Origin: Actinomycetota bacterium
GTDB lineage: Bacteria > Actinomycetota > Acidimicrobiia > Acidimicrobiales > Ilumatobacteraceae
Length of the DNA stretch: 37,589 nucleotides
Assembly: GCA_038529675.1 (NCBI GenBank)
Contig: JBCBDK010000001.1
Coordinates: 1 to 37,589 of the forward strand
Direction: 5' to 3'
Under the pieces are notes generated by a model. That model ran no database searches. It had not been told where the DNA came from and saw nothing but the letters and a program-made list of their open reading frames with translations. The position numbers and the translations under genes were made by a program. Shown one piece after another: positions 1 through 37,589 of this stretch (position 1 is its first letter; every line of letters begins with the position of its first letter).

Positions 1-1363
1 CCTCGTCGTAGTCGGTGTCGACCTGGTCGGGGTTGCCATCACCGTCGAAGTCGACGAACACCTGGATGCCGGTGCTGGCGACGTTGTCGAGCGGCGCGAC
101 CCAGACCGGCGAGTGGATGTCGTTGCCCGACGGGTTGCCCTGCCCCCAGCCGACCACGACACCGGGCGTCAGCGCCTGCGTCGGAACGAGGCTGTAGCCC
201 CAGTCGTAGTTCTGGGTCCAGGTCTGGAGTGCGACGGTGCCGGAGATGGGGATGAACGGGTTGCCGGGCGACGACAGCTTGGCGCCCGAGCCGTTCGGCA
301 GGTCGTATGACTCCACCTCGCCCGGATCGAGCGTGAGGTTCGTGTCGTTCGCAGTGCCCGCGGCATCGACGGCGACGACGATCTGTCGATCGTTCGGGTT
401 CTGGACGAAGAGCGTGATCAGCTGCGTGGCGCTCGTGCCACCGGCGGCTGCGACGTACTCGTCGCCGCGGATCTCCTCGGGGAAGAGTTCGAACCAGCGC
501 ATCTCCCAGCCGGCGTTGATGTCGCCGGTGATCAGGTGCGCCTGCATCGGCTTGTTTGCCTCGGCGGTCGCTCCCGACGACAGGCCGCCGTCGATCATGA
601 CGGTGTCACCCTCGTTCAGGTTCTCGGTCCGATCGATGACGCCGTCACCGTCGACGTCGATCTCGACGACCGTCGCGTCGTCCGAGGCCGTCATGCCCAG
701 TCCGACGTATTCGAACGCCTCGACGCCCATGTTCTCGCCGACCGGCACCGTGAACGACGTGCCCCACTTCGACAAGTCGGTGCCCGCCGTCGCGCCGGCA
801 TGCACGGTCCCGATCGCTGAGTCCCACATCGCACGCGTCATCGCGAACCCGCGGGTCGAGGCGATCTTGTCGCGACCGTCGAATCGGATGTCGGTGGCGA
901 CACGCGGCATCGGCACGGTGTTCTGCAGGAAGATGACGGTGCCCGAGCTGACGACGTCGCCCGAGGCCACGTTCGGGCTGACGGTCGAAACGTCGCCGTT
1001 CGCGGTGCTTCCGTCGCCCCAGACCTGTGTGGTCGACTGGACGGGGTTGGCGATGTCGGCTTCGAAACCGTCCTCCCAGTGGTCGTAGTAGATGATCGAG
1101 TTGTCGGCCGCCGCGGTGACGTCGATGGTGCTGACCGCGTCGGAGTACGAGCCGGACGCGTTCACGGACTGCAGCGCATCGTGTGCATCCTGGTCGGCGA
1201 AGGGCACGTACATCGTGAACACCGGTGGCGGGCCGGCGAGTGCGGTGTTCGACGAAGCGATCAGGACGATCGGCAGCACGGCGACCGCCAGGAGCGCGGC
1301 GACGATCAGCTTCGACCACGTCCGGCCGAGCCCACGCACACGCGAGAGAAAATCCAGTTCCAC
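1..1363 (-). CDS. Large secreted/surface protein, N-terminal part (runs off the window); IgGFc-binding-like N-terminal region with DxDxDG motifs
   Basis: Not in the ORF track because there is no stop in the window. Hand translation of the minus strand is open from GTG 1363 (or 1339) to base 1. It gives a signal-like segment WSKLIVAALLAVAVLPIVLIASSNTALA-G, then ...IIYYDHWEDGFEADIANP..., ...EIDVDGDGVID..., ...ANKPMQAHLITG...ELFPEEIRGDEYV..., ...VFVDFDGDGNPD. Codon usage is gene-like; the start is uncertain. Confidence 0.8.
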   Translation of the reverse strand, partial: MELDFLSRVRGLGRTWSKLIVAALLAVAVLPIVLIASSNTALAGPPPVFTMYVPFADQDAHDALQSVNASGSYSDAVSTIDVTAAADNSIIYYDHWEDGFEADIANPVQSTTQVWGDGSTANGDVSTVSPNVASGDVVSSGTVIFLQNTVPMPRVATDIRFDGRDKIASTRGFAMTRAMWDSAIGTVHAGATAGTDLSKWGTSFTVPVGENMGVEAFEYVGLGMTASDDATVVEIDVDGDGVIDRTENLNEGDTVMIDGGLSSGATAEANKPMQAHLITGDINAGWEMRWFELFPEEIRGDEYVAAAGGTSATQLITLFVQNPNDRQIVVAVDAAGTANDTNLTLDPGEVESYDLPNGSGAKLSSPGNPFIPISGTVALQTWTQNYDWGYSLVPTQALTPGVVVGWGQGNPSGNDIHSPVWVAPLDNVASTGIQVFVDFDGDGNPDQVDTDYDE

Positions 1364-1383
1364 AAGGAGGTTGTCGGGAAACG

Positions 1384-1444
1384 TCAAGACGAACTTGAGA
1401 CTCTGAACACGACCTGACGAAAAAATTGACGGTCGGACTGTCGA
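1384..1444. promoter_or_regulatory. Two palindromic operator candidates in the divergent intergenic region
   Basis: TCAAG-N5-CTTGA at 1384-1398 (perfect). TTGACGGTC-G-GACTGTCGA at 1426-1444 (2 mismatches), next to an A-run and upstream of a TetR gene. Confidence 0.45.
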
Positions 1445-1526
1445 GACGTGACCCGCACCACACGCCCACGGCATCCCGACACACGACGCCCACGACACGA
1501 CGGGTGGGGCGGACTACCTTGCCCGC

Positions 1527-2075
1527 ATGGTCGATCTCAGAGAGCGCCGCCAGCAACTGGTCCGCGACGAGGTACGCGCCGCTGCGGTCGCGCTGATGGC
1601 CGATCGAGGTTTCGACGGGGTGACCGTCGAGCAGATCGCGGCGAACACCTCGGTGTCGCCGTCGACGATCTACCGGCACTTCGGCACCAAGGAGGCGATG
1701 GTCCTCACGCCCGGCCGTCCGGCGGCCGTCGTCGAGCGCGTCGCCGCCGACACCAAGCGCGAAGCGACCGCCGCGATCCGGCGGGCGGTCAACAGGGTCT
1801 ACGGCAAGGACGAACGGGTCCCTGCCGAACTGCAACTCGCGTCGGGCAACGCGGCACTGTCGGAACACGTGGCGCGCGAGCTGGCCGACGTCGGCGACGC
1901 GCTCGCCGCTGCGTTGGCGAGTCGCGCCGGACGCAAGAAGCCGAAGCTCGACGACCGCGCCCGCGCTGCGGCCACGCTCGCTGCGGTCGCGGTTGCACTC
2001 CTCGACTGGGCCGACGCGCCGGACACGAAGTTGACCGCACTACTGGACGACGCGCTGTCGGTCCTGTCCCCGTGA
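1527..2075 (+). CDS. TetR/AcrR family transcriptional regulator
   Basis: N-terminal HTH RGFDGVTVEQIAANTSVSPSTIYRHFGTKEAM; 182 aa; TACCTT -10 box 6 nt before the ATG. Confidence 0.92.
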   Translation: MVDLRERRQQLVRDEVRAAAVALMADRGFDGVTVEQIAANTSVSPSTIYRHFGTKEAMVLTPGRPAAVVERVAADTKREATAAIRRAVNRVYGKDERVPAELQLASGNAALSEHVARELADVGDALAAALASRAGRKKPKLDDRARAAATLAAVAVALLDWADAPDTKLTALLDDALSVLSP

Positions 2076-2121
2076 GAGCGACTATCAGCGCTCGATTCCC
2101 GAGGACGCCTGAGGGTCGCTG

Positions 2122-3288
2122 TCAGCGAAGGAGCTCGCCGGCGATGATCATCTTGCGGACCTCGGTGGTCCCCGCCCCGATCTCGAGCAGCTTCGTCCCA
2201 CGGAACAGTCGGTTGATCTCGGTCTCCCACACGTAACCGTTGCCACCGTGGATCTGCACGGCGTTGTCGAGGACCTGGTTGCACATGTTCGCCGCATACA
2301 TCACGGACGCAGCCGACTTGGCGTGGATCTCGCCGCGACCGGCCTGGCCGTGTTCGAGCTCGTCGCACTCTGCGAGCACGCGCCAGAAGTAGGTCCGCAT
2401 CGTCTCGACCCACGTGTACATGTCGGCGAGCCGTGACTGGATCATCTGGAACGATCCGATCGGCGCTCCGAACTGCTCGCGCTCCTTGGCGAACTCGACG
2501 GAGAGTTCGAGCGCCCGCTCAGCCATGCCGACGTTGATCGCCGCGATCATCGCCCGCTCGAGGTCGAGGCCGGACATCACGACCTGGTGACCCTGGTCGA
2601 TCTCGCCGACGATGTTCTCCGCCGGCACCACCATGTCGGTGAAGACAAGTTCGGCGGTCTGACTGCCGCGGAACCCCATCTTCGTCAGCTTCTGCGCCAC
2701 TTCGAAGCCGGGCGTGTCGGTCTCGACGACGAATGCCGTGATGCCCTTGGAGCCCGCACCGGGTGTGGTCTTCGCATAGAGGAGGCAGACGTCGGCGACG
2801 GGACCGTTCGTGATGTAGAGCTTCGACCCGTTCACGACGAACGTGTCGCCGTCACGCACCGCCGTGGTCCGCATCGACCCGAGCGCATCGGAGCCGGCAC
2901 CCGGCTCGGTGAGCCCGAGGCAACCGATCCACTCACCCGAGCACAGCTTGGGCAGCATCCGGGCGCGGATGTCGTCGTTCGCGTTCGCGTAGATGTTGTG
3001 GGCGCAGAGGTTGTCGTGTGCCACGTAGCTGAGGCCGAAGGCGTGGTTCCACCGGGAGAATCCCTGGAGCACGAGTCCGGCCTCGAGCAGCGACATCCCG
3101 GCGCCGCCGAACGCCTCGCCGACGGTCGCGCCGAGCAGGCCGTTGCCGCCGAGGCGGGCCATGATCTCCGGCGGCCACCACTCGTCGTTGTCCATCTTCT
3201 CAGCGAGCGGTGCGAGCTCGTTCCGGCCGACGGTGTCGGCCAGGTCGAGGAGTTGTTCTTGGTCGTCGGTGAGACCGAACTGCGCCAT
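2122..3288 (-). CDS. ivd: Acyl-CoA dehydrogenase, isovaleryl-CoA dehydrogenase-like
   Basis: ACAD motifs LTEPGAGSD, YITNG, KMGFRGS, QIHGGNGY. SGLDLERA and EIGAGTTEVRK match the IVD-type catalytic Glu arrangement. Confidence 0.8.
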   Translation of the reverse strand: MAQFGLTDDQEQLLDLADTVGRNELAPLAEKMDNDEWWPPEIMARLGGNGLLGATVGEAFGGAGMSLLEAGLVLQGFSRWNHAFGLSYVAHDNLCAHNIYANANDDIRARMLPKLCSGEWIGCLGLTEPGAGSDALGSMRTTAVRDGDTFVVNGSKLYITNGPVADVCLLYAKTTPGAGSKGITAFVVETDTPGFEVAQKLTKMGFRGSQTAELVFTDMVVPAENIVGEIDQGHQVVMSGLDLERAMIAAINVGMAERALELSVEFAKEREQFGAPIGSFQMIQSRLADMYTWVETMRTYFWRVLAECDELEHGQAGRGEIHAKSAASVMYAANMCNQVLDNAVQIHGGNGYVWETEINRLFRGTKLLEIGAGTTEVRKMIIAGELLR

Positions 3289-3485
3289 GGCCCGAGACTA
3301 CGTGTCCGGTGCCCGCGATGCGGGCTCGTCCGCCAGGGAGCGCGTCGAACCGCGGTTGGAAGTGACTTTCACAGTGAAGCGTCGGCTGGTGTGGACGTCA
3401 CTCCGACGACCACGTGCTGGATCTCTTCTGCCAAGCCTCGTCGGAGTCACTGTCACGCGAGCCCCACCGGGGGTGCTGAACGACG

Positions 3486-5078
3486 TCAGAGGAAGCGACG
3501 GTACGCGGGGTTGTCGGTCTCGTCCCAGTACCGGTATCCGAGCTCGGTGAGGACGTCGTCCAGCGCGCTGCGGTCCTCGTCGGGCACCTGGATCCCGACC
3601 AGGACTCGGCCTGCGTCGGACCCGTGGTTGCGGTAGTGGAACAGAGAGATGTTCCAGTCCGGGCGCATCGAACGCAGGAACCCGAGCAAGGCGCCGGGCC
3701 GCTCGGGGAACTCGAAGCGGTAGACGACCTCGCCGTGGGCACGCTCCGAGCGGCCACCTACGAGATGGCGAAGGTGAAGCTTCGCGAACTCGTCGTCGGT
3801 GAGGTCGATCGTGTCGAACCCGGCCGCGCGGAACGCGTCGGCGATCCCGTCGGCCTCGTCCGGACCGGACACGCCGATACCGACGAAGACATGAGCGTCG
3901 TCGCCGCTGCTGATCCGGTAGTTGAACTCGGTGACGTCGCGCTGGCCGACCACCTCGCAGAACCGCAGGAACGTCCCGGGCCGTTCGGGGATCGTGACGG
4001 CGTAGACCGCCTCGCGTCGCTCGCCGAGTTCAGCTCGCTCGGCGACGAACCGGAGGCGGTCGAAGTTCATGTTCGCACCGCAGGTGACGGCGACGAGGGT
4101 CTCGTCCGAGATGCCCTCGCGTTCGACGTAGGTCTTGAGCCCGGCCACGGCCAACGCGCCGGCCGGCTCGAGCAGGGTCCGGGTGTCGGTGAAGACGTCC
4201 TTGATCGCTGCGCAGGTCTCGTCGGTCGACACGGTGATGATCTCGTCGACGTGGCGCTGGCAGAGTCGGAACGTCTCGACGCCGACCTGCTTCACCGCCG
4301 TCCCGTCGGAGAAGAGTCCGACGTCGCGGAGCAGCACGCGCTCGCCCGCCGCGAGCGAGTCGCCCATCGCGGTCGCTTCGGCGTGCTGGACACCGATCAC
4401 GCGGATCTCCGGACGGATCTGCTTGATGTAGGTGGCCACGCCCGAGATGAGCCCGCCGCCGCCGACCGCAACGAACACCGCGTGGATCGGCGAGCCGTGC
4501 TGGCGCAGCAGCTCGACGGCGATCGTCCCCTGCCCGGCGATCACGTCGGGATCATCGAACGGGTGCACGAACGTCGAACCCCGCTCGGCGGCCAACTCGA
4601 TCGCGTGCGCGCCCGCCTCCGCGAAGGTCTCGCCGTGGAGGATGATCGAGGCGCCGAGTGCCCGGACCGCATCGACCTTCAGTTCGGCGGTCGTCGACGG
4701 CATCACGATCACTGCGTCGCAGCCGAGGTGCTGTGCAGCGAGTGCGACGCCCTGGGCGTGGTTGCCGGCCGAGGCCGCCACGACACCGCGGGCGCGTTCG
4801 CCCTCGGTGAGTGCCGCCATCTTGTTGAAGGCACCGCGGAGTTTGAACGAGAACACCGGTTGGAGGTCCTCGCGCTTGAACAGCACACGGTTGCCGAGTC
4901 GCTCGGACAGATCGGGCGCGACCTCGAGCGGCGACTCGATCGCCACGTCGTAGACGCGAGCCGTCAGGATCCGACGGAGATAGTCGGCGTCGCTCAGCTC
5001 ACGGGGCGAGTCGGCAGCGTCATCGCGATCGGCCGTCTCGGGTGTTCCGGGCGAGCCGGTCGGAGCGGAGGTCGCCAT
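3486..5078 (-). CDS. ilvA: Threonine ammonia-lyase (biosynthetic, long form with two C-terminal regulatory repeats)
   Basis: KREDLQPVFSFKLRGA (PLP Lys), ASAGNHAQGVA, VGGGGL, GANMNFDRLRFV, PERPG twice, SLFHYRNHG. Start placed at ATG 5078; the longer track ORF overlaps the divergent gene. Confidence 0.95.
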   Translation of the reverse strand: MATSAPTGSPGTPETADRDDAADSPRELSDADYLRRILTARVYDVAIESPLEVAPDLSERLGNRVLFKREDLQPVFSFKLRGAFNKMAALTEGERARGVVAASAGNHAQGVALAAQHLGCDAVIVMPSTTAELKVDAVRALGASIILHGETFAEAGAHAIELAAERGSTFVHPFDDPDVIAGQGTIAVELLRQHGSPIHAVFVAVGGGGLISGVATYIKQIRPEIRVIGVQHAEATAMGDSLAAGERVLLRDVGLFSDGTAVKQVGVETFRLCQRHVDEIITVSTDETCAAIKDVFTDTRTLLEPAGALAVAGLKTYVEREGISDETLVAVTCGANMNFDRLRFVAERAELGERREAVYAVTIPERPGTFLRFCEVVGQRDVTEFNYRISSGDDAHVFVGIGVSGPDEADGIADAFRAAGFDTIDLTDDEFAKLHLRHLVGGRSERAHGEVVYRFEFPERPGALLGFLRSMRPDWNISLFHYRNHGSDAGRVLVGIQVPDEDRSALDDVLTELGYRYWDETDNPAYRRFL

Positions 5079-5174
5079 CGGTGGATCAGTCTGGCAGGGC
5101 GCGGGGCACAGGGGCGCGGACCGAGCCGTGCACGGATCAGGAGCGTTCACGCGCCCGGGAGTACCGTCGCCGCG

Positions 5175-6059
5175 ATGAAGCTGGGACTCGCCTTCGCCAA
5201 CACCGGACCCTTCGCCGAGGCAGACGGCCTGCGCGATCTCGCGGTCGCCGCCGAACAGGTCGGCATCGAATCGTTGTGGACGGTCGAGCACGTCATCTGG
5301 CCGAGCGCCTACGACTCGCAGTACCCCTACTCCCCGACCGGCAAGATGCCCGGCGACAAGACATCGGCGATCCCCGACCCGCTCGTGTGGCTGTCGTTCG
5401 TCGCAGCGCACACCACGCGCCTCGTGCTCGGCACCGGCATCGTGATCCTGCCCGAACGCAACCCGGTCGTGTTCGCCAAGGAGGCCGCGACGCTCGACCG
5501 GCTCGCCGGCGGCCGCCTGCAGCTCGGCATCGGGGTCGGCTGGCTGGAGGAGGAGTTCGACGCACTCGGGGTCCCGTGGGCACGCCGCGGCGCGCGAACC
5601 GACGAGTACGTCCACGCGATGCGTGAGCTGTGGGCCGGCGACGACGCATCGTTCGACGGGGAGTTCGTCTCCTTCTCCGACGTCAGCTCGAATCCCAAGC
5701 CGGTCGACGGCGCCGTCCCGATCGTCGTCGGCGGACACTCGCACGCAGCGGCTCGGCGCGCCGGTCGGCTCGGCGACGGGTTCTTCCCCGGCAAGGGGTC
5801 GATCGAAGAACTCGGCGAGATGATCGACGTGATGAACCAGGCAGCGGCCGACGCCGACCGCGACCCGTCAGGGATCGAGGTGACGGCCGCCCATCCGGGT
5901 CTTCTCGGCGACGACCCGGTCGGTGCGGCGGAGGAGTTGGCGAACGTCGGCGTGTCGCGGACCATCCTCCCGGCGTTCCTCCTCCTCGGTGCCGAGGGCG
6001 CCGAGGCCAAGGCGGTCGACCTCGCCGAACGGATCGTCACCCCGATCGCCCGCATCTGA
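5175..6059 (+). CDS. LLM-class F420-dependent oxidoreductase (Rv2161c-like)
   Basis: MKLGLAFAN..., SLWTVEHV, DPLVWLSFVAAHT, GTGIVILPERNP, GRLQLGIGVGWLEEEF, PIVVGG. TACCGT 7 nt before ATG 5175. Confidence 0.9.
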   Translation: MKLGLAFANTGPFAEADGLRDLAVAAEQVGIESLWTVEHVIWPSAYDSQYPYSPTGKMPGDKTSAIPDPLVWLSFVAAHTTRLVLGTGIVILPERNPVVFAKEAATLDRLAGGRLQLGIGVGWLEEEFDALGVPWARRGARTDEYVHAMRELWAGDDASFDGEFVSFSDVSSNPKPVDGAVPIVVGGHSHAAARRAGRLGDGFFPGKGSIEELGEMIDVMNQAAADADRDPSGIEVTAAHPGLLGDDPVGAAEELANVGVSRTILPAFLLLGAEGAEAKAVDLAERIVTPIARI

Positions 6060-6174
6060 CACGAAATCGCTTGTGTTCGCACGATTCCACACGGTCGACA
6101 ACGAACGATCCGGTCCCGTACATCCATCACACGCTGGTGTGTTACGAATCGACATGCGATCGTGACACAAAATC

Positions 6175-6192
6175 TGACCGGAACATCGGTCA
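6175..6192. promoter_or_regulatory. Inverted repeat, candidate TetR operator
   Basis: Perfect TGACCG-GAACAT-CGGTCA, 48 bp upstream of the TetR ATG at 6240, in an AT-richer intergenic region. Confidence 0.45.
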
Positions 6193-6239
6193 CCTCCTCG
6201 CCACCCGCAGTACACTCATCCGCACGGAGAGGGGTTCTG

Positions 6240-6911
6240 ATGGCACTCACGAAGCCAGCCAGCACACAGGGGACCGACGACACGACACCGACCGCCGACG
6301 TGACCGAGATCGACGGCCGCAGCTTGCGGCGGTTGCGCAACCGGGAGAAGGTGATCGATTCCTACCTGGAGCTCGTCGCCGCCGGGAATCGCAGCCCGTC
6401 GATCGATGATCTCGCGAAGTACAGCGGCATCTCGTTCCGGTCCATCTACCGGTACTTCGAGTCACCGACCGAACTCGTCGCAGCGGCCGCCGAACGCGGC
6501 TACCAGATGTTCAGCCGCGATCTCGTCGTCCGCGACGAGGGGATGGGCTCGCTCCAGGAGCGGGTCGAACGTCTCGTCGAACAGCGCATCGCGCTCTATC
6601 GCCGCAGCGCACCGTTCGTCGCCGCGGCTCGCTCCACCCACTCGGACGACGAGAGCGTCAACGCGCTGTTCGAGAAGCTGCGCAGCGCGCTCGGTCGTCA
6701 GGTCAGCCGGCACTTCGACCCCGAACTCGCATCGCTCGACCACGACCAGCGTCGGGCCAAGGTCGCCGGCATCTACTTCGCGTTCCTCTACGACGGGATG
6801 CGGATGCTGCACGATCTCTACCCGAACGACGACGAGCAGATCAAGGCGGTCCTCGTCGACCACGTGCTCCGTCATCTCGGCCCCGCCCCGGCGCTCGACG
6901 ACACCACCTGA
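6240..6911 (+). CDS. TetR/AcrR family transcriptional regulator
   Basis: DGRSLRRLRNREKVID...PSIDDLAKYSGISFRSIYRYFES HTH; GGAGAGGGG SD-like sequence before ATG 6240. Confidence 0.88.
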   Translation: MALTKPASTQGTDDTTPTADVTEIDGRSLRRLRNREKVIDSYLELVAAGNRSPSIDDLAKYSGISFRSIYRYFESPTELVAAAAERGYQMFSRDLVVRDEGMGSLQERVERLVEQRIALYRRSAPFVAAARSTHSDDESVNALFEKLRSALGRQVSRHFDPELASLDHDQRRAKVAGIYFAFLYDGMRMLHDLYPNDDEQIKAVLVDHVLRHLGPAPALDDTT

Positions 6912-6920
6912 CCCCGACCA

Positions 6921-6997
6921 AGAACGGATGGGGTCAGACCCCGAACGTTCTCGATGACCGGCAGGAGAACGGATGGGGTCTGACCCCGAAGGTTCTC
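6921..6997. repeat. Two tandem REP-like palindromic hairpins between convergent genes
   Basis: AGAACG-GAT-GGGGTC-A-GACCCC-GAA-CGTTCT (6921-6951) and GAGAAC-GGAT-GGGGTC-T-GACCCC-GAAG-GTTCTC (6965-6997). Confidence 0.8.
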
Positions 6998-8252
6998 AGC
7001 CCTTGGCGCGGGCGGTGTAGCCGAAGAGCTTGCCCGCCACCTTTCGGAGCTGGATCTCGTCGGATCCCTCGGTGATCCGGTACCGGCGGTGATGACGGTA
7101 GATGTGTTCGAACGGCATCGCCCGGTTGTAGCCCTGGCCGCCGCAGGTCTGCATCGCCTGGTCGGCCGCGTCGCAGCAGAACCGGTTGGCGCGGTAGTTG
7201 CAGATCGCGACCTTGTCGGTGATCTCCATGTGGTCGATGCCCTGGTCGAGCTGCCACGCGGTCTTCTGGATCAGCGCGCGGAGCATCTCGGCCTCGGCGT
7301 AGAGGTCGGCGAGCGGAAACTGGATCGCCTGATTGGACGACAGCTTCTTGCCGAAGGTGGTTCGCTCGTTGGCGTAGTCGACCGCCACGTCGATGCAGTG
7401 GAGGCCGGCACCGAGCGACGACGCGGCCTGGCGGATTCGGTTCTCGTGGACGAACAGCTGCGCGGTCTGCAACCCCAGGCCTTCCTCGCCGAGGATGTCG
7501 TCGTTCGACACCCGGACCTCGGACAGCGTGACGTGGGCGTGGTCGGTCGGCATGTTGAAGGTCCACATGAACTCCTGCACCTCGAAGCCGGGCGAGTTGG
7601 TCGGCACGATGAAGCAGGTGATGCCGCGGCCGTCGCCAGGCTCGCCCGACGTCCGGGCGAAGATGTAGTCGTGGGTGGCGTGGTGCAGGCCGGTGTTCCA
7701 GTACTTCTCGCCGGTGATGACCCACTCGTCGCCGTCTCGCACCGCGGTCGTTTCCATCCAGGTGGCATCGGAGCCGTGCTTCGGTTCGGTCAGCCCGAAC
7801 CCGATCCGGGCCTCACCGGCGAGCATCTTCGGGATCCATTCGGCCTGTTGTGCGGCTGAGCCGTAACGCTCCATCATCAGCACGGTGACGAGGTTGCCGA
7901 CGATCGAGTTCTCGTTCTGGAGGTCGTTGTGCAGGCCGAGCCCGCGCCGCGCCAGGTGCTCGCGCACGATCGCCATGTCGAGGTTGGTGCCGTCCCTGCC
8001 GCCGAATCGTTCGGGGAGGTGATAGCGGTAGAACCCAGCCTCGTCGGCGGCGACGCGCATCCGTCGAAGCAGCGCCTCCCACTCTGCGTTGGGCAGTCCG
8101 TCCCGGTCCCAGTCGGTGCGCGAGTCCTCACGTCGGTGATCGAAGAAACGAATGTTGTCGTCCTCGTCCTCCATCGGCTTGATCGTCGACTCGATGAACA
8201 CATCGAGGTCGTCGAGCAACTGCTGGGTCGCGGCGGGGATGGCGAAGTCCAT
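6996..8252 (-). CDS. Acyl-CoA dehydrogenase family protein
   Basis: FGLTEPKHGSDA, ITGEKYWNTG, RTTFGKKLSSNQAIQFPLA, QTCGGQG, RYRITEGSDEIQ. TACGTT 6 nt before ATG 8252. Confidence 0.92.
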   Translation of the reverse strand: MDFAIPAATQQLLDDLDVFIESTIKPMEDEDDNIRFFDHRREDSRTDWDRDGLPNAEWEALLRRMRVAADEAGFYRYHLPERFGGRDGTNLDMAIVREHLARRGLGLHNDLQNENSIVGNLVTVLMMERYGSAAQQAEWIPKMLAGEARIGFGLTEPKHGSDATWMETTAVRDGDEWVITGEKYWNTGLHHATHDYIFARTSGEPGDGRGITCFIVPTNSPGFEVQEFMWTFNMPTDHAHVTLSEVRVSNDDILGEEGLGLQTAQLFVHENRIRQAASSLGAGLHCIDVAVDYANERTTFGKKLSSNQAIQFPLADLYAEAEMLRALIQKTAWQLDQGIDHMEITDKVAICNYRANRFCCDAADQAMQTCGGQGYNRAMPFEHIYRHHRRYRITEGSDEIQLRKVAGKLFGYTARAKG

Positions 8253-8303
8253 CCGTCGAACGTAGGGCGGCACGGCGCGGGGCACCGAACGGGAGCTCGG
8301 CGG

Positions 8304-10199
8304 TCACGCCGCGAGCGCGCGGGCGAGCTCGTGTGCGAACGTGCAGACGCAGCCCGGCGGCTCACCACCGGCACCGGCGAGGACGCGCAGCGACTCGCGC
8401 AGCCCACGGCGAGCACCACTGACCGACGTGCGAGAGCGACCCGCCGGCACCGGGAACCACCGGCCTTCGAACACCGTGCCCTCGACGTGCACGTCGTCGA
8501 GGGCGCCGGGCGAACGCTCCGGGTCGACGTCGAGCGGGTTCGAGTCGACGACCGTGAAGTTGGCGAGCTTGCCTGGTTCGATCGAACCGAGGTCGTGCTC
8601 GCGCCGCCACGAATGGGCGGCGCCGATCGTGACCGCTCGCAATGCCTCGGCCACACCGATCCGCTGCTCCGGACCGGCCACGCGACCCGACGGGGTGATG
8701 CGATCGACTGCGCACGCCATCATCCCGATCGGGTCGGACCGCCCGATCGGCAGATCGGAGTGGAACGACAACGACACACCGCGGTCGAGCACCGATCGGT
8801 GTCGGGTCATCGAATCGGCTCGTTCGGGCCCGAGCCCCCACTCGCCGTACTTGTCGGCGAAGCCCACCGGGTAGTACGGGTTCGACGAGACGATGCAACC
8901 GAGGCGCTCGATCCGATCCACCTGCTCCTCGGTCGAGTTGGCGAAGTGGACGATCACGGTTCGGTGGTCCTCACGCGGCGTTCGCTGGAGGAGCCGTTCG
9001 ACGTTGTCGAGCACCATGTCGAGACCGGCGTCGCCGTTGACGTGGACGTGGAGTTGGTAGCCGTGCTCCCAGTAGAGCTCGGCGCGTTCGGCGAACATCT
9101 CGGGCGGCATGATCCACTCGCCGTGGTGGTGCGGGTCGGGCGCTCCGTGCTCGTCGACGTACGGCTCACGCATCTGCATCAGTTGGCTGAGGATCGCGCC
9201 GTCGGCGAACAGCTTCACCTGTGCGTCGAAGAACGACAGCTTGCCCGACGGCGCCGACTCGATCTGGCGGCGGGCGCGAGCGAGCGTGTCGGCGTGCGAC
9301 ATACCAGCCTCCGCGGGCCCGCGTCCGTCGGTGATGAAGTACGAGGCGAACGGCGTGTCGTCGTGACCGAGGATCCGTTCGTACTGCTCCCACGCCCCGG
9401 GCACGAGGATCGCACCCGGTTCGTTGAAGGCGGTCACGCCGTTCTGGTGAAGGTACGCGACCATCTGTCGGAGGCCACGTTCGAGTCGGGCGGGGTCGAA
9501 GAGATGGCGCGACACGAGCGGGAAGAGCAGGGCGAAGTTGCCGCGCTCCCAGAAGTGCCCGACGTCGACGCGTGCGGTCGCCGCCACGCCGGGGTCGAGT
9601 GCACCGGCCGCCACCTCGGCATCGAGGTCCCGGTCGAGCAACCCGAGCGCACGCAGCGCCGGCGTGTTGAGGTGGAACTCGTGGATCGATCGCTGCCAGA
9701 CGCAGATCGGCCGGGTGTCGGAGATCGCATCCAGCGCTGCCCGGTCGACGGTCCCGTGCCAGAGCCGGTGGTAGCCCCAGGTGAACAGCCAGCCGTCGAG
9801 ATCGCCCGCCGCGGTCATCCGGTCGTGTGCTGCGGTGACCCGGTCGGCGTACTCCTCGGCTGTGTGTGCGGCGGGGTACGTCACGTCGGGCAGCACCCAG
9901 TCCTCGGTCGCGATGACCTCGGTCGCGAGGGTCGACGCACCGAGGATCGGATGGAGGTGCTGGTCGATCAGACCCGGCAGGATCACCGAGTCGACGAACG
10001 TGTCGTCGATCGTGTGCGGCGAATCCGGGAAGTCACGCTCGATCGCGGCCACCACGTCGTCGATGCTGCCGACTGCGACGATGCGGTCGCCGTCGACCGC
10101 TACGGCCTCGGCGAGCGGTACGTCGGCGGCGGTGAGGTCGCGGCGGTGCAGGCAGCCGGCCATCGTGACCACCGCACGGGCCCGGTGGACGACGATCAT
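8304..10199 (-). CDS. Metal-dependent amidohydrolase (amidohydrolase_3/YtcJ-like)
   Basis: AVAVDGDRIVAVG, PGLIDQHLH (HxH), VKLFADG, HVHVNGD, FHSDLP, GSIEPGKLANF. Confidence 0.9.
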   Translation of the reverse strand: MIVVHRARAVVTMAGCLHRRDLTAADVPLAEAVAVDGDRIVAVGSIDDVVAAIERDFPDSPHTIDDTFVDSVILPGLIDQHLHPILGASTLATEVIATEDWVLPDVTYPAAHTAEEYADRVTAAHDRMTAAGDLDGWLFTWGYHRLWHGTVDRAALDAISDTRPICVWQRSIHEFHLNTPALRALGLLDRDLDAEVAAGALDPGVAATARVDVGHFWERGNFALLFPLVSRHLFDPARLERGLRQMVAYLHQNGVTAFNEPGAILVPGAWEQYERILGHDDTPFASYFITDGRGPAEAGMSHADTLARARRQIESAPSGKLSFFDAQVKLFADGAILSQLMQMREPYVDEHGAPDPHHHGEWIMPPEMFAERAELYWEHGYQLHVHVNGDAGLDMVLDNVERLLQRTPREDHRTVIVHFANSTEEQVDRIERLGCIVSSNPYYPVGFADKYGEWGLGPERADSMTRHRSVLDRGVSLSFHSDLPIGRSDPIGMMACAVDRITPSGRVAGPEQRIGVAEALRAVTIGAAHSWRREHDLGSIEPGKLANFTVVDSNPLDVDPERSPGALDDVHVEGTVFEGRWFPVPAGRSRTSVSGARRGLRESLRVLAGAGGEPPGCVCTFAHELARALAA

Positions 10200-10221
10200 C
10201 GACCGGCCGACGACTCGCAGT

Positions 10222-11076
10222 TCAGGAAGCGCGGCGCACCGGCGAGTCGGCGGGTGCGATCTTCAGCAACAGGTCGCGATCGAGGTCGCGCGCCGGCGGA
10301 AACGCACCGCGCAGCCACCACGGCGGCGAGAACGGTGTCCACTCCCCCGCCGGCTGTGCGAGCCGGTCGGCGATGACCGAGACAGCGGCGGCGTTGTGGC
10401 CGAGCCCGCAGTGGCTCCCGAAGACGCGGACGTTCTCCGAGATCGGAGTCTTGCGGATCAAGCTCGCCTTCCAGGCGACGATCCCGTCGGTGGCCGAGTA
10501 GATCGACGTGGCCGGGACGGGGAACTTCGGGCGGTCGACCTCGCGCAGCCGTTCGCCGAAGAAGTCGGGGTCGTGGAAACGCTGCATCAACTCCCACATC
10601 CGTTGGGCAGACGAGCTGTCGCCATCGGCCATCTGGATCGGTGAGCCGAGCGTGACGACGAGCCGAACGAGGTCCGGCCGGGCCCGTGCCATCTCGCGGG
10701 CGTAGATCCCGCCGAGGCTCCAGCCGATCAGGCTGACCTCACCGCCGGTGCGGTCGGCGACGTACAGCAACCGTCGGGTGAGGCCGGTGACCGCGTCGGA
10801 GGTGGGACCGATGTTCTGCCCCTGACCCCAGCCGTACGTTCGGTACCCGAGATCGCGCAGCAACCGCCGCAACGGTTGCGTCGAGCGGTCGCTGGCCATG
10901 AAGCCGGGGAAGACGAGCACGCCGTGGCCGTCGCCGCGCGGCAGGCGACGCAGCAGCGGCTGGATGGTGGCGAAGTGGGCTCGTTCGGCCACGGCGCGGT
11001 ACTCCGCGGCGGTGAGCAGGGCCGACGGTGGTCGGATCGCTCCCGGCTCGGATTGCGTGTCGGCCGTCACACTCAT
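10222..11076 (-). CDS. Alpha/beta-fold hydrolase (lipase/esterase-like)
   Basis: VLVFPGF oxyanion loop, GWSLGG nucleophile elbow, YSATDGIV (Asp), GSHCGL (His). TAGGGT 6 nt before the ATG. Confidence 0.88.
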   Translation of the reverse strand: MSVTADTQSEPGAIRPPSALLTAAEYRAVAERAHFATIQPLLRRLPRGDGHGVLVFPGFMASDRSTQPLRRLLRDLGYRTYGWGQGQNIGPTSDAVTGLTRRLLYVADRTGGEVSLIGWSLGGIYAREMARARPDLVRLVVTLGSPIQMADGDSSSAQRMWELMQRFHDPDFFGERLREVDRPKFPVPATSIYSATDGIVAWKASLIRKTPISENVRVFGSHCGLGHNAAAVSVIADRLAQPAGEWTPFSPPWWLRGAFPPARDLDRDLLLKIAPADSPVRRAS

Positions 11077-11161
11077 GGGCCAACCCTACCGATGATCGAC
11101 CCGCTGGACCGGTTCGCCGATGCTGCGAAGTACGAACCCGACTTCAGACGCCGACCAGCCT

Positions 11162-11204
11162 CCGGGTCACCAGAACACGTGACCCGGGGAGGGTCACCAG
11201 AACA
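11162..11204. terminator. Hairpin downstream of the DUF427 gene containing a copy of its 3' end
   Basis: CCGGGTCAC-8nt-GTGACCCGG stem (11162-11187). GGGTCACCAGAACA occurs at 11164-11177 and 11191-11204. Confidence 0.55.
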
Positions 11205-11742
11205 TCGTGCCGGCGGCGCCCTTGAACGGGCCGGTCACGTTGGCCGTGATCCACCCGCCGTAGAAGCCGCCCTCGTTCGCGCCGACGCGTTCGTCGTCGA
11301 CCCAGCACTCGTCGAGGGATTGGGCGTAGAACGCCCAGTGGTCGCGGATCGGTTCGAAGAGCGGTGCGGGTTCGGCGTAGCTCCAGCACGCCTCCGCAGC
11401 CTCGCGGGCGCCGGGGACGCGCACGTCCGCGTAGCGCGCGACGCCCTTCCACTCACACATCGAGCGACGCTCCACCTCGACGAGGAACCGGTGGTCGACG
11501 AACTCGTCGGCGACGTAGTAGGCCGGCGCCTGGCTGGTCTCGAGCACGCGGACGGCTCTCGGTGCGTCGACGATGGTCTCGCCGCCGTGTACGACACGGA
11601 GACGCCACTCGACCCGATCGACCGCTGGCGGCCGCGGGAAGTCCCACACCGACTCGACCGGCTTCCCGTTGGGTGCGATGGCGCCCCGACCCCCTGCGGC
11701 GGCCAAGGCATCGGCGGCTTGACGATCGCGCGATCGATTCAT
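11194..11742 (-). CDS. DUF427 domain protein
   Basis: ESVWDFPRPP, RVLETSQAPAYY, SMCEWKGVARY, WSYAEP, GGFYGGWIT, GPFKG. Start placed at ATG 11742, after a purine-rich AGGGA. Confidence 0.88.
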   Translation of the reverse strand: MNRSRDRQAADALAAAGGRGAIAPNGKPVESVWDFPRPPAVDRVEWRLRVVHGGETIVDAPRAVRVLETSQAPAYYVADEFVDHRFLVEVERRSMCEWKGVARYADVRVPGAREAAEACWSYAEPAPLFEPIRDHWAFYAQSLDECWVDDERVGANEGGFYGGWITANVTGPFKGAAGTMFW

Positions 11743-11874
11743 GGTGTGTTCGGTTCCCTCCCTGTCGGCAGCCGCTTGCATCGCGACGTAGTCGATCCAT
11801 CGTCGCGTGTCGGATGCCGCCGTGCTGCACGGCGGCGTCGATTCCGATCGCAGCGAAGTGGCGCGGCGGCCGTG

Positions 11875-12960
11875 TCAGTCGTCGTGGGCGCGGCCGTCGG
11901 CGTCGAGCGTGCCGTACTCCTCGGCTTCGGGCGCTCGCCGGCCCCCGACTCGGCGATCCGCGACCTTCTCCCGAGCCCGCTGCTCCGCTTCGAGCGCTGC
12001 TTCCTCCTCGACCAGCCGATTCAGCGCCTCGAGCCTGACCGGGTCGAGCTCGCCGTCGTCGATCGCCGCCTTGACGGCGCATCCGGGTTCCCGGTCGTGC
12101 TTGCAGTTGCGGAACCGGCAGTGGTCCATCAGGTCGAACACCTCGGCGAAGGCCCGCTCGATCCCGTCGCCCGAGAGCCAGAGGCTGACGGCGCGCACGC
12201 CTGGCGTGTCGATCAGCCACCCTTCGCCCGGCATGGGCAACAGCTCGGCGGCGACCGTGGTGTGCCTCCCGCGCTGATCTCCCTCGCGCACCGACGACGT
12301 GGCCTGGCGTTCGTCACCGAGCAGCGCGTTCACGATGGTCGACTTCCCGACACCGGAGGCACCGAGAAACGCGAGTGTCCGGTTCCCGAGCGCCTGCGCC
12401 GCGATCGCATCGAGGCCGTCACCCGAGCGTCCACTGGCGAGGAGTACCGGGGCGCCGAGCGCTACGTCGGCGAGCGAGCGTCGCGCCGGCTCCGCGTCGT
12501 CGACGAGATCGGTCTTGGTGAGCACGACGACCGGTTCGGCACCCGAGTCATAGGCGAGCACGAGTTCTCGTTCGAGGCGACGCGGGCTCGGGGGCACACC
12601 GAGCGCGTGGACGAGAAAGACGGTGTCGATGTTCGCAGCGAGCGTGTGCGACACCGCACGCATCCCGTCGAACGATGCACGACGCGTGAACGCCGAGTGG
12701 CGCGGCAGGACGTGGGCAACACGTTCGCCGTCGTCGTCGGCCACGATCCAGTCCCCGACGGCGACGTCGGCGCCGATGTTGCGAACCCGGACCGGTTCAT
12801 CCTCACCCTCGACCTCGGCGAACGTGCGAGCGGCGGTGTTCCAGCCACGATCGAGCCGCAGCACCCGGGCCGGCTCGCCCGGCCGACCGAGATCGCCCCA
12901 CGCCTCGTCGAGCGCGTCGGACCACCCGAGTCGCGCATCAGGTGTGGACCGCATCGTCAT
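11875..12960 (-). CDS. rsgA: Ribosome small subunit-dependent GTPase A
   Basis: Circularly permuted G motifs TKTD, GASGVGKS, GRHTT, DTPG; N-terminal AVGDW; Zn site CRFRNCKHDREPGC. Confidence 0.95.
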   Translation of the reverse strand: MTMRSTPDARLGWSDALDEAWGDLGRPGEPARVLRLDRGWNTAARTFAEVEGEDEPVRVRNIGADVAVGDWIVADDDGERVAHVLPRHSAFTRRASFDGMRAVSHTLAANIDTVFLVHALGVPPSPRRLERELVLAYDSGAEPVVVLTKTDLVDDAEPARRSLADVALGAPVLLASGRSGDGLDAIAAQALGNRTLAFLGASGVGKSTIVNALLGDERQATSSVREGDQRGRHTTVAAELLPMPGEGWLIDTPGVRAVSLWLSGDGIERAFAEVFDLMDHCRFRNCKHDREPGCAVKAAIDDGELDPVRLEALNRLVEEEAALEAEQRAREKVADRRVGGRRAPEAEEYGTLDADGRAHDD

Positions 12961-13037
12961 CGCGGTCGCGACGCTACCGATCGGCGGCCCACCCACCGGT
13001 GCCGGTTCCGCTCGCCCACATCGGCGGCGGCCTCCGC

Positions 13038-14918
13038 TCAGTTCCGTGCCCGCGGACCCTCGTCGAGAAACACGAGTCGGCCGTCACGGTCCTTGCGTTG
13101 GAACACCACCGCCGTCCGGTCACCGACGTACGGCCCGGCGGCCACATCGTCGATGGTCCATCGGGTGGTGCCGTCGAGGCTGATGGCGACGGCGGTGCCG
13201 ACGAAGTTGGCCGGGTCGCCGCCGACCACGCCGTTCGCGTCGCGCCAGACCAACGTCCCGTCGGCGGGCGCGTCGAGACCGAACGACGGCAGCAGGTCGT
13301 ACTCGACGATCGGATCGCCGGTGACCGCGTCGAGCAGCGCCGACCGGACATCGGACGTGTCCTCTACGCCTCGTGCGCCCGCGTCGACGACGGCGTCGAT
13401 CGCCCAGCGACCACCGTCGATCGGGCGTGGCAGCTCGAGGACGGACTCCACCGCCCACGTCGCCCTGAGTTCGTCGCCGACGAGTTCGAGGCCCATCGCC
13501 CCGTCCGGTCCGAGGACGACGCCGTGGCGGTCGTCGATCTGCATCAGGAACGACGAGCTGGTGATGACGGGGAGTCGCGACCCGCGTGCATCCTCCGGTC
13601 GGCGATCGAGCAGGACGCGTGCAGCATCGGCCCGGAAGCCGATCTCGACGAGCACGCCATCGTCCGACCCCGAGAAGTAGCGACCGGCGAGTTCGACGAC
13701 GTTGCGTCGATCCGGCGACGTGGTCGCGACCTCCGTCGAGACGACTGGAGCAGGCGACCCGGCCGTGCTGTCGGTCGGGTCGTAGCCCGAGACGTCGAGC
13801 AGCCGCACGGCACCGACGTCGTCGATCACGAGGAGGTCGCCGTCGACGCCGAGGCCGACGAGGCGACCGCCGACCGGCGGGACGGTCTCGCCCGTGGTGA
13901 GGTCGACGAGTTCGAGCGTCGGCTCGGTCGACGGGAACCTGCCGGAGTCGACCAGCGCGAGGCGTCCCATTCCGTCGCCGGACAACACGATGTTGTCGCC
14001 CGACCGTTCCCAGACTCGCCTCCCGGTGTCGGGCTCGACCGCGTAGGAGAAGCGTCCCTCGGCGAACTCCCTCGTCGCGCTGACGACGACCAGGTCGCCG
14101 CGGCCGTCGCGTTCCACGACCGTGAGGGTCGTGCGGACGCTGTCGACCCCTTCGTTCCAGAGCACCGCGCCGTCGTCGAGGTCGTGTGCTGTGATCTCGA
14201 CGCCGCCGGGAGCGACACGGCCGGTGACCGTCACGAGGGCCCGATCGGTGATCGCTGCGTCGAGCACGAAACGCTCGCCCGTGGACACCGCCCAACGTTC
14301 GTCGATCGCTTCGGGCAGGCGGGGCCCGTCGGCAAGGTCCGCTGATCCGGTCCTCGTCACGGCGACGAGGCCGAGGACGAGCACCGCCACCGCGATCGCG
14401 GCGACGACCGTCAGACGACGTCGCGACGGCAACGACCTCCCCGTGTCCCGAGCCGATCCGCCCACGACGTGCCCACCGTCGACCTCCGCATCCGCATCGG
14501 CATCGGCACCCCCATCTGCGTTGACACCGCCCTCGGTGTTCGTCTCGACACCCACAGGGTCGGTGGACCCGGGATCGAACGCCGAGGCGTCCGCCACGTC
14601 GGCGACGTCGTGATCGTCGTGCGGGCGCCAACGTGGTGCCTCGTCGACCAGCGGACGCCGCTGTGCCCCCGCCATGGTCGCTGCGCCGGCGTGTGGCACG
14701 ACGTCGTCACCGGGCGCGAGAAGTGCGGAGCCGGCCGACGCAGCTCCTCCGGCCGGGGCCCATGGCGACGGTGGCGCGGCCGGTGTCGTGTCGGACGAGG
14801 CCGGCCCGTCGGTCGAGCCGACCGGTGCCCCGGCCGCTCGCTCGGCAGGCTCGTCGGCGCTCGGCTCTGGCCCGCTCCAGTCGGGGCGCCACGGGGCGTC
14901 GGCGTCACCGTCCTGCAT
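13038..14918 (-). CDS. Membrane-anchored PQQ-like beta-propeller repeat protein
   Basis: Long acidic/Pro/Ala low-complexity N-terminus, then RRR plus a hydrophobic TM segment (LTVVAAIAVAVLVLGLVAV). Repeats: AHDLDDGAVLW, AVEPDTGRRVW, VDLTTGE, LDAVTGD, AISLDGTTRW. Confidence 0.7.
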   Translation of the reverse strand: MQDGDADAPWRPDWSGPEPSADEPAERAAGAPVGSTDGPASSDTTPAAPPSPWAPAGGAASAGSALLAPGDDVVPHAGAATMAGAQRRPLVDEAPRWRPHDDHDVADVADASAFDPGSTDPVGVETNTEGGVNADGGADADADAEVDGGHVVGGSARDTGRSLPSRRRLTVVAAIAVAVLVLGLVAVTRTGSADLADGPRLPEAIDERWAVSTGERFVLDAAITDRALVTVTGRVAPGGVEITAHDLDDGAVLWNEGVDSVRTTLTVVERDGRGDLVVVSATREFAEGRFSYAVEPDTGRRVWERSGDNIVLSGDGMGRLALVDSGRFPSTEPTLELVDLTTGETVPPVGGRLVGLGVDGDLLVIDDVGAVRLLDVSGYDPTDSTAGSPAPVVSTEVATTSPDRRNVVELAGRYFSGSDDGVLVEIGFRADAARVLLDRRPEDARGSRLPVITSSSFLMQIDDRHGVVLGPDGAMGLELVGDELRATWAVESVLELPRPIDGGRWAIDAVVDAGARGVEDTSDVRSALLDAVTGDPIVEYDLLPSFGLDAPADGTLVWRDANGVVGGDPANFVGTAVAISLDGTTRWTIDDVAAGPYVGDRTAVVFQRKDRDGRLVFLDEGPRARN

Positions 14919-14975
14919 TGAGATGATGGTAGAGGCGTCGGCGTCGGGCTGATCGGTCGAGCCCGTGCCGCCGAG

Positions 14976-16508
14976 TCACGTGCGCGCACGGACGACGAGA
15001 CGACCGGACTCGACCGTCGCCGTCAGTGCCACGCCGTCCCCGATGGCGAGCGGGGCGTCGCCAGGCAACCGCCAACGTTCGGCGCCGTCCAGCCCGATGG
15101 CGATTCGTTCCGTGCCACCGACCGACGGCCGCTTGAGCACGATCCCGTCGGCGGTCGCCGTGTACTCGTCGACCGAGGCTGCGATCGGCGCCAACTCTGC
15201 GATCGTCCGACCCGTGTCGGCGTCGACGGCCTGTTGGCGCCGGCCCTCGAGATCGCTGACGAGCAACGTCGCGCCGCGGTCGCTCGGTGTCGACCCGAGC
15301 AGGACGCCGTCGCGTCGCCACTCGATGACGAGGGTCGGTTCGCGCCCCACCGAGCCGACACCGCCCTCGTCGTCGCGCACTCGGAGCCGGGCCCCGATGA
15401 ACTCCGTGCCGACGCGCAGGACGAACCGCCCCGGCGCGACCTCATCGGCGCGCAGGATGTCGTCGGGTTCCGCATCGAGTCGAGCGGCCAGCTCGACCGC
15501 CGCGGCGATCGACGCCACGACTGCGGCCGACCGCGCGATCTCGAGGGCCTCGTCCGGCGGCCGGGTACCGACCTCGGGCACCGCCACGCTCGTCGCGTCC
15601 ATCTCGACCTGCCCGGACCCGAGCGGCACCGACGCCCCCGTCCGGACGTCGACGAGCACGTCGTCGGCACTGCGCTCCCGCCGGATCCGCAGAACCACGG
15701 CCTCGTCGGTCCGACCGACGATGTCGATCCGCCGGCTGTCGGGAACCACCTCGCGCCAGGCCAACTCGCCATCGTCGACACCGAATGCGGCGACGACCGA
15801 CCCGCCGTCGGTCGATCGAGCGGTGACGACGGCGGTCCCGGCGACGACCTCGATCTGGGGCCGGTGGCCGTCGTCGAACGTCGTGTCGACGATCGATCTC
15901 ATCCACCGGACCGTGTCGATCGACGTCGGAAGCCGCGGGAGACGTGCCAGCGCGAGCTCGTCGACGACCGGCGCCGTGCGACCCGGGGCGACGCGCAGAT
16001 CGGCGCCGCCACCCATCCCACCGACCCGCAGGCCGGCCTCGATCGGCGGCACGGTCAGGATCGTGGTCGTCCCGTCGGTGGACAGGTCCGCCGGGGCGTC
16101 CGCCCCGGCATCGATCGGTGCCGCTGGACGCGCGGGCGGCAAGGTCACGAGGATCGTCGGACGGGGCGCCGCCGACTCGGCCGACCGAACGTCGGGGTCT
16201 GCGGTCTCCGATTCCGTGCCACCACCTGCCGCGAGCACGAATGCGCCCCCGGCGAACGCAACGACCGCGACGCTCGGTACGACGGCCCGGCGCCAACCTC
16301 TCCGGCCGGGGGCCGGCACGACGTCGTCGGCACGTGAGTCCCACATCTCCCATCCGGGCCCGACCGCGACGCCCTCCGGGTGAGCGGCGTCGCGGTCAGA
16401 CCGATCGGCGGTCTCGCGCTGTTCACGCTGTTCACGCCAGACGATCGGCGCGGTCGCGCCCTCCGGCCGCTCGGTGCCCGCGGCCACGGAGCGTCGGCGG
16501 CTGGCCAT
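14976..16508 (-). CDS. Membrane-anchored PQQ-like beta-propeller repeat protein (paralog-like to neighbour)
   Basis: TM segment AVVPSVAVVAFAGGAFVLAA; repeats AFGVDDGELAW, VDVRTGA, AVDADTGR, AIGLDGAERW. Confidence 0.65.
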   Translation of the reverse strand: MASRRRSVAAGTERPEGATAPIVWREQREQRETADRSDRDAAHPEGVAVGPGWEMWDSRADDVVPAPGRRGWRRAVVPSVAVVAFAGGAFVLAAGGGTESETADPDVRSAESAAPRPTILVTLPPARPAAPIDAGADAPADLSTDGTTTILTVPPIEAGLRVGGMGGGADLRVAPGRTAPVVDELALARLPRLPTSIDTVRWMRSIVDTTFDDGHRPQIEVVAGTAVVTARSTDGGSVVAAFGVDDGELAWREVVPDSRRIDIVGRTDEAVVLRIRRERSADDVLVDVRTGASVPLGSGQVEMDATSVAVPEVGTRPPDEALEIARSAAVVASIAAAVELAARLDAEPDDILRADEVAPGRFVLRVGTEFIGARLRVRDDEGGVGSVGREPTLVIEWRRDGVLLGSTPSDRGATLLVSDLEGRRQQAVDADTGRTIAELAPIAASVDEYTATADGIVLKRPSVGGTERIAIGLDGAERWRLPGDAPLAIGDGVALTATVESGRLVVRART

Positions 16509-16676
16509 GTCGGCGAGGGTAGATCGACGCCGGGCGATCCGCCGACCGGTGCGCCGGATGGTCCCGCACCGGCACCTCGGTGCGAGGTGTGCCAGGCGGC
16601 AACCACCGCGTCCACGACGTGGGGGATCGGCGCGGAGCGGGCAGACTCACGACGCCGGGTCGCTGAGCGGCCCGGG

Positions 16677-16706
16677 TTGACAGCACCCACAACGTTCGTC
16701 TATCGA
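16677..16706 (+). promoter_or_regulatory. Candidate topA promoter
   Basis: Consensus -35 TTGACA at 16677-16682, 18-bp spacer, weak -10 TATCGA at 16701-16706, 9 nt before the ATG. Confidence 0.4.
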
Positions 16707-16715
16707 GAGCACGCC

Positions 16716-19538
16716 ATGTCCAAACCCCTCGTCATCGTCGAGTCACCCGCCAAGGCGAAGACGCTGTCCAAGTTCCTGGGCAGCGACTACGACGTGCATG
16801 CGTCCGTCGGCCACGTCGCGGACCTCCCGTCGAAGGGTCTCAACATCGATGTCGACAACGGCTTCAAGCCCACCTACGAGCTCACCGAACGCGGCAAGAC
16901 GGTCGTCAAGGACCTCAAGCGAGCGCTCAAGGATGCGTCCGAGCTCTACCTCGCGACGGATGAGGACCGCGAGGGTGAGGCCATCTCGTGGCACCTCCTC
17001 GAGCACCTGAAGCCGAAGGTGCCGGTCAAGCGAATGGTGTTCCACGAGATCACCAAGTCGGCGATCGATCACGCCGTCAGCAACCCGCGAGGCATCGACT
17101 ACGGGATGGTCGACGCGGCCGAGACGCGCCGCATCCTCGACCGGTTGTACGGCTACGAGGTCAGCCCGGTGCTGTGGCGCCGCGTGAACCGCGGCCTGTC
17201 GGCGGGGCGCGTCCAGTCGCCGACGGTCCGCCTGATCGTCGAGCGCGAGCGCGAGCGGATCGCGTTCATCGCCGCCGACTACTGGGACATCGAGGCGGTC
17301 ACGGCGACCGATCCGTCGTTCGAGTCCAAGCTCGTCGGCGTCGACGGCACCAAGGTCGCCACCGGCAAGGACTTCGACGACCGTGGTGTTGCGAAGCAGA
17401 ACGTCACCGTGCTGAACGAGGCTCGCGCCCGTGGGATGGCCGAAGGCCTCGCCGACTCCACGTTCACCGTGTCCTCGGTCGAGGAGAAGCCGTACCGGTC
17501 CTCCCCCAAGGCTCCGTTCATGACCTCGACGCTCCAGCAGGAGGGTGGCCGCAAGCTGCGCCTCTCGTCGTCGCAGGTGATGCGGGTGGCACAGGGCCTG
17601 TACGAGCGTGGCTACATCACCTACATGCGGACCGACGACGTGATCCTGTCGGACGAGGCGATGCAGGCGACCCGCGACGCGGTCACCAAGGAGTACGGCT
17701 CGAAGTACCTCAACGCTGCGCCGAAGCAGTACAAGAAGTCGACGCAGGGCCAGGATGCGCACGAGGCGATCCGCCCGACCACGCCGTACCGCTCCCCCGA
17801 CCAGGTGGCCACCGAGCTGAACAGCCAGGACCTTGCGCTCTACCGATTGATCTGGCAACGCACGCTCGCCTCGCAGATGGCCGACGCGACCGGCGTCACC
17901 GTGTCGGTGCGCCTCACCGCACCGACGGTCGACCGCTCGACGGGCGAGAAGGTCGAGTGCGAGTTCGCCGCCTCGGGCACGACGATCACGTTCCCCGGCT
18001 ACCGGGCGGTGTACGTCGCGTCGAAGGAGGAACGCGGCGAGGACGCTGCCGATTCCGAGCGGCTGCTGCCGGCACTCGCGGTCGGCGACGTGGTCCCGAT
18101 CGCCGAGATCACGCCGAACGGCCACACCACCTCTCCGCCCGCCCGCTACACCGAGGCCTCGCTGGTCAAGCAGCTCGAGGACCTGCGGATCGGTCGGCCG
18201 TCCACCTGGGCGTCGATCATCCAGACCGTGCAGGACCGTGGCTACGTGTGGAAGAAGGGTCAGGCGCTCGTGCCCACGTGGACCGCCTTCGCCGTCATCC
18301 GGTTGCTCGAGGAGCACTTCGACGCCCTGGTCGACTACGACTTCACCGCATCGACCGAGGCCGACCTCGATGCGATCTCACGCGGCGACCGACAGAAGGA
18401 CCAGTGGCTCAAGCGGTTCTACTTCGGCGACCTCGGGGACGACACGCCGGCGATCACCGCCGAGGCGGGCTCGGCCGAGGACGCACTCCTCGGTCTGAAG
18501 CGGCTGGTCGAGGAGAACCTCGACGAGATCGACGCAGCGGAGATCAACACCTTCCCGCTCGGCAACGACGAGGCGGGCGAGCTGATCGTGGTCAAGCCCG
18601 GCCGGTACGGCCCGTACGTGAAGCGCGGCGAGGACACCGCCGGCCTGCCCGACAACCTGCCGCCCGACGAACTGAGCGTCGAGAAGGCCGTCGAACTCCT
18701 GAACGCGCCGAAGTCCGACGAGCCGATCGGCGAGCTCGACGGGTTGCCCGTGTATGCGAAGAACGGTCGGTACGGCCCGTACGTGCAGTGGGGCGACCAC
18801 GACGAGCCGCCACCCGGTATGGAGAAGCCGAAGATGTCCTCGCTGTTCCAGACGATGGTGCTCGAGAAGATCACGATGGACGAGGCCGAGCAGCTGCTGT
18901 CGCTCCCCCGCCATGTCGGCGACGACCCCAACGACGGTGAGCCGATCTTCGCCGACAACGGCCGCTACGGCCCCTACGTCCGCAAGGACAAGGACTACCG
19001 CAACATCGACTCCGAGGACCGCCTGTTCGAGATCACGCTCGACGAGGCGGTGAAGATCTTCGCCGAGCCGAAGGTCTACAAGCGCGGCGGTCGCCAGCCG
19101 GCCAAGCCGTTGCGGGAGTTCGGGACCGACCCGGTGTCGGAGAAGGCGGTCACGGCGAAGGACGGCCGCTTCGGGGTCTACGTGACCGACGGGGAGACCA
19201 ACGCCTCGCTCGGCAAGGGCGACCGGCTCGAAGAGATCACGCCGGAGCGGGCGTTCGAACTGTTGGCGATCCGCCGTGAAGCGATCATCGCCAAGGGCGG
19301 TGCCGGGGCGAAGAAGGCGAAGGCGACGAAGAAGAAGGCCGCCGCCAAGAAGAAGGCCGCCGCCAAGAAGACGGCTGGCACGAAGAAGGCTGGCACGAAG
19401 AAGGCCGCCGCCAAGAAGAGCGCTGCGAAGCCGGCAGCGGCGAAGAAGGCGGCCGCTGCGCAGGACGCCGGCGCCGAGGACGCCACCGACTCGGTGGCGG
19501 CGAGCGGCGACGTCGTCATCACCGATCTCAACGCCTGA
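16716..19538 (+). CDS. topA: DNA topoisomerase I (type IA), actinobacterial type with C-terminal repeats and a basic tail
   Basis: LVIVESPAKAK, ATDEDREGEAI (Toprim), SAGRVQSP, GYITYMRTD (catalytic Tyr), DAHEAIRPT, IGRPST. Three GRYGPYV repeats plus GRFGVYV; no Cys4 Zn ribbons. Confidence 0.98.
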   Translation: MSKPLVIVESPAKAKTLSKFLGSDYDVHASVGHVADLPSKGLNIDVDNGFKPTYELTERGKTVVKDLKRALKDASELYLATDEDREGEAISWHLLEHLKPKVPVKRMVFHEITKSAIDHAVSNPRGIDYGMVDAAETRRILDRLYGYEVSPVLWRRVNRGLSAGRVQSPTVRLIVERERERIAFIAADYWDIEAVTATDPSFESKLVGVDGTKVATGKDFDDRGVAKQNVTVLNEARARGMAEGLADSTFTVSSVEEKPYRSSPKAPFMTSTLQQEGGRKLRLSSSQVMRVAQGLYERGYITYMRTDDVILSDEAMQATRDAVTKEYGSKYLNAAPKQYKKSTQGQDAHEAIRPTTPYRSPDQVATELNSQDLALYRLIWQRTLASQMADATGVTVSVRLTAPTVDRSTGEKVECEFAASGTTITFPGYRAVYVASKEERGEDAADSERLLPALAVGDVVPIAEITPNGHTTSPPARYTEASLVKQLEDLRIGRPSTWASIIQTVQDRGYVWKKGQALVPTWTAFAVIRLLEEHFDALVDYDFTASTEADLDAISRGDRQKDQWLKRFYFGDLGDDTPAITAEAGSAEDALLGLKRLVEENLDEIDAAEINTFPLGNDEAGELIVVKPGRYGPYVKRGEDTAGLPDNLPPDELSVEKAVELLNAPKSDEPIGELDGLPVYAKNGRYGPYVQWGDHDEPPPGMEKPKMSSLFQTMVLEKITMDEAEQLLSLPRHVGDDPNDGEPIFADNGRYGPYVRKDKDYRNIDSEDRLFEITLDEAVKIFAEPKVYKRGGRQPAKPLREFGTDPVSEKAVTAKDGRFGVYVTDGETNASLGKGDRLEEITPERAFELLAIRREAIIAKGGAGAKKAKATKKKAAAKKKAAAKKTAGTKKAGTKKAAAKKSAAKPAAAKKAAAAQDAGAEDATDSVAASGDVVITDLNA
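19311..19460 (+). repeat. Lys/Ala-rich tandem repeats encoding the TopA basic tail
   Basis: AAGAAGGCCGCCGCCAAG three times plus GCTGGCACGAAGAAG twice (KKAAAK / AGTKK). Confidence 0.85.
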
Positions 19539-19591
19539 AGCGAGCACCGACGGCTTCGGGCGAGGCGACCTGCTCGGTACGCTCCACCGCC

Positions 19592-20206
19592 GTGAGTCCG
19601 GCTCGCTACATCGCATTCGAAGGAGCGGAGGGGTGCGGCAAGTCGACGCAGGCGGCGCGCTACGCCGAGCGGATCGGCGCCGTCCTCACCCGCGAGACCG
19701 GCGGGACCGACATCGGCGCCCGTCTCCGCGAGATCCTGCACGACACCGAAATCGACGACATGTCGCTGCGCGCCGAGGCGCTCATCGCCGCCGCCGACCG
19801 CGCCCAGCACATCGAGCAGGTCGTCCGTCCCGCACTCGAGGGCGGCCGCTCGGTCGTCAGCGACCGTTCGGTGTTCTCGACGCTGGCGTACCAGGGCCAC
19901 GGCCGCGAGCTCGATGTCGAGACGATCCGCTCGATCAACGACTGGGCGACCGGTGGACTGTGGCCCGACGTCGTCGTCTTCGTCGACACGCCCGATGACG
20001 TGATCGCCGAACGGATGTCGCGCCGCAACCTCGACCGGTTCGAGGCGGCGGGGCCGGCCTTCCACGACCGTGTGATCGCCGGCTTCCGGACGATGGCTGC
20101 CGCCGACCCCGCTCGCTGGATCACGGTCGCTGCGGTCGGCTCGATCGACGAGGTCGCCACCGACATCGCCGTCGCGATCGACGCGCACGTGGCCACGGGC
20201 GCATGA
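19592..20206 (+). CDS. tmk: Thymidylate kinase
   Basis: YIAFEGAEGCGKSTQ P-loop, AADRAQH, VVSDR, LAYQG; conserved topA-tmk-holB order. Confidence 0.96.
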   Translation: MSPARYIAFEGAEGCGKSTQAARYAERIGAVLTRETGGTDIGARLREILHDTEIDDMSLRAEALIAAADRAQHIEQVVRPALEGGRSVVSDRSVFSTLAYQGHGRELDVETIRSINDWATGGLWPDVVVFVDTPDDVIAERMSRRNLDRFEAAGPAFHDRVIAGFRTMAAADPARWITVAAVGSIDEVATDIAVAIDAHVATGA

Positions 20207-21246
20207 GCACCATCTGGGACGACGTCGTCGGCCAGCGCGCCGCGGTCGAGCACCTCGTGGCGGCCGCGGACCGTGGGCCGGTGCACGCGTACCTGTTCGT
20301 CGGGCCCACCGGCTCCACCAAGTACGAGGCCGCGCGAGCGTTCGCCGCCCGAATCCTGTCGGGCGGCGACGACCGCGACCAGCGCGATGCCCGGCTCGTT
20401 CTACGCGGCGAGCATCCCGACGTCCGCGAGGTCCGCCGCGTCGGCGCGTCGATCTCGCGCGAGCAGGCCAGGGAGATCGTGCGGGTCTCGTCGCTCGCGC
20501 CGGCCGAGGGCGAGCGGAAGGTCCTGATCCTCGACGAGTTCCACCTGCTCAGCCCCGAGGGTGCAGCGGTGATGCTGAAGACGATCGAGGAGCCGCCGCC
20601 ATCGACGATGTTCGTGATCCTCGCCGACTTCGTTCCACACGAGTTGGTCACCATCTCGTCACGCTGCGCCCGAGTCGACTTCCGGGCGATCTCCGACGAC
20701 GTCGTGGCGGCGAGGCTGCTCGTCGAGGGCGTCGGGCCGGTCGAGGCCCAGGCGGCGTCGAAGGCGGCGCTCGGCGACCTCGACCGGGCGCGTCTGCTGG
20801 CGAACGACGCTGGGCTCGCCGCTCGCCGCGCCGCGTTCCGGGAGACGCCCGGCCGGCTCGACGGCACCGGGGCAGCGGCCTTCGGGGCGGCTGCGGCTCT
20901 GCTCGATCTGATCGACGACGCGGCCGAGCCGCTCGTGGCTCGACACGCCGATGAGGTCGCCGAGGTCGACGCTCGGATCAAAGAGCATGGCGAACGCGGC
21001 TCGGGCAAGAAGCAACTCGAGGAACGACATCGCCGCGAACTCCGCCGGCATCGGACCGACGAACTCCGGGCCGGCCTCGCCACGATCGCCTCGGTCTACC
21101 GCGACCAGCTGACACAGCAGACCACCAGCGACATCCAGTCCACCGCGAACGCCGTCCACCGCATCCACGACGCACTCGAGGCACTCGACCGCAACCCGAA
21201 CGAGCGACTCCTCCTCGAGTCCCTCCTCTGGTCCCTCCCGGCCTGA
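20203..21246 (+). CDS. holB: DNA polymerase III delta' subunit
   Basis: WDDVVGQ, HAYLFVGP, HPDV, LKTIEEPP, TISSRC. ATGA overlap with tmk. Confidence 0.9.
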   Translation: MSTIWDDVVGQRAAVEHLVAAADRGPVHAYLFVGPTGSTKYEAARAFAARILSGGDDRDQRDARLVLRGEHPDVREVRRVGASISREQAREIVRVSSLAPAEGERKVLILDEFHLLSPEGAAVMLKTIEEPPPSTMFVILADFVPHELVTISSRCARVDFRAISDDVVAARLLVEGVGPVEAQAASKAALGDLDRARLLANDAGLAARRAAFRETPGRLDGTGAAAFGAAAALLDLIDDAAEPLVARHADEVAEVDARIKEHGERGSGKKQLEERHRRELRRHRTDELRAGLATIASVYRDQLTQQTTSDIQSTANAVHRIHDALEALDRNPNERLLLESLLWSLPA

Positions 21247-21292
21247 CGAGTACGGCGAGCGGGTGTCACCCGACAGCTCCTAGGCTTGGCGC

Positions 21293-22273
21293 ATGACCGC
21301 GACGATCGCTCCTGCCACGTTGCCGAAGGCGAACGAACCGTGCTGGTGCGGCTCGGGCCGCAAGTACAAGCGCTGTCACAAGAAGTCCGAAGGGCGGATC
21401 ATGCCCGGCGCCGTCACCCCGATGCGGTCGGTCCCCGAGCACATCCCGCATCCCCCGTATGCCGAGACCGGCGAGTATCAGCCGTGGGACGAAGGTCGCA
21501 TCAAGTCGCCCGAGATCATCGAGCGGATGCGCGCCAGCGGCAAGGTCGCGTCCACCGTGCTGCGCGAGGCCGGCGCGATGGTCGCCCCCGGCATCACCAC
21601 CGAGGAGATCGACCTCTTCGTCCACGAGCGCTTCATCGAGCTGGGGGCGTACCCCTCGACCATCAACTACCACGGCTATCCGAAGGCGTGCTGCACCTCG
21701 ATCAACGAGGTCATCTGCCACGGCATCCCCGACTCGCGCCCGCTGCAGGACGGCGACATCTGCAACATCGACGTCACCGGCTGGATCGGCGGTGTCCACG
21801 GCGACACCAACGCCACGTTCTTCGTCGGTGACGTCGATCCCGAGTCGCGCAAACTGGTCGAGGTCACGGAGGAGGCGATGTGGCGAGGCATTCACGCTGC
21901 TCGCGCCGACCGGCCGCTCTCCGACATCGGCCGTGCGATCGAAGAGACCGTCAAGCCGTACAAGTACGGCGTCGTCCGGGCCTTCGTCGGGCACGGCATC
22001 GGCGAGCAGTTCCACACCGACATCCAGGTGCTGCACTACTACGACAGCCGTGCGTCGGTCATCATGCGACCGGGGATGACGTTCACGATCGAGCCGATGA
22101 TCACCCTCGGCACGATCAACTTCAAGCTCTGGGACGACGACTGGACCGCCGTCACCGCCGACGGCAAGCGCACCGCCCAGTTCGAGCACACGATCGTCGT
22201 CACCGACGACGAGCCCGAGGTCCTCACGGGCGGCGACGGTGCCGTCAGCCCCACCGCCCCCTGGCTCCGCTGA
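21293..22273 (+). CDS. map: Type I methionine aminopeptidase with N-terminal SEC-C Zn motif
   Basis: NEPCWCGSGRKYKRCH; CTSINEVICHGIP, NIDVT, HGDT, GHGIG, FTIEPMI, AQFEHT. Confidence 0.96.
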   Translation: MTATIAPATLPKANEPCWCGSGRKYKRCHKKSEGRIMPGAVTPMRSVPEHIPHPPYAETGEYQPWDEGRIKSPEIIERMRASGKVASTVLREAGAMVAPGITTEEIDLFVHERFIELGAYPSTINYHGYPKACCTSINEVICHGIPDSRPLQDGDICNIDVTGWIGGVHGDTNATFFVGDVDPESRKLVEVTEEAMWRGIHAARADRPLSDIGRAIEETVKPYKYGVVRAFVGHGIGEQFHTDIQVLHYYDSRASVIMRPGMTFTIEPMITLGTINFKLWDDDWTAVTADGKRTAQFEHTIVVTDDEPEVLTGGDGAVSPTAPWLR

Positions 22274-22277
22274 TCCT

Positions 22278-22334
22278 CGTCGAGGCGGGCGACGCCCACC
22301 TCGACGCTGCTCCGCAGGGCGGCCGCGCGGAGCA
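22278..22334. terminator. Two hairpins between convergent map and cytochrome c genes
   Basis: CGTCGAGG...CCTCGACG (22278-22306, with inner GGGCG/CGCCC) and TGCTCCGC...GCGGAGCA (22308-22334). No U-tract. Confidence 0.55.
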
Positions 22335-22356
22335 CAGGGTCGACGGGCTCAGCCGG

Positions 22357-22749
22357 TCAACCCAACGACTGAATGAACTCGATGATCGCGTCGACCTCGC
22401 CGGGCTCGAAGGTGCGCTGGGGCATGTTGACGCTCCACCCCGGGCGGATCTCGGCGGCCGGATCGACGATGGACCGGCGGAGGTACTCGGTGTCGGCGAC
22501 CATGGTGGTGCCGTCCTCGAGCTCGACGGTCGAACCGGCGAGGCCGACGAAACCCGGCCCGACGCCGCCCTGCCCGTCGGTGCCATGACAGGCCGCGCAC
22601 CCGTTGGCGATCGCGATCTCCTTGCCTCGGGCCGCCGGGTCACCGTCGCCGCCGGCCACGTTCGAGTCGGCAGATCCACACGCAGTCGCCCCGAGGGCGA
22701 GGAATGTGGTGATCGCCGTGCCGGCCAGGATCGAAGTCCACTGCCTCAC
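22357..22749 (-). CDS. Monoheme c-type cytochrome, probable lipoprotein
   Basis: Signal peptide ending ...LALGATA-C; CAACH heme motif; VGPGF; distal Met in VNMP. Confidence 0.88.
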   Translation of the reverse strand: MRQWTSILAGTAITTFLALGATACGSADSNVAGGDGDPAARGKEIAIANGCAACHGTDGQGGVGPGFVGLAGSTVELEDGTTMVADTEYLRRSIVDPAAEIRPGWSVNMPQRTFEPGEVDAIIEFIQSLG

Positions 22750-22795
22750 CAGGCCAGTCTCGCACCCGCGCTCACGGGTGCGACGGAGTCCGAGG

Positions 22796-24241
22796 TCACA
22801 TTCTGCTGGTCAGCTCGGACACCGTCGGCTCCCACCAGTCGGCCAGTGATCGCGCCTCGTCGTCGCCGACGCCGAACGCTCGGTCGACGGCCCGACCGCA
22901 GGCGAGCACATCGCCGCTTCGCAGCGCAGCGACCGCATCGTCGAGCGGCTCGCCGGGCCACGGCAACTCGCCGAGCATCACCGGGCCGACCCGGATCGCA
23001 GTAGCCGACAGCCCGGTGCCGCCACGCTCGTGCCACGCCCACGCCGACGCCGACGCCGAGGTGAGCACGGCCGCGATCTCCCACACGCCGTCGCCGACGG
23101 CGCTCGGCGCGTGGCCTGCCTCGGGGTACACGGCCACGACCGGCACGCCCGGCAACCAGTCCCCGGTCGGATCGGCGACCGCTTCGAGCACCTTGGTCTG
23201 ATTGGCGACCAACACCTTCGGTCGCAGCCGCCGTGTCGCCCACGCTCGCATTCGCGGGTCGAGCGCCGCGAGGTCGAGCCGCGGCGCAGCGAAGTCGCGC
23301 TTGGCGAAGCGGACGGGACGATCACCCCACCGACATCGGCCCGGATCGATCAGCCCACTCGTCACGAGCGGAGGACCGTGCTCGTGGTCGCCAACGGCGG
23401 GGATCATCCCGTAGTACTCGTCCCGGAAGTTCGCGTTCAGCCACGCCCGGTCGCCGAGCACCCCTGCCGTCGTCCCACCGGCGAGGACCGTCGGCACGGG
23501 CGGTACGCCGAGCCGAGCGGTCACGACGGAGCTCCACGGCCGCGGATCGGGCTCGGTCCGGCCGAACTCGAACGCCAGTGCGCACGTGACGACCTGGGCG
23601 TCGAAGTCCCGCTCGCCGGTCCACGACGACCACAGCATCGTCGCCCGCTCGTCGATCGACCGCCGGACCTCGGCAGCATCGCGTGTCGAGAGCAGCGACT
23701 GCGGCAGAACGAACCCGAGCCGACCCCCGGCGCGGTCGACGAGTCGTGCGCCGAGCGCCAAGAACTCGACGGCCACGTCGGCGTAGGGCCCACCGCCGTG
23801 GCGGCTGGCACCGCCGCGTGCCGTCGATGTCGCCATCTGGGAGAGGTACGGCGGATTGCCGACGACGAGGTCGAAACCGTCCAGCTCGCCGGCGCGGGGC
23901 GAGCGGGCGTCGTCCCGGCCGAGTCGCCCGAACGCCGTCCACACGTCGCCGAGCGCGTCGGCGACGACCACGGTCGCCTCCGGCACCATCTCGCGGGCAG
24001 CCGACGCCGCCGCCGGATCCACGTCGACCCCCACGGCCTCGACGACCACTGCTCCCGCGTCGCGCAACCGGTCGATCGCTGCGCGCAGGAACCGGCCGTC
24101 GCCGCACGCGGGATCCACCACGCGGATCGCGCCGGACCGCGCCGCAACCCACGTCGGGTCGACGACGGCGTCGACCACCATCGAGACGATGGTGGTCGGC
24201 GTGTACCACGCGCCCAGCGACTTCCGATCGGTCTCGATCAC
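22796..24241 (-). CDS. N6-adenine DNA methyltransferase, gamma class (M.TaqI/Eco57I-like), no nuclease domain seen
   Basis: [21 protein letters not shown] (motif I), [10 protein letters not shown] (motif IV), [10 protein letters not shown]-terminal TRD-like region. TACGAT 7 nt before GTG 24241. Confidence 0.88.
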
Positions 24242-24315
24242 GGACCCGATCGTACGAACGGACGTCGGCCAGCCGAACGATGCCGCACCTGACGTGGCGT
24301 CTAGGGTCGGCCCAC

Positions 24316-25275
24316 GTGACCGACACGTTCGCGACGGAGACGTTCGCGACCCGCTACCAACACTTCTCACGCGATGAGTGGGCCGTGCTGCGCGCCGCCA
24401 CCCCGATGACGCTGCGGGGGCCCGAGCTCGATCGGCTGCGCGGCATCAACGAGCGCATCGACCTCGACGAGGTCGCCGCGGTCTACCTCCCGCTGTCGCG
24501 GCTGCTCAACCTGTACGTCAACGCCACCCAGGACCTCCACAAGGTGAGTGCGACGTTCCTCGGGTCGATCTCGCCGAAGGTGCCGTACGTCATCGGCGTC
24601 GCCGGCTCGGTCGCGGTCGGCAAGAGCACGTTCGCCCGCATCCTCCAGACGCTGCTGGCGCAATGGCCGGATCATCCGAAGGTCGACCTGATCACGACCG
24701 ACGGCTTCCTCCACCCGAACGCCGTCCTCGACGAGCGGGGGCTGATGGCCCGAAAAGGGTTCCCCGAGTCGTACGACACACGTGAGCTCGTGCGAGTGCT
24801 CCGTGAGATCAAGAGCGGCGCGCCACGCGTGGAGGCACCGGTGTACAGCCACGTGGTGTACGACATCGTCCCCGACGAACGTGTGGTCGTCGAGCAGCCC
24901 GACATCGTGATCCTCGAGGGGCTCAACGTGCTCCAGACCGGTCCGTCGACCGGCGAGGGCGCGGCGACCGAGTTCGTCAGCGACTACTTCGACTTCTCGA
25001 TCTACGTCGATGCCCACGTCACCGACATCGAGCAGTGGTACGTCGAGCGGTTCCTGACGCTGCGCGAATCCGTGTTCCAGGATCCGGACAGCTTCTTCCG
25101 CAACTACGCCGACCTGACGGACGACGAGGCCGTGGACACCGCCCGCACGATCTGGCGCGAGATCAACGGGCGGAACCTCGTGGAGAACATCGAGCCGACG
25201 CGCGAGCGAGCGTCGTTGATCCTCCGCAAGCGCAAAGACCACCGCGTCGAACGCGTCAGCCTCCGACGGCTCTGA
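24316..25275 (+). CDS. coaA: Type I pantothenate kinase
   Basis: [67 protein letters not shown] 8 nt before GTG 24316. Confidence 0.97.
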
Positions 25276-25284
25276 TCGGTCGCC

Positions 25285-25332
25285 GGACCGTTCAGCGACC
25301 GGCCCGTTCAGCGACCGGACCCTTCAGAGACC
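25285..25332. repeat. 3 x 16-bp imperfect tandem repeat between convergent coaA and HAD genes
   Basis: GGACCGTTCAGCGACC / GGCCCGTTCAGCGACC / GGACCCTTCAGAGACC; the third unit contains the HAD stop codon. Confidence 0.8.
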
Positions 25333-26103
25333 GAGCCAAGCCGGCAGCTCGGCGAGCGAGTCGAGTTCGACGACGTCCTCGTCGTGGTCGTCGACGTGCT
25401 CGAGCTCCCACGTGAGGTGGTACGGCACGTGCACGGCGTGCCCACCGATCGCGAGAACGGGCAACACGTCGCTCCGCACCGAGTTGCCGACCATCAGGAA
25501 TCGCTCGGGCCGCACACCGAACCGCTTCACGATCGAGCGGTAGACCTCGGGGTCCTTCTCGCGAACCACCTCGACGTCGGAGAAGTGGTGCGCGAGCCCC
25601 GATGTCTCGACCTTGCGGAGCTGGTGGACGAGGTCGCCTTTGGTGATCAACACGAGCCGGGTCTCGAGGCCGACGCGATTGAGCGTCTCGGCAGCGCCGG
25701 GGAGGAGCTGCACCGGGTCGAGCAGCATCGACTCGCCGAGGTCGACGAGCTGGCCGATCACCCGCGTCGGGACGGCGCCGTCGGTCATCCGGATCGCGGC
25801 ACGCACCATCGACAGTGTGAACGCCTTGACCCCGTAGCCCTGCGTCCCGATGTCGCTGCGCTCGGTCGCGTGGAGCGCGTCGAGCACGTCGATACCAGGT
25901 GATGCGAAGGGGCTCACGAGATCGGCAAAGATCGCCTCCGCCCGCTGGAACGACTCCTCGCTGCGCCAGAGCGTGTCGTCAGCATCGAACGCGATCATGT
26001 CGAACTCGGTGATCCGACGGCGTTCTGCGTCGTCCGCGTTCAGGACGGACTCCCGATCTGCAGTCGTTGGCGGTGTGGTCTCGTTCATCGCAGTCGTCGA
26101 CAC
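25324..26103 (-). CDS. HAD-superfamily hydrolase
   Basis: IAFDADDTLW (motif I), LITKGD, EKD, LMVGNSVRSDV (motif IV variant). Start is GTG 26103 or ATG 26088. Confidence 0.9.
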   Translation of the reverse strand: MSTTAMNETTPPTTADRESVLNADDAERRRITEFDMIAFDADDTLWRSEESFQRAEAIFADLVSPFASPGIDVLDALHATERSDIGTQGYGVKAFTLSMVRAAIRMTDGAVPTRVIGQLVDLGESMLLDPVQLLPGAAETLNRVGLETRLVLITKGDLVHQLRKVETSGLAHHFSDVEVVREKDPEVYRSIVKRFGVRPERFLMVGNSVRSDVLPVLAIGGHAVHVPYHLTWELEHVDDHDEDVVELDSLAELPAWLGL

Positions 26104-26132
26104 GGCGAATCAGGATGCCGTGACCGACGCGG

Positions 26133-26501
26133 TCAGCGGTGGATCGCGTTCAGATAGTTGTACACCGTGATGCGGCTGACGCCCATCGCGTCGGCGACGT
26201 CCTCGACCGCGCGTCGCAGGATGAACGCTCCGCGTTCGTCGAGAAGGCGGATCGCCCGCTGCTTCTCGGCGCGCGGGAGGAGCGGCAGCCTGCCGCCGAG
26301 CTCGTTCTCGACCTGCTCGATCAACCGGTCGAGGGCCCCGTGGAGGGGCGGCAGGCGGACGGCAGCGACGGTCTCGCCACCCCACTCGAGTGGAATGTCC
26401 GCCGGCTCGGCCTGGCCTGTCGGAACGATCCGAGCACCGAGCGCCTCGGTGACCGGTCGGAGCGCAGCGAGGAGATCGCTGGTCGTCGGTTCCCCTGCCA
26501 C
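26133..26501 (-). CDS. Small HTH protein with YheO/DauR-type C-terminal HTH (HTH_22-like), no PAS domain
   Basis: EKQRAIRLLDERGAFILRRAVEDVADAMGVSRITVYNYL; TAGGCT 8 nt before the GTG. Confidence 0.85.
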   Translation of the reverse strand: MAGEPTTSDLLAALRPVTEALGARIVPTGQAEPADIPLEWGGETVAAVRLPPLHGALDRLIEQVENELGGRLPLLPRAEKQRAIRLLDERGAFILRRAVEDVADAMGVSRITVYNYLNAIHR

Positions 26502-26547
26502 GGGCGCTCAGCCTACGGAGGTTTCCGGCGTGCGGCCGACGCGGCGG

Positions 26548-26817
26548 TCAGCCGGTGCCCATGACGTGTCGCAGCCCCTCGGCTCGGGCGACGCAGTCGT
26601 TGCCGGCCGCCTCGAACGCCTCGTTGAGACGCGTGAGCGCCGACTTGAAGTTGCCGTTCCACTCCTCGAGGAACCGTTCGCGGGCGGGCCCGGTCCACGC
26701 GATGCTGCCGACCGGGCCGTCGACGGCGCGGATGATCGAGTCGACGGCACCGATCTGCTGCTTGAGGGTGGTGCCGAGTGCGTGGAGTTCGTCGGGGTTG
26801 GCGCCGAACATGCTCAT
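26548..26817 (-). CDS. WXG100/ESAT-6 family protein (type VII secretion substrate-like)
   Basis: 89 aa, helical, central W41-T-G43 followed by PARERFLEEW. GGAG SD 7 nt before ATG 26817. It is the C-terminal part of track ORF 26548..27222. Confidence 0.85.
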   Translation of the reverse strand: MSMFGANPDELHALGTTLKQQIGAVDSIIRAVDGPVGSIAWTGPARERFLEEWNGNFKSALTRLNEAFEAAGNDCVARAEGLRHVMGTG

Positions 26818-26985
26818 GGTGTTGCTCCGTGTCTCCGTGGTGACCGCGCCGGTTCGCGGGCGCGGGATCGTGGGCCGTGGTGGCTGCCGGTTGGTCGCCG
26901 GTGGGCCGTGGTGCCGGGGCGCTGCCCCGGTCACCACGTCGTGGGCGGTCGGACCCGCGTTCCGGAAACCGCGTAGGGTCGTCAC

Positions 26986-28239
26986 ATGAGCGGCCCCGCC
27001 GAACCACCGCCCGACCCGCAGCTCGAATCGGTGCGCGAGCACGTGAGCGAGCACCTCGATCGAGCGGTCGCACTCCGGCGCGACCTGCACGAGTGGCCCG
27101 AGCTCGGCAACCACCTTCCCCGCACGCGTGACGCGGTGCTCGCCGAGGTCGAAGACCTGCCGCTGGCGGTGACGCTCCACGAGTCGACCAGCGGCATCGT
27201 CGGCCTGCTCGAAGGCGATCACCCCGGGCCCACGATGCTGTTGCGCGGCGACATGGATGCGCTGCCGATGCCGGAGGACACCGAGCTGGACTTCTCGTCA
27301 CGCGTCGACGGCTGTATGCACGCGTGCGGGCACGACACCCACACGGCGATGCTCGCGACGGCGGCGCGCGTGCTGTCCGAACGAACCGGCGAGCTCCACG
27401 GCCGGGTGGCATTCATGTTCCAGCCGGGCGAGGAGGGCCACCACGGGGCTCGGTTCATGCTCGACGAAGGGCTGCTCGACGTTCCCGACCGAGCATCGGG
27501 CGAGGCGTCGCCGATCGACGCTGCGCTCGCGATCCACATCACCTCGACGATGCCGACGGGATGGATCTCGACCCGCGGTGGTCCGATCATGGCCTCGGCC
27601 GACCGCTTCGTCGTCCGGGTCGTCGGCCGCGGCGGTCACGCCAGCGAGCCGTACCGCACCGTAGACCCGATCCCCGTCGCTTGCGAGATCGTCCAGTCGC
27701 TGAACACGATGATCACGCGCTCGATCGACGTGTTCGATCCTGCGGTCGTCACGGTCGGGCGCATCACCGCCGGCACGACCAACAACGTCATCCCCGAGAC
27801 CGCCGAGATCGAGGGAACGATCCGCGCCACGAGCGAGTCGACGCGTGCGAAGGTACACGACGGCATCAGGCGGGTCGCGCACGGCATCGGCGATGCGCAC
27901 GGCTGCGAGATCGACCTCACCCTCGACATCGGATACCCGGTCACGACGAACGACGATCGGTTCGCGGACTTCGCGCTGGGCGTCGGAACCGAGGTCGCGG
28001 CGGCGGACGGCGGTTCGGGCGTCCGGCTCCCGAACCCGATCATGGGGGCCGAGGACTTCAGCTACCTCCTCCACGAGGTGCCCGGGGCCATGGTGTTCCT
28101 CGGAGCCACACCTCGCGAGCACGACCTCGCCGACGCCGCACCCAACCATTCGAACCGGGTGTACTTCGAGGAGTCGGCGATGACGACCGGCATCGGTGTG
28201 TACACGATGGCCGCGCTCCGTCACCTCGCTCCGGCCTGA
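26986..28239 (+). CDS. M20D family amidohydrolase (hippurate hydrolase-like)
   Basis: RRDLHEWPELG, LRGDMDALP, MHACGHD, FQPGEEG, GGHAS, GAEDFS. Confidence 0.93.
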   Translation: MSGPAEPPPDPQLESVREHVSEHLDRAVALRRDLHEWPELGNHLPRTRDAVLAEVEDLPLAVTLHESTSGIVGLLEGDHPGPTMLLRGDMDALPMPEDTELDFSSRVDGCMHACGHDTHTAMLATAARVLSERTGELHGRVAFMFQPGEEGHHGARFMLDEGLLDVPDRASGEASPIDAALAIHITSTMPTGWISTRGGPIMASADRFVVRVVGRGGHASEPYRTVDPIPVACEIVQSLNTMITRSIDVFDPAVVTVGRITAGTTNNVIPETAEIEGTIRATSESTRAKVHDGIRRVAHGIGDAHGCEIDLTLDIGYPVTTNDDRFADFALGVGTEVAAADGGSGVRLPNPIMGAEDFSYLLHEVPGAMVFLGATPREHDLADAAPNHSNRVYFEESAMTTGIGVYTMAALRHLAPA

Positions 28240-28284
28240 TCACTCCGGCCTGACCTCGGGGTCCCGTGCCCCACCGGCGAAGCG

Positions 28285-31200
28285 TCAGCGGCGGAGGCGC
28301 ACGGTGACCAACTCGAACGGCCGGAGGGTCAAGCGAGCCACGTCGTCGACCACGTCGACGTCCGCGTCATCGTCGACCGGCGTCTCCAGGAGATCACACC
28401 GGACTGCACCCACGATCGGTGACTGCGGCGAACGTACGGACACCGCGGTTCGGTCCCCGACGTGCTCGTGCAGCCGCACGATCAGATCGCCGGAGCCGTC
28501 GTCGGCGAGTTTGACCGCGTCGACCTCGATGCCCCGCCCCGCCACGTCGACGATCCGCGACGTCGCGTTCCCGTTCGTCGCCGTGCGGCTCGGCGCCGAC
28601 TGCGCGGCGCGGACGAACCGCGGTGGCCGCTGCAGCCGCGACGCCGCATTGCGAATCTCGGCCAGGTCGCCGTCGAAGGGCCGCAGTGCAAACGTGACCC
28701 GCCGATGCCGCCGACGATCGGCAGCCGGATCCGGGTAGCTCGCCGAGCGGGCGAGGCTGACGGTGATGCCGCCGTCGAACAGGTGGTGGCCGTATCGACC
28801 ATCGTTGAGGATCGCCACCCCGAACGACGGCTCGGCGACGCTGACGAATCGGTGGGCGCAGACCTCGAACTTCGCTGCATCCCACGGCGACGACGGATGG
28901 GTAGGTCGGTCCACCACACCGAACTGCACGTCGCACGCGGCTCGATCACTGCGGACGTCGAGCGGGAAGTGAAGCGACAAGAGGCGCTCGCGCTCGTGCC
29001 AGTCGAGATCGACGAGCAGCCGCAGCTCTCGTTCGCCGGCACGCAGTTCGTACACGACGGCGACTTCGGAGTCGTCGAACTCGCGCACGCAGCGGACCCG
29101 CCCGACGAGCGGCCCGTCATCGAGCACCTCGGGCGGCGACGCGTCGACCGCCACGGCCTGTGTCCTCGTCCATGACTCGATGTCCCACGCGTCGTACTCG
29201 ACGGGGTGGTCGGCAGCGAGCGTGACCCGAGCGGCCGTCCGATCGGGCGGCACGACCTCGCGGCCCGTCGCCACGTCGACGAACGACTCGATCTCGCCGC
29301 CGGCGGACAGCCGGACGCGCACGACGCCGTTGTCGAGCGTCGTCGGCGTCGCCGCAACGGGGGTGAGCAACGAACCCGACGTCGGCTCGCTCGCATCCGT
29401 CGGCCAGGGGACGACCGAATGCGGTGCCAGCTCGGCGACGAGGGCGATCGAGCCGTCGCCGAGCTGCTGGGCATCGGCGGCGACGTCGATGTCGACCGGC
29501 GCGCCGGGCGGCAGGATGAGCACGCCGTCGGCCGACGTGTCACACGGGTTGGCGAGTGCGTATGCGGTGGGCGCGAGCTCGCCGAGCGCCTGCTCGATCC
29601 GGCGTTCGAGCTCAGCGCCGACTCGTTCGAACGTCTCCTCCGCATCGTCGTGGACCCAGGCGATCGACGAGCCCGGGAGGATGTCGTGGAACTGCTGGGT
29701 GAGCACGTCGCGCCACAGGTCATCCACCTCCGCAGCCCCTCCGAGCGTGGCCGCCCACAGCTCGGCCTCGACGAGCAGCGCCTCGCATCGGCGGTTGCCG
29801 AGCTTGGTCTCGAGCTGGCTCGTCAGCGTGCCGCGGTGCGTCTCGAAGTAGAGCTCGCCACGCCACACCGGCACGTCCGCGCCCGCGCAGATCTCGGCGT
29901 CGATTGCGTCGAACACATCGCTCGGCGAACCGAGCTCGACGGTCGCGTCGAGCGCGCCACCAGCCAACGGCATCGCCAACCGGGTCGCGCGGGCGAGCAT
30001 CTCGCGTGTCGGTCCACCGCCGCCGTCGCCGTGACCGAACGGCATCAGCGACACGGCGCTCCAGCCGTGTTCGAGGAACCGCCGGTTGGCGTGGGCGATG
30101 TCGATCGGCGTGATCTCCGCGTCGTAGGTGTCGACGGGCGGGAAGTGCGTCAACACCCGCGTGCCGTCGAGGCCCTCCCACTCGAACGTGTGGTGGGGGA
30201 ACCGGTTCTGCTTGTTCCAGGAGAGCTTCTGGGTGACGAACCGGGTCATCCCACCCGCAGCGAAGAGCTGGGGCAAGCCTGCGGGGTAGCCGAACACGTC
30301 GGGAATCCACACCTCGGTGCACCGTCCACCGAATCGCTCCTCGAAGTATCGCTGCCCGAACACGATCTGGCGGGCGAGGCTCTCGCCGGACGGGAGGTTC
30401 ATGTCGGCCTCGACCCACATGCCGCCGACCGGGATCCACTGCCCGCGCTCGACGCGTTCGACGATGTCCGCGAACAGTTCGGGGTGGTGCTCCTCGATCC
30501 ACGCGTACTGTTGCGCCTGTGAACACGAGAACCGGAACCTCGGCTCGATGTCCATCAGCTCGACGGCGGAGGCGAAGGTGCGGGCGCACTTCCGGACCGT
30601 CTCTCGCAGCGGCCACAGCCACGCCGTGTCGATGTGGGCGTGGCCGGTCGCGATCATCCGGTGGCGACCGACGACGCCGGATCCAGGTTCGAGCAGCCCC
30701 GCGAGCCGGCTGCGCGCCCGGTCGACATCGGGCAGCGCATCGAGCGCAGCGACGATCCCGGCGCGGAGGCGGTGGCGATGTGGGTCGTCGAGTGGCAACG
30801 CCCGCATCGCCCCGTCGATCACGTCGAGGTCGTGGGCCAACGCTTCAGCACGCTCGTCGACGAGCACCACTTCGGCTCGTCGGAACACGTAGCCGGGGTC
30901 GCTCGACGCCGTGGCCGGATCGCCCTGTGCCGACGGCGTGAACTGAGGGAACGACGGGTTCGAGGCGGCCTCGACGAGCACGTCGACGGTCGCCGGCGCC
31001 CCGGCACCCGACGCCGCGACGAGGTGGTGCATGCGGCGAGGGTGGATCCCGTGTAGCGGCCGGTGGGACGTCGCATCGACGACGAGACCCTCCGCTTGAA
31101 AGCCCGGCGGATCGAGGGTGAAACCCAGATCGCAGATCACCTCGATGCGACGGTCGGCACCTCCGGCGACGGTCCGCCACGCGTCGGGGACGTCACCTGC

Positions 31201-31386
31201 GAGCCGAAACCAGGTCGTGCCCCACGGCGGCCCCCACGACGACCCCACGGCGAAGGGCGCCAGGTCGTCGGGCGACGGGCCGGCCGCGACGTCGAGCGGT
31301 CGCCGATCAGCGTGGACGAGCGGCAGCACGCGCTCCCAGAGCTCACGAGCGATCCGCTTCTCGATCAGCTCCCGATCGTCATGCAC
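28285..31386 (-). CDS. Alpha-mannosidase, glycoside hydrolase family 38
   Basis: GHAHIDTAWLWP, GGMWVEADMN, WIPDVFGY (nucleophile Asp), FGHGDGGGGP, GELYFETHRGT, QFHDILPGS. TAGGGT 7 nt before GTG 31386. Confidence 0.95.
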   Translation of the reverse strand: MHDDRELIEKRIARELWERVLPLVHADRRPLDVAAGPSPDDLAPFAVGSSWGPPWGTTWFRLAGDVPDAWRTVAGGADRRIEVICDLGFTLDPPGFQAEGLVVDATSHRPLHGIHPRRMHHLVAASGAGAPATVDVLVEAASNPSFPQFTPSAQGDPATASSDPGYVFRRAEVVLVDERAEALAHDLDVIDGAMRALPLDDPHRHRLRAGIVAALDALPDVDRARSRLAGLLEPGSGVVGRHRMIATGHAHIDTAWLWPLRETVRKCARTFASAVELMDIEPRFRFSCSQAQQYAWIEEHHPELFADIVERVERGQWIPVGGMWVEADMNLPSGESLARQIVFGQRYFEERFGGRCTEVWIPDVFGYPAGLPQLFAAGGMTRFVTQKLSWNKQNRFPHHTFEWEGLDGTRVLTHFPPVDTYDAEITPIDIAHANRRFLEHGWSAVSLMPFGHGDGGGGPTREMLARATRLAMPLAGGALDATVELGSPSDVFDAIDAEICAGADVPVWRGELYFETHRGTLTSQLETKLGNRRCEALLVEAELWAATLGGAAEVDDLWRDVLTQQFHDILPGSSIAWVHDDAEETFERVGAELERRIEQALGELAPTAYALANPCDTSADGVLILPPGAPVDIDVAADAQQLGDGSIALVAELAPHSVVPWPTDASEPTSGSLLTPVAATPTTLDNGVVRVRLSAGGEIESFVDVATGREVVPPDRTAARVTLAADHPVEYDAWDIESWTRTQAVAVDASPPEVLDDGPLVGRVRCVREFDDSEVAVVYELRAGERELRLLVDLDWHERERLLSLHFPLDVRSDRAACDVQFGVVDRPTHPSSPWDAAKFEVCAHRFVSVAEPSFGVAILNDGRYGHHLFDGGITVSLARSASYPDPAADRRRHRRVTFALRPFDGDLAEIRNAASRLQRPPRFVRAAQSAPSRTATNGNATSRIVDVAGRGIEVDAVKLADDGSGDLIVRLHEHVGDRTAVSVRSPQSPIVGAVRCDLLETPVDDDADVDVVDDVARLTLRPFELVTVRLRR

Positions 31387-31460
31387 CGCCGCGACCCTAC
31401 GAGATCCACGCGAACGCCCGTCCGCTCGCGCAGCCCTTCGCCGACGCGAGACTGGTGTCG

Positions 31461-32231
31461 ATGGGCGATCCGCGAGAAGGCCTCGAGCCGGACGGGACGA
31501 TCCGAACCGGTGCCAGCGCCGAACGGATCGCCGACCGCTATCGAGCGCTCGTGGCGTCCACGATCGAAGCCGTCCTCGCGGCTGCGCCGGCCGCGTCCGT
31601 CTACGCCTACGGGTCGGTGACGACGGGACAGGCCGAGAGCCCCCGGTCCGACGTCGATGTCCTGACCATCGGGCTCGATCCGTCGATCGCCCGCGAGATC
31701 GCGCTCGATGCCTCCACGCGGTTCTCCCACCTCTGCCGAGGCGTCGAGATCGCCGCGGGAGCGCCCGGCGACTTCGTCGGCGACACGAGCGAGTCGTACG
31801 GCGCACAGGTGTTTCTCCACCACTATTGCATCCACCTCACCGGCCCTGACCTCGACCGCGCAGTGACCGGCTTCGCGGGCGATCGGCGCGCAGCGCGAGG
31901 TTTCAACGGCGACATCGGGCGGCACGCCGAGCGCTGGCGACGATCACTCGGCGAGGTCGATCCGGGCGACCTCGGCCGCCGCATCGCGCGCAAGACGCTG
32001 CTTGCGTGCGCCGGGCTCGTCAGCGTGCACGACGGCACATGGACGACGGATCGCCGGCGCTCCGCACGGCGATGGAGCGAGATCCACCCGGGCCTCCGTG
32101 CCGGGCTCACCCAACTGCTCGAGTTGGCCGACGGCGCCGCCCGCCCGTCCCGAGCCGAAGTCACTGCGAACCTCGACGACGTCGTCGACGTGATCGCTCA
32201 GCAGTTCGCCGACGAGATCGGGCTGTGGTGA
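31461..32231 (+). CDS. Pol-beta-superfamily nucleotidyltransferase domain protein
   Basis: VYAYGSV...SDVDVL (hG[S]x9-13DhD motif), followed by a helical C-terminal region. Confidence 0.8.
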   Translation: MGDPREGLEPDGTIRTGASAERIADRYRALVASTIEAVLAAAPAASVYAYGSVTTGQAESPRSDVDVLTIGLDPSIAREIALDASTRFSHLCRGVEIAAGAPGDFVGDTSESYGAQVFLHHYCIHLTGPDLDRAVTGFAGDRRAARGFNGDIGRHAERWRRSLGEVDPGDLGRRIARKTLLACAGLVSVHDGTWTTDRRRSARRWSEIHPGLRAGLTQLLELADGAARPSRAEVTANLDDVVDVIAQQFADEIGLW

Positions 32232-32249
32232 CGATCCGGAGCCGATCTG

Positions 32250-33056
32250 TCAGCGGTCGGGGTACAGCAGGTCGATCACCGGGTCGATGCGGGGACCGCG
32301 CCGCAGGTGGTGTCCGCCGTCGATGCTGATCGCCTCGCCCGTGATCCAACCGCTCTCAGGTCCGGCGAGGAACCGGACGAGCGCGCCGACTTCGTCGGCG
32401 GTGCCCGGACGACCGAGCGGCATCTGGTCGAGGTAGTCGTGGACGATCTCAGGCGAGCCCAGCAGCCCCGCGGTCGCATCGGTCGGCACGAGGCTCGGTC
32501 GCACCGCGTTCGCCCGGATGCCGTGTTCACCGAGTTCGTCGGCGACTTGACGGACCAGCATCTCGAGGCCCGCCTTGGACACTGCGTACGGCGTCATGAA
32601 CCGGTGCGTCGCCACGCCGGCGATCGACGACACGGCGACGATCGACCCACCGCCGGCAACGCGGAGGTGCGGAACAGCCGACCGTATCGCGAGGAACACC
32701 CCGGTGAGATTGGTGCCGATCACACCGTTCCAGTCGTCGAGCGTCGTCTGCTCGAACGGACTGGCCGACCCGTAACCGGCGTTGGCGACGAGCATGCGAA
32801 GCGGGCCATGCTCCGCCGCAGCGGCCATCGCCGCGACGACCGACTGCTCGTCGGTGACATCGCAGCGAACCGTCTCCACCGCCCCGACGACATCATCGTC
32901 CGCAGCGAGTTCGGCTACGGCACCAGCGAGCCGCGACTCGTCGCGGCCCGCGAGCACGACCGTCGCCCCGTCGGTCGCCAACGCCCGCGCGCAGCCGAGC
33001 CCGATGCCCGAGCCACCACCGGTGACGATCGCGACCTGATTCGACAGCACAGCCAT
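32250..33056 (-). CDS. Short-chain dehydrogenase/reductase
   Basis: TGGGSGIG, NAG, YAVSK catalytic motif, ITGEAISIDGG. Confidence 0.93.
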   Translation of the reverse strand: MAVLSNQVAIVTGGGSGIGLGCARALATDGATVVLAGRDESRLAGAVAELAADDDVVGAVETVRCDVTDEQSVVAAMAAAAEHGPLRMLVANAGYGSASPFEQTTLDDWNGVIGTNLTGVFLAIRSAVPHLRVAGGGSIVAVSSIAGVATHRFMTPYAVSKAGLEMLVRQVADELGEHGIRANAVRPSLVPTDATAGLLGSPEIVHDYLDQMPLGRPGTADEVGALVRFLAGPESGWITGEAISIDGGHHLRRGPRIDPVIDLLYPDR

Positions 33057-33152
33057 CTCGCCATCTTCGCCTGCACCTCCCGGCGGGCCCCAGTTCGATC
33101 TCCGACGCGCTGATGCGACCACGACACGACCGGCACGCGATCATCGACAGCG

Positions 33153-34385
33153 ATGTCAGCCGACGACGCGACGCCCCGAACACCGCTGCACGGGATCACC
33201 GTGCTCGACCTGACGCGGGTGCTGTCCGGGCCGCACTGCGGTCGGATGCTCTGCGACCTCGGCGCCGACGTGATCAAGATCGAGCCGCCGGCGGGCGACC
33301 TGACGCGCTTCTCGGCGCCACGCCGTCGGGGCATGGCGACGTACTTCGTCCAGCAGAACGTCGGCAAGCGCAACGTCAGCCTCGACCTCGGTACGCCCGA
33401 CGGTGTGGCAGTGTTTCTCGACCTCGTGGCCGCGGCCGACGTCGTGCTCGAGAACTACCGACCCGGGGTGATGGAGCGCCTCGGGTGCGGCCCGGCGACG
33501 ATGCTCGAACGGAACCCTCGCATCGTGATCGCATCGATCTCGGGCTACGGCCAGACCGGACCGTGGGTCGGTCGACGCGCCTACGCACCGGTCGTCGAGG
33601 CCGAGGCGGGGCTGATCGCGATGCAAGCGCGCAATGGTCGCGATCCCACGAAGGATCCGTCGAGTCACGCCGACGTGTACGCCGGGATGGAAGCGTGCAC
33701 GGGCATTCTGGCTGCGCTGCTCCAACGGGAGCGGACCGGCCGCGGCCAGCACGTCGACATCTCGATGGCCGAGACGATGCTCTACGTCAACGAGCACCTC
33801 CACGACCTGCTGTGGGACGGCGAGGCCGACCCGAACTGGATCCGCAGCTTTCGCCCCGACGACTATCCGGTCCTCACCGTCGCCAACGGTGAGCGCGTCC
33901 TCGTCAGCGGCCATCCGGCCGAACGCGGGACCTTCGACCTGTTCGTCGCAGCGATGGGTCAACCCGAGCTCCTCGACGACCCGCGCTTCGTCGACGTCGA
34001 GTCGCGCCTCGCCCACCTCGACGACCTGGTCGAGTTGCTGCACTCGTGGGCGGCGACGATGCCCGATCCGGATGCGATGGAGACGCGCCTGGCCGAACAT
34101 CGACTGGCAATGGGTCGCGTCCGCGATCCGGGCGAGCTCGCCGACACCGACTGGGCAGTCGACCGTGCGGCCGTCGTTCGCGTCCCTGACCGTTCCGGCG
34201 GCACGGTGCGCGTCCCGAACGCACCGTGGACGTTCTCGGACGCGCCCGACGCCGGCACCGATGGCGAGCCCCGCTATCGCGGTGAGGACAACCGAGCAGT
34301 CCTCGCCGAGCTCGCCGGCTACGACGACGTTCGGCTCGACGCGCTCGAAGGCGCCGGGGTGCTCTCGTCGCGGGTGCCCGACTGA
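33153..34385 (+). CDS. CoA-transferase family III (CaiB/BaiF)
   Basis: LHGITVLDLTRVLSGP, LGADVIKIEPP, GKRNVSLDL, ENYRPG, ISGYGQTGP, TGRGQHVDISM. Confidence 0.93.
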   Translation: MSADDATPRTPLHGITVLDLTRVLSGPHCGRMLCDLGADVIKIEPPAGDLTRFSAPRRRGMATYFVQQNVGKRNVSLDLGTPDGVAVFLDLVAAADVVLENYRPGVMERLGCGPATMLERNPRIVIASISGYGQTGPWVGRRAYAPVVEAEAGLIAMQARNGRDPTKDPSSHADVYAGMEACTGILAALLQRERTGRGQHVDISMAETMLYVNEHLHDLLWDGEADPNWIRSFRPDDYPVLTVANGERVLVSGHPAERGTFDLFVAAMGQPELLDDPRFVDVESRLAHLDDLVELLHSWAATMPDPDAMETRLAEHRLAMGRVRDPGELADTDWAVDRAAVVRVPDRSGGTVRVPNAPWTFSDAPDAGTDGEPRYRGEDNRAVLAELAGYDDVRLDALEGAGVLSSRVPD

Positions 34386-34399
34386 GGCGACACTCGGCG

Positions 34400-35344
34400 A
34401 TGGAACTCCGCTTCCCGGTCGCTCCGATGAAGGCGACGCTGGGCTCGTTGCCCGCCGCCGACGACGATCGATGGGCGTACGAGATCAAGTGGGACGGGCA
34501 TCGCACGCTCGTCCACGTCGATGGCGAGCAGGTCCGCGTGCAGAGCGGTGGTGGCAAGGACGTCACCCATCGTTGGCCCGAGGTCGTCGCGATCGCCGAT
34601 CACGTCAACGCCGGCGAGGCGATCCTCGACGGCGAGGTCGTCGTGCTCGGCGACGACGGGCTCCCGAGTTTCGATCTCGTGCAACGCCGACACGGGCCGG
34701 GCACGCCCGACGCCGACCAGCAGACGGCGGGCCACCTGATGTTCCACGCGTTCGACGTCGTGAGCGTCGACGGGACCGTGACGACCGGGTTGCCCTACGT
34801 CGATCGGCGGCGACTGTTGGCCTCACTCGTCGAACCCGGGCCGCACTGGTCGGTTCCCGAGCATCGGGTCGGCGGCGGCGCCGAACTCGTGCGGGCCACT
34901 GCCGAACTCGGGCTCGAGGGCGTGATCGCCAAGCGACTCGACTCGACGTACCGCGTCGGCGCTCGCAGCAAGGACTGGCTGAAGATCAAGCACCGGCGCA
35001 CCGTCGAACTGCCGATCGGTGGCTTCACCACCGGAACGGGCAATCGTGCGACCACCTTCGGCGCCCTGCTCGTCGGCCAGCGGGACGACGCCACCTCCGA
35101 GCTGCGCTTCGCCGGCGGCGTCGGGACCGGATTCGATCAGCGCATCCTCACCGAGCTGACGTCGCAGCTCCGCGACCTGATGACCGAACACTGCCCGTTC
35201 GATCCCGAGCCGCCGCGCGCGATCAGCCGCAGCGCTACGTGGGTCGAGCCTGCACTCATGGCACGGATCGAGATCGCCGAGTTCACGAACGACGGGCACG
35301 TGCGCCACGCGAGCTTCGTCGAGCTCGTCGACGGCTCCGTCTGA
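34400..35344 (+). CDS. ATP-dependent DNA ligase, stand-alone LigD/LigC-type ligase domain
   Basis: YEIKWDG (adenylated Lys), LDGEVV, AFDVV, EGVIAKR, WLKIK, OB-fold AGGVGTGF...RHASF. Confidence 0.9.
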   Translation: MELRFPVAPMKATLGSLPAADDDRWAYEIKWDGHRTLVHVDGEQVRVQSGGGKDVTHRWPEVVAIADHVNAGEAILDGEVVVLGDDGLPSFDLVQRRHGPGTPDADQQTAGHLMFHAFDVVSVDGTVTTGLPYVDRRRLLASLVEPGPHWSVPEHRVGGGAELVRATAELGLEGVIAKRLDSTYRVGARSKDWLKIKHRRTVELPIGGFTTGTGNRATTFGALLVGQRDDATSELRFAGGVGTGFDQRILTELTSQLRDLMTEHCPFDPEPPRAISRSATWVEPALMARIEIAEFTNDGHVRHASFVELVDGSV

Positions 35345-35357
35345 CACGATGCGGCCG

Positions 35358-36536
35358 ATGAGCGAGCTCATGCAGCGAGCCGACGCCCTCGACGCCGACG
35401 ATCCGCTGGCTTCGTGGCTCGACGAGTTCGTCGTGCCCGATCCGGACCTCGTCTACCTCGACGGCAACTCGCTCGGGCGAACACCGCGGCGAACGATCGA
35501 GGCGCTCGCCGAGGTGGTCGAACATCAGTGGGCGGGCGTGCTGATCGAGTCGTGGTGGGAGCACGACTGGCTCGACCTCCCACTGATCGTCGGTGACGAA
35601 CTCGCACCGCTGATCGGCGCACGAGCGGGCGAGGTCGTCGTCCACGAGTCGACGACCGTCTGTCTGTTCCAACTCGTCAACGTCGCGCTCGACCTGCGTG
35701 ACGACCGGTCCGCGCCGGCCGTGATCGCCGTGGACGACACGGAGTTCCCCACCGACCGTTACGTCGTGGAGGGCATCGCGCGGCTCCGATCGCGCAGCGA
35801 CAGCCATGTGATCGTGCGGGCGGGCACCGACGATCTCGATGGTGTCGACGTCGTCGTCCGATCACTCGTCGACTACCGCAGCGCCGTCGTCGCCGACATC
35901 GAGGCCGAGACCGAGCGGGCTCGCCGCCACGGCGCCCGCGTCGTCTGGGATTTGTCCCACGCAGCCGGCGTCCTCCCCGTCCACCTCGACGCCACGGGTG
36001 CGGAACTCGCCGCCGGCTGCACCTACAAGTTCCTCAACGGCGGGCCGGGCGCACCAGCGTTCAGCTACGTCCGCCACGAGTTGCACGACCAGCTGACATC
36101 ACCGATCCAGGGATGGTTCGGACAAGCCGACCAGTTCCGTATGGACGACGCGTGGGCCCCGCGCGCCGGCATCGCCCGGCTCCTCAACGGCACACCGCCG
36201 GTGCTCGCCCTCGCCGCCGCACGAGCCGGCATCTCGGTCACCGCCGACGCCGGCATCCACGCGATCGCTGCGAAGGCCCGCTCGCTGGCAACGCTCGCGA
36301 TCGACGTCGCGGGCGAGCTGGGTCTGTCGTGCGACACCGAGCCGCCACCTCGCACCAGCGGCGGCCACGTCGTCGTTCGCCACGCCGAGGCGAAGCGTCT
36401 CCAACCGGCGCTCGCCGAACGCGGTGTCGTGCTGGACGAGCGCGAGCCCGACGTGCTCCGACTCGGGTTGAGCCCGCTGACGACCCGTCACCGTGACGTG
36501 GTCAGGGCGTTGTCGACGCTCGCAGACCTCGTGTGA
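35358..36536 (+). CDS. kynU: Kynureninase
   Basis: YLDGNSLG, EFPTDRY, WDLSHAAG, GCTYKFLNGGPGAP (PLP Lys), GWFG. Start is ATG 35358 or 35349. Confidence 0.9.
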   Translation: MSELMQRADALDADDPLASWLDEFVVPDPDLVYLDGNSLGRTPRRTIEALAEVVEHQWAGVLIESWWEHDWLDLPLIVGDELAPLIGARAGEVVVHESTTVCLFQLVNVALDLRDDRSAPAVIAVDDTEFPTDRYVVEGIARLRSRSDSHVIVRAGTDDLDGVDVVVRSLVDYRSAVVADIEAETERARRHGARVVWDLSHAAGVLPVHLDATGAELAAGCTYKFLNGGPGAPAFSYVRHELHDQLTSPIQGWFGQADQFRMDDAWAPRAGIARLLNGTPPVLALAAARAGISVTADAGIHAIAAKARSLATLAIDVAGELGLSCDTEPPPRTSGGHVVVRHAEAKRLQPALAERGVVLDEREPDVLRLGLSPLTTRHRDVVRALSTLADLV

Positions 36537-36557
36537 CGGTGGATCCGAGGTGGCGCG

Positions 36558-36905
36558 TCAACCGCCCTTGACGACGTGCTCGACGACGTCGAACGACATC
36601 AGCGCCGCGTCCTGCGCGACCGGGCGGCGGGCCTGTCCTCCGTCGCCATCATCGTTGCCGTCGGCCTGACCCGAGGCATGCCCGCGCTCGAAGTCCTGGC
36701 TCGACATCCAGTGCTGGAACGCCTCCTCCGAGGCCCACCTCGTGTAGACGAAGTACCGGGACTCACCCTCGGTCGGGCGCAGGAGCTGGAAGTCCTCGAA
36801 CCCGTCGAACTGCTCGACCATCTTCGCTCGACCCGCGAATCGAGCCTCGAGCTGGTCGCCCATCCCCTCGGGGATGGTGATGGCGTTGATCTTCACGATG
36901 CTCAT
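36558..36905 (-). CDS. mhuD: ABM-family heme-degrading monooxygenase, MhuD/IsdG-like
   Basis: MSIVKINAI... closely resembles mycobacterial MhuD, with Asn7, Arg26, Trp66 and His76 at the equivalent positions. CAGACT 6 nt before ATG 36905. Confidence 0.75.
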   Translation of the reverse strand: MSIVKINAITIPEGMGDQLEARFAGRAKMVEQFDGFEDFQLLRPTEGESRYFVYTRWASEEAFQHWMSSQDFERGHASGQADGNDDGDGGQARRPVAQDAALMSFDVVEHVVKGG

Positions 36906-37041
36906 CCACGCAGTCTGGACCTGCGCGGCGATCGTGCCCACACCGACCTCGCTCGACGCGAGAAGCTGCCATCGCGACCGGCACTTCCGTTGATTCAGCA
37001 AGAATCTCTCCGTGCGGGTAGCACCACGCTACGTGGTCAGG

Positions 37042-37047
37042 TACGGT
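37042..37047 (+). promoter_or_regulatory. Candidate sigma-A -10 element of the structured RNA
   Basis: TACGGT 6 nt upstream of the first hairpin. The palindrome ACCACG-CTA-CGTGGT lies at 37023-37037. Confidence 0.5.
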
Positions 37048-37053
37048 AGGTGT

Positions 37054-37400
37054 TGGGCGACGGCGGACAAGACCGCTCGCCCAGGGTGGAACGAAATGAG
37101 GGCGACAAACGGGGGGACGACTGGCGACGTATCAGGGCGCACCGCTTCACGTCACGTGGCATCAACTGCAGCGCAGTCAACGGCGCCACGGCGGGGTGCC
37201 GGTTCCCACGGACCGAAGCTCGACCACGCTACCCGACCGTTCCTAGATCTCCCGGCCACTGCGCCGGGGCTGTTCGGCGAATCGAAGAACGTGCCGTATC
37301 CGCCGACGGCACACGACCCGAGCGACCACGCCAGTCGTCTCCGAGGTCCTTCGATCCGCTGACGCCGTGCTCGGCCCCTTCCGCCGGGGTCGAGCACGGC
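37054..37400 (+). ncRNA. Candidate large structured non-coding RNA (~350 nt; Ms1/6S-like overall architecture, family unassigned)
   Basis: 5' hairpin 37054-37083; 14-bp long-range stem 37113-37126 with 37329-37342; at least four internal hairpins; 15-bp 3' hairpin 37364-37400. Mismatches resolve as G:U on the + strand. No credible ORF. Confidence 0.6.
37364..37400 (+). terminator. Strong terminator-like hairpin
   Basis: GCCGTGCTCGGCCCC-TTCCGCC-GGGGTCGAGCACGGC (15 bp, one G:U), followed by ACATT with no long U-tract. Confidence 0.6.
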
Positions 37401-37505
37401 ACATTCGCCACGTGCCCGACGCTGGCCGACGCGCGAGCGGAGGTTGCGCAGGTGGGCGCCGGATCACCCTCGCCTGCTTCCCACCAGCGATAGCCTCAGG
37501 TCCCC

Positions 37506-37589
37506 GTGGGTCTCATCGTCCAGAAGTACGGCGGCACGTCGGTGGCCGACCCCGACCGCATCAAGGCAGTGGCGGACAACGTCGCCATC
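37506..37589 (+). CDS. ask: Aspartate kinase, N-terminus (partial)
   Basis: GTG start; MGLIVQKYGGTSVADPDRIKAVADNVAI is the aspartokinase signature; TAGCCT at 37491-37496. Confidence 0.93.
   Translation, partial: MGLIVQKYGGTSVADPDRIKAVADNVAI

What the first reader, a model, noticed from the sequence alone, without database searches (positions are those of the whole stretch)
37023..37405. Unannotated ~350-nt highly structured RNA gene candidate between the mhuD-like gene and aspartate kinase
Seen: this is the largest intergenic gap in the window (600 bp), and it is organised like an RNA gene. (1) A -10 box TACGGT (37042-47) sits 6 nt before a 5' hairpin TGGGCGA..GCGG-ACAAGA-CCGC..TCGCCCA (37054-83). 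(2) A long-range stem GGGGACGACTGGCG (37113-26) / CGCCAGTCGTCTCC (37329-42) is extendable by GAGGGC/GTCCTT. (3) Inside it lie a long bulged hairpin (GCACC..CGTGGC..ACTGC-AGC-GCAGT..GCCACG..GGTGC, 37138-37199) and stems CCCGGC/GCCGGG, CGTTC/GAACG and GTGCCGT/ACGGCAC. (4) A 15-bp hairpin closes the 3' end. G:U pairs in the main stems favour the + strand. GACCACGC recurs at 37222 and 37324. Established: actinobacterial Ms1 RNA (~300 nt, binds RNA polymerase core) has terminal hairpins around a long closing stem. Inference: this is a divergent Ms1/6S-like RNA or a new ncRNA class. It is more branched than expected for Ms1 and lacks the HAD-hydrolase neighbour of mycobacterial Ms1. A cis-acting attenuator for ask is the alternative, although ask seems to have its own -10.
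Basis: partly seen in the sequence, partly recalled or inferred. Interest (0 to 1): 0.85.

Follow-up and report, generated by a model that had tools for sequence, protein, structure and literature searches.

The report
Clade-restricted small RNA unit, not Ms1

Summary
The named stems and the -10 box are in the sequence. The region is non-coding by a codon model, single-copy, and matches no Rfam family. TACGGT is a common -10 hexamer in this genome. The folding signal comes from the two end hairpins: z -3.3 overall, -0.26 without the 3' hairpin. No homolog was found in 36 congeneric genomes or in family samples. Synteny gave one in two near-identical metagenome loci (L094, L159; score 238 vs 121±15). 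There TACGGT, a UCCGCC-loop hairpin and the 3' hairpin (also UCCGCC loop) are kept, with 4 compensatory and 0 broken pairs. The 14-bp closing stem and inner branches are not kept, and the middle diverges about as fast as synonymous sites. L094/L159 and sister locus L093 share a short hydrophobic ORF here (0 of 1000 controls); the window no longer encodes it. Verdict: likely a ~350-nt promoter-to-terminator unit derived from a small membrane-peptide gene, not Ms1/6S and not an ask attenuator. A C-rich-loop sRNA role remains possible. No RNA data were available.

The parts
37042..37047 (+). -10 hexamer TACGGT; predicted start about 37054-56
   Evidence: 66 of 409 genome copies lie 4-10 nt before a start codon; spacing of TANNNT hexamers peaks at 6-8 nt. 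One of only two TANNNT on the + strand of the spacer; also present in L094/L159.
37054..37083 (+). 5' hairpin
   Evidence: z -4.2, 0 of 200 shuffles; a weaker counterpart in L094 (z -1.55, 15 of 200). Register of the 5' alignment is ambiguous.
37085..37098 (+). SD-like GGTGGA and ATG; ATG context ATGA(G/A)GGCGAC is shared with the small-ORF start of L094
   Evidence: SD predicted paired (unpaired probability 0.1 or less).
37096..37362 (+). 88-codon open frame from that ATG, stopping just before the 3' hairpin; not hydrophobic, not gene-like; likely remnant of a small membrane-peptide gene
   Evidence: Codon score -0.38. Best 17-aa hydropathy on the window's + frames is at most 1.1 vs 2.0-2.2 in L094/L093. 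No protein similarity to the L094/L093 peptide.
37113..37126 (+). 5' arm of the 14-bp long-range stem (private to this genome)
   Evidence: not found in L094.
37138..37269 (+). interior with predicted but unsupported hairpins (bulged hairpin 37138-99, hairpin 37250-69)
   Evidence: z -0.43 for 37138-99. 83 of 179 aligned columns identical to L094, against 36-65% identity at fourfold-degenerate sites of flanking genes.
37291..37312 (+). hairpin with C-rich loop (A)UCCGCCG
   Evidence: Kept in L094/L159: 1 compensatory, 1 one-sided change, loop 7 of 8 identical. Loop predicted unpaired.
37329..37342 (+). 3' arm of the 14-bp long-range stem (private to this genome)
37364..37400 (+). 15-bp hairpin with UCCGCC loop; likely U-poor intrinsic terminator
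   Evidence: z -6.5. 3 compensatory, 1 one-sided, 0 broken pairs vs L094/L159. 111 of 119 strong post-stop hairpins in this genome lack a U-tract.
37491..37496 (+). ask's own -10 (TAGCCT), 9 nt before the GTG at 37506
   Evidence: A similar TANNNT a few nt before the ask GTG is seen in the congeneric loci printed.
36558..36905 (-). flanking ABM-family (MhuD-like) gene, inverted relative to the commonest layout
   Evidence: PF03992. Tandem with ask in 76, divergent in 14 of 110 loci (11 without ask, 9 without the gene).
37506..37589 (+). 5' end of aspartate kinase gene (cut by contig end)
   Evidence: 82-100% identity over the first 26-28 aa to TIGR00656 hits in 30 congeneric loci.

Best explanation
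The element is likely a short, separately transcribed unit (predicted start about 37055, end about 37400) that descends from a small membrane-peptide gene private to one narrow clade, and in this genome it no longer encodes that peptide. Shown: the clade (window, L093, L094, L159) has the ABM gene divergent from ask, with a 350-600 bp spacer; L093 and L094/L159 carry a related short hydrophobic ORF there; the window's DNA is homologous to the L094/L159 spacer but lacks the hydrophobic peptide; TACGGT and two hairpins are shared. Inferred mechanism: housekeeping RNA polymerase starts at the TACGGT promoter; the leader folds a 5' hairpin; the ancestral message was translated from the ATG at 37096 into a signal/anchor peptide; the strong 3' hairpin ends the transcript and insulates the leaderless ask promoter from read-through. 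Selection on termination would keep that hairpin after coding was lost. The 14-bp long-range stem and the multi-branch interior would be private, mostly chance pairing in 69% G+C sequence.
For: End-to-end homology with L094: global score 238 vs 121±15, maximum 172 of 200 shuffles. Monophyly of the four loci on the ABM gene tree, support 100/98 (bootstrap not fully settled). L093/L094 peptide similarity score 48, reached by 0 of 1000 random genome windows in both directions; 9 of 20 residues identical, 4 of them through synonymous codon changes. All 3 L094-L159 differences in the spacer are third-position synonymous changes in that frame. Window peptide signal absent: 879 and 509 of 1000 controls score as well; frameshift-tolerant score 49 vs 43±7, 14 of 60 controls as high. 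Folding signal confined to end hairpins in both window and L094 (z -0.26 and +0.25 without the 3' hairpin), unlike Ms1 controls (-1.7 to -3.8 without theirs). Linker 28 of 47 and interior 83 of 179 identical, i.e. not above synonymous-site identity of 36-65%. Strong U-poor hairpins after stops are usual here (111 of 119). The ABM-ask interval often holds other small inserted ORFs (L026, L031, L035).
Against: Only two effectively independent sequences carry the hairpins (L094 and L159 differ at 3 spacer positions). The window is longer than L094 (347 vs 271 nt), which simple decay would not predict. The second UCCGCC hairpin and both loop sequences (13 of 15 identical) are kept, which a bare terminator does not need. 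The L094 ORF reads through its own 3' hairpin and the L093 ORF runs into ask, so neither looks like an intact gene; their codon scores are weak (-0.23, +0.06). BLASTP alone does not align the two peptides, and no further protein homologs were found. The 5' alignment register is ambiguous (MAFFT shifts it by 55 nt).
Confidence: 0.55

Rival explanations
1. A genuine trans-acting sRNA, or a dual-function RNA, whose working part is the 3' domain: two hairpins display single-stranded UCCGCC loops that would pair with G-rich ribosome-binding regions of target mRNAs, in the manner of 6C RNA. The small ORF is an optional 5' module lost in this lineage.
For: Both loops carry the same hexamer, are predicted unpaired in window and L094 and are 13 of 15 identical. 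Stems show 4 compensatory changes, 9 of 500 shuffles. This is the only TCCGCC twin-hairpin in the genome. C-rich loops of 6C bind mRNAs without chaperones (PMC6486639, abstract). UCCGCC is one base from the anti-SD motif UCCUCC (recalled).
Against: Twin-loop hairpins turn up for 8 of the 29 permuted control hexamers. TCCGCC loops also occur in two ordinary post-gene hairpins. L093, the window's nearest locus on the tree, lacks both hairpins. Not found in 36 congeneric or 150 family genomes with model R2 apart from one weak hit, L234, whose stems are broken. No 6C match in the genome.
Confidence: 0.22
2. A type I toxin-like message: a hydrophobic peptide ORF whose ribosome-binding site is shut by 5'-3' fold-back pairing and controlled by an antisense RNA, now inactivated in this genome.
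For: Hydrophobic small ORF in sister loci. In the window the SD is predicted paired to the segment just before the 3' hairpin. A TAGCGT -10 hexamer on the minus strand at 37226-31 would give an antisense RNA over the start region.
Against: The fold-back pairing and the minus-strand hexamer are not present in L094/L159. The sister ORFs are 93 and more than 100 codons with no stop near the hydrophobic segment. Single copy; no paralog in the genome. One literature search for such systems in actinobacteria listed nothing.
Confidence: 0.1
3. A divergent Ms1/6S-like RNA that mimics an open promoter and binds RNA polymerase.
For: Predicted outline for 37054-37400 is 5' hairpin, long closing helix with an A-rich bulge, 3' hairpin. 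Length is similar to Ms1. A 12-nt word at about 37205-16 also occurs in the S. coelicolor Ms1 printed. Distant Ms1 genes are known to escape BLAST and Rfam (PMC9130861, passages).
Against: The closing stem, the most conserved part of Ms1 (PMC4191392, passage), is missing in the homolog, as is the 12-nt word. Alignment scores to four Ms1 genes are 85-116 vs shuffles 91-94±10. No HAD hydrolase neighbour; 19 congeneric HAD-IB loci show no similar sequence downstream. Present in one small clade only.
Confidence: 0.05
4. A cis-acting attenuator or riboswitch leader for ask.
For: Same strand, directly upstream, ends in a terminator-like hairpin 105 nt before the ask start.
Against: ask has its own -10 9 nt before its GTG, as in relatives. 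None of 30 congeneric ask upstream regions matches the element. No lysine-riboswitch or T-box match. No Lys/Thr/Met-rich leader peptide among the ORFs listed.
Confidence: 0.03
5. No discrete transcript: spacer DNA with two promoters' worth of sequence and a bidirectional hairpin, the rest chance.
For: Core z-scores are near zero. Strong hairpins are common (260 in the genome).
Against: A TACGGT upstream plus compensated hairpins downstream, in the same order in the homolog.
Confidence: 0.05

Closest known systems
Ms1 RNA (Rfam RF02566; scr3559 in Streptomyces)
   Same: About 300-350 nt, own promoter and terminator-like end, actinobacterial host, predicted short hairpins at both ends in this genome.
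   Different: No sequence or model match; no HAD-IB synteny; closing stem and bubble not conserved in the homolog; clade-restricted.
6C RNA (Rfam RF01066)
   Same: Two hairpins with C-rich single-stranded loops in an actinobacterium.
   Different: Loops are UCCGCC rather than C runs; the hairpins are about 50 nt apart and the second is the likely terminator; no RF01066 match; part of a longer unit with a small-ORF region.
Small membrane-protein genes with U-poor (I-shaped) intrinsic terminators; small-gene remnants
   Same: Promoter, SD/ATG, short hydrophobic ORF in sister loci, strong hairpin without U-tract; the interval hosts other small inserted ORFs.
   Different: No protein family found for the peptide; an extra conserved C-rich-loop hairpin; coding signal lost in this genome.
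Dual-function RNAs such as staphylococcal RNAIII, and type I toxin mRNAs such as hok or aapA (recalled, not tested)
   Same: Small hydrophobic ORF in the 5' half with structured 3' half; C-rich loops (RNAIII); predicted SD occlusion by the 3' end (type I toxins).
   Different: Analogy only; no homology tested; fold-back and antisense promoter not conserved here.

Membership tests
Ms1 RNA | Match to RF02566 or similarity to known Ms1 genes | tested here: not met
   (only an unrelated 40-nt hit on C269).
Ms1 RNA | Long hairpin with central bubble conserved among homologs | tested here: not met
   Predicted in the window but the stem is absent in L094; model R1 finds no full match in L093/L094/L159 (at most 11.2 bits).
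Ms1 RNA | Short hairpins at both ends | tested here: met
   the 5' one is weak in L094.
Ms1 RNA | Synteny with HAD-IB hydrolase gene | tested here: not met
   Neighbours are an ABM gene and ask; HAD-IB loci of the genus checked.
Ms1 RNA | Binds sigma-free RNA polymerase core; abundant in stationary phase | not testable with these tools
   No RNA holder listed.
6S RNA | Match to RF00013; ~180-200-nt rod with central bubble | tested here: not met
6C RNA | Match to RF01066 | tested here: not met
6C RNA | Two stem-loops with conserved C-rich loops | tested here: inconclusive
   Two UCCGCC loops kept in two independent sequences; not C-run loops; lost in L093.
Type I toxin-antitoxin mRNA | Short hydrophobic peptide ORF | tested here: not met
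   Absent in the window; present in sister loci L093, L094, L159.
Type I toxin-antitoxin mRNA | Conserved antisense RNA and SD-occluding fold | tested here: not met
   Minus-strand -10 hexamers and fold-back are private to the window.
Riboswitch / attenuator of ask | Leader conserved upstream of ask; ask transcribed through it | tested here: not met
Retron ncRNA | Adjacent reverse transcriptase gene; conserved a1/a2 repeats | tested here: not met
   No PF00078 match in the genome (83% complete); long stem not conserved.
RNase P RNA / tmRNA | Family match | tested here: not met
   Both genes lie elsewhere in the genome.
Intrinsic terminator (U-poor type) | Strong G+C hairpin at the end of a transcription unit, conserved as structure | tested here: met
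   termination itself not tested; the U-tract scan found none.

The most novel reading that the evidence does not exclude
A young regulatory RNA caught emerging from a small membrane-peptide gene: the 5' ORF is being lost in some lineages while a 3' pair of UCCGCC-loop hairpins is kept and acts as a chaperone-independent, SD-targeting sRNA, a new RNA class not found in Rfam.
Probability: 0.2. Interest if true: 0.6.

Novelty: new member of a known kind. Interest (0 to 1): 0.27.

Why it matters
On the best reading this is ordinary: a lineage-specific small-gene remnant with a good promoter and terminator. It shows how terminal hairpins in 69% G+C DNA can make a spacer look like a large structured RNA. 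It does not supply an Ms1/6S-type RNA for this group. If the UCCGCC loops are functional, the three versions (window: RNA parts only; L093: peptide only; L094/L159: both) would be a compact natural case for studying how an sRNA arises from an mRNA.

Tried and rejected
Rfam scans of the region, the window and L093/L094/L159: no real match. DNA search of 60 relatives and 400 family genomes: only short hits; the two family hits and the best genus hits were inspected and lie in coding DNA or do not extend. Phage and plasmid BLAST: none, and one 26-nt chance hit. Long-stem pattern: 0 in viral contigs, 6 in genome contigs, all 6 unrelated and within or over coding DNA. The element's 147-codon frame as query: nothing in viral or metagenome contigs. 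Single-sequence model R1 over 37 genus genomes: best non-self hit 21.6 bits vs 327.7; the four best alignments are patchy. Model R2. Twin-loop pattern: 0 of 400 other order genomes; one viral hit inside a coding gene. Ms1 lead from a 12-nt word shared with scr3559: not kept in L094, treated as chance. Retron idea: no RT. Remnant of a neighbouring gene (DUF899-like, or the small ORF of L026): no signal above shuffles. Peptide homolog searches: none; genus hits were generic signal peptides or noise, 7 of 25 loci read. Sequencing runs: no RNA holder listed; the one DNA holder may be the source of this genome and matches without differences, so it is not independent. The sigma-70 promoter and U-tract terminator scan found nothing, unsurprising for -10-only promoters and U-poor hairpins. 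Earlier-findings look-ups returned nothing. The literature search for small RNAs in this group listed nothing relevant.

Full report
Observation. All named features are at the stated coordinates. A hexamer codon model trained on this genome gives seven ORFs or ORF parts in the element scores of -0.33 to -0.68, against +0.41 to +0.72 for the flanking genes. The element is single-copy and has no Rfam match. The genome has its tmRNA and RNase P RNA elsewhere, and no Ms1, 6S, 6C or reverse transcriptase match (83% complete). The host shares a phylum with genomes carrying Ms1 and comes from a marine metagenome; no call named its genus or class.

Folding. The + strand folds better than shuffles (z -2.66; -3.27 for 37054-37400, below all 69 control windows folded out of 268). 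With those ends the predicted outline is 5' hairpin, long closing helix, 3' hairpin. The signal is carried by the end hairpins: without the 3' hairpin z is -0.26, and the long bulged hairpin alone gives -0.43. Four real Ms1 genes keep z -1.7 to -3.8 without their 3' hairpin. The 14-bp stem is matched by 2 of 300 shuffles and 7 of 300 genome windows.

Promoter and terminator. Among 657 of 2896 called genes with a TANNNT 4-10 nt before a start codon, TACGGT ranks third (66), and spacing peaks at 6-8 nt. It is one of two TANNNT hexamers on the + strand of the spacer; the other is ask's own TAGCCT at 37491. Of 119 genes followed by a hairpin of at least 12 bp, only 8 have four or more T in the tail, so a U-poor hairpin is the usual post-gene form here. 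I-shaped hairpins are a described terminator class (PMC8355165, passage); a reference title in that paper reports that mycobacterial polymerase needs a U-tract, so termination at this hairpin is inferred, not shown.

Distribution. In 30 congeneric ask loci the ABM gene is tandem with ask in 20, divergent in 1 and outside the locus in 9; none matches the element. DNA and covariance-model searches of the genus (36 other genomes), the family (400 by DNA, 150 by model) and the order (400 by pattern) found no homolog; these are samples of partly incomplete genomes. The 80 best metagenome loci for the ABM protein (of 439) included 13 with the divergent layout. The three closest, L159, L093 and L094, form a clade with the window (100/98; 81 rows, loci under 76% identity or lacking the gene start left out; bootstrap not fully settled).

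The homolog. L094 and L159 differ at 3 spacer positions, so they count nearly as one. Their spacer aligns end to end with the window (238 vs 121±15; segments: 5' part 3 of 500 shuffles, middle 22 of 500, the two 3' parts 0 of 500). Shared in order: TACGGT, a weaker 5' hairpin, ATGA(G/A)GGCGAC, a hairpin with a UCCGCCG loop, and the 3' hairpin with a UCCGCC loop. MAFFT places the 5' part in another register, 55 nt off, so that part is less sure. Over the two 3' hairpins 4 pairs change on both sides, 2 on one side and none break (9 of 500 shuffles); the structure was drawn from these sequences, so the slid controls are lenient. The 14-bp stem has no counterpart: L094's longest long-range helix is 8 bp of other sequence, and model R1 scores at most 11.2 bits on these loci. 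Identity is 13 of 15 in the loops, 28 of 47 in the linker and 83 of 179 in the interior, against 36-65% at fourfold-degenerate sites of the flanking genes. Constraint is therefore visible only at the hairpins and perhaps the promoter.

The small ORF. L094/L159 and L093 each have an ATG-started frame with a 17-residue hydrophobic stretch (hydropathy 2.0-2.2). The two peptides score 48 against each other, above all 1000 random genome windows, with 4 synonymous codon changes among 9 identical residues, although BLASTP with composition adjustment does not align them. The three L094-L159 differences are synonymous in this frame. In the window the matching ATG (37096) opens an 88-codon frame that stops just before the 3' hairpin but is neither hydrophobic nor gene-like, and no frame resembles the peptide above chance. 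L093 lacks the 3' hairpins and its frame runs into ask; the L094 frame reads through its hairpin. No further homolog of the peptide was found. Each lineage thus holds a different subset of one ancestral unit, which I read as a young, unstable locus.

Mechanism. Most likely (0.55): a promoter-to-terminator unit derived from a small membrane-peptide gene, with coding lost here and the terminator kept, plausibly because it shields the leaderless ask promoter. Transcription, termination and shielding are inferred. The best rival (0.22) is an sRNA acting through its two UCCGCC loops, as 6C does through C-rich loops (PMC6486639, abstract and outline only). Against it, twin-loop hairpins arise for 8 of 29 permuted hexamers and TCCGCC loops cap two ordinary hairpins elsewhere. 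A type I toxin-like message (0.10), an Ms1/6S-like RNA (0.05), no transcript (0.05) and an ask attenuator (0.03) are less likely.

Comparison with Ms1. Ms1 homologs share a long hairpin with a central bubble, and that part is the most conserved (PMC4191392, passages). They usually sit beside a HAD-IB hydrolase, and distant ones can lack detectable similarity (PMC9130861: passages, one part of the text, part 1 of 9 of its supplement and one term search in it; neither text nor supplement mentions Acidimicrobiia or Ilumatobacter). Lack of similarity alone would therefore not exclude Ms1, but loss of the closing stem in the nearest homolog, the missing synteny and the narrow range do argue against it.

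Verdict. Real sequence features and probably a real short transcript, but not the large conserved structured RNA proposed. Interest 0.27; new member of a known kind. The novel case, an sRNA arising from a small-ORF gene, has probability about 0.2.

Noticed in passing
window 37026-37031, 37043-37048 and 37226-37231 (minus strand): Three of the genome's two commonest -10 hexamers (TAGCGT twice, TACCGT once) lie on the minus strand of the spacer; the 10-nt direct repeat at 37023/37223 is the two TAGCGT sites. They could drive a leadered ABM-gene transcript and an antisense RNA over the element's 5' half. None is present in L093, L094 or L159.
   Followed up: partly
window 36558-36905 and 110 related loci: The ABM gene switches between tandem and divergent orientation relative to ask several times on its tree (7 changes, at least 3 forced by well-supported branches), and the interval takes up various small genes.
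   Followed up: partly
L026 (G004), about 90-320 nt upstream of ask: A 78-codon ORF with a transmembrane-like stretch and its own TACCGT hexamer sits between the ABM gene and ask; no clear homology to the element.
   Followed up: partly
G000 genome-wide, e.g. C3:17123-17182; spacers of L018, L022, L033, L116: Abundant REP-like palindromes with GTCAGAC/GTCTGAC cores, and a second palindrome type with GTGAGGTT/GTGAACTC ends, in intergenic DNA.
   Followed up: no
G000 genome-wide: About 23% of called genes (657 of 2896) have a TANNNT 4-10 nt before a start codon, i.e. probable leaderless transcription; the ABM gene uses a CANNNT variant in many relatives.
   Followed up: partly
HAD-IB hydrolase loci L053-L071: In 19 congeneric genomes the best HAD-IB gene is usually followed closely by another gene, leaving little room for an Ms1; no Ms1 or 6S was found in G000 either, so this genus may lack both or hide them elsewhere.
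   Followed up: partly
window 14976-16508 (-), 24367-25242 (-), 31455-32231 (+): Long ORFs without Pfam match; the first and last score weakly coding, the middle one does not.
   Followed up: no
G000 C528 about 1150-2000: Sequence that by eye resembles an RHS/YD-repeat protein gene; seen while checking a chance hit.
   Followed up: no
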